Part shown: piece by piece, positions 1 to 64,000 of the stretch
How positions within the stretch are numbered: position 1 is the stretch's first letter
Layout: the number at the start of each line of letters is the position of its first letter
DNA from: an uncultured Flavobacteriaceae bacterium
GTDB lineage: Bacteria; Bacteroidota; Bacteroidia; Flavobacteriales; Flavobacteriaceae
Assembly (NCBI GenBank): GCA_963741775.1
Contig: CAVUJH010000015.1
Span: forward strand, 18,742-82,741
DNA: 64,000 nt
Reading direction: 5' to 3'
Notes under the pieces: generated by a model
The model's database searches: none
Seen by the model: the letters and a program-made list of their open reading frames with translations, nothing else
What the model was told of the DNA's origin: nothing
Position numbers and translations under genes: made by a program

Positions 1-273
1 CAGGTTATCTGAATCCAGAATAGAAGTTTTATCGGCATTATCTCCGGCAATGGTGTCTATTTTTATCGAATAATCAAAGCCTTCTTGCGGATTTGCAAAT
101 TCCTCATAATTATAGAAATGACTTCCCAGGTAAGATCGCAGAGCCTCATCATCGGCGACCGCCTGTTCGCCTTTATCTCTGATTTCCACTTGCTGCTGGT
201 TTGGGCTGTCTTTGTGACAGGCAAATAAGCTCGCCACCGTTAAAAACCCAACAAAAAGTCTGTTCAATCTCAT
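1..273 (-). CDS. Lipoprotein, probable FKBP-type peptidyl-prolyl isomerase (5' part only; runs off the window start)
   Basis: Manual translation from ATG at 273: MRLNRLFVGFLTVASLFACHKD...ADDEALRSYLGSHFYNYEEF; lipobox LFAC; N-terminus typical of flavobacterial FKBP lipoproteins; catalytic domain not in window. Confidence 0.6.
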   Translation of the reverse strand, partial: MRLNRLFVGFLTVASLFACHKDSPNQQQVEIRDKGEQAVADDEALRSYLGSHFYNYEEFANPQEGFDYSIKIDTIAGDNADKTSILDSDNL

Positions 274-342
274 GCTATAGTATTTTTAGGGCCGCAAGAT
301 ACAATATTCTTGTATTTTTGTTGAAGGATTAAAGGCCAGTTT

Positions 343-729
343 ATGAGAGTTGATAAATTTCTATGGTGCGTGCGTTATTTTAAGACCCGGAGTATCGCTA
401 CAGGGGCATGCAAACAGGGAAAAGTGAAGATAGACGGGGCTAACACAAAACCTTCCAAAGAGGTCTTCCCCGGCGATAAAATGACGGTTCGAAAGAACCA
501 GATTAATTATGAAATGGAGGTGCTGGACCTTCCACCAAGCAGGGTAGGCGCAAAACTGGTTAATTTGTACGTGAACGATATCACTCCCCGGGAGGCTTTT
601 GAGAAACAGGAATTACTCAAATATTCCAAGGATTATTATCGCAAGAAAGGCACCGGAAGACCTACCAAAAAAGACCGCAGGGATATAGACGATTGGTTTG
701 AAAACAACGAAGGTGATGAAAAAGAATAG
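343..729 (+). CDS. hslR: S4-domain RNA-binding heat shock protein Hsp15
   Basis: MRVDKFLW..R.FKTRS.A S4 motif; C-terminal GRPTKKDRR. Confidence 0.93.
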   Translation: MRVDKFLWCVRYFKTRSIATGACKQGKVKIDGANTKPSKEVFPGDKMTVRKNQINYEMEVLDLPPSRVGAKLVNLYVNDITPREAFEKQELLKYSKDYYRKKGTGRPTKKDRRDIDDWFENNEGDEKE

Positions 730-1315
730 TACTGCTGCGGAATATTGGTCGGCGCGTTACCGGGAAAATCAGACAGGCTGGGATATTGGCGCAATCTCTA
801 CTCCGCTCAAAACCTATATCGATCAACTGGGGAATAAAGAACAGAAGATCCTTATTCCGGGTGCCGGAAATGCCTATGAAGCAGAATACCTCTTCAGGAA
901 GGGCTTCAAAAATGTATATGTAGCCGAACTTGCCGAAGAACCTCTTCAAAACCTGCAAAAGCGGGTTCCGGAATTTCCGCAGGAGCAATTACTGCATATA
1001 GATTTTTTTGAGGTAGAAGGTAGCTATGACCTGATCCTGGAGCAAACCTTCTTTTGCGCATTACCTGTAGACAGAAGAGCCGATTATGCCCGGAAGGCCT
1101 TCGAACTTCTGCGGAATAAAGGAAAGATCGTAGGATTGCTCTTCACCTTTGAACTCGCTGAAGACGGCCCTCCATTTGGAGGAAGCAAACAGGAATATCT
1201 GGAATACTTCGATCCGCTTTTTGAGATAGAAATCCTGGAGCCCTCTTATAATTCCATCCCTCCGCGCCAGGGAAACGAACTCTTTTTTAAATTCGTCAAA
1301 AAAACCGACCAATGA
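716..1315 (+). CDS. Thiopurine S-methyltransferase (TPMT) family SAM methyltransferase
   Basis: YWSARY..NQTGWDIG, LIPGAG SAM motif, EQTFFCAL, GPPFG; ATG at 716 preferred over TTG at 698. Confidence 0.88.
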   Translation: MKKNSTAAEYWSARYRENQTGWDIGAISTPLKTYIDQLGNKEQKILIPGAGNAYEAEYLFRKGFKNVYVAELAEEPLQNLQKRVPEFPQEQLLHIDFFEVEGSYDLILEQTFFCALPVDRRADYARKAFELLRNKGKIVGLLFTFELAEDGPPFGGSKQEYLEYFDPLFEIEILEPSYNSIPPRQGNELFFKFVKKTDQ

Positions 1316-1812
1316 AAGAAAATATCCTGATCCTGAACAAAAAGGAGATCAACCACAAGATAAAACGCATTGCTTACCAGATCTACGAAAGCAATGTTTC
1401 GGAAAGCGAAATAGTTTTAGCCGGAATAGCCGCTAATGGTTTTGACCTTGCTAAAAGGCTTCAGAAGGAACTGCAGCAGATCTCACCACTTCAGATCATT
1501 CTTTGCGAGGTAAAGGTCAATAAGAAAAATCCGTTGGAAAAGGTAGTGACCTCACTTCAACCAGAAGAATACCAGAATAAATCGCTTGTATTGATCGATG
1601 ATGTACTCAATTCAGGAACCACCCTCATCTATGGCGTCAGGCATTTTCTGGAGGTGCCCCTGAAACAATTCCAGACGGCTGTACTGGTCGATAGAAATCA
1701 CAAAAAGTATCCCGTAAAAGCCGATTTTAAGGGAATTTCTCTTTCTACTTCTCTAAATGAAACCGTACAGGTAAGTTTGAAAAAGAACCAGGAAAAAGCC
1801 GAACTCTTATAG
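1312..1812 (+). CDS. PyrR-like phosphoribosyltransferase family protein
   Basis: KIKRIAYQIYE, PRPP motif VLIDDVLNSGTT, AVLVDR.H...P..ADF.G. Confidence 0.85.
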   Translation: MKENILILNKKEINHKIKRIAYQIYESNVSESEIVLAGIAANGFDLAKRLQKELQQISPLQIILCEVKVNKKNPLEKVVTSLQPEEYQNKSLVLIDDVLNSGTTLIYGVRHFLEVPLKQFQTAVLVDRNHKKYPVKADFKGISLSTSLNETVQVSLKKNQEKAELL

Positions 1813-2319
1813 TTTCTCCTCTATTTCCCTAACTATTTCCTCAGGCTTCTTCTTATCGACCTTTACGATAATATCAGATTGGTTGTAATAGAAGGCTCTC
1901 TCAAAAAGATGCTTTCTTACGAATTCCTCCAGCAGTTCCCTCGTCTCAAGATGACTAATTACCGGGCGGTATAGTTTCTCCGGAAACAACCTCTCGGTTA
2001 GTTCCTGTACCGAAGCTTTTAAATAAATTGTTTTGCCGGAGTTCTTTATCTCCTCGAAATTATCGCCGTAGCAAGGCGTTCCTCCTCCCAAAGAAACTAC
2101 CAGGTCTGCAGTTTCTTCCAGCACATCCATTAATATTTTATTTTCAAGCTTGCGAAAATAAAGCTCTCCTTTTTCATTAAATATATCATCAATACGCACC
2201 CCTTCTATCACCTCGATCTGCTCATCAAGATCTACATAACTGTATTTCAGGCTTTCTGCTAATTTCTTTCCGATCACAGATTTTCCCGATCCCATATAGC
2301 CTGTTAAAAATATTTTCAT
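1807..2319 (-). CDS. aroK: Shikimate kinase
   Basis: GYMGSGKS P-loop, DLD, GELYFRKLE, SLGGG; start MKIFL at 2319. Confidence 0.93.
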   Translation of the reverse strand: MKIFLTGYMGSGKSVIGKKLAESLKYSYVDLDEQIEVIEGVRIDDIFNEKGELYFRKLENKILMDVLEETADLVVSLGGGTPCYGDNFEEIKNSGKTIYLKASVQELTERLFPEKLYRPVISHLETRELLEEFVRKHLFERAFYYNQSDIIVKVDKKKPEEIVREIEEKL

Positions 2320-2401
2320 AGATAAACTTCTAGTTTTTAAATGAATTGAAAACAATTACAAATTTATATGAATTTAGGCTTGAAAAATAAATTAATGATC
2401 T

Positions 2402-2409
2402 TATATTTG
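2402..2409 (+). promoter_or_regulatory. Bacteroidota sigma70 -7 element of the tRNA cluster
   Basis: TATATTTG matches TAnnTTTG, with TTG about 20 nt upstream. Confidence 0.65.
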
Positions 2410-2443
2410 CACCCGCATTCGCAAAAAAGTTGATTGCTTTCTT

Positions 2444-2516
2444 GATCTGGTAGCTCAGTTGGTAGAGCATCTCCCTTTTAAGGAGAGGGTCCTGGGTTCG
2501 AGCCCCAGCCAGATCA
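2444..2516 (+). tRNA. tRNA-Lys(TTT)
   Basis: Cloverleaf: GATCTGG/CCAGATC acceptor stem, TCTCC-CTTTTAA-GGAGA anticodon arm, GGTTCGAGCC T-arm. Confidence 0.97.
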
Positions 2517-2940
2517 CTTTTTAAGTTCTGATCGAAATGGCGAGAAGCCTGTCTCGAGCGAAGCCGAAAGGCGGAGTCGAGAGAAGCCCCAGCCAGATCA
2601 CTTTTTTAAGTTCTTTTCTTGATTCGGTTGTAGTTTTTTGTTTGATCCCATTCAAAAATCTTCCTGAATCATTTCTAAAATATTGAAATTATTACCCGAT
2701 CTGGTAGCTCAGTTGGTAGAGCATCTCCCTTTTAAGGAGAGGGTCCTGGGTTCGAGCCCCAGCCAGATCACTTTTTTAAGTTCAGATTGAAATGGCGAGA
2801 AGCCTGTCTCGAGCGAAGCCGAAAGGCGGAGTCGAGAGAAGCCCCAGCCAGATCACTTTTTTAAGTGAAAATCTCGTTGGGCGAGAAGTATATCCCGAGC
2901 TAAGTCGAGAGAAGCCCCAGCCAGATCACTTTTTAAGTTC
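2501..2940 (+). repeat. Five copies of the tRNA-Lys 3' end (AGCCCCAGCCAGATCACTTTTT(T)AAGT) with intervening hairpin elements
   Basis: Copies start at 2501, 2585, 2755, 2840 and 2913; two belong to the intact tRNAs. Confidence 0.92.
2698..2770 (+). tRNA. tRNA-Lys(TTT), second identical copy
   Basis: Identical to 2444-2516. Confidence 0.97.
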
Positions 2941-3005
2941 AGACTTCTGTTAAAATTGTATTTGAAACAGCCCATTGGAAATTCAATTTCTAATCGTGCT
3001 TTTTT

Positions 3006-3089
3006 GCCCAGGTGCTGGAATTGGTAGACAGGCATGGTTGAGGGCCATGTGTCCATTAGGGCGTGCGGGTTCAAGTCCCGCTCTGGGCA
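3006..3089 (+). tRNA. tRNA-Leu(GAG)
   Basis: GCCCAGG/TCTGGGC acceptor stem, CATGG-TTGAGGG-CCATG anticodon arm, long variable arm, GGTTCAAGTCC. Confidence 0.96.
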
Positions 3090-3106
3090 CTTCCTAATTT
3101 TTCTTT

Positions 3107-3367
3107 ATGTACTTTGTATATGCCATTAAAAGCCAATTGAAAGATTGGATCTATATTGGCATGACCGATAACATTGAAAAGAGGATAAAGCAGCACAATC
3201 TCAGCCATAACAGAAGCACTAAAGCGTACAAACCTTTCCAACTCCTTTTTCAGGAAAGCTTCCCCACAAGAACAGAAGCCAGGAACCGCGAGAAATTTCT
3301 AAAATCCACCTCGGGAAAAAGATGGATCAGAAGCAATTTCAAAGATAGTGCGGGCCTGTCTGACTGA
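3107..3367 (+). CDS. Stand-alone GIY-YIG nuclease (UPF0213/SLX1-like)
   Basis: YFVYAI...YIGMT.N...R..QHN...STK...P..L..QE....R.EA..RE..LK: both motifs plus the catalytic Arg and Glu. Confidence 0.92.
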   Translation: MYFVYAIKSQLKDWIYIGMTDNIEKRIKQHNLSHNRSTKAYKPFQLLFQESFPTRTEARNREKFLKSTSGKRWIRSNFKDSAGLSD

Positions 3368-3427
3368 CTATCGTCAGAGAGCCAGGTAGATTCAAGTCCG
3401 GCTCTGGGCACTTCCTAATTTTTCTTT

Positions 3428-3688
3428 ATGTACTTTGTATATGCCATTAAAAGCTAATTGAAAGATTGGATCTATATTGGCATGACCGATAACATCGAAA
3501 GAAGGCTCAGACAACATAATTTCGGCCATAACAGAAGCACTAAAGCTTACCGTCCTTTTCAACTCCTTTTTCAGGAAAGCTTCCCCACAAGAACAGAAGC
3601 CAGGAACCGCGAGAAATTTCTGAAATCCACCTCGGGAAAAAGATAGATCAGAAGCAATTTCAAAGATAGTGCGGGCCTGTCTAACTGA
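3428..3688 (+). pseudogene. Second GIY-YIG copy with two nonsense codons
   Basis: Colinear with 3107-3367; CAA>TAA at 3455, TGG>TAG at 3644. Confidence 0.88.
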
Positions 3689-3981
3689 CTATCGTCAGAG
3701 AGCCAGGTAGATTCAAGTCCCGCTCTGGGCACTTCCTAATTTCCTCCTTCTTAATTTTATAATTTCTTTTCAGGATAATCAATCTGAGTAAAGAGTTTTT
3801 CTTTTTATATACTTTCTAATCTCTTCGGTATTACTAAAATCAACAGCGTCATCAGGACCTTTCCTATTTGCCTTTTCGCAGTTTGTTTAACCTTTTAACT
3901 ACCAAATTAAACATTTTAACACTTTAGATAATAGTTGTGATAACTTTATTATTTAGATTTGTTTAACCTGTTTTAAGAACT

Positions 3982-4878
3982 ATGGAATACATAAAACAAA
4001 ATTTCAGTATTAAAGACCTTGAAAATCTTAGTGGTATCAAGGCGCACACCATTCGCATCTGGGAAAAACGATATAATGTACTTTCTCCCGAACGAACCTC
4101 AACAAATATCAGAACCTACGACAACTCCGACCTTCAGAAGATCCTGAACATTTCTTTTCTGAATGAGAACGGATACAAGATTTCGAGGATCTCAAAACTT
4201 GATGAAGAGGAGATCAACAAAATGGTACGTAGCATCACTACTTCCTCAAGCCACCAGAACAGGGCCCTCAACAATCTGAAAATAGCGATGCTTGACTTTA
4301 ATGAAGATCTCTTTCAGAAGACCTATAAAGAACTGAGCGCTGCCCGATCTTTTCGGGAGATATTTCACGAGGTATTCCTGCCATTCCTTGAACAAATAGG
4401 CCTGCTCTGGCAAACAGATACCATTAAACCTATTCATGAGCATTTTATAGTAGACCTCATAAAACAAAAAGTTTACCTCAACCTGGCCCAGGCCAAAGAG
4501 GAGAAAAAACCTGAGGGCGAAGAACTATACGTGCTGTTTCTTCCCCAAAATGAAATTCATGATATAGGAATCCTTTACCTGTACTATGAGCTTCTTTACC
4601 ATAACAAGAACACCATGTATCTTGGGCCGAGTCTCCCCTTGAGTGATCTGCATTACCTCATAAGGATACACGATGATGTCAAGTTTATTTCCTACTTTAG
4701 TATTGCCCCTGTCGAAGTCGAAGACTTTATTGCCGAATTCCAGAGAGAACTATGCCAGGAAAAGCCCCGTCCTTTGCTTCTTTTCGGAAGAAGAACCCAA
4801 AATATAGATGCCTCTAATCTTCCCCAGAATGTAACGGTGTACAAAACCATCCCTGCTTTCATTCAAACTCTGATATAG
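3982..4878 (+). CDS. MerR-family cobalamin-binding regulator (CarH/LitR type)
   Basis: MerR HTH (TIRIWEKRY), W-x9-EH (WQTDTIKPIHEH) and ExHxxG (EIHDIG); directly upstream of crt genes. Confidence 0.85.
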   Translation: MEYIKQNFSIKDLENLSGIKAHTIRIWEKRYNVLSPERTSTNIRTYDNSDLQKILNISFLNENGYKISRISKLDEEEINKMVRSITTSSSHQNRALNNLKIAMLDFNEDLFQKTYKELSAARSFREIFHEVFLPFLEQIGLLWQTDTIKPIHEHFIVDLIKQKVYLNLAQAKEEKKPEGEELYVLFLPQNEIHDIGILYLYYELLYHNKNTMYLGPSLPLSDLHYLIRIHDDVKFISYFSIAPVEVEDFIAEFQRELCQEKPRPLLLFGRRTQNIDASNLPQNVTVYKTIPAFIQTLI

Positions 4879-4884
4879 CCCAAT

Positions 4885-6347
4885 ATGAGCAAAAGAATTT
4901 CCATAATAGGATCAGGCTTTTCTTCCCTGGCTGCCGCCTGCTATCTGGCTAAAGACGGGAACGAGGTTCATATCTATGAGAAGAATTCCACTGTAGGTGG
5001 CAGGGCCCGTCAATTAAAGCGGGACGGTTTCACTTTCGACATTGGCCCTACCTGGTACTGGATGCCCGATGTCTTTGAGCGCTTCTTTGCGGACTTCGGA
5101 AAAACTCCCGCCGATTACTATGAGCTTATGAAACTTGATCCCGCCTACCAGGTATATTTTGAAGGCGGTCACCGAATTACTATTGGCGACAGCCTTGAGA
5201 AAATATACGCGGCCTTTGAAAAAGAAGAAAAAGGAAGTGCCACGAAATTACAGAAATTCATCCGGAAGGCACAGCAGAACTACGATATAGCGATCAAAGA
5301 CCTGGTTTACCGCCCGGGCGTTTCGCCTCTCGAACTGGTAACGCCTACCACTGCAACTAAAATTGGTCAGTTCTTTAGCACTATTTCTAAAGAGGTGAAG
5401 AAGGAATTTACGAATCCCAGGCTTATTCAGATTCTGGAATTCCCGGTGCTTTTTCTCGGTGCAAAACCCGGGGATACTCCTGCCTTCTACAGCTTCATGA
5501 ACTACGCCGATTTTGGGTTGGGAACCTGGCATCCGAAAGGTGGAATGTACCAGGTGATCTTAGCCATTAAAGAGCTTGCTCTTTCGCTGGGAGTTCACAT
5601 CCACACCAATGCTCCTGTGAAGAGCATACAAGTAGAGAATAACCAGGCGCGGGGAATTAGCCTTAACGGCAAAGTTATCCCTTCAGACCTCGTGCTAAGC
5701 GGCGCCGATTATCATCATACTGAAAGCCTGTTGCCAGAAATCAACCGACAATATTCGGAAGGCTACTGGAAGAAGAAAACCTTTGCTCCCTCTTCCCTGC
5801 TCTTCTATGTTGGTTTTGACCGAAAACTGCAGAATGTCGCGCATCATACGCTGTTTTTCGATACCGATTTTGGCATCCACGCCGAAGCTATTTACGACGA
5901 TCCACGCTGGCCCGAAGAGCCCTTGTTCTACGCCAGTTTTCCTTCGGTTACAGATAATTCAGCTGCGCCCGAAGGCAAAGAGGCAGGAATATTTCTTATC
6001 CCTTTGGCTCCCGATCTTGAAGATACTCCGGAATTACGGGAAAAATATTTCAGCAAGATCATTCAGCGCTTTGAAAAACTTACCGGCCAGGACGTTCAAA
6101 AAGATATCCTGTTCAGAGAATCTTTCTGTGTGAACGATTTCAAAAAGGAATACAATTCCTATAAAGGAAATGCTTACGGGCTCGCAAATACGTTGCTCCA
6201 AACTGCCTTTCTGCGGCCAAAACTAAAAAGCAAAAAAGTAGAGCAACTGTATTTTACCGGGCAATTGACTGTGCCGGGACCAGGGGTTCCCCAAGTCTTA
6301 TTTCCGGAAAGCTGGCAGCAGAACTTATCCGAAAATCAAAAAATTAA
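4885..6347 (+). CDS. crtI: Phytoene desaturase; apparent -1 frameshift at the C4 run 6289-6292 makes it read into crtB
   Basis: GxGxxS FAD motif, FDIGPTWYWMP; adding one C restores the conserved end GPGVPPSLISGKLAA with TAA at 6345-6347. Confidence 0.9.
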
Positions 6348-6351
6348 TGCT

Positions 6352-7191
6352 ATGAAATCTATTTTTGACGTTGTAGCCAGGGCTTGCAGCAAAACAGTGA
6401 CTAACTCCTATAGCACCTCCTTTTCCTCTGCTACCCGCATGCTTGCCCCCTCCATAAGGCAGGATATCTACAATATTTACGGATTTGTGCGTTTCGCTGA
6501 TGAGATCGTTGATTCTTTTCAGGATTACGACCAGGAGAAGCTCTTCAACATGTTTGAAAAAGATATGTATTCGGCCATAGCGAATAAAATCAGTCTGAAC
6601 CCGATCCTGAACGCTTTCCAGGAAACAGTGCACAAATATGATATTCCGTCCGAATTATACGAGGCTTTTATGAAAAGCATGCGTCTAGACCTTCACAAAT
6701 CTGCCTATCTCACAATGGAAGAATATCGTGAGTATATCTACGGAAGCGCCGATGTGGTGGGGCTAATGTGCCTGAAGGTTTTCGTAAAAGGGAACAGCGA
6801 AAAATATGAAAACCTAAAAGAGTCTGCCATGCGGCTGGGCTCGGCCTTTCAAAAGGTAAACTTTCTGCGTGACCTCAAGATGGATTATGAACATCTTAGC
6901 CGAAGCTACTTCCCCAACACCAATCTCGCGGAACTCGACGAAGCAAGCAAGAAGCAGATAATCGATGAAATTGAGGCCGACTTCCACGAAGGTTTTAAAG
7001 GGATCTCCCAACTTCCTGTCGAAGCAAAATTCGGCGTTTATACCGCTTATGTGTATTATTTAAAATTATTGCATAAATTGAAGAAAATTCCTTCCCTGGA
7101 GATCAGGAAAAGAAGGATCAGGGTTTCGGACTATCAAAAGGCGGGACTTCTCGCAAAGTCTTATCTTTCGTACCGGCTTAACCTCATTTAG
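6352..7191 (+). CDS. crtB: Phytoene synthase
   Basis: YSTSF, IYGFVRFADEIVD, FQKVNFLRD; has its own ATG at 6352. Confidence 0.93.
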   Translation: MKSIFDVVARACSKTVTNSYSTSFSSATRMLAPSIRQDIYNIYGFVRFADEIVDSFQDYDQEKLFNMFEKDMYSAIANKISLNPILNAFQETVHKYDIPSELYEAFMKSMRLDLHKSAYLTMEEYREYIYGSADVVGLMCLKVFVKGNSEKYENLKESAMRLGSAFQKVNFLRDLKMDYEHLSRSYFPNTNLAELDEASKKQIIDEIEADFHEGFKGISQLPVEAKFGVYTAYVYYLKLLHKLKKIPSLEIRKRRIRVSDYQKAGLLAKSYLSYRLNLI

Positions 7192-7202
7192 AATTACAGC
7201 AC

Positions 7203-7653
7203 ATGACGACTTTATTTTGGATATTGATATTTCTCGCCACCTTCATGGGGATGGAGGGTATGGCCTGGATTACCCACAAGTATATCATGCACGGACTTTT
7301 ATGGAAACTGCATAAGGATCACCACCGCAAAGACCATAGCAGCTGGTGGGAGCGCAACGATCTTTTCTTTGTGTTCTACGCCATTGTGAGCATCAGCTTT
7401 TTTCTTGCTGTGGCGTTACGATGGGCTTTGGGTAGGTCTTCCCATCGGCCTTGGGATTCTCGCCTACGGAATAACTTATTTTACAGTTCACGATATCTTT
7501 ATACACCAGCGGTTCAAGATCTTCAGGAATGCCAATAACCGGTATGCCCGCGGCATCAGGAGAGCTCATAAAATGCACCATAAACACCTCGGAAAAGATG
7601 ACGGGGAATGCTTCGGAATGCTGTTTGTTCCCTTCAAATATTTTAAAAAATAA
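7203..7653 (+). CDS. crtZ: Beta-carotene hydroxylase; apparent +1 frameshift at the T6 run 7398-7403
   Basis: His boxes HKYIMHG, HKDHH, HDIFIHQR and HKMHH are split across two frames. Confidence 0.88.
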
Positions 7654-7680
7654 GCCGCTCACGAAGTTCCTTTTAAGCCT

Positions 7681-8821
7681 ATGATGGTCCCGAACTATTT
7701 TTACGTGATTGTTGGTGAAGGCCTTGCCGGGCTGCAGCTCGCACTTCGCCTTAAGCGCGACCTCTTTTTCAAGGGAAAACAAATAGCCATCATTGATCAC
7801 GCTCCCAAAGATTATCCCGACAAAACCTGGTGTTTCTGGGAAGAGGGAAACGGAAACTGGGATCATCTGGTTTCACATGAATGGGAACAGCGGAAAATTT
7901 ATTTCTTCGGAAGTGGATAAAAACCTGGAGCTGGCGCCGTATCGTTATAAAATGATCAAATCTTCCGATTTTCGGCGGGAAGCCCGGAAGGAGCTGGAAG
8001 CCGCTGAAAATTTTCATTTTATCACCGATGAGATCCATGAAATAGATCCGGTGACGCGCAAAGCACACGGACAAAAAGACATTTATACCGCCACTCATTT
8101 CTTTGACAGCCGTGTGGCTTCAGAATACCTGGAAAGTGATGAATACAGCCGTATCTTTCAGCATTTCAAGGGTTGGAAAATACAGACTGAAAATGTCCAA
8201 TTTGACCCTTCAGTCTTTACTATGATGGATTACCGGTTGAAATTCAAGGATTCTACAAGCTTTACTTATGTGCTGCCGCTTTCAGAAAAAGAAGCCCTTA
8301 TAGAATTCACCTTTTTCACCCCTTTTTTAACCGAAGAAAAGATCTACGACGATTCCCTGGAAAAATACCTTTCAGAAATACTAAAAATAGAGAACTACAG
8401 GATCGTAGAATCAGAAAAGGGCATCATCCCCATGACCGATTTCCCATTTCACATGCAGAATTCCCGCCATATCACCAAAATCGGTACTGGCGGTGGCTGG
8501 GTGAAGCCTTCCAGCGGCTACAGCTTTAAGAATACAGAACGAAAGGTGGAGAAGATCGTCGAAAATCTGAAGAATGGCTACCTGCCCGGAAAAGGTCTTG
8601 TAAACGACAAATTTCGAAAATACGACTCGATTTTTCTGGATGTACTTTCGAAGCGAAATGATCTTGGTGAGCAGATTTTCACAAAACTGTACACCAGGAA
8701 TACTCCACAGGAGATATTCCGGTATCTGGATGAAGAAAGTGCACTACAGGAAGATCTAAAATTGATGTGGTCGCTGTATCACCCGCAGTTCATCAGGTCC
8801 TTTTTCAGAAAAGCTTTTTAA
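7681..8821 (+). CDS. crtY: Lycopene beta-cyclase; apparent +1 frameshift at GGG 7883-7885
   Basis: VIVGEGLAG and DKTWCFW in one frame; QHFKGW, MMDYR, FTYVLP, GWVKPSSGYSF in the next. Confidence 0.85.
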
Positions 8822-8884
8822 AAGGAACAGGAAATTAACGTTCTCAGCTACTAAGAGCCGATCCATTTCTGTAAAACCTGTAAC

Positions 8885-9656
8885 TCAGGACCTTTTTTCG
8901 GCAGCAGTAAGAGCATTAAGCTTTTTGCTCATATTATATAATTCCTTTTTAAGCAGCTCAATAGCCTCTTCCATAGCCTTGATCTTCCCTTTGGAAGCGA
9001 TCTCGTGGTAAGGAACCAGTACACTGCTTATTTTTCCGCGCACAATAAGCACCTGGATAATGTCAGACTTTTCAAATTTATGCGCCCTGTTGAGCTCCGG
9101 ATTATCGTTCTCAAGAATAAGGTAATTTGGATCGGAATCCAGGCGCAGGCGTTTTACCAGTACCTCCTTTATTAGTCACTAATATCGCTACCGTGCCATC
9201 AAGCACTTTATCCAGTTGCTGATGTGGCTGACAGATAAGCACATCTCCCGGTAAGACTGTAGGCACCATACTTTCTCCCTCACTTCAAAAAGCTTTTCAT
9301 TCCTTAGAGGGATTGAAGCCAGGAATTCGATACCAATCATAATCCTCGTAATGATGTTCTTTACTAAAGTTCTTGACAAAGCCGGCATGAGCATTGGCCC
9401 TAATAAGGGGCACGAAACCATTTTCAGGCGACATTTTTACAAGATTTTTTGCACCTTTCAAAATGAAATCTGTCGGAACATCATAGAGGTTGCTGAGTTT
9501 GATGATATGATCGGCGACAATTCCATTTTGTGAATTTTCAATAAGAGAATAAGCCGATTGTGAAATAAATAGATTTTCGGCAACAAAAGACTGGGAAAAA
9601 TTCTTCTTTTTCCTCAACTCCTTAATCCTCTTTCCTATTTCTTTCCGGGTTTTCAT
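8885..9656 (-). CDS. XRE-family HTH plus S24 peptidase (LexA/CI-like) regulator, interrupted by about 3 single-base indels
   Basis: N-terminal HTH; manual rejoining gives ..LFEVEGESMVP..GD...VLVKRL...LENDNP.. ending with TGA at 8885-8887. Confidence 0.8.
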
Positions 9657-10008
9657 TTTCTGATCTTTCGAAAAATTCGGGGTTCATTATATGAATCTAT
9701 AAACAAAGGTCGTGCATATATTCCGTTCATTTTACAGTTATTATTAGAAATGATAAAAGCCTTCGGTACGCGCTGTCAACACCACAAAGTTCATGTTAAT
9801 TGTTTGCCAATTTATACATAATTCAGTCATTATAACAGTCTCATTACCAATGTTTTTACCAAAAAAACAGGAATAAGTATTTTAAAAGGAGGAATTTTAG
9901 AAAATGCGTACATCAGGAGAAGTAACTTTAATTATTTCTACTGTCCGAAAGAAAGAAGGTTGATTATCAATATTATACAATTTTGAAGTTACTTCAGCGG
10001 GTAAAATA

Positions 10009-10049
10009 TTTTCAGCAAAAAATCACCTTTCCCATTTTTTTGCTGAAAA
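10009..10049. repeat. 14-bp inverted repeat in the divergent intergenic region
   Basis: TTTTCAGCAAAAAA ... TTTTTTGCTGAAAA. Confidence 0.6.
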
Positions 10050-10240
10050 AGCACTGAAGAAATCCGTAGCCGCCCTCAAAAACAGGACCTAAATCTCACC
10101 GGCTGGTACTGCTATGATTAGAAATAATAAATTGGGGGTTTTCCCTATAAAAATTTATTAAAAAAGCGTTAACGAAAATCTAAATACGATCTATAATTCT
10201 CTTTTCCATAACTTTAAGTAAGTACAAAAAGGAGGAAAAT

Positions 10241-10711
10241 ATGAACCAAGACTTACACCCCCGTCAGGAATCTGTTTCCATAAGGCTTTACACCAGCATT
10301 ATCAGACTCCAGTACAGCAACAATCAACTGCTAAGGGTTTATCAAGGCATCTTACAGGAATGACGTACTCCCGAATTTTCTTCTTTTCGTAAAGTATCGG
10401 TGCACAGGATCCGCTTCAGGGAACGCTTTCGTCAGGAACTGTTGCACCTAAAAGATAAGCTTAGCAGAAGCAGTAAAAGTGTGCTGCTTAGGGAAACCTG
10501 TGCCACTGTGGTTCCAGGGCTGTACAGAATTGGCAACATCGTAGAAGAGAGCTTCACGGAGTTTACGCCTGCTGAATGTTTCGAGTACGAACTCAATAAT
10601 CTAAATCAATATTACAAGGCTATCAATATCCCGGAAGCCGACTGGCAAACGCGGAAGCTACTCGAGAAGCATCAGCAAAAGATCGAAGAATATCTAATGG
10701 AACAAATGTAG
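10241..10711 (+). CDS. Hypothetical helical protein, possibly ferritin-like (PA2169/DUF2383-like); interrupted by TGA at 10361
   Basis: ATG at 10241 is in frame with ORF 10400-10711; C-terminal ECFEYE...QYYKAI...TRKLLEKHQ resembles that family. Confidence 0.45.
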
Positions 10712-10747
10712 CCGGCTGTTTCTAAGGGGCAACGAAACAGTTGGTAC

Positions 10748-10820
10748 AAAACTCCGGATCTGTGTGTCCGGAGTTTTTTATAAAACAAAAACTCCCCCGC
10801 CAAAAGCGAGGGAGTTTTTT
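10748..10820. terminator. Two adjacent intrinsic terminators between convergent genes
   Basis: AAAACTCCGGA..TCCGGAGTTTT and AAAAACTCCCCCGC..GCGAGGGAGTTTTT. Confidence 0.8.
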
Positions 10821-10843
10821 CAAATTATCCTGGATACTACTAA

Positions 10844-13111
10844 TTAAGCAGCATTTTCCTTTTTGATAAGGTTAAGAGCCGAACCATGTTTGTACCACTC
10901 GATTTGTGGCAGGTTGTAGGTATGATTGGCTTTTATAGTGTCTTTGCTTCCATCGGCATGCACCACTTCAATAGTAAGTTGCTTGTCTGGAGCAAAATCT
11001 TCAAGGTCGATAAAGTTGAAGATATCGTCTTCCTGAATAAGGTCGTAGTCATTTTCATTGTCGAAAGTGATTCCCAGCATTCCTTGTTTTTTCAGGTTGG
11101 TCTCGTGGATACGGGCGAAAGATTTCACCAATACCACCTTCACTCCCAGGTGACGAGGCTCCATGGCCGCATGCTCACGGGAAGAACCTTCACCATAGTT
11201 ATGATCTCCAACTACTACGGTAGGAATTCCTGCTTTTTTGTACTCTCTTTGTACGGCAGGAACACCATCATATTCGCCAGTCAACTGATTCTTAACGAAA
11301 TTTGTCTTCTTATTATAGGCATTGATTGCACCAATCAAACAGTTATTGGAAATATTGTCCAGGTGTCCACGGTAACGCAACCATGGCCCGGCCATTGAAA
11401 TATGGTCTGTGGTACATTTTCCCCATGCCTTGATTAGCAGTTTTGCTCCCGTCAGGTTTTTACCATCCCAGGGTTCAAAAGGAGTAAGCAGCTGCAAACG
11501 TTCACTGTCTTCAGCAACTTTAACATCCACATCACTTCCGTCTTCTTTAGGAGCTACATAACCTGCATCTTCAACTGCAAAACCTTTGGTTGGCAGTTCA
11601 ATTCCTTTTGGTTCGTCCAGCATTACTTCTTCCCCATCCTCATTGATGAGTTTATCGCGGGTAGGATCAAAATCAAGTCGCCCGGAAATTGCGATCGCGG
11701 CAACCATTTCAGGAGAACCTACAAAAGCGTGGGTGTTTGGATTTCCATCGGCACGTTTGGAGAAGTTTCGGTTGAAAGAGTGAACAATCGTGTTCTTTTC
11801 ATCTCCTTTGCGGTCACTTCGGTCCCACTGGCCAATACAAGGCCCACAGGCATTGGTAAATACAGTAGCATCAAGATCTTCAAAGATCTGAAGCAGGCCA
11901 TCCCTTTCCGCAGTAAAACGAATTTGCTCTGAGCCAGGATTGATTCCAAAATCTGATTTCGCTTTTATTTTTTTGTCAACTGCCTGTTTTGCGATGGAAG
12001 CCGCACGGGTAAGATCTTCATAGGAAGAGTTGGTACAAGACCCGATAAGTCCCCAATCTACATTGATAGGCCAGTCATTTTCCTTGGCTTTTGTTCCCAT
12101 TTCAGAAATAGGAGTAGCAAGATCGGGAGTAAAAGGTCCGTTAAGGTGAGGTCTTAATTCTGAAAGATCAATCTCGATCACTTCATCGAAATACTGCTCA
12201 GGATTTGCATAAACCTCATCGTCACCTGTAAGATGCTCGCGAACTGCATTGGCAGCTTCAGCAACATCAGCGCGGTTAGTGGCCTTCAGGTAACGCTCCA
12301 TAGAATCATCGTAACCAAAAGTAGAAGTGGTTGCACCAACTTCAGCTCCCATATTACAGATGGTTCCTTTCCCGGTACAGGACATAGAGCGGGCACCTTC
12401 GCCAAAATATTCAATAATAGCACCGGTTCCACCTTTTACGGTAAGGATTCCGGCAACTTTTAAGATCACATCTTTAGGAGCGGTCCATCCCGAAAGTTGT
12501 CCGGTAAGTTTTACTCCAATAAGTTTAGGGAATTTCAGTTCCCATGGCATTCCTGCCATCACGTCTACGGCATCGGCACCACCAACTCCAATTGCAACCA
12601 TTCCAAGGCCACCGGCATTCACTGTATGGGAATCGGTACCGATCATCATTCCGCCCGGAAATGCATAATTTTCAAGAACAACCTGGTGGATAATTCCAGC
12701 TCCAGGTTTCCAGAAACCAATTCCGTATTTATTCGATACTGATTCCAGAAAATCGAAAACTTCACTACTGCTCTTATTAGCAGCCTGCAAATCGATAGCT
12801 GCGCCCATTTTTGCCTGGATCAGGTGGTCGCAATGTACCGTGGTGGGCACTGCCACTTGTTTTTTACCTGCCTGCATGAATTGCAGTAGCGCCATTTGCG
12901 CGGTAGCATCCTGGCAGGCAATCCTGTCGGGCGAAAATTCCACATAATCCTTTCCTCTTTCGTAAGCTTCGTTAGCCACTCCATCCCAAAGGTGAGAGTA
13001 AAGGATTTTTTCTGAAAGTGTCAAAGGTTTGCCCACAACTTCACGCGCTTTGTTCACGCGATCTGCCATCTGGCCATAGACCTTTTTGATCATATCAATA
13101 TCGTATGCCAT
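10844..13111 (-). CDS. acnA: Aconitate hydratase (mitochondrial-like type)
   Basis: [39 protein letters not shown]. Confidence 0.96.
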
Positions 13112-13458
13112 AGTCGTATAGATTTTTGTTCTAAGAGTCCTGCAAAATTAGGGATTTTCGCTGAATTTGGAAAATTATAAGCGAAATTCAAAAAATCATG
13201 GAAATAAAATAGCAATTCGCAATATTCACCTTCAAAAATACAAGCAAAACAAAAATTAAGTTGTTTTTTTACGAATTTGACAAAATGAATTGCTCTTAAT
13301 GAGAAATTGTGAATTTGAACATCTTCCGTATGTTCATTTTCTTCGAAGCAAAGGAAAGAAAGAGATCAATTTCTTCAGAAATGAAGAAAAAGCGAGAGAG
13401 ATTTTCAGCAAAAAAAAGAGAAGGAGATGTTTTACTTCGGAAGCTAAAAAAGAAAAAC

Positions 13459-14412
13459 CTAAAAAAGTTCGGTGATGATCTTTTCTTCTGAAATCCCTTC
13501 GGCCTCAGCTTTGTAGTTTTTTATAACCCGGTGTCGCAGGATACCGATGGCTACCGCCTGAACATCTTCAATATCGGGAGAAAATTTTCCATTCACTGCG
13601 GCATTAGATTTGGCAGCAAGGACAAGGTTCTGGGAGGCACGGGGACCTGCACCCCAATCAACGTAATTCTTAACAAGTTCTGGTGCTTTTGGCGAATTCG
13701 GGCGGGTTTTCCCCACCAGGTTCACAGCATATTCTATTACATTGTCGGCAACGGGAATACGACGGATGACATGCTGGATGTCAATGATCTCCTGCGCATT
13801 AAAAAGCGGCTCGATCTCTGCCTGTTCATCTGAAGTGGTAGATTTCACCACATTCACTTCCTCTTCAAAACTGGGATATTCGAGGTTTATAGCAAACATA
13901 AAGCGGTCGAGTTGAGCCTCAGGCAGCGGATAGGTTCCCTCCTGTTCTATCGGATTCTGCGTAGCAAGTACGAAATAGGGCAAATCAAGCCGGTAATGAT
14001 GGCCCGCCACGGTCACTGCACGTTCCTGCATAGCCTCGAGTAAGGCGGCCTGGGTTTTGGGTGGTGTTCGGTTAATCTCATCTGCCAACACAATATTGGC
14101 GAAAATTGGCCCTTTAATGAATTTAAACTGACGTTTTTCGTCGAGGATCTCAGCTCCCAGAATATCGCTGGGCATTAGATCGGGAGTAAACTGAATGCGT
14201 TTAAAATCCAGACCCAAAGCTTTGGCGATCGTATTCACCATAAGCGTTTTGGCAAGGCCTGGCACCCCTATAAGCAAAGAATGCCCCCCGCTGAAAACGG
14301 AGAGCAAAATTTGATCTATGACTTTTTCCTGCCCGACGATCACCTTAGCAATCTCCTTCCTCAACTGCCGGTGCCTACCGACAAGATTTTCTATAAGAGC
14401 AACGTCAGACAT
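13459..14412 (-). CDS. MoxR-family AAA+ ATPase
   Basis: GVPGLAKT, RIQFTPDLMPSD, DEINR, ATQNPIEQEGTYPLPEAQLDRF. Confidence 0.95.
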   Translation of the reverse strand: MSDVALIENLVGRHRQLRKEIAKVIVGQEKVIDQILLSVFSGGHSLLIGVPGLAKTLMVNTIAKALGLDFKRIQFTPDLMPSDILGAEILDEKRQFKFIKGPIFANIVLADEINRTPPKTQAALLEAMQERAVTVAGHHYRLDLPYFVLATQNPIEQEGTYPLPEAQLDRFMFAINLEYPSFEEEVNVVKSTTSDEQAEIEPLFNAQEIIDIQHVIRRIPVADNVIEYAVNLVGKTRPNSPKAPELVKNYVDWGAGPRASQNLVLAAKSNAAVNGKFSPDIEDVQAVAIGILRHRVIKNYKAEAEGISEEKIITELF

Positions 14413-14421
14413 TCAATATTT

Positions 14422-15876
14422 TTATTTTTTCAACCAGTTACTGGCATAGTTACAGTCGCGGTATTTCCCGTTAACTTTAATGTAAGTTTCCCCGATCTTT
14501 TCCTTCTGCCATTTCTTAATAGCTTCCAACTGCTTATCCCTTAGCGCCAGCTCCTTGATCTTTAGATAATCTGTGGTGTAACTGGCTTTATGTTCAGGAA
14601 TCCTCTTGGTAACTTTAATCAGTTTATAAACGGGGCGACCGGTGCGGTCTTTCTCAGTGAGAGGTTGTGAAATCTCCCCTTCCTTAAGGCTCCCGACCTG
14701 AGCATACAATTTAGGGTCTATTTTTGAAAGTTCAAAACGGGTATCTCCGGTTGTAGGATTTACCAATCTCCCACCATCATTACTGGTCTCTTCTTCATCA
14801 GAGAATTCTCTTGCAGCATCTGCAAAATCAAGTACTCCTTCTTCCACTTTCTTACGGATGCTATCCACTTTAGCCTTGGCTTCTTCAACGGTAGCATTGG
14901 TAACATCGGGAATTAACAGAATATGACGCAAATCTACCTTCTGTCCTCTTATCTTATCGATCTGGATAATGTGATATCCAAATTCAGTTTCAAAAGGATC
15001 GCTCACCTCTCCTTCCTGAAGACTAAAAGCGACATCTTTAAATTCCTTTACGAAGTTGTCTTTTCTTCCCAGGGTGATCTTTCCGCCGTTTGAAGCAGAA
15101 CCCGGATCCTGTGAGTAAAGCACCGCTTTTGTTCCGAAGCTCGCGCCATTATCTTCAACATCGGCTTTGAATTCTTTCAGCCTCTCAATTACTTTATCTT
15201 TTTCGCTCTGCGGAATTCTTGGTTTGACAACGATCTGTGCCAGTTCCACCTCATCCCCGAAGATCGGCAGGGAATCCTTGGGAATGCTTGCAAAATAATC
15301 CCGAACTTCTTCAGGAGTCACCTCTACATCTTCAATGATCTTTTGTTGCATTCTGCTGGCAAGCTGTCTTTGCTTATTGATCTCAAAAAGCTCTGAACGA
15401 AATTCAGCTTCACTGTCCTTATTGTAAAATTCCAGTACTTTTTCAATAGAACCTACCTGCTGCACCATTCCGGAGATCTGCTGGTCGATATAGTTGTTGA
15501 TCTCGGCATCGGTCACCACGATACTATCCTGGATCGCCTGGTGGGCGTAGAGTTTATTCTCCATCAGCGAACCAATCAGGTTGCAGTCGGTAACATCAGC
15601 CGTAGACATTCCCTGGCTCTGCATGTCTTTATACATGAGGTCCACATCGCTGTCCAGGATAATATAATCTCCCACCACAGCTGCAATTCCATCTACTTTC
15701 CGGCGGCTATGTTTATCCTGTGTTTTCGTCTTCTGAGCCATTTCCTGTTGAGGCTGAATGGAAGTACTGTCGGTCACGATCACCTCCTGGGCAAAAGCCC
15801 CGGCAGAAAATGCGAAAGCCATCAGCAAAAGGACGGGTTTAGTTATAAATCTCAAATTGTTTGTTTTTAATTGCAT
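14422..15876 (-). CDS. surA: SurA-like periplasmic chaperone/PPIase
   Basis: VDGIAAVVG N-domain; two parvulin domains (SQDPGS, ETEFGYHII). Confidence 0.88.
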   Translation of the reverse strand: MQLKTNNLRFITKPVLLLMAFAFSAGAFAQEVIVTDSTSIQPQQEMAQKTKTQDKHSRRKVDGIAAVVGDYIILDSDVDLMYKDMQSQGMSTADVTDCNLIGSLMENKLYAHQAIQDSIVVTDAEINNYIDQQISGMVQQVGSIEKVLEFYNKDSEAEFRSELFEINKQRQLASRMQQKIIEDVEVTPEEVRDYFASIPKDSLPIFGDEVELAQIVVKPRIPQSEKDKVIERLKEFKADVEDNGASFGTKAVLYSQDPGSASNGGKITLGRKDNFVKEFKDVAFSLQEGEVSDPFETEFGYHIIQIDKIRGQKVDLRHILLIPDVTNATVEEAKAKVDSIRKKVEEGVLDFADAAREFSDEEETSNDGGRLVNPTTGDTRFELSKIDPKLYAQVGSLKEGEISQPLTEKDRTGRPVYKLIKVTKRIPEHKASYTTDYLKIKELALRDKQLEAIKKWQKEKIGETYIKVNGKYRDCNYASNWLKK

Positions 15877-16705
15877 CTTTAGTAATATCTTTTTCTAATT
15901 CTTTGACCAAATTCAGTTTGCGCTTGTTCAGGAGGATCTGCTCAATTGACGGCGCAGCGTACTCCAGAGGCGCCTGCTCATTGCGTGTCAAATAGTCTTT
16001 TACGTAGACCAAATATACTCCTAATGAGTCTTCAAGCTGCATAAAGTTAGATTTATTTAGCAGCTTGTCTCTATTCTCCACAGAAAGCGGACCAATTTTC
16101 TCATAAACAGCCTTGCTTCGTACCCAAACCGAATCATTAAGGGAAAAATGCCTGAATTGCAGCGAACTCTTTTCCAGCTCCGCCTGATCTTCCTCGTCAA
16201 AACGTATTAATTCCCGTTTAATTTTATCGAAATTGGTGTTATTCTCATCCAATTTTATGTACCTCAATTTCACCAGGTCCTCACTCAGCTTGAAATTCTC
16301 TTTATTTTTCTCGTAATATTCAGAAATTTCTTCCGGGCTAAAAGAAGTATCGATCTCCCTGGAAACCACGGCATCTGTATAAGCATTGGTGTAGAGCTCA
16401 TTGCGATAATTTTCAACCAGCTCGTTAAATTCCTTTTGCTGCTTTTCAGGAAGGTTGATTTTTGCACGGTCTATTAGCAGCTTCTGGGTTGCCCAGCGAG
16501 TGATATAGTTCGAAACTATAAGGGCACTATCTTCCGCGGAGGTATTAGAGTTGATCAAAGCATTGATATCCTCTTTATACAAATAGGAATCGTTCACACG
16601 CACCACCACTTTGGGTTCCTCTCCCTTCTTAAAGTATTCACAACCAGAAACCGAGATGCCCAGGCAGAAAAGAAGGATTCCGTAAAACTTTGTTTTCAAC
16701 TTCAT
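15839..16705 (-). CDS. Parvulin-like foldase lipoprotein
   Basis: Lipobox VSGC, VVRVNDSYLY, EISEYYEKNKENF; next to surA. Confidence 0.7.
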   Translation of the reverse strand: MKLKTKFYGILLFCLGISVSGCEYFKKGEEPKVVVRVNDSYLYKEDINALINSNTSAEDSALIVSNYITRWATQKLLIDRAKINLPEKQQKEFNELVENYRNELYTNAYTDAVVSREIDTSFSPEEISEYYEKNKENFKLSEDLVKLRYIKLDENNTNFDKIKRELIRFDEEDQAELEKSSLQFRHFSLNDSVWVRSKAVYEKIGPLSVENRDKLLNKSNFMQLEDSLGVYLVYVKDYLTRNEQAPLEYAAPSIEQILLNKRKLNLVKELEKDITKDAIKNKQFEIYN

Positions 16706-16969
16706 GTAATAAACGAGGCTTACAATTTATATACCAATTATAAATCGCTGTACACAGGCCTTGCACGCAGGCAAAAATAAGAATTCCATCAGGTTATGCA
16801 AGACAGAGGAGGGCTGTTTCTTTAAGGCCGAAGGAATTATTTCCACTTTAATTATTTCTGAAGTATCTTTAGATACCGAACTCTATCTTCTAAAGACCGA
16901 AAATGTTTAAAACAGGAAGAGCGCGTGAAAAGGGCTTTTTCCTGTACTAATCTATTAAAGCTTGAGAAC

Positions 16970-17416
16970 ATGAAGTATTCCACAGAAATTGAGATCAAGG
17001 CGCCCCGCGAGGAAGTAGTACAGAAACTTCAGGATCCCGAAAACCTGAAGTACTGGCAGCGCGGACTGATTTCCTATGAAAACATTAGCGGCACCCCTGG
17101 CGAGGAAGGTTCAAAAAGTTACGCCAAATACCAAATGGGAAAACGGGAGATCGACATGACCGGCAAGATCACCCGTAACAACCTTCCGCAGGAATTGCAT
17201 TACACCTTTGATGCTGATAAGGTGCACAACATCCAGGAAAACTTTTTTACTGAAACTCCAGACGGGCACACGCGCTGGTTGTCTAACAACGAATTCAGGT
17301 TTAGCGGTTTCATGAAATTGGTCGGTTTTTTCATGCCCGGTTCCTTCAGAAAACAGACGCTCAGATACATGGAAGATTTCAAAAATTTTGCTGAGAATGA
17401 CACCCGTGTAGCGTAG
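16970..17416 (+). CDS. SRPBCC/START-fold protein
   Basis: EIEIKAPREEV...DPENLKYW...FKNFAE. Confidence 0.8.
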   Translation: MKYSTEIEIKAPREEVVQKLQDPENLKYWQRGLISYENISGTPGEEGSKSYAKYQMGKREIDMTGKITRNNLPQELHYTFDADKVHNIQENFFTETPDGHTRWLSNNEFRFSGFMKLVGFFMPGSFRKQTLRYMEDFKNFAENDTRVA

Positions 17417-17489
17417 TTCCAACCAACTTTTCTATTAAAAGCTGTGTTTAGTGGTTTTGCGCTATTATATTTGCCAAAAAATAACTAAA

Positions 17490-18044
17490 ATGAAAAAAAT
17501 AAGCTTATTGCTTTGCATGCTATGCTTCTCGTTAATGGCAACTGCACAAACCAAAGTAGGAACCATTGATGCCGATTATATCATTTCGCAAATGCCCGAG
17601 GCAGCCGACGTAAATCAAGGCCTTAAGGAATACAATACCCAACTGCAAAACGAAATGGATCAAACGATCAAGAAGTATGACAGTATCGTGAAAAACTATC
17701 AGGCCGTGAGCGCCGACCTGAATGATGAAGGGAAGAAACAGGAACAAAGCAAGATCATCGGCCTCGAGAATGACATCAAAAGCTTCAGACAAAAAGCTTC
17801 TGTAATGATGCAAATGAAAAGGAATGAACTTTCCCAGCCATTGTACCAGAAGATAGATAAGGTGATGCGTGAGGTGATTGCGGAAGAAGGTTACACCCAG
17901 ATCCTGCATGCCGGAGGCAACAGTCTTGCCTACGCCGACGAGCGTTTTGACATTACCGAAAAAGTGATGAAAAAAATGGGAATTAAAATCGACACTACTG
18001 CAGAGCCTACAACTCAAACGGTGAATCCTAATTCTTCCAATTAA
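17490..18044 (+). CDS. OmpH/Skp outer-membrane chaperone
   Basis: Signal peptide, KVGTIDAD.I...MPE, coiled coil, DITEKV. Confidence 0.88.
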   Translation: MKKISLLLCMLCFSLMATAQTKVGTIDADYIISQMPEAADVNQGLKEYNTQLQNEMDQTIKKYDSIVKNYQAVSADLNDEGKKQEQSKIIGLENDIKSFRQKASVMMQMKRNELSQPLYQKIDKVMREVIAEEGYTQILHAGGNSLAYADERFDITEKVMKKMGIKIDTTAEPTTQTVNPNSSN

Positions 18045-18063
18045 GACACGGATATTTCAGGAA

Positions 18064-18200
18064 TAAAAAGAGGCTGTAAAAAAGTCCTGTTTACGTCAAC
18101 CTGAACTGGTTTCAGGTTCTACACGTTCTGAATACAGAACATCAAGATTCTGAAATAAATTCAGAATGACGTCTACTACTTTTTAACAGCCTCTTTTTTA
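18064..18200. repeat. CGTC-REP doublet inside GAGGCTGT..AAAAAGT outer inverted repeats (MITE/REPIN-like; also a bidirectional terminator)
   Basis: Outer arms 18064-18085 and 18178-18200; REPs at 18094-18120 and 18145-18171 in inverted orientation. Confidence 0.8.
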
Positions 18201-18215
18201 TGCTTTCAATTCCGC

Positions 18216-19691
18216 CTATGACCGGCTGTAATTGGGAGATTCATTAGTGATCGTTACATCATGCGGGTGACTTTCATGAATTCCCGACGCTGTTATTTTT
18301 ATGAATTTAGCATTCTCCTTAAGCGCATCAATATTGGGAGCACCGCAGTAGCCCATTCCAGCTTTCAGGCCGCCTACAAACTGATGAATACTTTCCTCAA
18401 GCTCTCCCTTGTAAGGTACACGTCCCACGATTCCTTCAGGAACCAATTTCCTGATATCGTCTTCCACATCCTGGAAATACCGGTCTTTAGAACCTTTTTG
18501 CATGGCTTCCACAGATCCCATTCCGCGGTAAGACTTGAATTTTCTTCCTTCGTAAATAATAGTTTCCCCGGGAGATTCTTTGGTTCCCGCCAGTAATGAC
18601 CCAAGCATTACACAATCGGCTCCTGCCGCAATAGCCTTCGGAATATCTCCGGTATAGCGAATACCACCATCGGCAATTACCGGCACGCCTGTTCCTTTGA
18701 TAGCCTCAGCCACTTCCATCACTGCTGAAAGCTGAGGAAAACCAACTCCTGCTACTACCCTGGTAGTACAAATAGAGCCGGGACCAATCCCCACCTTCAC
18801 CGCATCGGCACCAGCCTCTACAAGATATTTCGCAGCTTCAGCCGTCGCTATATTTCCCACTACCACTTCCAGGGAAGGGAATTTTTTCTTCATATCCTTC
18901 AGTACGGTCACCACTCCTTTCGTATGGCCATGGGCTGTATCAATAATTACCGCATCTACGCCGGCATTCACCAGAGCTTCTGCCCTGTCTACAGCATCAG
19001 CGGTAACGCCCACAGCTGCCGCAACGCGAAGTCTTCCGTAGCTATCCTTATTGGCATTGGGCTTTTGAGTAAGCTTGGTAATATCCCTGAAGGTAATTAG
19101 CCCTACCAGTTTATCATTCTTGTTGACCACCGGCAGTTTCTCGATCTTATTCTCCTGAAGGATTTCCTCTGCATCATGCAGGGAAGTTCCTTCGGCAACA
19201 GTGACGAGGTTTTCTGAAGTCATCACTTCTGTGATTGGACGTTCGTTATTTTTTTCGAATCTCAGGTCGCGGTTTGTAACGATCCCAATAAGTTTTCCAT
19301 CTTTATCTACCACCGGAATTCCACCAATGCTATGCTCCCGCATCTGGGCTTTGGCATCTTTTACTCTCGCCGAAACAGGCAAAGTAACCGGATCTATGAT
19401 CATCCCGCTTTCAGCTCTTTTCACCTTGCGCACCTTAAGTGCCTGCTGCTCAATGCTCATATTCTTATGCAATACCCCTATCCCTCCTTCGCGGGCCATG
19501 GCAATAGCCATACGGGATTCGGTCACGGTGTCCATAGCTGCGGAAACTATAGGAACATTAATACCGATATTTTTAGTGAATTTTGAGCGAATGTCAACTT
19601 TACGGGGGAGTACTTCGGAATAGGCAGGAACTAAAAGTACGTCATCGTAAGTAAGCCCTTCTCCTAAGATTTTGGAATTATGTGTGGTCAT
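18216..19691 (-). CDS. guaB: IMP dehydrogenase
   Basis: [11 protein letters not shown] pair, [17 protein letters not shown]. Confidence 0.97.
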
Positions 19692-19881
19692 AGCAATTAA
19701 GGATTTAATTGCGTGCAAATGTAAGGCTAAAAACTGAGAAGAAAGGGTTTAGACTATTTTAACTCATTGTTATTAAAAACCTGTGCTTTTATCTTCAGAA
19801 AAATCCGGAAGAAATTCTTCCCCTACTCCCTTCTAAAATGAACCATTTTCCTGTATGTTTCTTTCTGAATTTCTTTTCCGC

Positions 19882-21276
19882 CTAAAGGGAATTGATAAAA
19901 GCAAGCAATTGCCCGCGTTGCCTGGCGTTTAAGGCCTTGAATTTATTCTTCGACGCCAGGGCTTCCCCTCCATGCCACAGGATTGCTTCTGTAATATTTT
20001 TGGCCCTGCCATCATGAAGATAATCGGTATGGCCATTTACAACCTGGGTAAGTCCTATTCCCCATAGCGGCCTTGTCTTCCATTCCCGGCCATCGGCAAG
20101 ATAATCGGGGCGGTTATCTGCCAGACCTTCGCCCATATCATGTAAAAGCATATCGGTATAAGGATAAATGCTTTGATTGGCGATAGCTGAAATTTCGCTG
20201 GAACCCGTCTGCATTTCAGGAATATGGCATTTAGCACAGTCTATTTGTTCAAAGATATCTTCACCTGCAATGACATCGGCATCATCTATATCCCGGGGAG
20301 CCGGAACTGCAAGGGTTTTACAGTAAAAGACCACCTGATCTATAACATCGTTCTCCACCTCCGGATCGTCTCCCAGGCCATCATCTCCATTCGTCTGCCC
20401 ATACCCGGTTTCATAGGGTAAAAAGTAACTTGTGATCCCCATATCCCCGTTATAGGCGCCGGCACATTGCTCGAGGACACTTGAGGTATTAGCCTTCCAG
20501 CCAAAACGTCCCAGTTTTGTAGTTTTGGTCTCTATATCATAAACATAATTAGCCTTCCCGGAGATCCCGTCACCATCGGCGTCACTAACATCCTGATACT
20601 GGAGAATATTACTTTCCGGTACAGCTTCTAAAAGCCCTAATCCAAACACCGGAGGCGCCAGCCTGGGAGAAAGCATTGTATTTTCGGGAAGTTCATAATA
20701 AGGCGCTACGATCTTATAAATTGGCTTTTGAAGCACCACCTGGGTACCATCATCAAAAGTTTCGGTTACAGAAGTATAGGTAACCTGGAATTTAGCTTCA
20801 GGTTCATAGCCAAAAATCGCCTGATTCTGAATCTGTGTTCCATAACCAGGAACGGGCTTAGGACCTCCAAATTCATTGGTACCCGGAATGCTTACCCTGA
20901 AGAAAAATCCGCTCAGGGCATTAATATCTGAAGGGAATGCCGCTCTTCCATCACGGCTATGACATGAAACACAGGAGGTATTATTAAAGATCGGGCCTAT
21001 CCCTCCGTTTACTTCTGCAGGAGCAGTAACGAAAGCCGATTCAAAATGGGCATCCCCATCAAGATGTGCATCCATATCGGCTCCTTCCAGGTTAGCAGCA
21101 GGAGTACTGAAGGAGTTACTGGAGCTTAAAAAAGCCGTGGTTTCTCCACCTGCGTAAAGACGTGCTTCATTCACCGGAAGCGGTTCGTAATTTTCATCTT
21201 CATTATCCTTGGAACAGGAAATAACAGAAGCAGCTAATAGAGATAAAACAATGTACTTGCCTGCTTTATTTTTCAT
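19882..21276 (-). CDS. Di-heme oxidoreductase lipoprotein (DUF1111 family)
   Basis: Lipobox, CVSCH and CAKCH heme motifs, GRFGWKA, LHDGRA, ILWHGGEA. Confidence 0.88.
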   Translation of the reverse strand: MKNKAGKYIVLSLLAASVISCSKDNEDENYEPLPVNEARLYAGGETTAFLSSSNSFSTPAANLEGADMDAHLDGDAHFESAFVTAPAEVNGGIGPIFNNTSCVSCHSRDGRAAFPSDINALSGFFFRVSIPGTNEFGGPKPVPGYGTQIQNQAIFGYEPEAKFQVTYTSVTETFDDGTQVVLQKPIYKIVAPYYELPENTMLSPRLAPPVFGLGLLEAVPESNILQYQDVSDADGDGISGKANYVYDIETKTTKLGRFGWKANTSSVLEQCAGAYNGDMGITSYFLPYETGYGQTNGDDGLGDDPEVENDVIDQVVFYCKTLAVPAPRDIDDADVIAGEDIFEQIDCAKCHIPEMQTGSSEISAIANQSIYPYTDMLLHDMGEGLADNRPDYLADGREWKTRPLWGIGLTQVVNGHTDYLHDGRAKNITEAILWHGGEALASKNKFKALNARQRGQLLAFINSL

Positions 21277-21336
21277 TTTTCAATATCAAATTGAAGAGGC
21301 CGGCACTCAGTACCAGCCTTATATTAGAATTGTAGT

Positions 21337-22425
21337 TTATAAACCTGAGATAAGAGGTAAAAGTTTAGATTCAAGCACAGCCTTTAAGCCCGCTACTTTT
21401 TGCTGAGCCTCAGCTACCGCCTCCCGATCGTTTTCTATAGCTGTTGTAAAAGTTCCGGGAATTGCTTCTATTGCTGAAATAGATGCTTCTATTTTCGTCT
21501 CGATCTCTGCATCTAAAGCCGCATCATTTTTCGACACTACAGCAGATAAACCCGATGTAGCACTCCCATCTAAACTACCTTTATAAAGATTACGGATGCT
21601 TCTAATATTGTTCGCGAAATCAAGCTTTGAATTGTTGCTGAAACGGGACTCCTCGGCTTCAGGTTTTGCGCTCCCGTTATTCCCGTTTAGCGGCACTTCT
21701 ATCTTACCATTTGCAACCTCATCGACAATGATCACCATTCCTTCTCCTACTTCCTGTAAAGCCGCTTTTCTGGAACGATACAGAGAGCCTTCCTGACCGG
21801 CCTTGATGAAGTTTTCAGCAAAATTATTTTCATCGGGGTTCCAACCCATATAAAGCTGTCTGGTCTTATCTTCCAGATTTTGTGTTGCTGCCACCAAATA
21901 TTCTATTTGCCTCTCGGTAAGTTCGGCAGCAGATTTTTCACCCTCAAGTCCCCAGATAAGATATTCTATAGTATGGAATCCTCTTGCTTCGTTATTGCTT
22001 TCCAGTAAGGAAGCAGTGATCTCCTGATCGCTTTTCAGTATGTTGTTGATCGCGTTCACATCTACAGGCCAGGAATCGATCGCAGGGTCGATTCCCTGCG
22101 TGTCAACCGGGCCATAAAGAAAGCCTTCGCTTAATTCCCAGGGCGCCCTGGTATTCTTCCAGGCTTCCCTCACCTGCTCTAAGGATTCACTGTTCCCGAT
22201 CTCCAAGACTTTTGTCGTCTCATTGAGATTCCGGGCGTTTTCAAACAGATCTTTATAAGTTTCAGTAATGACGTTTAATGAAATATTTGTCAATACCTTA
22301 GTATAAAGTTCCGCGGAAGGATCGGTATTAGTGTCCGTTTCGTCCATAGGAGCATTATCACTACAGCTTAGTATTGAAAACTGAGTAAAAATGATCATTC
22401 CTAAAATGAAGATTCTATTTTTCAT
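21337..22425 (-). CDS. Imelysin-like (IrpA, peptidase M75) lipoprotein
   Basis: Lipobox, IDSWP, GFHTIEYL (GxHxxE), ESRFS.NS..DF..N. Confidence 0.88.
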   Translation of the reverse strand: MKNRIFILGMIIFTQFSILSCSDNAPMDETDTNTDPSAELYTKVLTNISLNVITETYKDLFENARNLNETTKVLEIGNSESLEQVREAWKNTRAPWELSEGFLYGPVDTQGIDPAIDSWPVDVNAINNILKSDQEITASLLESNNEARGFHTIEYLIWGLEGEKSAAELTERQIEYLVAATQNLEDKTRQLYMGWNPDENNFAENFIKAGQEGSLYRSRKAALQEVGEGMVIIVDEVANGKIEVPLNGNNGSAKPEAEESRFSNNSKLDFANNIRSIRNLYKGSLDGSATSGLSAVVSKNDAALDAEIETKIEASISAIEAIPGTFTTAIENDREAVAEAQQKVAGLKAVLESKLLPLISGL

Positions 22426-22451
22426 ATGAATATATATTGCGTGTTGAGTTA

Positions 22452-23831
22452 TTAAAATTCAAATCCCAGTCCTAAGGAAAATGTACGTTCGTGCTGTTTT
22501 TCGCCCGTGTATTGAAGTGTGCTCTGGTTATAATTTTCCGATCCCAAACGGCGGTCAGAATACTGAGCCTTTATAGCGATCTCAGGAAACACAAACCAGT
22601 TGAAGCCGCCGGTGATCACACTGCGCTGCCACCGTGGGTTATCCACAATGCTACCTTCGGTGTCCTGCATGGTGTCGTAATAATCGTAGCGCGCAAAGGG
22701 ATAGAACCTTTGAGAAGAAGTATTATTCAGCAAAGGCATAATATCATATCCAATTTCTGCGGAAAAACCCAATGCATTTTTGCCTACGGGATTCCGCTTC
22801 ACCCCAAGCTTATTAGAAAGATTGGCATTCTTATTAGAGACAATATTGGAGTTCTCCAGGTTCCCGTAAAGGAACATGGTGTTAAAGCGCAGGTTTCTTT
22901 CGTCGTAGGTGAGATGTGCCTCCGTAAGAGTCACATAAGCCGACTCGTCCATATCATTCTTGGGGCGATTGGCTGCCGCATTATTGATATATGCTGAAAC
23001 TCCTACGTAGGTATTTTTACTGTAGCCGAATTTGTAATCCAGCCTTCCTGCGAAGGCAAAAGATTCGGCATTCACCATATCAAAGCGCGTTTGATAACCC
23101 GTTTTAATCCAGGATCTCGAGGAAAAACCGCTGGCATCAAGGCCACTCACTACATAGAATTTATAGTTGAAACGACGGGCAAAGGTTCCGTAGAGTTCCA
23201 ATCCGTTCTCATACCAGCCCAAAGGAAGGATCTCATTTTCCATTTCCTGCCGGTGAGTTGTAAAATAATGAGTAGGCTCATCCAGGTTTTGGGCGAGGCC
23301 CACGTACATCTTGAGCCTCCCCGCCCGAATATTGAAATACGACCTTATCTTAAAGTCGATGTTAATCTGCTCAACCTTTACTTCGCCTCCCTGCTCGATC
23401 TCCTGTTCAAATTCCCCGAATTCTTCCTGATTATCAAACTCCAGGGACGCTCCTGTACCCCCGTGCTCAAATTCGATCTCCGATTTAAAACTTATTCGAT
23501 CAGAGAATTTGTAGGTCAGGTATAAATTGAGCCTTTCCGCATCCAATTTATCTTTAAGATTTGGATCGGTATCGTAGTCGTAATTGTAGTAATTCACCAC
23601 GCCATAGCCATTGAGGCCAAACCTGCTCCATCTTAAAAGCGAAGGTGCCCCCTCCTCAGCTTCCTCCTCTTCTTCGGAAGGGGAACCTTCAGATAATTCC
23701 TGGAGGATCTCTGTTTTAATCTGTTCTTTCAGCTCCTCCATTTTAGCCGAATCAGATCCGGTTTTTTCAATGTTTTGAGCATAGCTGTTAAACGTAAAAA
23801 TAAGAAGTGAAGCAAGCGCTATTTTATTCAT
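22452..23831 (-). CDS. Outer-membrane beta-barrel/porin of a putative iron-uptake operon
   Basis: Signal peptide, acidic linker, SEIEFEHGG motif, C-terminal Phe. Confidence 0.7.
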   Translation of the reverse strand: MNKIALASLLIFTFNSYAQNIEKTGSDSAKMEELKEQIKTEILQELSEGSPSEEEEEAEEGAPSLLRWSRFGLNGYGVVNYYNYDYDTDPNLKDKLDAERLNLYLTYKFSDRISFKSEIEFEHGGTGASLEFDNQEEFGEFEQEIEQGGEVKVEQINIDFKIRSYFNIRAGRLKMYVGLAQNLDEPTHYFTTHRQEMENEILPLGWYENGLELYGTFARRFNYKFYVVSGLDASGFSSRSWIKTGYQTRFDMVNAESFAFAGRLDYKFGYSKNTYVGVSAYINNAAANRPKNDMDESAYVTLTEAHLTYDERNLRFNTMFLYGNLENSNIVSNKNANLSNKLGVKRNPVGKNALGFSAEIGYDIMPLLNNTSSQRFYPFARYDYYDTMQDTEGSIVDNPRWQRSVITGGFNWFVFPEIAIKAQYSDRRLGSENYNQSTLQYTGEKQHERTFSLGLGFEF

Positions 23832-23884
23832 AATTATTCTAAATAAGCGGCAAATATATTTTTATTTAGATTTATTACAAATAA
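23824..23884 (-). promoter_or_regulatory. Two 23-bp imperfect palindromes (putative iron-repressor boxes) flanking a -7 promoter
   Basis: TTATTCATAATTATTCTAAATAA (23824-23846), TTATTTAGATTTATTACAAATAA (23862-23884), TATATTTG on the minus strand at 23851-23858. Confidence 0.6.
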
Positions 23885-24136
23885 AAATTAAGATATTTTT
23901 ATTTGTGGAAATCTTCAAATCACAGAGCTTTTCAGGAATTGAATACATCCATATCATGATTGAAATCTGAGCATCAATAACTTACATCCAAGAGGGAGGT
24001 GAAAATAAAATTCCGAAGAAACACAGAGATTTTTTTTGAAGATCAGTGGAAAATAAAAATCGGATTAGGCCAAAATCAAAACTTAAAGCATAGGATCTTG
24101 CTTTCTCTGCAAGAATTTTATTTTCCTGCAGAGAAC

Positions 24137-25000
24137 TTAATGATAAGCAGAAAATAGCTTCGAAGCCTCGTTAAAAGAGGATTCGAAACTGGTCATTTTC
24201 ACGTTGGTATCGGCTTTGACCTTGTTGAAGTAGGAAACCATTTTTTCGGTAGGCATATTCCCGGTTAGTTCGTCCTTGGCCATAGGGCAACCGCCAAAAC
24301 CCTGAATTGCACCGTCAAATCGCCGGCAGCCCGCCTGGTATGCCGCGTCTACTTTTTCGTGCCAGCTGGACGGAGTGGTATGCAGATGCGCCCCAAACTC
24401 AATATTGGGATACTGCGGAATAAGATTGGAAAAAAGATAATCGATAATATCGGGGGTAGAACTGCCCACGGTATCTGACAAAGAAAGGATCTTCACGCCC
24501 ATGGCTGAAAGCTTTTCGGTCCACTCCCCCACAATCTCCACATTCCACGGATCGCCGTAAGGATTTCCGAAGCCCATGGAAAGGTAGGCCACCACCTCCT
24601 TATCGTGCTTCCCGGCAATATCCAGGATCTCTTGGAGAATTTCCACAGATTCGGCAATGGTTTTATGAGTGTTCCGCATCTGGAAGTTTTCTGAAATAGA
24701 AAAAGGATAGCCTAAATAACGAATTTCAGCATGCTGCGCCGCATCATTCGCGCCACGGGTATTGGCAACAATAGCGAGTAATTTGCTGGTTGTCCTGGAA
24801 AGATCGAGCTTCTCAAGGAGAGCGGCTGTGTCTGCCATCTGCGGAATAGCTTTGGGAGAAACAAAACTTCCGAAGTCGATGGTATCGAAGCCGCAGCGCA
24901 AAAGAGATTGTATATATTGTGCTTTCTTTTCGGTAGGAATGAAATCCCTTATTCCTTGCATAGCATCCCGGGGACACTCAATGATCTTGACTTTTTCCAT
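24137..25000 (-). CDS. Hydroxymethylglutaryl-CoA lyase
   Basis: ECPRDAMQG, SFVSPKAIPQMAD, HLH, GFGGCP. Confidence 0.92.
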   Translation of the reverse strand: MEKVKIIECPRDAMQGIRDFIPTEKKAQYIQSLLRCGFDTIDFGSFVSPKAIPQMADTAALLEKLDLSRTTSKLLAIVANTRGANDAAQHAEIRYLGYPFSISENFQMRNTHKTIAESVEILQEILDIAGKHDKEVVAYLSMGFGNPYGDPWNVEIVGEWTEKLSAMGVKILSLSDTVGSSTPDIIDYLFSNLIPQYPNIEFGAHLHTTPSSWHEKVDAAYQAGCRRFDGAIQGFGGCPMAKDELTGNMPTEKMVSYFNKVKADTNVKMTSFESSFNEASKLFSAYH

Positions 25001-25098
25001 TTAGTTGCTGTCTACCTGAGCCCTTTTGATGTCGGAAATGACCAATAAGGGCATTAAAACTGCAGATTTCGCGTAAAGATAGCAGAATTATTATAGAA

Positions 25099-25258
25099 GT
25101 TTCAAGGTTTCAGGTTTGAAGTTTCGGGTTCCCCGTTCCCGGTTCTCGGTTCCCGGTTTCAAACAACAAACCAAAAACAACAAACACCACCGTCAGGCTG
25201 GGCGGCCGAAGCCCACTTTCCACCAATTTCAACTCCGAACTACAAGCTACGAACTACT
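25099..25258. repeat. Degenerate period-7 tandem repeat tract
   Basis: About 9 GTTnnnn units, then AACnnnn units, then a second AACT run at the pyrD stop. Confidence 0.75.
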
Positions 25259-26278
25259 TCTTCCGGTTTCAAGGATCTTTTTGTTGATCCTTTTGATAAG
25301 TTCGGGACCTTCGTAAATAAAACCGGTATAGAGCTGCACAAGGCTGGCACCGGCCTCGAGCTTCTCAAGGGCATCTTCGGCAGAATGAATTCCCCCTACC
25401 CCAATAATTGGAAAAGCCTTCCCGCTTTTTTCCGAAAGAAACCGGATCACCTCGGTCGACCGATCCTTAAGGGGTTTTCCGCTCAAGCCCCCGGTTTCGT
25501 TCCTGGCTGGAGAACTCAGGCCTTCGCGGGAAATGGTAGTATTGGTAGCTATGACTCCCGCTATACCGGTTTCCTTCACAATATCGATGATATCCAGCAG
25601 CTGAGAATCGGTAAGATCAGGGGCAATTTTGAGCAATATTGGCTTCTGTTTAGGTCTGGCCGCATTCATTTGCTGCAGGGTATCCAGCAAGCGCGTAAGC
25701 GGCTTCTTATCCTGCAACTCCCGCAGATTTGGAGTATTAGGAGAGCTCACATTCACCACAAAATAATCGACATAATCAAAAAGAGCCTCGAAACAGATCT
25801 TGTAATCGTTTACCGCTTCCTCATTAGGCGTCAGCTTGTTCTTGCCAATGTTCCCACCTATAAGCACATCCTTGTTCTTCTTAAGCCGCTGCACCATCTG
25901 CTCTACCCCGCCATTATTGAAACCCATTCGGTTGATGATCGCCTGATCGGCTTTCAGCCTGAAAAGTCTTTTTTTCTCATTACCCGGCTGGGGTTTGGGT
26001 GTGACCGTTCCTACTTCTATAAAGCCGAAACCAAGCGCAGAAAGCTCCTTGTAAAGCTGAGCATCCTTATCCATTCCTGCAGCCAATCCCACCGGATTTT
26101 TAAATTTCAACCCAAAAACCTCCCGTTCCAGCCGCGGATCTTCCATGCAGAATTTCTTCTTCATCAAAGCCGGAATTCCCGGAATTTTGAAGCTATTCCG
26201 GAGCATACTAAAGGTGAAATAGTGGATCTTTTCGGGATCACATTTGAAAAGCAGGGGGCGAATAAGTGATTTGTACAT
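25247..26278 (-). CDS. pyrD: Dihydroorotate dehydrogenase (quinone)
   Basis: [38 protein letters not shown]. Confidence 0.96.
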
Positions 26279-26381
26279 AATGGCAGGTTTGTGCAAAAAT
26301 AGGTTAATTACCAGAATGATAAAGAATTTAAGCGGGTCTTTGCCCACTGCCCCTTTATGTTCAGAAGTTGATTAAATACAA

Positions 26382-26407
26382 AAAGAGCAGCCGTTTGGCT
26401 GCTCTTT
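26382..26407 (-). terminator. Intrinsic terminator after the TonB-dependent receptor
   Basis: AAAGAGCAGCC-GTTT-GGCTGCTCTTT. Confidence 0.8.
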
Positions 26408-26429
26408 CAATTTCCTAATTTCTAATCGG

Positions 26430-29303
26430 CTACTTCAAATCCAGGCTTAGCCTTGCAAACAGGAACCTTCCGGCCACCCCAAACTGCTGGGCTCTTCTGG
26501 ACCAGTCGAATCTTCCCGAACTGCGGTTCCCGTATTCTTCCTTAGCCCTATCGGGGTATATATCAAATAAGTTATTCGCTCCTACAGTAAGGGTGATCGC
26601 ATCTGTAGCTTTATACCCCACAGATAAATCGGTCACTATTTTGGAGCCAAAAACCTGTTGATTTGCTACGGTATTTACCGCCTCGGTCACTTCCCCAAAA
26701 TAAACGTTTCTCAAAAAGACATTAAATTTACCAGCCGTCAGGCTGTTACTAAGGTTTATTTTGGTTCTTGGTACAGCTTCTTCCAAATAAACACGACTGT
26801 CTTCAGGGAAATAAGTATCTACTAAACCTGCTCTTCTTAAAATATCTGAAGCCTGCACCGGCCCAACCTTTTTAGTTTTAGAAAGAGTGGCCGCAAGATC
26901 TGATCTTAATTGAACCCCGTTGCCGAAGAAAGCCTTGTGGGTAAGCACCAGGTCAACTCCTTTAGACTCAGTATCTATAGCATTGGCAAAGAAAGAGGCC
27001 GCGGTTGCGTTCGCCTGTGAAAGTAGATTATCCAATTCGGTGCCAGTACCAGGCCCTTCAAATTGCCCCGTGTAAACAATCCTGTCGTTAATAGCGACAA
27101 AATATCCATCTACCGTAAGCGAGATATTTGCATCAGGGATCTGTGCTGTAAATCCAAGGCTGATACTCTTCGAGGTTTCTTCTTTTAACTTCGGAATTCC
27201 TAAAAGTTGCGCGGCCCTACTGTCATTTGAGAAGGTTCCTACCTCCTGAGGATCTCCATTATTATCAAATATGGTAGAAGTTGAATTGAAGTAAAGCTGA
27301 TGCAAAGAAGGCGCACGGAAACCAGTATTTGCAGCCGCACGAATATTAATATTATCGGTAAGTTTATATCTCGTAGATAACTTGAAGTTAATGGTTGAAC
27401 CAAAATCAGAGTAATCCTCAAAACGAGTAGCAAAGGTCATTAAGAAAGCCGTGGTAATATCTGCCTCTACATCAAAATAACCGGCAATACTGCTACGCTG
27501 CCTGGAGAGTTCATTTTTAGGACTAAAGCCGGGAAAAACCTGAGAACCTCCGGGACGTGCATTTCCGAAGAAATCGGTTGCCGGTTGTTGATCTGCTCTG
27601 GTAATTACATCTCCATTTTCGGTATATTGCTCATAAGAAGCGCGTTCTCCGGCTACAATTTCATAGGTCTCAAGACGGTGCTCAGCTCCAAAAGCCAGGT
27701 TAAGGCCCTCCATAATATCCCCGAACAAACGGGAAACATCAAGATTAGTAGTATTCTGAGCAAAAGAGAAGCCCCCGGCATCGAAAGTAGTAGGAGAAGA
27801 ACTTTCCATAGAAGCATTGGAGGTATTGGAAATAAGATACATAAACTGATTTCTACCCCAGGTATTACTAAAATCCACATCCCAATCACTTATCACCCCG
27901 CGAATGCCAATGGCCACAGATTTATCATTGATCTTCGAGTTGATCTCAGGTAAAAAACCATTAATATAAATAGGCGTATAGGTCCTGCTTTGGTTTGGCA
28001 GGCGATAAAAGCCGGCAGAATTCCCCCTTCGGGAACTAATCCCGGCAAAGGAATATACTTCGGTCCCCTTATCATCCAGGGGTAAAGACATATTAGCAAA
28101 CAATCTACCTCCCCTAAGAGCCGATTGACCAACCCGCATATTAAAATCGCTGCGCACAAGTCCGCGCGCATCAAGTTCATCTCCGGTTACATCAAAATCT
28201 AAAAGTGACTGTAGCGTTTCCCTGTCTGAAGCATTACTTATTTCCTGTTTCAAATCTGAACTAAAATAAGACACATTCTGTGCAAACTGTTGTATCTGCT
28301 CATTTGTCAAGGAAGAAATATCGGCTCCACTATTTTGGGCAACGCGCTCTATGGCATTATAGCCATTGAAAATAGAGCCCTCCCATTCCTTCATTCGGTT
28401 GTAATCCTGGCGATAATCAAAATCCCCGGCAAAAGTAATAGAGCCTCCTTTATCACCTAACGGAATACCATAGCTGGCAGCCACATTTACGGTTTCACCA
28501 TCAACGCCTCCCGTTTGTTCATTGGAATATTTTGAAAAATTCGCGCCAGTAGTAACGTCCAGATTCAGTTCATTGACATCATCCTTTAAAACTATATTAA
28601 TAACCCCGGCAATAGCATCTGACCCGTACTGAGCGGCAGCCCCATCCCTAAGGACTTCAATTCTTTGAATGGCCGCAGCCGGAATAGCATTCAGGTCGGT
28701 ACCCACGCTACCTCTACCAAAGGTTCCGTTCACATTTACAAGCGAGGAATTGTGCCTTCTTTTCCCATTTATAAGCACCAAAACCTGATCTGGTCCCAAC
28801 CCTCTGAGAGAGGCAGGATCAATATGGTCTGTTCCATCCGAAATCGTTTGGGTATTTGAAGAAAATGAAGGTGCCACATAATTCAACATCTGGTTAAGGT
28901 TTACCTGTGGCAAGGCGGTAGACATTTCCTTTACATCCAGCACATCTATCGGGACGGTAGATTCCACTACAGTCCGACTGCGGTTCCTGGAACCCACCAG
29001 CACCACCTCGCTTAGTGCCATTCCCGAGACCATGGTAACATTGATCTCTTCCTGGTCTATTTCTACCTCCCGGGCATCATAACCCACAAAAGTAAATACC
29101 AGGGTTTGTCCTAAAGAGGCTTCGAGTGAATACTTCCCATCAAAGTCAGTAATAGTTCCCCTGTTCGTTCCTTTAATCGCGACAGATACTCCCGCTAAAG
29201 GTTGGTCATTTTCGTCCACAACGGTTCCGTTCACTTCCTGAATTTGTCCCTGGACAATCCAACCCACGAAGAAAAAGCAGAACATCAAGTATTTTTTTAT
29301 CAT
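26430..29303 (-). CDS. TonB-dependent receptor with N-terminal CarboxypepD_reg-like domain
   Basis: GTITDFDGKYSL, plug LRGLGPDQVLVLING, IEVLRDGAAAQYGSDAIAGVINI. Confidence 0.93.
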   Translation of the reverse strand: MIKKYLMFCFFFVGWIVQGQIQEVNGTVVDENDQPLAGVSVAIKGTNRGTITDFDGKYSLEASLGQTLVFTFVGYDAREVEIDQEEINVTMVSGMALSEVVLVGSRNRSRTVVESTVPIDVLDVKEMSTALPQVNLNQMLNYVAPSFSSNTQTISDGTDHIDPASLRGLGPDQVLVLINGKRRHNSSLVNVNGTFGRGSVGTDLNAIPAAAIQRIEVLRDGAAAQYGSDAIAGVINIVLKDDVNELNLDVTTGANFSKYSNEQTGGVDGETVNVAASYGIPLGDKGGSITFAGDFDYRQDYNRMKEWEGSIFNGYNAIERVAQNSGADISSLTNEQIQQFAQNVSYFSSDLKQEISNASDRETLQSLLDFDVTGDELDARGLVRSDFNMRVGQSALRGGRLFANMSLPLDDKGTEVYSFAGISSRRGNSAGFYRLPNQSRTYTPIYINGFLPEINSKINDKSVAIGIRGVISDWDVDFSNTWGRNQFMYLISNTSNASMESSSPTTFDAGGFSFAQNTTNLDVSRLFGDIMEGLNLAFGAEHRLETYEIVAGERASYEQYTENGDVITRADQQPATDFFGNARPGGSQVFPGFSPKNELSRQRSSIAGYFDVEADITTAFLMTFATRFEDYSDFGSTINFKLSTRYKLTDNINIRAAANTGFRAPSLHQLYFNSTSTIFDNNGDPQEVGTFSNDSRAAQLLGIPKLKEETSKSISLGFTAQIPDANISLTVDGYFVAINDRIVYTGQFEGPGTGTELDNLLSQANATAASFFANAIDTESKGVDLVLTHKAFFGNGVQLRSDLAATLSKTKKVGPVQASDILRRAGLVDTYFPEDSRVYLEEAVPRTKINLSNSLTAGKFNVFLRNVYFGEVTEAVNTVANQQVFGSKIVTDLSVGYKATDAITLTVGANNLFDIYPDRAKEEYGNRSSGRFDWSRRAQQFGVAGRFLFARLSLDLK

Positions 29304-29399
29304 AACAAATTGTTTAGTTTTTTAAATATACGTTAATTTAACTAACAACCTGTTACGTCTTAATTATCCTTAATGTTAAAATATTAATTTATACACATT

Positions 29400-31103
29400 T
29401 TAAAATCCAGCTGCAGTATCATCTCCCCTCCTGTCGGCACCTCCTTCCATCCTGCCATTAGGAAGCATGAGAATAGCATCAACTTTTCCAATCACAGTAG
29501 ATTCTCCCACATTGATATTATAGCCTTTTCCCTGGAGGGAATTGAGCAGTTCCACATCAAAACCCTGAGGTTCGAACAAGATCTCATCGGGCAACCACTG
29601 GTGATGAAATCGTGGTGCATCCACCGCTTGCTGCATGCTCATATCAAATTCCCGTACGTTCAGGATCGTTTGCAAAACCGAAGTAATAATGGTAGATCCA
29701 CCGGGGGAGCCCAGCACCATCCATAGTTTCCCATTTTTTTCTACAATTGTTGGAGTCATGGAACTCAGCATTTTTTTTCCGGGAGCTATGGAATTGGCCT
29801 CGGCCCCGATAAGGCCAAACATATTCGGGACACCGGGTTTTGCACTAAAATCATCCATTTCGTCATTCAGGAAAAAACCGAGTTCCCCCACATAAAGTTT
29901 TGAACCATACGCCCCGTTAAGGGTGGTGGTGGCCGCCACAGCGTTACCGTATTGATCTACGATGGAATAGTGCGTGGTTTCCATGCTTTCATAGCCGGGG
30001 ATTTTTCCGTGATCTATTTCTGAAGAAGGTGTAGCTTCAGCAAAGCTGAAATTGTCCATCCTGTGCCTGAGGTATGAATCGCTGAGCAAAGTATCTACCG
30101 GAATATCGACAAAATCGGGGTCACCAAGATAGAAACTCCGGTCGGCATAGGCCCTCCTCTCGGCTTCGGTGAGAACCTGGATCATTTTTTCGGAATTATG
30201 TCCATATTCTTTCAGCGGAAAAGGCTCCGCCATTTTCAGAATCTGGCCAAGAACAATTCCGCCACTGGAAGGAGGCGGCATAGAGATCACTTCCAGATCT
30301 TTATAGTTTACAGTAACGGGATTTCTCCATTTAGCGCGATAGGCTTTCAGGTCTTCCATAGTCATAATGCCTCCATGCGCCTGCAGGTAACCGATCATTT
30401 TCTGCCCAATCGGGCCGCCATAATATTCTTCTTTACCATTTTCCGCCAATCTTGCCAAAGTATTTGCCAGGGCCAGATTGCGAATAGTGTCGCCAGCCAT
30501 ATACTGCTTTGAGAACAGGATGCTGTCGTTATTTACTTTAAGAAAAAGTTCCCGGTATTTCTGAAGATTTTCCGCCTGATGCTTGGTCACTACAAACCCT
30601 TTTCTGGCCAGGGCAATCACCGGTTTCAGGATCTCCTCCATGGGCATGGAACCAAATTTCTCGTGCACTGCAAAAATCCCGGCAACGGTTCCCGGCACGC
30701 CCACTGCCATGCCGCCAATCTTGCTCTTTTCGGGCATCACGTTCCCTTCCTCATCCTGATACATCTTTTTGGAAGCGGCCAAAGGTGCTTTTTCGCGATA
30801 ATCCAGAGAGCCGGTGGTTCCGTCGGCTTTGCGGTACACCATAAAGCCCCCGCCGCCTAAATTTCCTGCAAAAGGATAAGCCACGGCAAGCGCCATTTCT
30901 GTTCCGATCATAGCATCAAAGGCATTTCCTCCTTTTTTGAGAATCGATAGGCCAATGGCCGAAGCCTCTTTTCTTGCAGAGACCACCATGGCTTTGTCGG
31001 TAATGAGTCCTCTTTTTTCTACGGAAGGAACCGAAGTAGTTTTTACGTCGGTTTTACAGGAAACAGCGAAAATCAGAAGGATAAGAAGGAGTAGATTTTT
31101 CAT
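29400..31103 (-). CDS. ggt: Gamma-glutamyltransferase (lipoprotein)
   Basis: GGNAFDA, DYRE.AP, ETTHYS, DEMDDFS, LSSMTP, GSPGG. Confidence 0.96.
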   Translation of the reverse strand: MKNLLLLILLIFAVSCKTDVKTTSVPSVEKRGLITDKAMVVSARKEASAIGLSILKKGGNAFDAMIGTEMALAVAYPFAGNLGGGGFMVYRKADGTTGSLDYREKAPLAASKKMYQDEEGNVMPEKSKIGGMAVGVPGTVAGIFAVHEKFGSMPMEEILKPVIALARKGFVVTKHQAENLQKYRELFLKVNNDSILFSKQYMAGDTIRNLALANTLARLAENGKEEYYGGPIGQKMIGYLQAHGGIMTMEDLKAYRAKWRNPVTVNYKDLEVISMPPPSSGGIVLGQILKMAEPFPLKEYGHNSEKMIQVLTEAERRAYADRSFYLGDPDFVDIPVDTLLSDSYLRHRMDNFSFAEATPSSEIDHGKIPGYESMETTHYSIVDQYGNAVAATTTLNGAYGSKLYVGELGFFLNDEMDDFSAKPGVPNMFGLIGAEANSIAPGKKMLSSMTPTIVEKNGKLWMVLGSPGGSTIITSVLQTILNVREFDMSMQQAVDAPRFHHQWLPDEILFEPQGFDVELLNSLQGKGYNINVGESTVIGKVDAILMLPNGRMEGGADRRGDDTAAGF

Positions 31104-31200
31104 AAGTTTAAGGAAAAGAACAGATTGTTAAATTATATTTGTTGCAGGCCTATTAAACACTGAAAATAGAACATAATTCTTGAACTAAAAAATCCTGCAA

Positions 31201-32445
31201 ATGATTAATAAAACTGAGCTTATAGATAGATTTATCAGCTATGTAACCATAGACACTCAGAGCGATCCCGAAAGCAACAATACCCCCAGCACCGAAAAAC
31301 AATGGGACCTGGCAAAAAAACTTTCCGAAGAACTTAAGGAAATGGGAATGACCAATGTGAGCATTGACGACAATGCCTATGTAATGGCGCACCTGCCTTC
31401 CAATGTTTCACACAAGGTACCGGTCATAGGTTTTGTTTCTCATTTTGACACCTCGCCCGATTTTAGCGGCACGAATGTAAAGCCTCAGCTGGTTGAGAAT
31501 TATGACGGAAAAGATATCCTGCTCAACAAAGAAAAAAATATCGTTCTTTCTCCCGACTATTTTGAAGACCTGCTTCAATACAAGGGCCAGACTCTTATCA
31601 CTACCGATGGAACCACGCTTTTAGGCGCCGATGATAAAGCCGGGATCACAGAGATCATGACGGCGGTAAAATACCTGATCGATCATCCGGAAATTAAGCA
31701 TGGAGAGATCAGGGTATGTTTCACTCCCGACGAAGAGATTGGGCGTGGGGCGCATAAGTTTGATGTGAAAAAATTCGGAGCCGAATGGGCCTACACCCTG
31801 GACGGAAGTCAGATTGGCGAACTGGAATTTGAAAATTTCAATGCGGCTCAGGCTGTGGTGACGGTACACGGAAAAAGTGTGCATCCCGGCTACGCCAAAG
31901 ACAAGATGATCAACAGCATCTATATTGCTCAGGATTTCATTAATTCGCTGCCCCGCCTGGAAACCCCCGAACATACCGAAGGGCGCCAGGGATTTTTCCA
32001 TTTGAGCAACATCAAAGGGAATGTAGAAGAGACCAAACTCGAATATATCATCCGGGATCATGACCGCAAGCACTTCGAGGCGCGTAAGGAAATGATGCAG
32101 GACCTGGCCCAGGAGATCAGTGATCAATACCATAGCAATTGTATTTCGCTCGAGATCAAAGATCAGTATTTCAACATGAGAGAAAAGGTAGAACCTGTTT
32201 TTCACATCGTGGATCTTGCCGAGGAAGCTATGAAAGAAGTTGGCGTAAAGCCTCTCATTAAACCCATTAGAGGCGGAACAGACGGCTCTCAGCTGAGTTA
32301 CATGGGTCTTCCCTGCCCTAACATCTTCGCCGGGGGTCATAATTTCCACGGAAAATATGAATATGTGCCGGTGGAAAGTATGCAGAAGGCAACAGAGGTG
32401 ATCGTAAAGATCGCTGAGCTCACTGCTAAGAAGAATTACAATTAA
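31201..32445 (+). CDS. pepT: Peptidase T
   Basis: [28 protein letters not shown]. Confidence 0.96.
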
Positions 32446-32450
32446 ATTTT

Positions 32451-32483
32451 AAGCCTCACAGGTTTTAGAAACCCGTGAGGCTT
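32451..32483. repeat. REP-like palindrome, AAACCTCACAGG family
   Basis: AAGCCTCACAGGTTTTAGAAACCCGTGAGGCTT; related copy at 56919. Confidence 0.65.
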
Positions 32484-32499
32484 CTTACCTCTTTTTCCT

Positions 32500-33087
32500 A
32501 TGGCCGTAGAGAACGCTGAAGAATATATCGCCAAACACCAGGAGTGGGACGAAGAACTTAACACTCTCAGGGAGATGCTGCTTTCTACCGAACTTAGGGA
32601 AAGTATCAAATGGGGTGCTCCCGCCTACACCATCAACAACAAAAACGTGGTTGGCCTCGGCGCCTTCAAAAACCACTGCGGACTCTGGTTTTTCAACGGC
32701 GCTTTACTGAAGGAGAATACCGCTTTGCTTCAGAATGCCCAGGAAAAGACCAAAGCCCTGCGGCAAATCAGGTTTGAGAAAGGAGAGGTCATTGATTGCG
32801 GCATCCTGAGAAAATATGTGCTGGAGGCCATTCAAAACCAGAAAGAGGGAAAAGAAATAAAGCCGGAAACCAACAAAGAAGTGATCATTCCGCCAGAACT
32901 TGAGCAGGCTCTTGAAAAAGAGGAACTAAAAACCAGCTTTGAAACACTCACTCCCGGCAGGCAGCGGGAATATGCCGAATACATTTCCGAAGCAAAAAGA
33001 GAGGCTACGAAACAAAAAAGGCTGGAGAAGATTAAACCCATGATCAGGGAAGGGAAAGGTCTGCACGATAAGTACAAGAACTGTTAA
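32500..33087 (+). CDS. YdeI/OmpD-associated family protein (DUF1801)
   Basis: E.IKWGAP.Y, LWFFNGALL, LTPGRQREY..YI..AK. Confidence 0.88.
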   Translation: MAVENAEEYIAKHQEWDEELNTLREMLLSTELRESIKWGAPAYTINNKNVVGLGAFKNHCGLWFFNGALLKENTALLQNAQEKTKALRQIRFEKGEVIDCGILRKYVLEAIQNQKEGKEIKPETNKEVIIPPELEQALEKEELKTSFETLTPGRQREYAEYISEAKREATKQKRLEKIKPMIREGKGLHDKYKNC

Positions 33088-33114
33088 TGCTTCAATCCAA
33101 AATTGGGCAAAAAT

Positions 33115-33149
33115 AAAGAGCCTTTCAGCAAAAACTGAAAGGCTCTTTT
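33115..33149. terminator. Bidirectional intrinsic terminator
   Basis: AAAGAGCCTTTCAG..CTGAAAGGCTCTTTT. Confidence 0.8.
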
Positions 33150-33168
33150 ATTTATCAAGTAACTTTAT

Positions 33169-33462
33169 TTACTTACTTTCTTTTACAGGCTCATTGAGTT
33201 TTTTACTCATTTCCATTGAAATGGAAGATCTGTCGAAGGTAATTTTACCTGCTCCGGTCTCAATGATCACTGCGTTGTTTTTTTCGCTAAAGTCAAAGAT
33301 CTTTCCGTGCATGCCACTTTTAGTGACCACACGATCTCCTTTTTTGAGTTCAGAAACAAAGCTCTTTTCTTCTTTAGCTTTTTTCATTTGCGGGCGTATC
33401 ATAAAGAAATACACCACTACAAACATTAAAATAATTGGGGCAAACTGTGCTAATTTATCCAT
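33169..33462 (-). CDS. yajC: Preprotein translocase subunit YajC
   Basis: YFFMIRPQ, LKKGDRVVT..GMHG. Confidence 0.95.
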   Translation of the reverse strand: MDKLAQFAPIILMFVVVYFFMIRPQMKKAKEEKSFVSELKKGDRVVTKSGMHGKIFDFSEKNNAVIIETGAGKITFDRSSISMEMSKKLNEPVKESK

Positions 33463-33473
33463 TTATAAGTCTT

Positions 33474-33935
33474 CTAGCTCGCTTTTTCGCTGGTTTCCAC
33501 GAAAGCTTTTATTTTTAATTGTTCTTTTCCTTTTTCGGTATTAGCAGACACAGTCACCGTTTTTGTTACCTGTCCTTTTCCTGATCCGTTGAACTTAACG
33601 GTCAATTCTCCTTTGTCTCCAGGCTGAATTGTTTCGTTTTTAGGATAAGTTGGAACAGTACAACCACATGAACTGCTGGCGTTGGTAATTACCAATGGCG
33701 CTTTCCCTGTGTTGGTAAAAGCGAATACATGCTGTACCGGATTTCCCTGAGGAATATGACCAAAATCGAATTCGGTTTCATCAAAGGTCATCTCGGGATA
33801 CACAGTAGCCTGAGCGTCACGCTCATTTGCTGCTTCCACGTTTTCAGCTTTTACTTTTTCAGAGGCATTGTTGTCTTTACAAGAAGTAAAGAACAGCGCC
33901 CCAACTGCCGCTACTAATAAAATTCCTTTTTTCAT
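33474..33935 (-). CDS. DUF1573 Ig-like lipoprotein
   Basis: FDFG.I, FTNTG..PL.I, SSCGCT. Confidence 0.9.
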   Translation of the reverse strand: MKKGILLVAAVGALFFTSCKDNNASEKVKAENVEAANERDAQATVYPEMTFDETEFDFGHIPQGNPVQHVFAFTNTGKAPLVITNASSSCGCTVPTYPKNETIQPGDKGELTVKFNGSGKGQVTKTVTVSANTEKGKEQLKIKAFVETSEKAS

Positions 33936-33986
33936 GGTTACTTTAATTTAAATATTTTGATCGTTAAAATTAATAAATTTTCTTTA

Positions 33987-34931
33987 CTACATCAGGCCGC
34001 GACCCATTTTATTTAATTTGTTCTCAGCCATATACTCCTTAGATAGCTTATCGAGCACCCCATTTATAAAAATACTGCTCTTTGGCGTACTGTATTCTTT
34101 CGCCAGCTCCAGATATTCATTAATGGTCACTTTCACGGGAATCGAAGGGAACTTCAGGAATTCACAAATAGCCATTTTAATAAGCACCATGTCTACTTCA
34201 GCAATTCGATCTTTATCCCAGTTTGGCGTTTTACCAAGCATTTCATCGGCCAGCATCTCATCGTTCAGATAGGTTTTTCTGAAGAGCTCAATAGCGAACT
34301 CCCTATCTTCCTCGCTCTTATAAAGCTTGGCGATCTTCAGCTTTTCTGCGGAATTTTCCTTTAGTTTCTGAAGCATCTTCAGAATGGCGGTGTTCACCAG
34401 CGGCAGGTCGTCGAGCCAGGTGAGCTTTTTATCTTCCAGGTATTCATACAGCTTCTCGTTGGGAGCTACGATTTCCTTGAAGACACTGATAATGAATTTT
34501 CTGTCTTCCTTAAAGCCCGATTCGCGGGTTTGCATATATTCCGCGTAAAGCTCGCTTTTTTTGATCTCTGCCCAAAGGATATCTACATACTCATCATCCT
34601 GTTTCCATTGGGTGATCTTGCGATCTTCCAGTGCTTCCTGAAGGCTCTCGTTCTCATTGAGGATAGCGATAATGCTGTTGTCGATAAATTTCCGGTTAGG
34701 ATCCTTATCTTCCTGGGTGGCAAGATGTTTTTGCTGGGATTTTTCTAAAAATGTTTCGGCTTTCTGCCTAATTTCAATAAACAGGCTCAACTGCAGCAGG
34801 AACAGATCATACATTTCTTCCATACTTTTAAGGAGAAATTTCTCCTCGGTGGCCAGCTTCTCATTCTCGCTCTGGTTGAAGGCGTAGAGCGATTGCATTA
34901 CTTTAACTCTGATATGTCTGCGTGTCAGCAT
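33987..34931 (-). CDS. nusB: Transcription antitermination factor NusB
   Basis: RRHIRVKVMQSLY; VTINEYLELAKEYS..KS..FINGVLD. Confidence 0.95.
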   Translation of the reverse strand: MLTRRHIRVKVMQSLYAFNQSENEKLATEEKFLLKSMEEMYDLFLLQLSLFIEIRQKAETFLEKSQQKHLATQEDKDPNRKFIDNSIIAILNENESLQEALEDRKITQWKQDDEYVDILWAEIKKSELYAEYMQTRESGFKEDRKFIISVFKEIVAPNEKLYEYLEDKKLTWLDDLPLVNTAILKMLQKLKENSAEKLKIAKLYKSEEDREFAIELFRKTYLNDEMLADEMLGKTPNWDKDRIAEVDMVLIKMAICEFLKFPSIPVKVTINEYLELAKEYSTPKSSIFINGVLDKLSKEYMAENKLNKMGRGLM

Positions 34932-34934
34932 AAT

Positions 34935-34986
34935 TGTAAAAGAACTTTTTAGAAATTTAAAGGGCGAAAGATTGCTCTTTCGCCCT
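34935..34986 (-). promoter_or_regulatory. nusB leader: GNRA-capped hairpin followed by a boxA-like sequence
   Basis: Minus strand reads AGGGCGAAAGA-GCAA-TCTTTCGCCCT ... GTTCTTTTACA-ATT-ATG. Confidence 0.55.
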
Positions 34987-35013
34987 GCAAAAATAAATAT
35001 TATTTAAAACTGA

Positions 35014-36117
35014 CTACTTCAAATTCTGTTTTTTTCTGTCTTCGATGCGCTGTTGTGCGACCTGAAGAGCGGCAAAATGCGTGGTAATGTCGTTCCTGTC
35101 GGCGTTTTGCAGAATTTCAAGCGTGGTATTATAAATATTCGCTGTCTTTTTCATGATCTCCTCACGACCGTAGTTTTCAAGCTCGGCGTATACATTGATG
35201 ATTCCTCCTGCGTTGATAAGGAAATCGGGAGCATAAACGATTCCTTTCTCCTTAAGGATCTTGCCATGCTTCACCTCATCGGCCAGCTGGTTGTTTGCAG
35301 CCCCTGCAATCACTTGCGCTTTGAGCCGGGAGATCGTATCATCATTTACCGTCGCACCAAGAGCACAAGGCGCATAAATATCTACGTTTGCGCTGTAAAC
35401 ATCGGCATCTTCAAAGACCACAGCCCCATATTTTGAGCTTACCTGTTCAAGACGCTCCTTGTTGATATCGCTTATGAGAACTTTGGCTCCTTCTTTTGAA
35501 AGATATTCCACAAGACTTTCTCCAACGTGACCTATGCCCTGCACCAAAACGGCTTTCCCATCAAGATTATCGTTTCCAAATTTGTGCTTTGCAGCGGCCT
35601 TCATTCCCATATAGACTCCATAAGCCGTAACAGGGGAAGGGTTTCCTGCCCCTCCTTTAGATTCTGAAATTCCAGTCACATAAGGAGTTACTTCTCTTAC
35701 GGTATCCATATCGGCAGTTTCCATTCCCACATCTTCCGCAGTAATATATTTTCCGCCCAGCGAATTCACAAATTCCCCAAAACGTCTCATCAATTCAGGA
35801 GTCTTCTGAGTTTTCGCATCTCCAATGATCACGGCTTTCCCACCTCCAAGGTTAAGACCGGTCACGGCGCTTTTAAAAGTCATCCCACGGGAAAGGCGTA
35901 ATACATCATTCAAAGCCTCCCATTCACTGCTGTAATTCCACATTCTGGTGCCTCCCAGAGCCGGTCCCAAAACCGTGTTGTGGATTCCGATTATTGCTTT
36001 TAAACCTGTATCTTTGTCATTACAAAAAACTACTTGTTCATGATTGTCAAAAGACAACTGTCCAAAGACCGGTGCAGCTTTCTTAAGTTCTTTCGCGTTT
36101 AGAACATCAACTTGCAT
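35014..36117 (-). CDS. Leu/Phe/Val (amino acid) dehydrogenase
   Basis: GPALGGTR, GGGKAVI, AEDVG, GIGHVG, GAANNQL, NAGG. Confidence 0.92.
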   Translation of the reverse strand: MQVDVLNAKELKKAAPVFGQLSFDNHEQVVFCNDKDTGLKAIIGIHNTVLGPALGGTRMWNYSSEWEALNDVLRLSRGMTFKSAVTGLNLGGGKAVIIGDAKTQKTPELMRRFGEFVNSLGGKYITAEDVGMETADMDTVREVTPYVTGISESKGGAGNPSPVTAYGVYMGMKAAAKHKFGNDNLDGKAVLVQGIGHVGESLVEYLSKEGAKVLISDINKERLEQVSSKYGAVVFEDADVYSANVDIYAPCALGATVNDDTISRLKAQVIAGAANNQLADEVKHGKILKEKGIVYAPDFLINAGGIINVYAELENYGREEIMKKTANIYNTTLEILQNADRNDITTHFAALQVAQQRIEDRKKQNLK

Positions 36118-36251
36118 AACTGGTTATGGTTTTTAAGTTTAAGATTTTCCACTATTAAGAAAATCATAGAACAAAAATAACTAATATTTTAATCTACAAC
36201 GTTTTTTCCGGCACAAAATTGCGGAATTCTCAATATCACGAACTTTTCTGA

Positions 36252-38009
36252 ATGAAACATCTTAAGCATCTCAATAAATATTTCTTGAAATACAAATGGA
36301 AACTAATCCTGGGGCTCATCATCACTATTGCAGCCAGGGTTTTCGCCTTGTATTACGTGCAATTGGTAGGAAACTCTACCAGTGCGATCGAGGAATATAT
36401 TAAAGGAGAGATCCAGAGTATTGACGCGGTTCACACGCGGCTGGCCTATAACATCCTGCTTATTATAGGAGCTACATTGATTGCCGCTATCCTCACTTTT
36501 TTCATGCGGCAGACCTTCATTGTAGTTTCCCGACATATTGAATACGACCTTAAAAATGAGGTATATCGGCATTACCAGGACTTATCCCTCAACTTCTACA
36601 AAAAGAACAGAACGGGAGACCTGATGAACCGCATCAGCGAAGATGTGACTAAGGTACGAATGTACCTGGGGCCGGCTATTATGTACAGCGTACAAACAGT
36701 AACTTCAACCGTGGTAGTGCTTATTTTTATGCTGAAATCGGCTCCTGAACTTACTGCGTATACCGTCATTCCGCTGCCGGTGCTCTCCTTTGCCATCTAT
36801 AAGCTAAGTGTGGCTATTCAGAAGCGCAGCACCGTTGTGCAGCAATATTTGTCAAAACTGAATACTTTTACTCAGGAAAGCTTCAGCGGGATCGCCGTGA
36901 TCAAATCCTACGGAATTGAAGAGCAGACCAATCACAATTTCACTGAACTTTCCAACGGAAGCCGCGACAAGAACATCGATCTTGTAAAGGTGCAGGCTTT
37001 CTTTTTCCCGCTGATGGTCCTGCTCATCGGGATCAGCAATATCCTGGTGATCTATATAGGCGGACGGCAATACATCGACGGACAAATCGACAACCTTGGA
37101 GTAATCGTAGAGTTCCTGTTGTATGTAAACATGCTTACCTGGCCCGTGGCTTCCATCGGCTGGGTGACTTCCCTTGTAAAACAAGCCGAAGCCTCACAGG
37201 AACGAATCAACGAATTCCTGAAAGAGGAACCCGAAATCACTAATCTTAAAGAAACTCCTGATTCAATTAAAGGGAAGATCAATTTTAAGAATGTGAGCTT
37301 TACCTATGACGATACCAATATCACCGCACTCCGGGATGTGTCTTTTGAAGTGAACAGCGGGGAGACCCTGGCCATCATCGGGAAAACCGGTTCTGGCAAA
37401 TCGACCATTTTAGAATTGATCGGCCGGCTTTACGATATTGACCGTGGCGAAATACTCATTGATGGCAGGAATATCAGGGAACTCAACCTTGAAAGCTTGC
37501 GCAAGAGCATCGGCTATGTTCCGCAGGACGCCTTCCTCTTCAGCGACTCCATAAGGAACAACATAAAATTTGGCAAAACCGAAGCTACCGATGAGGAAAT
37601 CTACGAAGCAGCCAGGAATGCTTCGGTCCACAAAAATATCGTCGGCTTCAGCAAAGGCTATGACACCGTACTGGGAGAAAGGGGAATCACCCTTTCCGGA
37701 GGACAAAAGCAACGGGTATCTATCGCCCGGGCCATAATTCACGACCCTCAGATCCTGCTCTTTGACGATTGCCTTTCCGCAGTAGATACCGAAACTGAAG
37801 AAGAAATCCTGAGCAACCTCTTCAAGATTTCCAAAGAAAAAACCACCATCCTTGTGAGCCACCGCATCTCTTCAGCCAAGAATGCCGATAAGATCCTCAT
37901 TCTCGAAGACGGTGCTATCGTCCAGCAGGGCACGCACAGCCAATTACTCAACCAGGAAGGTTACTACAAGGAACTCTACGCAAAACAGTTAAACGAAAAA
38001 GAAATGTGA
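36252..38009 (+). CDS. ABC exporter, fused TMD-NBD (MdlA-like)
   Basis: GKTGSGKS, LSGGQKQR, LFDD. Confidence 0.93.
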   Translation: MKHLKHLNKYFLKYKWKLILGLIITIAARVFALYYVQLVGNSTSAIEEYIKGEIQSIDAVHTRLAYNILLIIGATLIAAILTFFMRQTFIVVSRHIEYDLKNEVYRHYQDLSLNFYKKNRTGDLMNRISEDVTKVRMYLGPAIMYSVQTVTSTVVVLIFMLKSAPELTAYTVIPLPVLSFAIYKLSVAIQKRSTVVQQYLSKLNTFTQESFSGIAVIKSYGIEEQTNHNFTELSNGSRDKNIDLVKVQAFFFPLMVLLIGISNILVIYIGGRQYIDGQIDNLGVIVEFLLYVNMLTWPVASIGWVTSLVKQAEASQERINEFLKEEPEITNLKETPDSIKGKINFKNVSFTYDDTNITALRDVSFEVNSGETLAIIGKTGSGKSTILELIGRLYDIDRGEILIDGRNIRELNLESLRKSIGYVPQDAFLFSDSIRNNIKFGKTEATDEEIYEAARNASVHKNIVGFSKGYDTVLGERGITLSGGQKQRVSIARAIIHDPQILLFDDCLSAVDTETEEEILSNLFKISKEKTTILVSHRISSAKNADKILILEDGAIVQQGTHSQLLNQEGYYKELYAKQLNEKEM

Positions 38010-38081
38010 AAATTTTTTGCAAAATGTTAAAAATTTTTGGATTTTTGAATACAACAAAAACAACCTATTAAAGAATCTATT

Positions 38082-38465
38082 ATGAGCGAAAAGGGAATGA
38101 TGGAGAAAGAAGAAATATTCTCTAAAGTGTTAAGAGCCGGAAGAAGAACCTATTTCTTCGACGTGAGAGCAACCCGTGCAGATGATTACTACCTCACCAT
38201 TACCGAAAGCAAAAAGTTCACCAATGATGATGGTTCTTTTTACTACAAAAAGCACAAGATTTACCTTTACAAAGAAGATTTTGCCGGTTTCAATGAGATC
38301 CTTCAGGAAATGACCGACTATATTCTTGAGGAAAAAGGCGAGGAAGTGATAAGCGAGCGCCACCAGAAAAACTTCAGCAAGCAATTTGAAGAGGTAGGCA
38401 GCGAAGCTTCTGACGGAGCTCCTTCTCCCGAAAAATTTACCGATGTAAGTTTTGACGATATTTAA
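38082..38465 (+). CDS. PUR-family DNA/RNA-binding protein (DUF3276)
   Basis: AGRRTYFFDV, YLTITESKK, KHKIYLYKEDF. Confidence 0.9.
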   Translation: MSEKGMMEKEEIFSKVLRAGRRTYFFDVRATRADDYYLTITESKKFTNDDGSFYYKKHKIYLYKEDFAGFNEILQEMTDYILEEKGEEVISERHQKNFSKQFEEVGSEASDGAPSPEKFTDVSFDDI

Positions 38466-38487
38466 GATAAGGTAAAGACAAGACAAC

Positions 38488-38520
38488 AAAACCGTTCCCA
38501 TTTAAGGAGCGGTTTTTTTT
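38488..38520 (+). terminator. Intrinsic terminator
   Basis: AAAACCGTTCC..GGAGCGGTTTTTTTT. Confidence 0.8.
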
Positions 38521-38887
38521 GCTCAAAATGTGCAAAAAATCACCTCCTTATGAGATGATTTTAAGAGAGCTGCTGCTTTTTGAAAATAAAAGCTGTTAAA
38601 GCCATGAAAATACAGGAAAAGAAAGACTCAACCCTGCTTAAAGTAGGGCGGAAAAAAAGTTTTATCCAATTTTCCTTTATCTTTGTGCTCTTTATGAAAT
38701 CATGATGTCTTTGCCTGACCTTCCAGCTTTTACCGGACTTCCCTGCTTCAGCAATAATAAAGAAAGTGCCGGAACCAATGGGAAGCTGAGCTACTGTTTT
38801 GGAATCACATTTATGATGGAAAGTTTTATCACAATTTTGTTTCAAGTGCCCGCTAACTTTTGGGGGCAAAATATTTAAATTGTTATA

Positions 38888-40678
38888 GTGAGTTTTCATT
38901 CGAAAAGCACCCTAAATAAGCCCAGATTGGTCAGAAACCTGCGAAGAGTTTCTTTCTGGTTCAGCTTAATCGCCATTATTGTTCTTATTTTTGATATTGG
39001 CTTCACCCAGGATCCACAACTGGACCATTCCCTGAAGTTATTTTATTTTATCGCCCTTCTTTTCGGGATCCCCTCTATTTTGCTGCGATACATTGCTTCA
39101 GAAGAAAGGTTCAAGCTCAGCGTGCGTATTTTTGACAGCATTATCTTTTTGCTGTTCAGCCTGCTCATCCTTATAAACATAGATTTTATCAGGGAAAACC
39201 TGTCATTTCTGGCTTTTCTGAACCGTATGGGATGGGTCTACCTGGCCCTGTTCATCTATTTTATCCGGGAGTTTTCGGCGTTGAAGATAGATATGAAACA
39301 GGAGTATCTCAATCCGGCGCAGCTCTTCATTGTCAGTTTCATTCTCATCATCCTGATGGGAACAGCGCTGCTGCTGCTGCCCAATGCCACCCACACCGGT
39401 TTATCGCCGCTTGATGCCCTTTTCACTGCCACCAGTGCGGTTTGCGTTACCGGGCTTATCGTGGTGGACACCGGCAGCTATTTTACCCAATTTGGACAAA
39501 TCATTATCGTGACCCTTATCCAACTTGGAGGCCTGGGAATCATGACCTTTGCAAGTTATTTTAGTTATTTTTTCCGGGGCGGAAAATCTTCCTACGAAAA
39601 TCAGTTAATGCTGAAAGACATCACCAATTCAGACAAGTTGGGCGAGGTTTTTAATGTGTTGAAGAAGATCGTGATGCTGACTTTTGCCATTGAAGCTATC
39701 GGAGCCATTTTTATCTATTTCAGCCTCGCCGATTCCCCTATTAAAGGCATTGGCAACAAAGTATTCTTTTCGATCTTCCACACGATCTCGGGCTTTTGTA
39801 ATGCCGGCTTTTCCACTTTACCCAACAGCCTTTATGAGCCCGGCTTCAAGTTCAATTATCCGTTGCAGCTCATCCTGGCGTTGCTGTTCATTCTTGGAGG
39901 ACTCGGATTTCCAATCATCCTGAACCTGTCAAAATTCCTGCGTTACGCCTTGCGCAACCGCATTCTAAAACTACGGGATCCACATAAATACGCCCATGCA
40001 CCGTGGGTGATCAACCTGAATTCCAGAATTGTGCTTTTTACGACTTCAGCCTTGCTGATATTTGGAACGCTGCTCTTCTATGTTTTTGAGTATAACAATA
40101 CCCTGGCCGAGCACAGTGGCTTCGGAAAACTGGTCGTGGCCTTTTTTGGTGCCGCTACGCCAAGGACCGCCGGTTTCAATTCGGTAGATATGGCGCAGCT
40201 GAACTTTTCAACCATTATGATCCTGTTTCTGCTGATGTGGATTGGAGCCTCCCCGGCATCTACCGGTGGTGGTATCAAAACCAGTACCTTTGCAATCGCC
40301 ACGCTGAATTTCTTCAGCCTTGCCCGCGGAAAAGACCGGGTGGAAGCCTATAATCGTGAAATTGCCGATATCTCTATACGTCGCGCCTTTGCCCTTATTG
40401 GCCTTTCGCTAATGGTAATCGGGACCGCGGTATTCCTTATCGCCTCCTTCGACAGCGAGAAGAGCCTCCTCAGCATCGCCTTCGAATGTTTTTCAGCCTA
40501 CAGTACAGTTGGGCTCAGCGTGGGAATCACGGCGAGTTTGAGCGCTCCGGCAAAAGTGGTGATCATCTGTACCATGTTCATTGGCCGTGTTAGTATGCTT
40601 ACCATCCTTATCGCTATGCTGCGCAGGGTGAAACACCTGAATTATAAATATCCGAAAGAAGAAATTCTTATCAACTAA
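38888..40678 (+). CDS. TrkH/KtrB potassium uptake membrane subunit with extra N-terminal TM region
   Basis: SAVCVTGL, SGFCNAGF, PRTAGF, STGGGIK, SAYSTVGLS. Confidence 0.92.
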   Translation: MSFHSKSTLNKPRLVRNLRRVSFWFSLIAIIVLIFDIGFTQDPQLDHSLKLFYFIALLFGIPSILLRYIASEERFKLSVRIFDSIIFLLFSLLILINIDFIRENLSFLAFLNRMGWVYLALFIYFIREFSALKIDMKQEYLNPAQLFIVSFILIILMGTALLLLPNATHTGLSPLDALFTATSAVCVTGLIVVDTGSYFTQFGQIIIVTLIQLGGLGIMTFASYFSYFFRGGKSSYENQLMLKDITNSDKLGEVFNVLKKIVMLTFAIEAIGAIFIYFSLADSPIKGIGNKVFFSIFHTISGFCNAGFSTLPNSLYEPGFKFNYPLQLILALLFILGGLGFPIILNLSKFLRYALRNRILKLRDPHKYAHAPWVINLNSRIVLFTTSALLIFGTLLFYVFEYNNTLAEHSGFGKLVVAFFGAATPRTAGFNSVDMAQLNFSTIMILFLLMWIGASPASTGGGIKTSTFAIATLNFFSLARGKDRVEAYNREIADISIRRAFALIGLSLMVIGTAVFLIASFDSEKSLLSIAFECFSAYSTVGLSVGITASLSAPAKVVIICTMFIGRVSMLTILIAMLRRVKHLNYKYPKEEILIN

Positions 40679-40692
40679 GAAATACTTGTATT

Positions 40693-41400
40693 ATGAAATA
40701 TATCATCATTGGGCTTGGTAATTTTGGAGCATCTTTAGCTGAAAAACTCACCGAAATGGGGAATGAGGTTTTTGGCGTCGATGTTAAAATGAGCCGCGTA
40801 GAAAGTATTAAAGACAAGATCACGCACGCTGTAAATCTCGATGCTACCGATCTTGCAGCTGTTTCGAACCTGCCGCTGAAGGAAACTGACGTGGTCGTGG
40901 TTGGAATTGGCGAAGACAAAGGAGCAAACATCATGGCTACCGCGCTCATGAAACAGCTCAACGTAAAACGGCTCATCAGTCGGGCGGTATCCCCGCTGCA
41001 GGAAACTGTACTCGAGGCGATGGGGCTTGAAGAAATAATCCATCCGGAAGAAGAAACTGCCGAACGCTGGTCGAAAAAGCTGAATCTCACCGGAGTGGTA
41101 GATTCCTTTGAGCTAAGCGGCGACTTCAGTATCGTAGAAACCACTATTCCTGAAGAATACGACGGGAAGACCCTGGAGGAACTCAGCCTTAAGCGCAAGT
41201 ATAATGTGATCCTGCTCACCACGATAAAGGTAGCAAGCGAAAAGAACGAGATTGGTGCGCTTAAGCCTGTGTCGCATGTTCAGGGCGTTGCTTCAGCCAA
41301 AACGGTTCTTCACAAAGATGATCTTATGGTAGTTTACGGCCATAACAAAGAGATCAAAAGGCTGCTGAAAGATCAGCAAAAGATGAGAGAACGGCTTTAA
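40693..41400 (+). CDS. KtrA/TrkA RCK regulatory subunit
   Basis: IIGLGNFG, IIHPEEE, RCK_C domain. Confidence 0.92.
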   Translation: MKYIIIGLGNFGASLAEKLTEMGNEVFGVDVKMSRVESIKDKITHAVNLDATDLAAVSNLPLKETDVVVVGIGEDKGANIMATALMKQLNVKRLISRAVSPLQETVLEAMGLEEIIHPEEETAERWSKKLNLTGVVDSFELSGDFSIVETTIPEEYDGKTLEELSLKRKYNVILLTTIKVASEKNEIGALKPVSHVQGVASAKTVLHKDDLMVVYGHNKEIKRLLKDQQKMRERL

Positions 41401-41402
41401 AT

Positions 41403-41738
41403 TCAGCTGATTCTCAGGCCATTTTTCACCTCTTGCCCCGGCTGCAGGAGCACCACATCATTTTCCTGATCTACCGCTCCCAGCACCAGACATTCGCTCA
41501 TGAAATTGGCGATCTGTTTCTTCGGAAAATTCACCACCGCCACCACCTGCCGGCCGGCAAGGTCCTCTTTTTTATATCGATGGGTAAGCTGTGCGGAAGT
41601 CTTCCGCAGCCCGATCTCTTCCCCAAAATCGATGATAAGCTGATAGGCCGGTTTCCGGGCTTCAGGAAAATCCTTCACTTCAGTTATTGTACCTACCCGC
41701 ATTTCGACCTTCTCGAAATCATTCCAGCTTAGTTCCAT
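41403..41738 (-). CDS. csaA: tRNA-binding/export chaperone CsaA
   Basis: DFEKVEMRVG, ARKPAY, VVNFPKKQI...SECLVLG. Confidence 0.9.
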   Translation of the reverse strand: MELSWNDFEKVEMRVGTITEVKDFPEARKPAYQLIIDFGEEIGLRKTSAQLTHRYKKEDLAGRQVVAVVNFPKKQIANFMSECLVLGAVDQENDVVLLQPGQEVKNGLRIS

Positions 41739-41803
41739 TTCTTCTTTTCAATCAAAATTACTAAAAAGCAGTCATTCTTTGTCACCTTAGATAAAAAGCA
41801 AAA

Positions 41804-42016
41804 ATGGCACAGATAGCTTCCAAAATGATCCCGTTAGGAACAAAGGCAGCAGATTTTGAACTTCCGGACGTAATCAGCAAAAATCTTTACAATCTTCAGG
41901 ATATACGCGGTAAAAAGGGAACCGTACTCATGTTGATTTGCAATCACTGCTCCTTTGTAAAGCATGTGAAACAGGAGATCATCGGCTGTGGAATCAAATG
42001 GAAGGAAAATTCTTAA
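41804..42016 (+). pseudogene. Internally deleted AhpC/TSA (Prx-like) thioredoxin-family gene
   Basis: N-terminus ..ICNHCSFVKHV joined in frame to the family C-terminus IGCGIKWK; 70 aa versus about 185 aa typical. Confidence 0.7.
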
Positions 42017-42122
42017 GGGAAATCAGTTAATTTTATATTAAAACATTATATCCCTATTGGTTTAGTGGGTTTTGCGAGCATATATTCTTTAATTTTAGTC
42101 ATAATTTCAAAATACTATCATT

Positions 42123-42758
42123 ATGAGTACGTTACAATTAGGAGATAAAGCACCGAACTTCGATGCGGAAACTTCAGAAGGAAAGATCAATTTTTATGAC
42201 TACCTGGGAGACAGCTGGGGAATATTGTTCTCTCACCCCGCCGATTACACTCCGGTTTGCACCACAGAATTGGGCACGGTAGCCAAGTATAAGGACAAAT
42301 TCGACAAGCGCAATGTTAAGATGATGGCCCTTAGCGTTGATGGCCTGAAATCTCACAAGGGCTGGATCGACGATATTAACGAAACTCAGCATACCACGGT
42401 GAATTTCCCAATTATTGCCGATGAAGATAAAAAAGTCTCTGATCTCTACGGAATGATCCATCCAAAGGCCGATAATACCCTTACCGTACGTTCGGTTTAT
42501 GTGATCGCGCCCGATAAGACCATCAGGCTGATGATCACTTATCCTGCCAGTACCGGAAGGAATTTTGACGAGCTCTTAAGGGTGGTAGATTCGCTTCAGC
42601 TTACAGAAGATAAGAAAGTAGCGACCCCGGCCAACTGGAAACAGGGCGAAGATGTGGTAATAAGCCCTTCTATTTCTAACGAGGAAGCCAAAAAGATGTT
42701 CCCTAAAGGCTTTAAGGAAGTGAAGCCTTACCTGAGATTGACTCCTCAACCGGAATAA
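42123..42758 (+). CDS. 1-Cys peroxiredoxin (Prx6)
   Basis: FSHPADYTPVCTTE, YPASTGRN, ATPANW. Confidence 0.95.
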   Translation: MSTLQLGDKAPNFDAETSEGKINFYDYLGDSWGILFSHPADYTPVCTTELGTVAKYKDKFDKRNVKMMALSVDGLKSHKGWIDDINETQHTTVNFPIIADEDKKVSDLYGMIHPKADNTLTVRSVYVIAPDKTIRLMITYPASTGRNFDELLRVVDSLQLTEDKKVATPANWKQGEDVVISPSISNEEAKKMFPKGFKEVKPYLRLTPQPE

Positions 42759-42769
42759 CTTAAGTACAG

Positions 42770-42890
42770 AAAAGGCTTGTTTCTTATTGATTCGTCCAGC
42801 TGTCCCTAAAAACAGGGATCATTTCAGCTTCTCATGTTGAGATCCTGAAACAAGTTCAGGATGACGATTTCATCAGGAAACAAGCCTTTT
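42770..42890. repeat. CGTC-REP doublet inside outer inverted repeats (left REP disrupted)
   Basis: AAAAGGCTTGTTTC..GAAACAAGCCTTTT; right REP AGATCCTGAAACAAGTTCAGGATGACG. Confidence 0.75.
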
Positions 42891-42895
42891 TTATA

Positions 42896-43828
42896 TTATT
42901 TTACTGATACCAGCTCTACATCAAAGACAAGCGTGGCATTAGGTGGAATTACCCCTGCAGCACCGCGTTCTCCGTAGCCCAGATGCGGCGGAATTACAAA
43001 TCGGGCATGATCGCCCACTTTGAGCAACTGTATACCTTCATCCCACCCGGAGATCACTTGTCCTACTCCCAGCGCAAATTCTATCGGCTGGTTTCTTTTA
43101 TAGGAAGAATCGAAAACAGTCCCGTCAGTGAGCATTCCTTTGTAGTGCACGGCCACCGTTTTTCCTTTTTCAGCCTTCTCGCCTTCTCCTTGTTGTTCTA
43201 CTTTATACCGCAGTCCGCTTTTGGTAACATCAAAACCCTGAGAAAGTTTGCCCAGCAATTCTTCCTGTTGTTTTTTTGCAGCCGCCTCACGTTCTTCTTT
43301 AGCACCGTTGAACTGTCTGAAAGACTCTACGGCATTGAAATTTTCAGCTTTTTCACCTTCCCGGATAATCTCCAGTTTCTCAATTTTATCTCCCTGCTCA
43401 ATGGCATCTACCACATCCTGTCCTTCCACTACACTGCCAAAAACCGTATGTTTTCCGTCGAGCCATGGAGTCTCCACATGGGTAATAAAGAACTGGCTCC
43501 CGTTGGTTCCGGGACCTGCATTTGCCATTGACAACTTTCCGGGCGCATCGTGCTTGAGATCAGGATGGATCTCATCATCAAATTTATATCCCGGGCCACC
43601 GACTCCTGTTCCTTTAGGATCACCTCCCTGAACCATGAATTCGGGAATAACTCTGTGGAATGTAAGTCCGTCATAATAAGGTTTTCCCTGTGGCAGTACT
43701 TCATTCTCGAGCTTGCCTTCAGCAAGGCCCACGAAATTCCCCACAGTTCCCGGCGCCTTTTCGTATTCTAATTCTACTAAAATATCACCCTTAGTAGTGT
43801 GAAATTTGGCATATAATCCGTCGTTCAT
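42896..43828 (-). CDS. Cyclophilin-FKBP dual peptidyl-prolyl isomerase
   Basis: [26 protein letters not shown]; [30 protein letters not shown]. Confidence 0.95.
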
Positions 43829-43900
43829 TTTTGTTTGGTTTTATTGAAAAGCAAAGATACTTTTTTTTGTCACTTATCGGAATTTACAAAATCAGGAAGA

Positions 43901-45535
43901 TCATTCGCCGTAGACCTTTTCCCCGTTCACATAAGTTCCCAGCACTTTTACTGAAGGAATCTCCTTTTCGTCAATTTTCATGATATCCTGGTCGAGGATC
44001 ACGAAGTCGGCAAATTTCCCGGGCTCAATACTTCCTTTTTCATTTTCTTCAAAATTGCTGAAAGCAGCCCAGATGGTCATCCCTTTCAAGGTTTCTTCCC
44101 GGCTCAACGCCTGTTCCTTCATGAATCCGCCTTCAGGATAATTATCGGTATCTTTCCGGGAAACAGCCGCATAGAAAGTTAGCAGCGGGCTCACCTTCTC
44201 CACAGGAAAATCGGTTCCCAAAGCTACAAGACCGGCCTGGTCCAGAAGGGTCTTATAGGCATAGGCTCCTTTCATTCTCTCGGCGCCAAGGCGATCTTCG
44301 GCCCAATACATATCGCTGGTGGCGTGGGTGGGCTGCACCGAAGGAATAATATTTTTGCTGAAATAATGAAAATCATCAGGATCGATTACCTGCGCATGCT
44401 CCACTCTCCAGCGCCTGTTTTCTTTATTCTTCAGAAGCGAATCATAGGTCTTCAACACAAGGTAATTTGCTGAATCACCGATAGCATGCGTGTTCAGCTG
44501 GTATTCAGAATTGGCTACCCTGGCAGCGATTTTTTTGAAGTCTTCTATAGGAGAAAGCAAAGCACCAAAATGTCCCGGCCGGTCGCTGTATTCCTGCTTC
44601 AGGGCTGCTCCCCTCGAGCCAAGAGCTCCGTCGCTGTAGAATTTCACCGACCTTATATCCAGACGATCAGTCTTGATGGGCCCTTTTTCCAGGTAGTAAT
44701 CCAGATTAGAAGGCGTATTCCCCACCATCGCATAGATCCTGATCTTTAAGGCACCTGCCTTCTGGAGGCTATCCATTAGTTCGATCACATTGCGCATAAG
44801 CCCCGCATCATCAACGGTAGTAAGACCGTAGCTGAAACAGATCTGTTCTGCCTCCTGAAGAGCGTTTGCCTTGTCTTCCTGGCTTGCTTCAGGTTCGGCT
44901 TTTTCTATCAAAGACATAGGGTTATCGACAATGATACCGGTAAGTTTGCCGTTCTTCTGTTCAATATCTCCGCCTTCAAATTTGGTTTCTGTCGTTATTC
45001 CGGCCTTGTCCAGAGCCGCCTGGTTGGCAAGCAGCGCATGCCCGTCAATACGGGTAATGGCCACCGGAGTATCTGGAAACAGTTGGTCAAGAGTGTCCTT
45101 CACCGGGAACTCCTTGTTCTTCCAATCGTTCTGATCCCAACCTCTTCCGGTAATAAATTCAACATTTTTGTTTTTCTGAAATTCGGTGATTTTAGCGACC
45201 ACTTCAGCAAAGCTTTTCGTTCCGGTGAGATCCACCCGTTGCTGCTGCATTCCGAGGTTATAAAAATGAGCATGAGCATCGATAAAACCGGGATACACGC
45301 TCTTGCCGCCAGCATCTATAGTCTCCTTAGCATCATACTTCGTCCGGAGAGAATCAGAATTTCCTACCTCCAAAAAGTGGCCGTCTTTTACCACAAAGGC
45401 GTCGGCCTTTGAAAAACTACTATCTACAGTATAGACATTGGCGTGATAAACCAACAGATCGGCTTTCATGTTCTCTTCGGAATTGCAGGAAAAAAGCAAC
45501 AATATTGCGCTAAGGCTAAACAGGATTTTTTTCAT
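43901..45535 (-). CDS. Amidohydrolase_3 (YtcJ-like) lipoprotein
   Basis: PGFIDAHAH, DGALGSRGA, HAIGD, RVEHAQ, GTDFP. Confidence 0.9.
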   Translation of the reverse strand: MKKILFSLSAILLLFSCNSEENMKADLLVYHANVYTVDSSFSKADAFVVKDGHFLEVGNSDSLRTKYDAKETIDAGGKSVYPGFIDAHAHFYNLGMQQQRVDLTGTKSFAEVVAKITEFQKNKNVEFITGRGWDQNDWKNKEFPVKDTLDQLFPDTPVAITRIDGHALLANQAALDKAGITTETKFEGGDIEQKNGKLTGIIVDNPMSLIEKAEPEASQEDKANALQEAEQICFSYGLTTVDDAGLMRNVIELMDSLQKAGALKIRIYAMVGNTPSNLDYYLEKGPIKTDRLDIRSVKFYSDGALGSRGAALKQEYSDRPGHFGALLSPIEDFKKIAARVANSEYQLNTHAIGDSANYLVLKTYDSLLKNKENRRWRVEHAQVIDPDDFHYFSKNIIPSVQPTHATSDMYWAEDRLGAERMKGAYAYKTLLDQAGLVALGTDFPVEKVSPLLTFYAAVSRKDTDNYPEGGFMKEQALSREETLKGMTIWAAFSNFEENEKGSIEPGKFADFVILDQDIMKIDEKEIPSVKVLGTYVNGEKVYGE

Positions 45536-45560
45536 GGATATGATTTATTTCATAAAAATA

Positions 45561-45588
45561 AAAAATGCGCCCGAGAAAGGCGCATTTT
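45561..45588 (-). terminator. Intrinsic terminator
   Basis: AAAATGCGCC..GGCGCATTTT with a T-tail on the minus strand. Confidence 0.75.
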
Positions 45589-45611
45589 CAGAATATTTTA
45601 AAAAGGAAGAT

Positions 45612-46739
45612 TTAGCTGCCGGTAAGCGCACCAATCACAGCCTCCCTTATACTTTGGTTAGCAGCTGCTGCCAGCGCTACCGATACAAACAGCCCGATCA
45701 TCGCATAGGAGAAATCTTTAAAGATCATTCTTCCGGCTTTCTTGCGATGTTTCTTTCCTTTCTTAGTTCTGGCAAGGCTAATAGCTATTTCGCGACCGCC
45801 GATAACGCCAAGGAACACCCAGGTGGTACTCATAGGGACGGTACTGATAAAAAGCTTGTAAATAAGCAAAACCACATAAGTAAGGTCAATGAGCGTTGCA
45901 GCACGAATATCTGAGATACGCGCTTTTTCACTTACTACCTTTTGAATTTTATCCCCGCGCAGGTAGAAAAGTATTCCGAGTCCCATAAAGATGGTGATAG
46001 AGTAAATCGCAAACTGAAGAATATCCAGTCTCCTTGGCAGGAATACGGCGATGTTGGCGCCATCCTGCATTACCCAAACTGCCCAGAGCGAACCGCTCAC
46101 GATCCACTGAGCCAGAGTCCATCCCCTGTGGAATTTTCGGCTTTTGAAGTATTTTTTTATAAAGTTATAGGAAAGGTACCAAACCAGGAACGACAGGATA
46201 AATGCCAGGATATAACCAGTCCAACTCTTCCACACCACCGAGGTGATTCCTGAAGTATCTGCACTAAAAACACTGAGCAGCAGGAAAGTTGTGGAAACCG
46301 GCATTCTCAGTCTCGTTAGAATAAGCAGGATCAATGGTGCAATGATCTGGAAGAAACTGAAATGTTTCGGATGTGGATAATTCGTGCTGCCATCGGGGTT
46401 GAGCAAACGCTGATAGGTCACATCTCCATTGAAATACCACCAACTGAAGGCTACGGTAACCAAAAAGATCCCACCAACGAACAGCCACAGGGTCCACCAT
46501 TTCTTGTTCCTGTTACTTTCGATAAAGGTACCCAACGATTGAATACTGTCGTTGGCGACGGTGGCATAGGCGGCAAAAAAGAAGCCGAGCCACATGGCAC
46601 CTTCGCGATATCCGGTCATAATTCCGGCTAAAATGATCCCGATTATTACAATAGCCAGGAATGTTTTTTCCTGCACCAGGAAGTCAAGAATGTTCAAGTA
46701 GGGGCGGTCTCTATTAACGCGCCTGAATTTCTTTGCCAT
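45612..46739 (-). CDS. Polytopic membrane protein, divergent PiT (phosphate/sulfate) transporter-like
   Basis: Duplicated halves: VANDS..MPVSTT and MQDGAN..VPMSTT. Confidence 0.6.
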   Translation of the reverse strand: MAKKFRRVNRDRPYLNILDFLVQEKTFLAIVIIGIILAGIMTGYREGAMWLGFFFAAYATVANDSIQSLGTFIESNRNKKWWTLWLFVGGIFLVTVAFSWWYFNGDVTYQRLLNPDGSTNYPHPKHFSFFQIIAPLILLILTRLRMPVSTTFLLLSVFSADTSGITSVVWKSWTGYILAFILSFLVWYLSYNFIKKYFKSRKFHRGWTLAQWIVSGSLWAVWVMQDGANIAVFLPRRLDILQFAIYSITIFMGLGILFYLRGDKIQKVVSEKARISDIRAATLIDLTYVVLLIYKLFISTVPMSTTWVFLGVIGGREIAISLARTKKGKKHRKKAGRMIFKDFSYAMIGLFVSVALAAAANQSIREAVIGALTGS

Positions 46740-46966
46740 TTATAAGCTGTAAATAAGGTTCAAAAAAAGAACTTCAAAATCCGGAAGTTCCCCGGTAAAT
46801 TTCGGCCCACAATATTACTTCAATTAATTATTATACGGGCCATTTACATGTTTTCTTAATGTTAATTAATTCCGCAGAAAAGCTGGCGATATATTCATAA
46901 TCAAGAAAATACAGAAACCAAAAATATGAAAATGAATTTCTGCGGCAAAGGCTGTTCTTCAAAAAG

Positions 46967-46994
46967 AAAAAAGCATCCGGAAAGGATGCTTTTT
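46967..46994 (-). terminator. Intrinsic terminator
   Basis: AAAAAAGCATCC-GGAAA-GGATGCTTTTT. Confidence 0.8.
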
Positions 46995-47019
46995 GATGTT
47001 TTATTGGTTCTTTAAAGGA

Positions 47020-48753
47020 TCAGAAATCGAATTTATAAGTAGCCCCGGCTAACACCTGAATTCCCTGTACCTGGAAATTGGTCCATTTCTCATAATCATT
47101 GTTCAGCAGGTTATTGCCTTTCAGAAAAATTGAAAGCTGCTCGTTGAAACGGTATCCTAAATGAGCATTGAGGTCAAAATAGCTGTCGAGGGTAACGAGC
47201 TGAGGTTCCTGGGCATCTAAGGTGTCCAGACCAACTATAGCATTCATGTCTTTTCTCTCTCCCACAAAGTAAATATTCCCACCTGTGTACCATTTCTCAG
47301 TGATCTGATAATCGGCGTTCAAAGAAGCCTTGATATTGGGCAAATTCCATGCTTCTCTCTGCACACCCATGGAATAGCTGAAATATTCAGCATTTATGCC
47401 TAATCTGAAATCACGGTTCACATCCACATTCAGCTCTCCCGAAAAAGAAAGCGTTTGCATATCGTCATAGACCACCCCAAAGGAATTTCCGTGGGTATAA
47501 TCTTTATTTACCACAGTGGCAGCATAGGGATTGTGCTGGAATAAAGCTTTGTTGACGTCTGATTCATATCCAACCTTCAGGTTATAGGAAACCGCATTAC
47601 TAAGCTTTCCTTTGGCTCCCACATAGGCATTGTATTCCTCATCGGTAGGCATAACATCAAGCGTGGGGGACACATACGGATTTTGTTCTATAAAGTTATA
47701 ATAGGTATTCTGCTTCAGCTTTCCTTCCACCCCGGCATAAGGAATAAAGTAGTCGCCGGCCAGCCTGTAGCTCGCGGTAACCTGCGGATAGAAATAGAAT
47801 TTACTGTTGCTGTTCTCGGTATCAAGGCTGTAGAAAAGAGACACGCCAAGATTCAGCGTAAGATCATCGCGAAGGATCAGCAAACTTGGATTAACGCCGA
47901 AATTGAGAAAAGTATACTGCGGAGCCGCCGTCCCGCCAAGATAGGAACGGTCAAAGGAACCATTCACAAGATCGGCGGTAAGATTGGTGGTAATGAGCTC
48001 ATCGGCGATGTTCACCTCAAACACAGCGTTAGCATCGAAGTGGTTTTCCGAAGAACTGTAGGAGTCACCGGTATGCGTAAACTTTGCCTTGGCGTGGTCG
48101 AAGAAAGAATCATAAAGCTCTATTTCCCCGCCGGCATAGACCGAAAAGTAATTTTGCTGCGGATCGATCGAAAAGATCTCCTCATCATTCAGTCCATCAG
48201 GAACACCATACCAGTTAAAGAGTTTGTGCTCCCCTCCTACCTCGGTTTTCCAGCCAAGATCGCGGTTTTTGGAATTATAGCTAAGATTCAATTCTGTATC
48301 GTAGTATTTATCATCAAGCTTTACGCCGTCAATTCCGCCCTGAGACGAATTATGGGTCAGGAAAATTCCGAAGTTATCGGTGCGGTTCACCTCAAGATTG
48401 CTGTAGAATTCGGCTAAAGCCCGGGTGTAATTTCCGAAGCCAAGAGTGGCGTAATTATCATATACCTTCTCGCGCCTCTGCCGCTCCACATTGGTGGCCC
48501 TCCCTTTGGCAGGAGTAAAAGTGGAAGCTACAGGCACCGAAAAAATACTGTATTTCACAGGTTTTTTCTGTAGTGTCACAGAGTCGGCTTTCTCAGGCAT
48601 TTCCTGAATCTTGTTGGCATCACCTACCGACGGTGTATAAGGCTTCACCACCGTCACGGTCTCGCTCCCGAGGGGATTTTTCTGGGCAAAAAGAACACCG
48701 CTCATTAAAAACAGACTTAAAAACAGGCATCGTTCTATTGAAACAATTCTCAT
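47020..48753 (-). CDS. Outer-membrane beta-barrel protein (TonB-receptor-like barrel)
   Basis: Signal peptide, VTVVKPYTP, NNLLN..Y, terminal YKFDF. Confidence 0.75.
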   Translation of the reverse strand: MRIVSIERCLFLSLFLMSGVLFAQKNPLGSETVTVVKPYTPSVGDANKIQEMPEKADSVTLQKKPVKYSIFSVPVASTFTPAKGRATNVERQRREKVYDNYATLGFGNYTRALAEFYSNLEVNRTDNFGIFLTHNSSQGGIDGVKLDDKYYDTELNLSYNSKNRDLGWKTEVGGEHKLFNWYGVPDGLNDEEIFSIDPQQNYFSVYAGGEIELYDSFFDHAKAKFTHTGDSYSSSENHFDANAVFEVNIADELITTNLTADLVNGSFDRSYLGGTAAPQYTFLNFGVNPSLLILRDDLTLNLGVSLFYSLDTENSNSKFYFYPQVTASYRLAGDYFIPYAGVEGKLKQNTYYNFIEQNPYVSPTLDVMPTDEEYNAYVGAKGKLSNAVSYNLKVGYESDVNKALFQHNPYAATVVNKDYTHGNSFGVVYDDMQTLSFSGELNVDVNRDFRLGINAEYFSYSMGVQREAWNLPNIKASLNADYQITEKWYTGGNIYFVGERKDMNAIVGLDTLDAQEPQLVTLDSYFDLNAHLGYRFNEQLSIFLKGNNLLNNDYEKWTNFQVQGIQVLAGATYKFDF

Positions 48754-48780
48754 ATAGGAGTTCTTAGATTATGGGTTAGT

Positions 48781-51700
48781 TTAGTTGTTGGTTTCTACGG
48801 AAGAGTTCGTCTTGGCTTCCTTTGTTTTTATCCTGGAAAGTTCAGCTTTGGCTTCATCAACGATCTCGGGATATTTCTGAAAGTTCTTGATCACGTTATC
48901 CAGAATATATGTGGCCTGGTAAGCATCGCCAAGCTTGTCGAAATTCTTCGCCATAAGCACCAGTCCTTTGGCGCCCCAGCGTTTATATCCTGAGAAATCT
49001 TTAGCCAGGATCTGCACCGCAGCATTTGAAGCTTCATAATTACCGGCCTTGTTCTTGAAGTAGGCGTCATAATACAGGGCTTCAGCTGCCAATTCGCCTT
49101 TAGCAGTTTTCTGCACTTCGGAATAAGCCTTTTTAGCCCTGGCATCGTCGCCAGCCTTTATGGCCGCACGTGCCACCATCACCTGCGCATCGGTTTTGGC
49201 GTCTTTTTCTGAACTTGGATTCTGAAGCACTTTTTCAGCATAGGCATCGGCCTTGTCGAAATTGCCTAATTCATAGTAAGATTTCATGAGGTTCGATTGA
49301 GCGAACACGATATTTTGGTCAGAACCGGCTTCTTTTTCAAGGCGCTCCAGCAAAGGCACTGCATCGCGGTAATTTTCTTTTTCAAGATAGATCTGCGACA
49401 ACCTCGCCAACGCCTGCTCGGTAAATTCACTGGTTGGCCTTTCCACGATGAATTTGTAATGCGGAACGGCTTTATCTTCATTCCCGGCATCAAAGTAAAG
49501 CTGTGCCAGGTAAAAATTCGCATTGATGGAATGAATGCCGTTCGGAAACTGGTTCAGGTATTTCTCAAATCCGCTAATGGCTGCCTGGGTATTCTTGTTG
49601 AGATACTGATTTTCTGCGGCTTCATAAGTGGTATTATCAAGATCGGCATCGGTTACTTCCACGAAATCCACATTCTTAACCCAGGCTGCATAATCGTCTA
49701 CACGGTTAAGGTCTTTATAAACCAGCCTTGCGGTAGAAACCGCCTGCTGGGCTTCAGGAGTGTTCGGATAATCGCTCACCACTTTTTTCAGTCTCTCCAG
49801 CGCTTTATTCCCCTGGTCGGAATTGTAATAAATAAGTCCCTGTCGCAGGATAGCTTTTGCCACCAGCGGACTTCCCGGCACGTTGCGGATCAAGCGGTCG
49901 TAAGCCTGGATCGCTTTTGAGGTATTGTTAGTGGCCACATAGGTATTTCCCAGCTCATACAATGCATCATCGCGATAGGAAGAGCGCGGATACTTATTGA
50001 CAAACGAATTGAGTTCCTCAATTTTGGTTTCATTTCGACCAACAAATCCGTAGCTGATGGCTTTCTGAAAGGCTGCATAATCGCTGTGCGGCACGTTGTT
50101 GGCGATGGCTTTGTTGTAGGCTTCCATTGCAGGCCAATACTGGCTGGAAACAAAGTAAGTATCTCCTAATCGCAATAACGCATCATTTCTTCTCGCTTCA
50201 TCATTCTGTGTGTTTTCAGAATATTTTTTAAAATATTCAATGGCGCGGGCATATTCGTTCTTTTTGAAATAGGCGTAGCCAAGGTTATAGTTAAGGTCCT
50301 TCATTTCATCTGTTCCTCTGGCTGCACTCATTCCGCCGAATTCCTTATAACCGATGATCGCATCATCAATGCGGTTCACGTTGTATTCGCTTTCAGCTTT
50401 CCAGTAGGTCGCTTTTGCAGTAATTTGAGGATCTCTGGGCTCAGAAAGAGCTTTCTCAAATTGTTTGATAGCATCGTAATACTCTCCTTGTTCGTACAAT
50501 TCAAGGCCGTAGTAATAAGCTACCTTCTGGTATGCCTGCTTATCGCTGAAGTTCCTGTTGTTTTCCAGCAGGCGCATGGCTTCCTCATAATTCTTTGAGG
50601 TGATAAAGGAATCGATCAACAGGCTCTCGATCTCTTCGCGGGAAGTTGATTCGGGATATTTTGTAAGATAGTTGATCAACACCTGCGACGGACTTTCGTA
50701 GCTATTCCCTATTTCATAGCTGAGTTTCGCGTAATTCAGGAAGGCATCTTCCTGGATCTTGGCGTCGAAATTCATTTCGGCGGCATTCTTAAAAGCATTG
50801 AGCGCCTGTTGCTTTTGGTCGGAGTTCAGGTAAGACTGGGCCAGGTGATAATAGGCATTTTGGGCGATGGAATTCTTCCCGTCTATGATCTTGTTGAATT
50901 CAGCAATGGCTTTCTCGTAATCGCCCTGCTTGTAATAGGCATATCCCAACTGATAATAATCGGTATTATTCCACTTACCCCGCATTCCTTTATATTCTTT
51001 CAGGTAAGGAATAGCCTCTTCATATTGGCCAAGATTGAAGTAACTCTCGCCAATGATCTTGTTCAGCTGCGAAATTTCCTGGCGCCTCGCCTTTGGCAGT
51101 TGCTCTTTCCCCAGTTCTATAGCCTTCTCAAAATTGCCTAACTTGAAGTTCATATCGGCCTGGAAATAAGAAAGCTCCTCCTCGTAACGGGCATTGCCTT
51201 TGACCTCTTCGAAGTTCGCATTAGCTTCTTCATAATTGTCATTTTCGTAAGCCATATAACCGATGTAATACTTGGCCTGTGCCCCATATTCTTTGGAATC
51301 GCGCACCCGGTTAAGGTACTTCCGGGCCTCGTCAAATTGATTAGCTTTAAAATAGGCATAACCGTTATTGAAATAGAAGCGTTGCCTGTCGGCACGGCTC
51401 ATGCTTTTTTCGTCAACTTTGTCGTACCACTTCCTGGCCAGCGAATATTTTCCGGTATTAAAGTAGTAATCGGCCACGTCAAGAAAGGCCGAATTGGTTT
51501 TAGTGCTTGTAGGATAACGAGTCACGAAACGCTCCATCAAGCGGTCGGCTCCGGGCTGTCCTATTCTTACCGCGGCATTGGCGATATAATAAGCGCAGTC
51601 TGCTTCGATCTTTTCATTATTAGTATCATCCCGAACATCATCAAACAGATTCTGGGCAGCCAGGTATTGCTTGTTATTGTAGAGTTCCAGGGCGCGATTG

Positions 51701-51801
51701 AATTTCACCAGCTCATTGGTATAGGCCGCCGACTGTTGAGAAATTCCTGTAAAAGAAATGGATAGAAAAACTACAAAGAGGAAAGCTTTGCTAAGTGTCA
51801 T
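48781..51801 (-). CDS. Large periplasmic tetratricopeptide-repeat protein
   Basis: Signal peptide; many TPRs (YYQLGYAYYKQGDYEKAI etc.). Confidence 0.9.
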   Translation of the reverse strand: MTLSKAFLFVVFLSISFTGISQQSAAYTNELVKFNRALELYNNKQYLAAQNLFDDVRDDTNNEKIEADCAYYIANAAVRIGQPGADRLMERFVTRYPTSTKTNSAFLDVADYYFNTGKYSLARKWYDKVDEKSMSRADRQRFYFNNGYAYFKANQFDEARKYLNRVRDSKEYGAQAKYYIGYMAYENDNYEEANANFEEVKGNARYEEELSYFQADMNFKLGNFEKAIELGKEQLPKARRQEISQLNKIIGESYFNLGQYEEAIPYLKEYKGMRGKWNNTDYYQLGYAYYKQGDYEKAIAEFNKIIDGKNSIAQNAYYHLAQSYLNSDQKQQALNAFKNAAEMNFDAKIQEDAFLNYAKLSYEIGNSYESPSQVLINYLTKYPESTSREEIESLLIDSFITSKNYEEAMRLLENNRNFSDKQAYQKVAYYYGLELYEQGEYYDAIKQFEKALSEPRDPQITAKATYWKAESEYNVNRIDDAIIGYKEFGGMSAARGTDEMKDLNYNLGYAYFKKNEYARAIEYFKKYSENTQNDEARRNDALLRLGDTYFVSSQYWPAMEAYNKAIANNVPHSDYAAFQKAISYGFVGRNETKIEELNSFVNKYPRSSYRDDALYELGNTYVATNNTSKAIQAYDRLIRNVPGSPLVAKAILRQGLIYYNSDQGNKALERLKKVVSDYPNTPEAQQAVSTARLVYKDLNRVDDYAAWVKNVDFVEVTDADLDNTTYEAAENQYLNKNTQAAISGFEKYLNQFPNGIHSINANFYLAQLYFDAGNEDKAVPHYKFIVERPTSEFTEQALARLSQIYLEKENYRDAVPLLERLEKEAGSDQNIVFAQSNLMKSYYELGNFDKADAYAEKVLQNPSSEKDAKTDAQVMVARAAIKAGDDARAKKAYSEVQKTAKGELAAEALYYDAYFKNKAGNYEASNAAVQILAKDFSGYKRWGAKGLVLMAKNFDKLGDAYQATYILDNVIKNFQKYPEIVDEAKAELSRIKTKEAKTNSSVETNN

Positions 51802-51963
51802 TTATAGATTTTTAGGTTGATGATTCAAAGATAATTTAAAGCCTGATTTAATAACGGCCAAACCGACCTATAATTATGTTAATCTGAAAAAATATGGGCG
51901 CCCGCTGTTTGAAAAACGTATATTTACCGGTACTTTTACAACAAAAACCAACTTCTTTACCCC

Positions 51964-52647
51964 ATGTCAAACACTGTCCTGGAACTCAGAAATGCAGCGA
52001 TCTATCAACGCGAAAATCTTATTTTGTCTGAAGTAGATGTTACCGTGAACAAGGGAGACTTTGTGTACCTCATCGGGAAAACCGGAACCGGGAAAAGTAG
52101 CTTTATGAAGACGCTGTACGGGGATCTTCCGCTTACCGAAGGTGAGGGCACTATTGTAGACTATAATCTGCGAACCCTTAAAGAAAAAGACATTCCCTAT
52201 TTGCGCCGAAAGCTGGGCGTGGTATTCCAGGATTTCAAGTTGCTTACCGACCGGAATATTAAGGACAATCTGCTGTTTGTGCTGAAAGCCACTGGCTGGA
52301 AAGACAAAAATGCGATGGATAAGAAAATTGATGAAGTACTGGACAAAGTGGGAATGAAGACCAAGGGTTTCAAATATCCCTACCAGCTTTCAGGGGGAGA
52401 ACAGCAAAGAGTTGCCATCGCGAGAGCGCTGCTGAATGACCCCGAACTCATCCTTGCCGATGAACCTACCGGAAACCTTGATCCGCAGACTTCAGTAGAA
52501 GTTATGGAAGTGTTGCAGGAGATCAGCAAGAACGGCAATACCATCTTAATGGCTACTCACGATTATGCCTTGTTGTTGAAATATCCATCGAAAACCTTGA
52601 AATGCGACGGACAAAGAGTATTTGAAGTGGTTCAGAAGACTGTTTAA
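51964..52647 (+). CDS. ftsE: FtsE-like ABC ATPase
   Basis: [42 protein letters not shown]. Confidence 0.8.
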
Positions 52648-52651
52648 AACA

Positions 52652-52901
52652 GTTTGAAGTTTCAGGTTTGAAGTTTCTGATTCGTTCAAGTCCTAAGGAT
52701 TAGGAATAATGACTAAGAAAAGAGGCTGTTTAAAAAGTCTTTAATACGTCATCCTGAATTCATTTCAGGATCTTAACTAATTGAGAATCAAAATCAATTT
52801 AGAAGCTGAAACAAGTTCAGCTTGACAAAATCAGAACTTTTTAGACAGTCTCTGTAATTCAAATTCCCTTACCAGGTTCCAACTTCTAACTTCGTACTTC
52901 G
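52652..52901. repeat. Period-7 tracts flanking a CGTC-REP doublet/MITE (52721-52853)
   Basis: GTTTGAA-GTTTCAG-GTTTGAA-GTTTCTG on the left; AGAGGCTGTTTAAAAAGT..ACTTTTTAGACAGTCTCT; AACTTCT-AACTTCG-TACTTCG on the right. Confidence 0.75.
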
Positions 52902-53162
52902 CTAAGCGTTTACCTCATCGGCCTTCACGCGTTGCTGAGCTTTATTGATAAAAAGGTAATAGAAATTCACACCTACGATCACTGCATTGGTAATGATTAC
53001 CGGCCAGGAGTCTATCAATGCTCCGTAGACAATAAAAGCGATACATCCAATTGAATTGACAATTCTAAGCCTGATGATATTCCTCATAAAGAAGGAAATT
53101 GCTACAAAAAAAGAGGATAGGTATCCTATCCATTCCGTAAGGCTGATTCCGAATATTTCCAT
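52902..53162 (-). CDS. Small inner-membrane protein (YgjV-like)
   Basis: EWIGY.SS...SF..RN...LR..N..GC..F..YG....WP....N. Confidence 0.7.
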   Translation of the reverse strand: MEIFGISLTEWIGYLSSFFVAISFFMRNIIRLRIVNSIGCIAFIVYGALIDSWPVIITNAVIVGVNFYYLFINKAQQRVKADEVNA

Positions 53163-53173
53163 GATAAAAAAGA

Positions 53174-53285
53174 AAGAGCTTGTTCCGAATTTGTGGATTC
53201 CGTCATTCTGAGTTTATTTCAGAATCTTAGAGAACCTGAAACAAGTTCAGGTTGACGAGCCCAGAATATCTCAGAACAAGCTCTT
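53174..53285. repeat. CGTC-REP doublet inside outer inverted repeats
   Basis: AAGAGCTTGTTC..GAACAAGCTCTT; REPs at 53201-53227 and 53231-53257. Confidence 0.8.
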
Positions 53286-53295
53286 AAATATTTAA

Positions 53296-55095
53296 TTATA
53301 CTATTTTATTTCTTTTCCTGTCATTTTCAGTAAGGAAGATCTTTCTCAAACGCAGGTGATTTGGCGTCACCTCCACATATTCGTCTTTCTGAATATATTC
53401 CAGCGCTTCCTCAAGAGAGAATTTGATAGCAGGAACGATCTTCGCTTTATCGTCGGCTCCTGAAGAGCGAACGTTAGAAAGCTTCTTGGTTTTAGTGATA
53501 TTCACCACCATATCGTCCTGACGCGAATTCTCACCGATCACCTGACCTTCGTAAATATCTTCTCCCGGATCAACAAAGAACCTTCCGCGATCCTGAAGCT
53601 TGTCAATAGAATAAGGAATAGCTTTTCCTTTTTCCATAGAAACCAAAGATCCGTTCTGGCGCTCCGGAATTCCACCTTTCAAAGGCTGATATTCTTTAAA
53701 ACGGTGAGCCATGATGGCCTCACCTGCAGTAGCTGTAAGCAACTGATTTCGCAGACCGATTATTCCGCGCGAAGGGATCATAAACTGAATATTCATACGA
53801 TCACCACGGGCTTCCATGCTCAACATCTCACCTTTTCTAAGGCTTACCATTTCCACGGCTTTTCCTGAAACCTCTTCCGGAAGGTCAATAGTGAGTTCTT
53901 CTACCGGCTCGCATTTTACGCCATCGATCTCTCTGATGATCACCTGCGGCTGCCCGATCTGAAGTTCATATCCTTCCCTTCTCATGGTCTCGATAAGTAC
54001 AGACAAGTGAAGTACCCCGCGGCCATACACTATAAATTTATCGGCGCTATCGGTTTCCTTTAACCTAAGAGCAAGGTTCTTTTCAAGCTCCTTGGTAAGT
54101 CTTTCCTTGATATGTCTTGAAGTCACGAATTTTCCGTCTTTTCCGAAGAAAGGAGAATCGTTGATCGTGAAAAGCATGCTCATGGTAGGCTCATCAATGG
54201 CGATAGTTTTAAGACCTTCAGGATTTTCAAAATCGGCAACGGTATCACCAATATCAAACCCTTCAAGTCCTACCAAAGCACAAATATCCCCGGCCTGTAC
54301 CTCGCTCACCTTCATTCTTCCGAGGCCTTCAAAAGTATGCAATTCCTTAATCTTGGTCTTTTTCACGCTGCCGTCCCTTTTTACCAAAGAAACCTGCATG
54401 CCTTCTTTCAGAACTCCGCGCTGAAGTCTCCCAATAGCAATCCTTCCCGTAAAAGAAGAAAAGTCAAGAGAAGTAATAAGCAACTGTGGAGTTCCCTGCT
54501 CGATCTTAGGAGCAGGAATATGTTCGATCACCATATCCAGAAGCGGCTCAATATTTTCGGTTGGCTTCTTCCAGTCTTCGCTCATCCAGTTGTTCTTTGC
54601 AGAACCGTAAACTGTTGGAAAATCCAGCTGCCATTCTTCGGCCCCAAGCTCAAACATCAGATCAAAAACCTTCTCATGAACCTCATCGGGAGTACAGTTC
54701 TCCTTGTCAACTTTGTTCACCACCACACATGGCTTCAGGCCAAGGTCAATAGCTTTTTGAAGTACGAAACGGGTTTGCGGCATTGGACCTTCAAAAGCAT
54801 CCACCAGCAATAAAACCCCGTCTGCCATATTCAGAACACGTTCCACTTCTCCTCCAAAGTCGGCGTGACCAGGAGTATCAATAATGTTGATCTTTGTGTC
54901 CTTATATACTACGGAAACATTCTTGGAAGTAATGGTAATTCCGCGCTCCCGCTCCAGGTCATTGTTGTCCAGGATAAGGTCGCCGGTATTCTCATTGTCT
55001 CTGAAGAGTTGGCAATGGTACATAATTTTGTCAACCAGGGTAGTTTTCCCGTGGTCAACGTGTGCAATAATTGCGATATTTTTGATAGCTGTCAT
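53296..55095 (-). CDS. typA: Translational GTPase TypA/BipA
   Basis: [38 protein letters not shown]. Confidence 0.97.
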
Positions 55096-55199
55096 ACGAG
55101 CCTTGTTTTAAAAGGCTGCAAAGGTACGTCTATTTTTCCCGAATTAACTATTCTTATATCACATAATTAGGAAAAATCACCAGTTTCCCCCGGGCAGAA

Positions 55200-55409
55200 T
55201 CAGGAGCTTAATGAACGCTGTTTCAGACTCAAACGCACATAAAAGCCCAGATAAAGGAGAGCGACTGCGCCAAAGATAAAGGGCGCCAGGCTATTGGTAT
55301 GGTTGAAGTAGATGAAATAGACCGCGAGGATCAAGGTAGTTATGCCGTTACCCAGGAGCCGGCGACGGGTAAAATATGCTTTCAATCTCTTCTGAAATGA
55401 CTGTGACAT
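55200..55409 (-). CDS. Small two-TM membrane protein
   Basis: MSQSF... with two hydrophobic segments; follows the DinB gene. Confidence 0.55.
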   Translation of the reverse strand: MSQSFQKRLKAYFTRRRLLGNGITTLILAVYFIYFNHTNSLAPFIFGAVALLYLGFYVRLSLKQRSLSS

Positions 55410-55440
55410 GATCAAATATAGAAAAATATTCGGAACAAGC

Positions 55441-55926
55441 TCAATTTTCATCTGCCGAAGGACCATAGGTTGCCGGCACCGGCAGGTCGAGCAATCGCAG
55501 ATAAACGCCTAGTTGTGCCCGGTGATGTGGAAATTGATTCATCACCATTGTCCGCAGCACGTCAAGCCGGGGCATTTCAAAAATGACCTCCCCATCCTTC
55601 AGCATCTTCCAGTTTTTCTGATATTCCTCATCGGGTTTCTTCAAGGCAGCCTCGGCCTCACTGGCATTGTTCTTCAACGATTGAATCATCTCAGGAATGC
55701 TGTCAAAATCGGGCGATTTGTAGTCGCTCATTTCCATCTCCTCCATCTCCATCGTGCCGGTGATCCAGCTGGGGACCTCTGCAAGGTGATTCGCGAGCTC
55801 TTTCATGGTCATGGATTTTGGATGAGGACGCCAGTTGAATTTCTCTTCAGGAATCCTTTTGAGAAATTTTTCGGTGAGTGCCACCTCCTGCTGAAGGTCG
55901 GGCACCAGGAACTCGTAAATCTTCAT
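55441..55926 (-). CDS. DinB/YfiT family protein
   Basis: W.PH.KSM....LA.HL; HHRAQL.VYLRL..VP..YGPSAD. Confidence 0.9.
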   Translation of the reverse strand: MKIYEFLVPDLQQEVALTEKFLKRIPEEKFNWRPHPKSMTMKELANHLAEVPSWITGTMEMEEMEMSDYKSPDFDSIPEMIQSLKNNASEAEAALKKPDEEYQKNWKMLKDGEVIFEMPRLDVLRTMVMNQFPHHRAQLGVYLRLLDLPVPATYGPSADEN

Positions 55927-56076
55927 TACTATGTGGTTATATATGACCGTTAAATTACAATAATATCCTCCGAAATTTCTTTGTCATAGTAATTTCCAGA
56001 CTAAGGGAAAACCCTTATTTTCTGCAATTGTTCCCCCAGCCTATTTAGTTTATCTTTGTAGCCATAAACTACTGAT

Positions 56077-56895
56077 ATGAAACTTGAGAATATCCCACAA
56101 ATAAAGCACACAGACTCTGATAACTTTTTCCTCCTCGCCGGCCCCTGCGCCATTGAAGGTGAAGACATGGCTCTTAGAATCGCAGAAAAAGTTGTAGAGA
56201 TCACCGATAAACTAAAGATCCCATACGTGTTTAAAGGTTCCTTTAAAAAGGCCAACCGCAGCAGGATCGACAGTTTTACAGGAATAGGAGATGAGAAGGC
56301 GCTAAAGATCCTGCGTAAAGTGTCCGAAACCTTTAAAATTCCCACTATTACCGACATTCATGAGATTAGCGATGCCGCGATGGCTGCGGAATATGTAGAT
56401 ATCCTACAGATTCCCGCTTTCCTGGTGCGCCAAACCGATCTTGTGGTGGCCGCTGCCGAAACCGGCAAAACGGTAAACCTTAAAAAGGGACAATTCATGA
56501 GTCCCGAGAGCATGAAGCATGCTGTTACCAAAGTAACCGACTGCAATAACGAACAGGTGATGGTGACCGACCGCGGAACAATGTTTGGATACCATGACAT
56601 GATCGTCGATTTCCGTGGAATTCCAACCATGCGGGAATTCGCGCCGACAGTACTGGATGTCACTCATTCCCTTCAGCAGCCAAATCAGAGCAGCGGAGTC
56701 ACCGGAGGAAGACCTGATATGATCGAAACCATTGCGCGTGCCGGGGTAGTGAATCATGTAGATGGACTTTTCATCGAAACACATTTTGATCCGGCCAATG
56801 CCAAAAGCGATGGCGCCAATATGCTGGATCTTCAATATCTTGAAAATTTACTGAGCCACCTGGTGGCGATCAGAAAGACGATCAATTCCTTCTAA
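56077..56895 (+). CDS. kdsA: KDO 8-phosphate synthase
   Basis: AGPCAIE, KANRS, QIPAFL.RQTDL, KKGQF, DVTHSLQ.P, SDG. Confidence 0.96.
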   Translation: MKLENIPQIKHTDSDNFFLLAGPCAIEGEDMALRIAEKVVEITDKLKIPYVFKGSFKKANRSRIDSFTGIGDEKALKILRKVSETFKIPTITDIHEISDAAMAAEYVDILQIPAFLVRQTDLVVAAAETGKTVNLKKGQFMSPESMKHAVTKVTDCNNEQVMVTDRGTMFGYHDMIVDFRGIPTMREFAPTVLDVTHSLQQPNQSSGVTGGRPDMIETIARAGVVNHVDGLFIETHFDPANAKSDGANMLDLQYLENLLSHLVAIRKTINSF

Positions 56896-56918
56896 AATTG
56901 AAGTTCTTATGGAAATCC

Positions 56919-56951
56919 AAACCTCAGAGGTTTCAAAAATCTGTGAGGTTT
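56919..56951. repeat. REP-like palindrome/terminator, AAACCTCACAGG family
   Basis: AAACCTCAGAGGTTTCAAAAATCTGTGAGGTTT followed by a T-run. Confidence 0.65.
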
Positions 56952-57070
56952 TTTTTATGAAACTTTTCCGCAGAAAGTTGAAAATCAGCTTTGCTGAAAT
57001 TCCCTTTTCTGCCGGTATCTTTATTTTTCCTTATCTTTTTCGGCACAACAACCACCACAATCACATCTAT

Positions 57071-59014
57071 ATGAAAAAAACTACACAAGTTATGGCCATG
57101 GCCCTTTTAGCAGCGCTTTCGTCCTGCTCCAACCAGGAAAAGGAAAATGCGAAGGGCCAGGATATCGGAAACCTACATCTTTCCAAGGAATATCTTCATC
57201 CCGGCGACTCCGTTCGTATCAGCTACCGGGCAGCCAATGATTCTGCAACCGTTCCCGAAGCTACTGCCGAATATATTGTCGGGATCGATTTCTATCCTAC
57301 AGATATTGAACTTCAGGATTCCTCGGGAGTATGGACGGGAAAAATTGCCGTTCCTGATTCTGCAAAAGCAATTGCCTTCAAATTCAAGGTCGACGGAGAG
57401 AACGACACCAATGCGCACCAGGGATATGTGATCCCGCTCTTCGATGAAGAAGGCAACAAACTAGCCGGTTCAGAAGCAGGGATTGGGAATTATTATCTGC
57501 GGGAAGGGCGACGCAGCGGAATTAAAATTGAGAAAGATTCGGCATTGGCGATCATGGAAAAAGACTTCAGCCAATATCCTGAGTTGAGAGAAAATTTCGA
57601 CATGGTCTATCCTAACCTGCTCACGGGAAGCGATCAGGAAAAGGCTGACACTTATATGGAAGAAAGGCTGGAATTCTATAAAAACAAAGACTCCCTTTCC
57701 GGCAAAGATTACCAGGTTCTTAACAATCTTTACCGCCTTCAGAAAAAACCGGCCAAAGTAGATTCCATAAAGCAGGTGGCTATGGAGAAATATCCCAAAG
57801 GGGAATTTGCAAAATCTATTTACCGGGAAAATTTCTACATGGCAAAAGGTATTGAAGACCGCAAAGCCGTCCTCGATGAATACAACCAGAAGATAGGCGA
57901 ACCCGGCAAATATCAGGATTTCATGTACAATTATCTGGCCCGGGATTATGCGGCAGAAGGCGACTACGACTCTTTTCAGAAAACTGCCGAAAAGATAAAC
58001 GACCCGGCGGTTCTGGCCGATCTTTACAATTCGGTGGCCTGGAACATGGCCGAAGCGGGGAAAAATATCAAACAGGCAGAAGCTTTTAGCGGCAGATCAC
58101 TTGAACTACTGTCAAAGCTCAAAATTCAACCTTCAGAGAAACCTGATTATTATTCTGAAAAGCAATATCAAAATTCTCTGGACGGGCGCATCGCCATGTA
58201 TCGGGACACCTACGCTCTTACAAAATACAAGGCTGGGGAGGTGGCTCAGGCAGCAGAAATTCAGGCAAAAGCGATCAATGAAAATAGTCCCGCCGACGTC
58301 ACCACGAGATACATCAAATATCTGACGGAAATGGGAAAATATAAGGAGGCACAGGAGTTCGCTCATCAATATATCAGCCAAAATAAGGGTAACGAAGAAA
58401 TGGAAGATTATCTCAGAACGGCCTATAAAAAGAACAAAGGCTCCCTGGAAGGTTTTGACGATTATTTAGCCGAAGCCGAAACTGCCGGGCGCAATATGGC
58501 AATGAAAAAATTGCAAAAGGAAATGCTGAATGATGAAGCCCCGGCTTTTAGCCTGAAAGATCTCGATGGCAAGGAAGTTGCACTTGCCGACCTAAAGGGA
58601 AAAACAGTGGTCCTGGATTTCTGGGCCACCTGGTGTGGCCCCTGTAAGGCTTCCTTCCCCGCCATGCAAACCGCCGTAAATGATCTGAAGGCCAATGAAA
58701 ATGTAAAATTCCTGTTTATAGACACCATGGAAGATGGCAACACGGAAGCCAGAAAGAAAAGTGCCGGCGATTTTATCGAATCTAAAGATTATAGTTTCCA
58801 TGTGCTACTCGACACCCCAAAAAAAGGCAATGGCCGCGCCATTGAAACTGCCGACGCCTATGGCGTCACCGGAATTCCTACTAAGATAGTCATTGGTCCG
58901 CAGGGAAAAATTCGATTCAAAGCCATGGGATTTGACGGCAACGATCAAAAGCTGGTGGATGAACTAAAGATGATGATCGAGCTGGCGCAAAAGAACCAGG
59001 AGCCGGAAGCATAG
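57071..59014 (+). CDS. TlpA/ResA thiol-disulfide oxidoreductase lipoprotein with helical repeats
   Basis: Lipobox LSSC; LDFWATWCGPC; GIPT. Confidence 0.88.
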   Translation: MKKTTQVMAMALLAALSSCSNQEKENAKGQDIGNLHLSKEYLHPGDSVRISYRAANDSATVPEATAEYIVGIDFYPTDIELQDSSGVWTGKIAVPDSAKAIAFKFKVDGENDTNAHQGYVIPLFDEEGNKLAGSEAGIGNYYLREGRRSGIKIEKDSALAIMEKDFSQYPELRENFDMVYPNLLTGSDQEKADTYMEERLEFYKNKDSLSGKDYQVLNNLYRLQKKPAKVDSIKQVAMEKYPKGEFAKSIYRENFYMAKGIEDRKAVLDEYNQKIGEPGKYQDFMYNYLARDYAAEGDYDSFQKTAEKINDPAVLADLYNSVAWNMAEAGKNIKQAEAFSGRSLELLSKLKIQPSEKPDYYSEKQYQNSLDGRIAMYRDTYALTKYKAGEVAQAAEIQAKAINENSPADVTTRYIKYLTEMGKYKEAQEFAHQYISQNKGNEEMEDYLRTAYKKNKGSLEGFDDYLAEAETAGRNMAMKKLQKEMLNDEAPAFSLKDLDGKEVALADLKGKTVVLDFWATWCGPCKASFPAMQTAVNDLKANENVKFLFIDTMEDGNTEARKKSAGDFIESKDYSFHVLLDTPKKGNGRAIETADAYGVTGIPTKIVIGPQGKIRFKAMGFDGNDQKLVDELKMMIELAQKNQEPEA

Positions 59015-59031
59015 AGAGACTTCCGAAAATT

Positions 59032-59069
59032 AAAAAAGCTGCCTGAAAACTTTTTCAGGCAGCTTTTTT
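59032..59069. terminator. Bidirectional terminator
   Basis: AAAAAAGCTGCCTGAAAA..TTTTCAGGCAGCTTTTTT. Confidence 0.85.
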
Positions 59070-59085
59070 AATGGGATGTCCTAAG

Positions 59086-59922
59086 TTATTTAACTTCCAA
59101 TTTCACCATAACCGGCAGGTGATCGGAAGGATAGCGAAGATCCTTTGAGCTGCTGATAACGCCGAATTTCAGCACCTTGAAATCTTCATGAGAAAGAAAA
59201 ATATAGTCTATCCTACGGGTTACCGGCTTGTCAAAGTCATAGTTATTAAAGGTGCCTTCGGGCCCAAAGACCACGCCTTCGCTTATGGCTTTACTGTCAT
59301 CCATTTTTTCTGAAAGATACTGGATACTCTCCGTATCAGGCTCCAGGTTGAAGTCGCCCGTAAGGATCGCGGGAAGGTTTTCGGGATTCAACTCCTGAAT
59401 TTTTTTCCAGATAAGCTTTGCACTTTCCTTTCTCGCCTTAACTCCAATATGATCAAAATGCGTATTGAAATGCCAGAATTTCTTTCCGGTTTCTTTGTCC
59501 TCAAAAAGCGCATAGGTGCAGATGCGTGGATAAGCCGCATCCCAGCCTTTAGAAGGTTCCTGTGGAGTTTCAGAAAGCCAGAAGGTATCGCTCTTCAACA
59601 CTTTTAACCTGCTCTTTTTGTAGAAAATGGCACTGTACTCCCCTCCTTCTTTTCCGTCATCACGGCCTACACCCACATAATCGTAGCCTTCAAGATGATT
59701 CTTGAAATAATCCATCTGCTCCTTCACTGCCTCCTGCACTCCAAAAGCATCAGGTTCATAGAATTTCAACTGGTTCGTAATAAAATCTTTGCGGTTTGAC
59801 CAACTGTTCTCCCCATCATTCTCATTGGCGTATTTGATGTTGTAGGTCATTATCTCCATCGTCTGACTGTAAAGGTTAATTTGAATAAAAAGGAAAACAA
59901 AAAAGAAGATCTGGTTTTTCAT
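59086..59922 (-). CDS. Secreted endonuclease/exonuclease/phosphatase family protein
   Basis: MTYNI, GVQE, NTHFDH, GDFN, RIDYIF, SDHLPV. Confidence 0.92.
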   Translation of the reverse strand: MKNQIFFFVFLFIQINLYSQTMEIMTYNIKYANENDGENSWSNRKDFITNQLKFYEPDAFGVQEAVKEQMDYFKNHLEGYDYVGVGRDDGKEGGEYSAIFYKKSRLKVLKSDTFWLSETPQEPSKGWDAAYPRICTYALFEDKETGKKFWHFNTHFDHIGVKARKESAKLIWKKIQELNPENLPAILTGDFNLEPDTESIQYLSEKMDDSKAISEGVVFGPEGTFNNYDFDKPVTRRIDYIFLSHEDFKVLKFGVISSSKDLRYPSDHLPVMVKLEVK

Positions 59923-60024
59923 GATGATCGAAGTTTGGCTTAAAGTTCGGAATATTTAGGAGAAAAATAATAGGAAGCATCTTTTTTTGAAAATTCTATG
60001 TGCAGAATTAAAGTTTTTTAGCTT

Positions 60025-60046
60025 ACTTTGTTTTTCAAAGTACTTT
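60025..60046. promoter_or_regulatory. Palindromic operator ACTTTG-N5-CAAAGT, copy 1
   Basis: Ends 3 nt before the ATG at 60050; near-identical copy at 61064. Confidence 0.65.
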
Positions 60047-60049
60047 AAA

Positions 60050-60685
60050 ATGGAAAACCAAAAGTATCTTCAGGATCTCAGTGAGATCAAAAATATGATG
60101 CACCGCTCCTCCCGCTTCATCTCCCTGAGCGGATTATCGGGAGTGTTCGCCGGGATCTATGCGCTTGCAGGGGCAGTAATCGCAAAAATCATTCTTGCCA
60201 GAACCGCTTATAACTATCGCCAGGGCTATGATGCCTTTACCGAAACCTCTCCCCGAACCATATTGATTATCCAGTTATTTTTGATCGCACTGGTCGTTTT
60301 GATTCTGGCTATTGGCACAGCCGTTTTCCTGACCACAAGAAAAGCCCGGAAAAATGGTCAAAAAATATGGGACAATACCAGCAAGAGACTTTTGATAAAT
60401 TTTTTCACCCCTCTTACAGCTGGCGGAATTTTCTGTCTTGTTTTATTGCAATACGGACTCGTGGGACTTTTAGCTCCGGCAATGCTGATATTTTATGGCC
60501 TGGCACTTATTCATGCCAGCAAATATACTTACGGCGACCTTAGAAGTTTAGGCTATACCAACCTTGTATTGGGCCTCATTGCCACTCAGTTCATTGGCTA
60601 TGGCCTGTATTTTTGGGCAGCCGGTTTCGGACTTTTTCATATTATCTATGGCATCTGGATGTACAAAAAATATGAAGCTGCCTGA
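60050..60685 (+). CDS. Multi-pass membrane protein
   Basis: I..MM.RSSRFISLSGLSG, LIFYGLAL, FG..HI.YG; about 6 TM segments. Confidence 0.8.
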   Translation: MENQKYLQDLSEIKNMMHRSSRFISLSGLSGVFAGIYALAGAVIAKIILARTAYNYRQGYDAFTETSPRTILIIQLFLIALVVLILAIGTAVFLTTRKARKNGQKIWDNTSKRLLINFFTPLTAGGIFCLVLLQYGLVGLLAPAMLIFYGLALIHASKYTYGDLRSLGYTNLVLGLIATQFIGYGLYFWAAGFGLFHIIYGIWMYKKYEAA

Positions 60686-60997
60686 ATGGAGAGTATTATC
60701 AGCAATATTAATAAAGCGTTTGATCACAGGATCAGGCTCGGGATTATGAGTGTTCTCATGGTGAATGAATATGCCGACTTCAGCACGCTCAAGGAATTGC
60801 TGGGTGCTACCGACGGGAACATCGCAAGTCATATCAAGGCCTTGGAAAAAGAAGAATATGTGCAGGTAGAAAAATCTTTTATTAACCGAAAGCCCAATAC
60901 GCGCTACCTGGCCACGGAAAAGGGACGAAAAGCTTTCCAGGAACACCTGGATGCTCTGGAAAAGTTGCTTTCTACAGGCAAGAATGTGAACACATGA
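60686..60997 (+). CDS. Winged-helix transcriptional regulator (HTH_34/MarR-like)
   Basis: RLGIMSVL, DF..LK..L..TDGN..SH..ALE, K.F..RKP.T.Y..T..G..AF..H. Confidence 0.9.
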   Translation: MESIISNINKAFDHRIRLGIMSVLMVNEYADFSTLKELLGATDGNIASHIKALEKEEYVQVEKSFINRKPNTRYLATEKGRKAFQEHLDALEKLLSTGKNVNT

Positions 60998-61063
60998 GAG
61001 AAGGCAGACGAAAAATCTGAAATTTGAAGATATAAAACCCAAATCAAATTTTTTTACCCACAA

Positions 61064-61085
61064 ACTTTGTATTTCAAAGTACTTT
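61064..61085. promoter_or_regulatory. Palindromic operator ACTTTG-N5-CAAAGT, copy 2
   Basis: ACTTTGTATTTCAAAGTACTTT. Confidence 0.65.
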
Positions 61086-61129
61086 ATAATAAACCAACTC
61101 AAGCATATTTTTAACCAAAATTCAGGATT

Positions 61130-61414
61130 ATGAAAAACAAGAGATTTATCGCCATTGTGCTAAGCGTAGCATTCTTATTGCTCATCCCCCTCATAGCCAT
61201 GCAATTTACAGAGGAAGTGAACTGGACATTCTTCGATTTTATGGTTGCCGGCATCCTGCTGCTGGGCACAGGACTCCTTCTTGAGCTGGTCATGAGAAAG
61301 ACCAGGAACATAAGGTACCGCCTTGCTTTTTTTGCCGTGATCCTTATGGCACTTTTCCTCATTTGGGCAGAACTTGCCGTAGGCATCTTTGGAACACCCT
61401 TTGCCGGAAGTTAG
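61130..61414 (+). CDS. Small three-TM membrane protein
   Basis: LLIPLIAMQFT.EVNW..FDF, WAELAVGIFG. Confidence 0.8.
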   Translation: MKNKRFIAIVLSVAFLLLIPLIAMQFTEEVNWTFFDFMVAGILLLGTGLLLELVMRKTRNIRYRLAFFAVILMALFLIWAELAVGIFGTPFAGS

Positions 61415-61445
61415 AGGAAGTACAGCTTAATTTAAATAACAGGAA

Positions 61446-62216
61446 ATGGAATATTTTGTATCAAAAGATTCGGTAGTACGGCAGATCTGGGGGAAAAGTG
61501 ATACCATCCTTTTCATCTTTGCCGGGGCCTCGGCAGAGTTCGCCCTGAACAAGGCCGTCGACTGGCTGTATTTTACGGGCCGCCTGCCTGCCGATCCGCT
61601 GGGAAGGCTCTTTTCCACCGTTTCCTACGCGCGGAAAATAGTCTTTGCTGAAAAACAAGCTGCCGAGGCAGCTATCCATAAAATGGCAGCGATACACGCC
61701 GATGTAGAAGCCAGGCGCGGCAAAAGTATTCCGGACTGGGCTTACCGCGATGTGCTCTTTATGCTCATCGATTATTCCATCAGGTCCTTTGAGCTGCTTG
61801 AACGAAAACTGAACAGCTCTGAAAAAGAGGAAGTGTTCCGCGTCTTTTGCCGGGTAGGAAACCAAATGGGCCTGCAAGAATTGCCGGATAATTATAAGAA
61901 CTGGAAAAAAATGCGGCAGGAGCACCTGCTTGAGGATTTGCACTACAGCCATTTGACTGAAGATCTTTTCACTCAGTATCACAAACACCTGGGTGCAGTG
62001 AGATACCGTCTTCTGCTAGAGGCTCAGAAATCTGTAGTGCCTGAGCGGGTCACAGAATTACTCGACTTAGGCAACATTCCCTTTTTAGCTCCATTGTTAG
62101 CCGGCTATAAGTTGAGCAGAAACCTGAACCTGGATTGGCTGCTAAAGGAAATCCTCCTGCCTTCGGCCTATAAAGAAGAGATAAGGGCTCTGGATACTGT
62201 CCCGCATCAAAACTAA
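61446..62216 (+). CDS. DUF2236 / MpaB-like oxygenase domain protein
   Basis: S.VRQIWG, P.GRL..T..Y, conserved His in IH..VE. Confidence 0.7.
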   Translation: MEYFVSKDSVVRQIWGKSDTILFIFAGASAEFALNKAVDWLYFTGRLPADPLGRLFSTVSYARKIVFAEKQAAEAAIHKMAAIHADVEARRGKSIPDWAYRDVLFMLIDYSIRSFELLERKLNSSEKEEVFRVFCRVGNQMGLQELPDNYKNWKKMRQEHLLEDLHYSHLTEDLFTQYHKHLGAVRYRLLLEAQKSVVPERVTELLDLGNIPFLAPLLAGYKLSRNLNLDWLLKEILLPSAYKEEIRALDTVPHQN

Positions 62217-62310
62217 AATACCATCTACGTCTCCCGGAAGATAGAGTGTAATAATTATTAATTTTGGACAAAAGGAGAAGGGATTTCAAATCTCTTCTCA
62301 GACATCTTTT

Positions 62311-62718
62311 ATGAATTCAATATTGGAAAGAAACAGCAAACGGAATTATTTTGCGGGCTTTATCAGCCTTTTTATCCTCGAGATCCTCATCGAAAAATTC
62401 GCACACGATGATTTTGTAAGGCCATATCTTGGAGATTTCCTGGTAGTGATCCTGATATATTGTTTCGTTATGGCGCTCTCTAATATTTCTGTGCTAAAAG
62501 GCTTAATTTCTGTCCTGGTGTTCTCCTTTGCTGTCGAGTTCTTTCAGCTCATCAACATTGTGAAAGTGCTGCAATATCAGCCTCCAAAGATCGTGATGAT
62601 CATGCTTGGCAGCAGCTTTTCGGTTGCAGACCTAATGGCCTATACCCTCGGAATTGCTCTTGCAGCAGCCGTAGAATATTATCAAAATTCAGTGGTATAC
62701 AAAACCAGGTTGAAGTAG
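62311..62718 (+). CDS. DUF2809 membrane protein
   Basis: VRPYLGD.L, VEFFQL, LGSSFS..DL..Y..G. Confidence 0.85.
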   Translation: MNSILERNSKRNYFAGFISLFILEILIEKFAHDDFVRPYLGDFLVVILIYCFVMALSNISVLKGLISVLVFSFAVEFFQLINIVKVLQYQPPKIVMIMLGSSFSVADLMAYTLGIALAAAVEYYQNSVVYKTRLK

Positions 62719-62723
62719 CCGGT

Positions 62724-63950
62724 TTATGCCTGGTCTTCATGAATTTCCTCGCCCTTCACAAAGGCCTCCAGATATTGGAATCTCTCGGTAAGTCTGCCGT
62801 CTTTAGCCATGCAGGCGCGTTCCAGGATCCCATCTTTATCGCCATTGAAAAATGCCGGCATCACATTCTTAAGGAACATCTCTCCAAAGCCTTCGCTGGC
62901 ATCTTTGGGCAATTCGCAAGGCAGATTATCTACCGCCATGACGCAGATGGAATTTTTTTCGCGGAAATCAACCTCAGCCTCGCGTTGAGGATCGTAACCA
63001 TAAAGAGGCTCCGCTATCGTAGAAGGGCGGATGGTGCTGGCGATTGGACCAGCAATATCACAGGAGATATCTACGATATATTTTATTCTGAAATCGGGAG
63101 ATTTAGCATCTTGAGCGGTGAAAAATTTTGGAGCGCCATCGCCATAAAAATGTCCTGCGATAAACATATCGCTCCGCTTCGCAAAACGAACAAAATCTGA
63201 CTCATAATTCTCAGGATGATGATAAAAATCCCGGACCGCAGCCTCAATTCCATTCTTAGGCTTGTTGTAATCGAGCACATCAATAAGGCAATACACCGGC
63301 TCCTGGAATTCCTGCTGAAGATACTCCTCTACTTCCACCTGCCTGATCTTTAAATGATCTAGAATTTCTTTAGCCCCATGCGCCACCTTTCCACTACCGG
63401 TAAGTACGATCTTTATTGAAGGTAGCTCTATTTTGTCCAATTCTGCCTGCATGGCAGCCAGGTCAGGAAGACTTTCGGCTTTGGGAAGCTCAAACAGGTT
63501 TTCCTTCAGGCCCAGCGCCCGAAATCCGTTATAGGCTCCCACCAGCCCCGCATACCGGCCAAAACCAATAAGCCGGGCTCCTCTTTTATTGATGATGACC
63601 TCATGGTCATAAAGTTCAATGTTGTTCCTGAGAATCTCCCGCAAAAGATCCCTGTTATAGGGTTGTTTCTTAATGGTATGCGAAAAGAAAAAGTATTTTT
63701 TATGCGGAATAAGCGCCGGAATGGGCACTTCTTTCACCCCTAGCAAAACATCACAGCCTGAAACATCTTCGGAAACTTCAAAACCCGCATCGCGATATTC
63801 CTGATCGCTGAAGATGCGAATATCGGAAGACTCCACCTTGAAGCTGGCATCGGGAAATTTTTCCTTTACCTGTTTCAACATTTTCGGGCTGAATACCACG
63901 CGGCGGTCTGGCGGAGTTTTTCGCTCTTTGATAAGGGCAAATTTGATCAT
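62724..63950 (-). CDS. Saccharopine dehydrogenase/lysine-ketoglutarate reductase-like (AlaDh/PNT fold)
   Basis: DRRV..SP, LGVKEVP, FFSHTIK.QPYN, FGRYAG, DISCD, AVDNLPCELP.DAS..FG. Confidence 0.85.
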   Translation of the reverse strand: MIKFALIKERKTPPDRRVVFSPKMLKQVKEKFPDASFKVESSDIRIFSDQEYRDAGFEVSEDVSGCDVLLGVKEVPIPALIPHKKYFFFSHTIKKQPYNRDLLREILRNNIELYDHEVIINKRGARLIGFGRYAGLVGAYNGFRALGLKENLFELPKAESLPDLAAMQAELDKIELPSIKIVLTGSGKVAHGAKEILDHLKIRQVEVEEYLQQEFQEPVYCLIDVLDYNKPKNGIEAAVRDFYHHPENYESDFVRFAKRSDMFIAGHFYGDGAPKFFTAQDAKSPDFRIKYIVDISCDIAGPIASTIRPSTIAEPLYGYDPQREAEVDFREKNSICVMAVDNLPCELPKDASEGFGEMFLKNVMPAFFNGDKDGILERACMAKDGRLTERFQYLEAFVKGEEIHEDQA

Positions 63951-64000
63951 TTTATCTAGTGCTTTTGTGTGGTTAAAGAAGTGTTTCAAATATAGGAATA

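Follow-up and report, generated by a model that had tools for sequence, protein, structure and literature searches.

tRNA genes are among the most conserved of sequences and are the classic landing sites of large integrase-driven islands. In the stretch of 64,000 nucleotides analysed here (the window), which belongs to a 70%-complete Salegentibacter MAG in 25 contigs (G000), a tRNA-Leu(GAG) gene is trailed by two units of 321 bp, in which a nuclease coding region is combined with a further piece of the same tRNA. What are these units, and how did they come to occupy a tRNA gene? A first-pass annotation of the sequence had proposed a minimal mobile system, made of a nuclease and a hairpin, that targets tRNA 3' ends and amplifies in tandem. 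The parts of the array are listed below, with the evidence for each in brackets.

3006..3090, + strand: tRNA-Leu(GAG), intact (ARAGORN; Rfam tRNA 47.5 bits)
3070..3390, + strand: unit 1, 321 bp (TRF period 321; repeat search)
3107..3367, + strand: GIY-YIG nuclease ORF of unit 1, 86 aa (Pfam PF01541; alignment; AlphaFold2)
3348..3354, + strand: GTGCGGG, duplicate of tRNA positions 58-64, which form the 5' strand of the T-stem (sequence; flank-to-tRNA alignment)
3355..3390, + strand: 36-nt insert of unit 1 at the T-stem/T-loop junction (sequence; same insert type in relatives)
3391..3410, + strand: tRNA 3' end from T-loop to discriminator, second copy, which opens unit 2 (repeat search, 97%)
3391..3711, + strand: unit 2, 321 bp, 93% identical to unit 1 (TRF; repeat search)
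3428..3688, + strand: GIY-YIG pseudogene of unit 2 (whole-genome protein search, '1 TAG, 1 TAA'; ORF list; sequence)
3676..3711, + strand: hairpin insert of unit 2, 36 nt (sequence; fold z -1.9)
3712..3742, + strand: third and terminal copy of the tRNA 3' end with 11 nt of trailer, end of the array (repeat search, 100%)

TRF reported an array of period 321 from 3070 to 3742 (2.1 copies, 93% matches, 0 indels), and a repeat search agreed, placing the units at 3070-3369 and 3391-3690. Together with ARAGORN, these results bear out the annotated arrangement of 321-bp tandem units directly behind the tRNA. The first repeat copy is the final 21 nt of tRNA-Leu(GAG) itself (3070-3090), from which unit 1 continues through a 17-nt trailer, an intact GIY-YIG ORF, a 7-nt piece of T-stem and the 36-nt hairpin insert. 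GTGCGGG and TTCAAGTCC are adjacent in the T-arm of the real tRNA and are parted by the 36-nt insert in each unit; the earlier description of a T-arm copy split at the unit end was thus accurate, as was its placing of the nuclease stop codon (TGA, 3365-3367) inside the hairpin. GTGCGGG had been placed after the gene, but it lies inside the ORF, at codons 81-83. The second copy of the tRNA 3' end carries one mismatch (CCGGC for CCCGC). An 86-codon GIY-YIG gene had been assigned to each unit, which holds for unit 1 but not for unit 2, where in-frame stops at codon 10 (TAA, 3455-3457) and codon 73 (TAG, 3644-3646) make the ORF a pseudogene.

The host genome being an incomplete MAG in many contigs, the tandem might be a collapsed or mis-joined repeat, and in an independent assembly from Salegentibacter (G201), which has a truncated cassette at the same locus, the contig break falls exactly within that cassette. 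Against this, ~22 positions distinguish the two units, as a mosaic concentrated in the middle of the ORF, and complete single-contig genomes (e.g. G138 and G114) also contain tandem arrays of this kind. The unit differences and the presence of the cassette at the locus in G201 make it unlikely that the tandem is an assembly artefact. The first-pass annotation had allowed for this possibility; we rejected it and assign it next to no probability.

The unit 1 protein belongs to the GIY-YIG superfamily by profile match, catalytic constellation and fold. It matched Pfam PF01541 with an E-value of 1.1e-17 (64.5 bits, cut-off 22.6); an NCBIfam search gave sub-threshold matches only; the domain covers residues 1-71 of the 86 aa, and a second domain is absent. 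Y5, Y16, G18, R26, H30 and E62, all present in this protein, were invariant across 32 diverse sequences, which implies selection on the enzyme. An AlphaFold2 model (pLDDT 88.6) found only GIY-YIG domains as its top PDB matches, with UPF0213 and Slx1 as the nearest folds, and the closest database proteins come from a Salegentibacter MAG (86%) and Zunongwangia sp. H14 (76%). The tRNA-proximal unit of the array is probably still functional.

The genes around the array are housekeeping and carotenoid genes. As had been stated in the first-pass annotation, no integrase, transposase or reverse transcriptase was found nearby (Pfam, ORFs of at least 120 aa, 1-13 kb), nor any recombinase within 8 kb, and the minimal make-up that it described, a single-domain nuclease gene with a hairpin and a tRNA fragment, was upheld. 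Rfam (E up to 1) returned three tRNAs and nothing else for the region 1500-5000, and no promoter- or terminator-like site was found inside the units. Since the 17-nt spacer has neither room nor signal for a promoter, the ORF would be read through from the promoter of the tRNA.

In order to see this locus in context, we compared it with 72 homologous loci, at 66 of which a same-strand tRNA abuts the ORF (within ~120 nt). The linkage held for 27 of the 29 Flavobacteriaceae loci and for 39 of the 43 from other families and phyla, against a chance expectation of ~0.2% by our own rough estimate, so that the enrichment of such nucleases beside tRNAs suggested by the single locus was confirmed. Where no tRNA adjoined the ORF, the locus was an inner copy of an array or lay at a contig end, or two hairpins had broken the tRNA. 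The same layout was observed beside tRNA genes in many bacterial phyla; Bacteroidota, Ignavibacteriota, CPR bacteria and other groups commonly have hairpin-split tRNA fragments and tiny 'GIY-YIG family proteins' next to tRNAs. On the far side of the ORF lies a partial copy of the neighbouring tRNA, cleanly cut at a stem-loop junction by a conserved palindrome or hairpin whose flanks are adjacent tRNA positions (e.g. 1-22 / hairpin / 23-35). The insertion points were 9/10, the D-loop, 22/23, the anticodon loop and the T-loop. Most relatives have the cassette at the 5' side of the tRNA with a hairpin-split 5' fragment, and in this upstream layout the ORF stop codon is often inside the tRNA. Thus, of the interpretation first given to the array, the unit of nuclease, hairpin and tRNA fragment, the tRNA linkage and the recurrence of arrays have stood, but the targeting of 3' ends specifically has not.

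Both the type of tRNA and the type of hairpin follow the protein clades. A clade of 34 proteins (99% SH-aLRT) includes 23 tRNA-Leu neighbours, the tRNA label changes 16 times on the tree compared with 36.2 times when shuffled, and hairpin type changes only 3 times over 54 typed rows. The tree mixes phyla, but with AU tests on the 80-column tree, monophyly could not be rejected for either the Bacteroidota (p 0.53) or the Flavobacteriaceae rows (p 0.18). The tree is therefore no proof of horizontal transfer, and cross-phylum transfer was dropped as evidence.

Integrase-driven islands are classically recognised by duplicated tRNA 3' ends, and those at this locus could be attL/attR remnants of an island or prophage at tRNA-Leu, with the GIY-YIG gene as left-over cargo. 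A search of 2.9 million viral contigs (IMG/VR) gave only 3 homologues, all at or near contig ends, as would be expected of provirus host flanks. However, no recombinase was found within 8 kb, the entire unit is 321 bp, the architecture recurs, integrase-free, at > 60 loci (for related loci, the small GIY-YIG gene is all that the ORF lists contain), and the hairpin occupies varied positions in the tRNA copy, 5' fragments included, unlike att sites. We rejected this explanation on these grounds and regard it as very improbable. The cassette does resemble integrase islands, and also mitochondrial mobile ORFs that bring along a duplicate of a gene end, in that its own copy of the displaced segment keeps the target working, with a partial duplicate left at the far end; it differs from them in having no integrase, in a size of only 0.3 kb, and in a displaced copy that bears a conserved hairpin and comes in 5' and 3' versions.

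The hairpin stem TCTGAC/GTCAGA, as first drawn, is found in this genome alone, whereas the relatives conserve TCTRACTGRC/GCCAGGTAGA (here 3359-3368 and 3381-3390), present in unit 1 as TCTGACTGAC and GCCAGGTAGA. The left arm of the unit 2 insert, TCTAACTGAC, is nearer the consensus of the relatives than that of unit 1. An insert of 36 nt is present in each unit, as had been claimed, but it folds weakly, barely better than shuffled sequence: folding as ssDNA gave z -1.2 for unit 1 and -1.9 for unit 2, with 23/200 and 11/200 shuffles folding equally well, compared with z -3.5 and -4.8 (0/200 shuffles in both cases) for the homologous hairpins of loci L070 and L080. L070, L080 and L081 have this insert type at the corresponding tRNA position, and the hairpin type of the array is also shared by L077. 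Hairpins nested in hairpins occur as well.

We then turned to the orthologous site, between tRNA-Leu(GAG) and MerR. G000, G201 and Autumnicola tepida carry the cassette there, and MAG S141_30 has a remnant at the site; in a congener (G202) and in 10 other genera the spacer is empty, 64-289 nt long and without a remnant. The cassette must have been inserted, since the orthologous site is empty in these genomes, and the locus is neither invariant nor simply vertical in its inheritance. This pattern speaks of insertion at some time and not of current mobility, because precise deletion between the 31-bp direct repeats could also empty sites. Co-conversion of the tRNA T-loop (TTCAAGT), considered as a mark of import, was uninformative, as the empty sites in other genera share this T-loop. 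With its distal unit dead and both of its hairpins eroded, the array looks like an old insertion in decay. In arrays with a broken copy, the broken copy was tRNA-distal in 6/6 cases. The tandem amplification that had been attributed to the element is real in so far as arrays recur at many loci, but their growth is better explained by unequal crossover, by which arrays probably grow: at locus L149, a copy that already bore a stop codon was itself duplicated.

Such observations raise the question of whether the cassette was ever more than a passive relic. Each could be an ancient one-off insertion or local duplication at its tRNA, since then inherited vertically, kept similar by gene conversion with the adjacent tRNA and lost repeatedly between direct repeats, with no present mobility and no involvement of the nuclease. 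The AU tests, which leave phylum and family monophyly unrejected, the duplication of a dead copy in L149 and the formation of arrays by ORF-less cassettes (described below) all agree with this, as does the identity of most split tRNA copies to the adjoining tRNA. On the other hand, a relic does not account for catalytic residues that are invariant over such diverse sequences, nor for a hairpin conserved across phyla in its sequence, beyond its structure, that changes together with the protein clade. In L010 and L092, moreover, paired changes that keep the stems intact set the split copy apart from the tRNA next to it, so that the split copy represents a different functional tRNA allele, and a single protein clade holds cassettes that lie 5' of the tRNA as well as cassettes that lie 3' of it. 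We consider a purely passive origin decidedly unlikely.

The nuclease might instead serve its host. It could be a domesticated, Ssn-like enzyme that uses the tRNA promoter for expression only and acts elsewhere, for example by restricting incoming ssDNA or phage at dispersed hairpins, while the split tRNA fragment is a signal for RNA processing or stability, or a regulatory site. In support of such a role, the genome has canonical CCTGCCTGC.GCAGGCAGG palindromes at 6 sites outside tRNAs, where ~0.02 would be expected (our own estimate), an ORF stop inside the tRNA in the upstream layout couples translation to tRNA processing, and SsnA modulates natural transformation in Neisseria (PMC11893778). 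A mobile vector was also not found: there were no homologues in 50,697 phage records or in 72,556 plasmid records, and IMG/VR added only the contig-end matches already mentioned. A benefit to the host sits poorly, however, with the patchy occurrence of the cassette (99 of 201 family genomes), with the in-frame stops that are frequent among the matches, with one dead copy in the array and a truncated one in G201, and with an empty site in a congener; a regulatory role also leaves the constant presence of a partial tRNA copy unexplained. On balance, we hold this explanation to be unlikely.

The closest known system is that of the Ssn proteins (SsnA, cd10448), site-specific nucleases of ssDNA that consist of a single GIY-YIG domain and have cognate hairpin repeats, NTS/SRM; their layout was likened to an insertion sequence by the authors themselves, whose paper mentions neither tRNA nor Bacteroidota (PMC11893778). 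A defining trait of the family is that ssDNA is cut at a specific site beside the hairpin, whereas dsDNA and RNA are left uncut. Both are single GIY-YIG domains of ~90 aa (86 aa in the cassette) without a DNA-binding extension, and the essential SsnA residues Y6, Y17 and E64 (PMC11893778) match by position the cassette invariants Y5, Y16 and E62. In both, the gene is physically tied to a hairpin conserved in sequence as well as structure, the type of which changes along with the protein lineage. They differ in that the cassette hairpin is of the CCTGCCTGCC type or TCTRACTGRC/GCCAGGTAGA and not CGTCATT..., is one-sided and placed inside a partial tRNA copy, where SRM/NTS repeats often flank both sides, and numbers few copies per genome as against hundreds; the cassette gene, unlike those of Ssn, sits in a tRNA transcription unit. 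The host genome also has an Ssn-type gene of canonical appearance (G000:C21, L112), flanked by CGTCATTGCGAG inverted repeats, to whose product the cassette protein is 29% identical (E 0.003). A full-text literature search, the exact palindrome included, returned no description of tRNA-linked GIY-YIG cassettes.

Other systems share single traits. SegB of phage T4 is reportedly a free-standing GIY-YIG homing endonuclease in a tRNA gene cluster, and the Seg enzymes are proteins of ~200-250 aa with a C-terminal DNA-binding domain. The likeness lies in an intron-less GIY-YIG gene among tRNA genes and in a conserved site with presence/absence polymorphism, as in a cycle of invasion, decay and loss, but the cassette protein is a bare catalytic domain with no C-terminal DNA-binding domain, Seg genes lie between genes without a hairpin or duplicated target piece, and the cassette has no homologues in the phage records searched. 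REP/BIME-RAYT and IS200/IS605 likewise pair a small nuclease gene with hairpin repeats recognised as ssDNA and have gene-less hairpin copies elsewhere in the genome and nested hairpins. Their catalytic fold is HUH, whereas the sole ORF in the cassette unit encodes a GIY-YIG domain, is not bracketed by a subterminal hairpin pair and inserts in a tRNA gene with duplication of the displaced end. Among solved structures, the nearest by sequence was 1zg2 (UPF0213 BH0048, E 1.4e-4), and Slx1 superposed with an rmsd of ~2 Å over ~70 residues, at only 24-30% sequence identity of the cassette protein to Slx1 and UPF0213. We know of no link of UPF0213 proteins to tRNA genes or hairpins. Slx1, which acts with Slx4 and carries a RING/PHD domain that the cassette protein lacks, cuts branched DNA according to the titles of PDB entries 6seh and 7cq4, an activity that would fit hairpin insertions at stem-loop junctions.

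A second kind of cassette lies just upstream of the array:

2518..2940, + strand: ORF-less cassettes of 73-85 bp after both tRNA-Lys genes (sequence; repeat search)

In each of them, the tRNA-Lys 3' end is repeated behind a hairpin (CGAGAAG-YYTRTCYYGAGC...GTCGARRGRAG); these cassettes are related to the GIY-YIG cassette but distinct from it. The type follows tRNAs in 22 of 121 family genomes and also forms arrays, and a GIY-YIG gene was never found within 1.5 kb of it in the 121 genomes searched. As ORF-less cassettes multiply beside tRNAs without a nearby nuclease gene, a nuclease in cis is unnecessary for such structures. A hammerhead-like or other ribozyme, considered for the CUGAGCG...GUCGAAGG motif of gene-less cassettes, was rejected, since the core misfits and Rfam is silent.

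Based on these findings, we consider it probable, if only just, that both units are copies of a cassette lodged in a tRNA gene, and that the family they come from, which is widespread, comprises very small insertions in tRNA transcription units that are, or once were, selfish. The cassette is a gene for a single-domain GIY-YIG nuclease of ~80-90 aa, tight against an intact tRNA on the same strand, and duplication of the displaced tRNA segment leaves one working tRNA in place. Expression of the ORF would depend on transcription running on from the tRNA promoter, and the hairpin may be the cognate DNA site of the nuclease, recognised in folded ssDNA as in the Ssn family. Nicks at or near stem-loop junctions, followed by recombinational repair, could then have copied the cassette into an empty tRNA-Leu(GAG) gene, an insertion that would date to the Salegentibacter/Autumnicola lineage, with later growth of the array by unequal crossover between the repeated tRNA ends. 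Among the points against such a selfish cassette are these: the identity of most split copies to the adjacent tRNA is what local duplication would be expected to give, the intact tRNA retains any target that the nuclease might have, and no vector was found among phage and plasmid records.

A stronger version may be put forward tentatively, as a possibility that we rate below that of selfish or formerly selfish insertions in general. Here the cassettes would be autonomous mobile elements of ~0.3 kb, whose Slx1/Ssn-like nuclease, 80-90 aa long, recognises the hairpin of its cassette in folded ssDNA and nicks tRNA stem-loop junctions, so that the cassette and a replacement tRNA segment are copied into empty alleles across phyla, with the gene-less hairpin/tRNA-end cassettes as non-autonomous partners. 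If this were true, it would amount to a mechanism of homing or transposition distinct from those of integrases, HUH transposases and classical homing endonucleases.

For genome annotation, hairpin-split tRNA fragments with tiny GIY-YIG proteins are relevant as structures that break short-read assemblies, as in G201. The cassette would extend the newly described Ssn nuclease-hairpin pairs into a defined genomic niche, and would supply compact nucleases with structure- and sequence-specific recognition of ssDNA. If a nuclease and a hairpin in 0.3 kb do occupy tRNA genes while keeping them functional, these cassettes would be among the smallest self-sufficient genetic parasites known.

Tandem Repeats Finder reported a single array in the window, lying behind the tRNA-Leu(GAG) gene predicted by ARAGORN, and a second repeat search returned identical registers for it. 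The features at the locus are as follows.

2444-2517 and 2698-2771: two tRNA-Lys(TTT) genes ahead of tRNA-Leu(GAG) (ARAGORN)
3006-3090, forward strand: tRNA-Leu(GAG) (ARAGORN)
3070-3742: tandem array, period 321, 2.1 copies, 93% matches, no indels (Tandem Repeats Finder)
3107-3367: GIY-YIG ORF of unit 1, 86 aa (Pfam GIY-YIG, E 1.1e-17)

Each 321-bp unit runs from the last 21 nt of the tRNA (TTCAAGTCCCGCTCTGGGCAC) through a 17-nt trailer, the ORF, GTGCGGG and a 36-nt insert to a second TTCAAGTCC. Since GTGCGGG and TTCAAGTCC are contiguous in the genuine tRNA-Leu T-arm, the unit end is a copy of this arm split at the T-stem/T-loop junction. The split-T-arm layout proposed in the first-pass annotation was thus confirmed by ARAGORN, Tandem Repeats Finder and the sequence itself. 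An 86-codon GIY-YIG gene in each unit had also been proposed; this holds for unit 1, whose TGA stop falls within the 36-nt insert, but unit 2 carries an in-frame TAA at codon 10 and a TAG at codon 73. The hairpin stem originally drawn, TCTGAC/GTCAGA, requires correction, as relatives conserve TCTRACTGRC paired with GCCAGGTAGA and the inserts of both units show only weak folding as single-stranded DNA (z -1.2 and -1.9). It is unlikely that the array was created during assembly, since about 22 positions, clustering mid-ORF, distinguish the two units, and an independent Salegentibacter assembly (G201) holds a cassette at the same locus. The observed array is real.

The window derives from a 2.54-Mb MAG that is 70% complete. 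The ORFs within 13 kb encode an S4-domain protein, a TPMT-like methyltransferase, a phosphoribosyltransferase, a shikimate kinase, a MerR/B12-binding regulator, a fused phytoene desaturase-synthase, a lycopene cyclase and an aconitase; as noted earlier, no integrase, transposase or reverse transcriptase is among them. Sigma-70-type promoter and terminator patterns were absent from the 321-bp units, and since a mere 17 nt separate the tRNA from the ATG, the ORF would most simply be transcribed by read-through from the tRNA promoter. Phytoene desaturase and phytoene synthase are usually separate genes; the single 768-aa ORF at 4885-7191, which joins a phytoene desaturase-like (Amino_oxidase) and a phytoene synthase (SQS_PSY) domain, could reflect a real fusion or else an error of assembly or reading frame.

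A whole-genome protein search of the Flavobacteriaceae (one genome per genus, E up to 1e-6) identified cassette homologues in 99 of 201 genomes, many of them as tandem pairs or longer arrays, with an in-frame stop in roughly one tenth of the listed matches. A tRNA directly adjoins the ORF, always on the same strand, in 27 of the 29 best loci. Scanning one genome per species yielded 43 further loci from Bacteroidota, Ignavibacteriota, Balneolota, Planctomycetota, Pseudomonadota, Omnitrophota and several CPR phyla, and 39 of these have a same-strand tRNA within about 120 nt. Loci lacking an adjoining tRNA are inner array copies, contig ends, or cases where the tRNA copy is broken by two hairpins. 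Homologues are thus enriched beside tRNAs both within the family and across phyla.

Contrary to the first-pass annotation, the family is not specific to tRNA 3' ends. The layout seen in the window (tRNA, ORF, split 3' fragment) is outnumbered by one in which a split 5' fragment is followed by the ORF and the tRNA, with the ORF stop often inside the tRNA. At L009, L013, L014, L015, L021, L027, L029 and other loci of this ORF-then-tRNA order, the stop lies 10-23 nt inside the downstream tRNA, so that RNase P processing would leave a stop-less mRNA, possibly a built-in brake on nuclease expression. In a tree of 71 proteins, a 34-member clade (99% SH-aLRT) contains both layouts and includes 23 neighbours of tRNA-Leu (anticodons GAG, CAA, CAG and TAA); of the remainder, 8 are inner copies or lie at contig ends and 3 adjoin tRNA-Arg(TCT). 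The tRNA label changes 16 times on the tree, against 36.2 times with shuffled labels; because relatives have labels in common, this pattern shows clustering and not independent events.

Across the ORF from the tRNA, the strongest GC-rich palindrome at most loci has consecutive tRNA positions on its two sides (1-22, hairpin, 23-35, for instance), and the hairpin is therefore a clean insertion into the tRNA copy. The insertion points are stem-loop junctions (9/10, the D-loop, 22/23, the anticodon loop edges and the T-loop), and hairpin and ORF usually stand 6-14 nt apart. The most frequent hairpin type is a perfect palindrome, CCTGCCTGCCGGCAGGCAGG, found beside Leu, Arg, Asn and Met tRNAs from Flavobacteriaceae through CPR bacteria, while one Flavobacteriaceae Arg clade has a different hairpin, CCCGCCCG... 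The third type, CCTG-TCTRACTGRC-loop-GCCAGGTAGA, occupies the same T-loop position in the window, in a Salinivirgaceae locus at tRNA-Leu-TAA (L070) and in three loci of Saprospiraceae and kin at tRNA-Arg-TCT (L077, L080, L081). These three types change only 3 times over 54 typed rows of the protein tree. That the hairpin keeps its sequence and not just its pairing, and that it changes along with the protein, suggests that the nuclease recognises it directly.

Nested palindromes such as CCTGCCTGCCGGCA|CCTGTCTGCCGATAGGTAGA|GGCAGG occur at L072, some 60-110 nt past each ORF, and at L078, some 90-40 nt ahead of the ORF; in these, one hairpin seems to have entered the loop of a second. The canonical palindrome CCTGCCTGC(N)GCAGGCAGG is also present at six non-tRNA sites in the window's genome outside the window, against about 0.02 expected by chance by our own estimate.

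C2:45555, canonical palindrome
C6:152163, canonical palindrome
C7:42758, canonical palindrome
C8:99773, canonical palindrome
C20:37707, canonical palindrome
C20:69948, canonical palindrome

Some of these lie within the loops of other hairpin repeats (CGTCA-CCTGAA...TTCAGG type), and others are part of a longer repeat with three copies in the genome.

The gene order tRNA-Lys, tRNA-Leu(GAG), MerR, crtI is conserved across the family. In the congener G202 and 10 other genera the tRNA-Leu-MerR spacer measures 64-289 nt and holds neither a GIY-YIG remnant nor an extra tRNA end. The site is occupied in the window's genome, in G201 and in Autumnicola tepida (72% identity), and one further MAG retains a cassette remnant; the locus is therefore variable. 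The empty sites could be the product of recombination between 31-bp repeats; parsimony favours one gain in the window's sub-lineage, then decay, plus a loss in G202. In G201 (Salegentibacter sp. MFD05654, locus L067), the closest relative, the cassette ORF is cut off after about codon 62, and the contig end falls within the cassette. Between cassette and MerR on the opposite strand, L067 also carries a 2.3-kb, 781-aa ORF (2062-4407), missing from the window and G202, which, judged by its sequence, looks like a TonB-dependent receptor.

The majority of split copies are identical to the adjacent tRNA. At L010 and L092, the differences between the split copy and the intact tRNA beside it are paired and preserve the stems (at L010, three compensatory pairs in the variable arm and otherwise identity), which implies that the split copy was once a different working allele, as would be expected if cassettes move between lineages. 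AU tests did not reject trees with Bacteroidota rows (p 0.53) or Flavobacteriaceae rows (p 0.18) held together, and the short protein tree offers no proof of horizontal transfer. No cassette homologues were found in phage and plasmid collections; IMG/VR gave three only, each at a contig end or close to one.

Arrays with two to four tandem units are found repeatedly among the loci. In all six arrays containing a broken copy (the window, L017, L079, L084, L086 and L149), this copy is the tRNA-distal one, a polarity consistent with new copies being added at the tRNA but also with selection that acts on the proximal copy alone. At L149 the two distal copies have the same stop codon in common, hence an already dead copy was duplicated, which points to array growth by unequal crossover. 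Amplification, previously ascribed to the element itself, was probably passive.

The window's genome also contains gene-less units of 64-122 bp behind tRNA-Lys (three times), Thr (twice), His, Ile and Asn, at the following positions.

Window 2518-2940, gene-less cassettes
C4:81004, gene-less cassette
C5:240164, gene-less cassette
C6:161692, gene-less cassette
C13:30395, gene-less cassette
C13:53495, gene-less cassette

They consist of a hairpin unlike that of the GIY-YIG cassette, CGAGAAG-YYTRTCYYGAGC-loop-GTCGARRGRAG, with an outer stem covarying around a tandem G-A/A-G core, followed by a tRNA 3' end copy. The motif was found in 22 of 121 family genomes (none with a reversed control), lies immediately downstream of a same-strand tRNA at 25 of 30 loci and forms arrays of up to 4 units; among the loci examined in family genomes, no GIY-YIG gene lies within 1.5 kb of it. 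The gene-less units could be non-autonomous partners or a separate phenomenon; in both cases they show that structures of this kind can spread without a nuclease in cis. At the orthologous locus of another Flavobacteriaceae genus (L053, 340-440), tRNA-Lys is followed by a degenerate gene-less copy of its 3' end (AAGCCCCAGCCACATCAC), indicating that the Lys-linked cassettes are older than the Leu-linked GIY-YIG insertion.

Thirteen residues are kept in 32 diverse members (V4, Y5, S9, Y16, G18, R26, H30, T38, P43, R59, E62, K66 and G70), and the unit 1 protein has all of them. Its AlphaFold2 model has the GIY-YIG fold (pLDDT 88.6) and, among solved structures, is most similar to UPF0213 BH0048 and to the nuclease domain of the structure-specific enzyme Slx1 (about 2 A across some 70 residues). 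Among described systems, the Ssn nuclease-hairpin pair comes nearest. SsnA, a 94-aa single-domain GIY-YIG protein, binds its cognate hairpin only as single-stranded DNA, cleaves a few nucleotides upstream of it and requires Y6, Y17 and E64 (PMC11893778), which match Y5, Y16 and E62 of the cassette protein by position. A second small GIY-YIG gene in the window's genome (97 aa, C21:110661-110954; L112, 1489-1782) has no tRNA nearby and sits between inverted copies of a CGTCATTGCGAG...GCAATCTC element. This two-sided layout is the one described for Ssn nucleases, making it a canonical-looking Ssn-type gene, and its protein is only 29% identical to the window's cassette protein. Lodging in tRNA genes with a duplicated, hairpin-split gene segment was not described in the literature we searched. 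The present analysis covered the tRNA association, the anatomy and the insertion polymorphism. In detail the original reading is wrong or unproven, with targeting of tRNA genes by the cassette's own nuclease only a candidate mechanism, but it is right in kind: this is a minimal nuclease-plus-hairpin cassette tied to tRNA genes.
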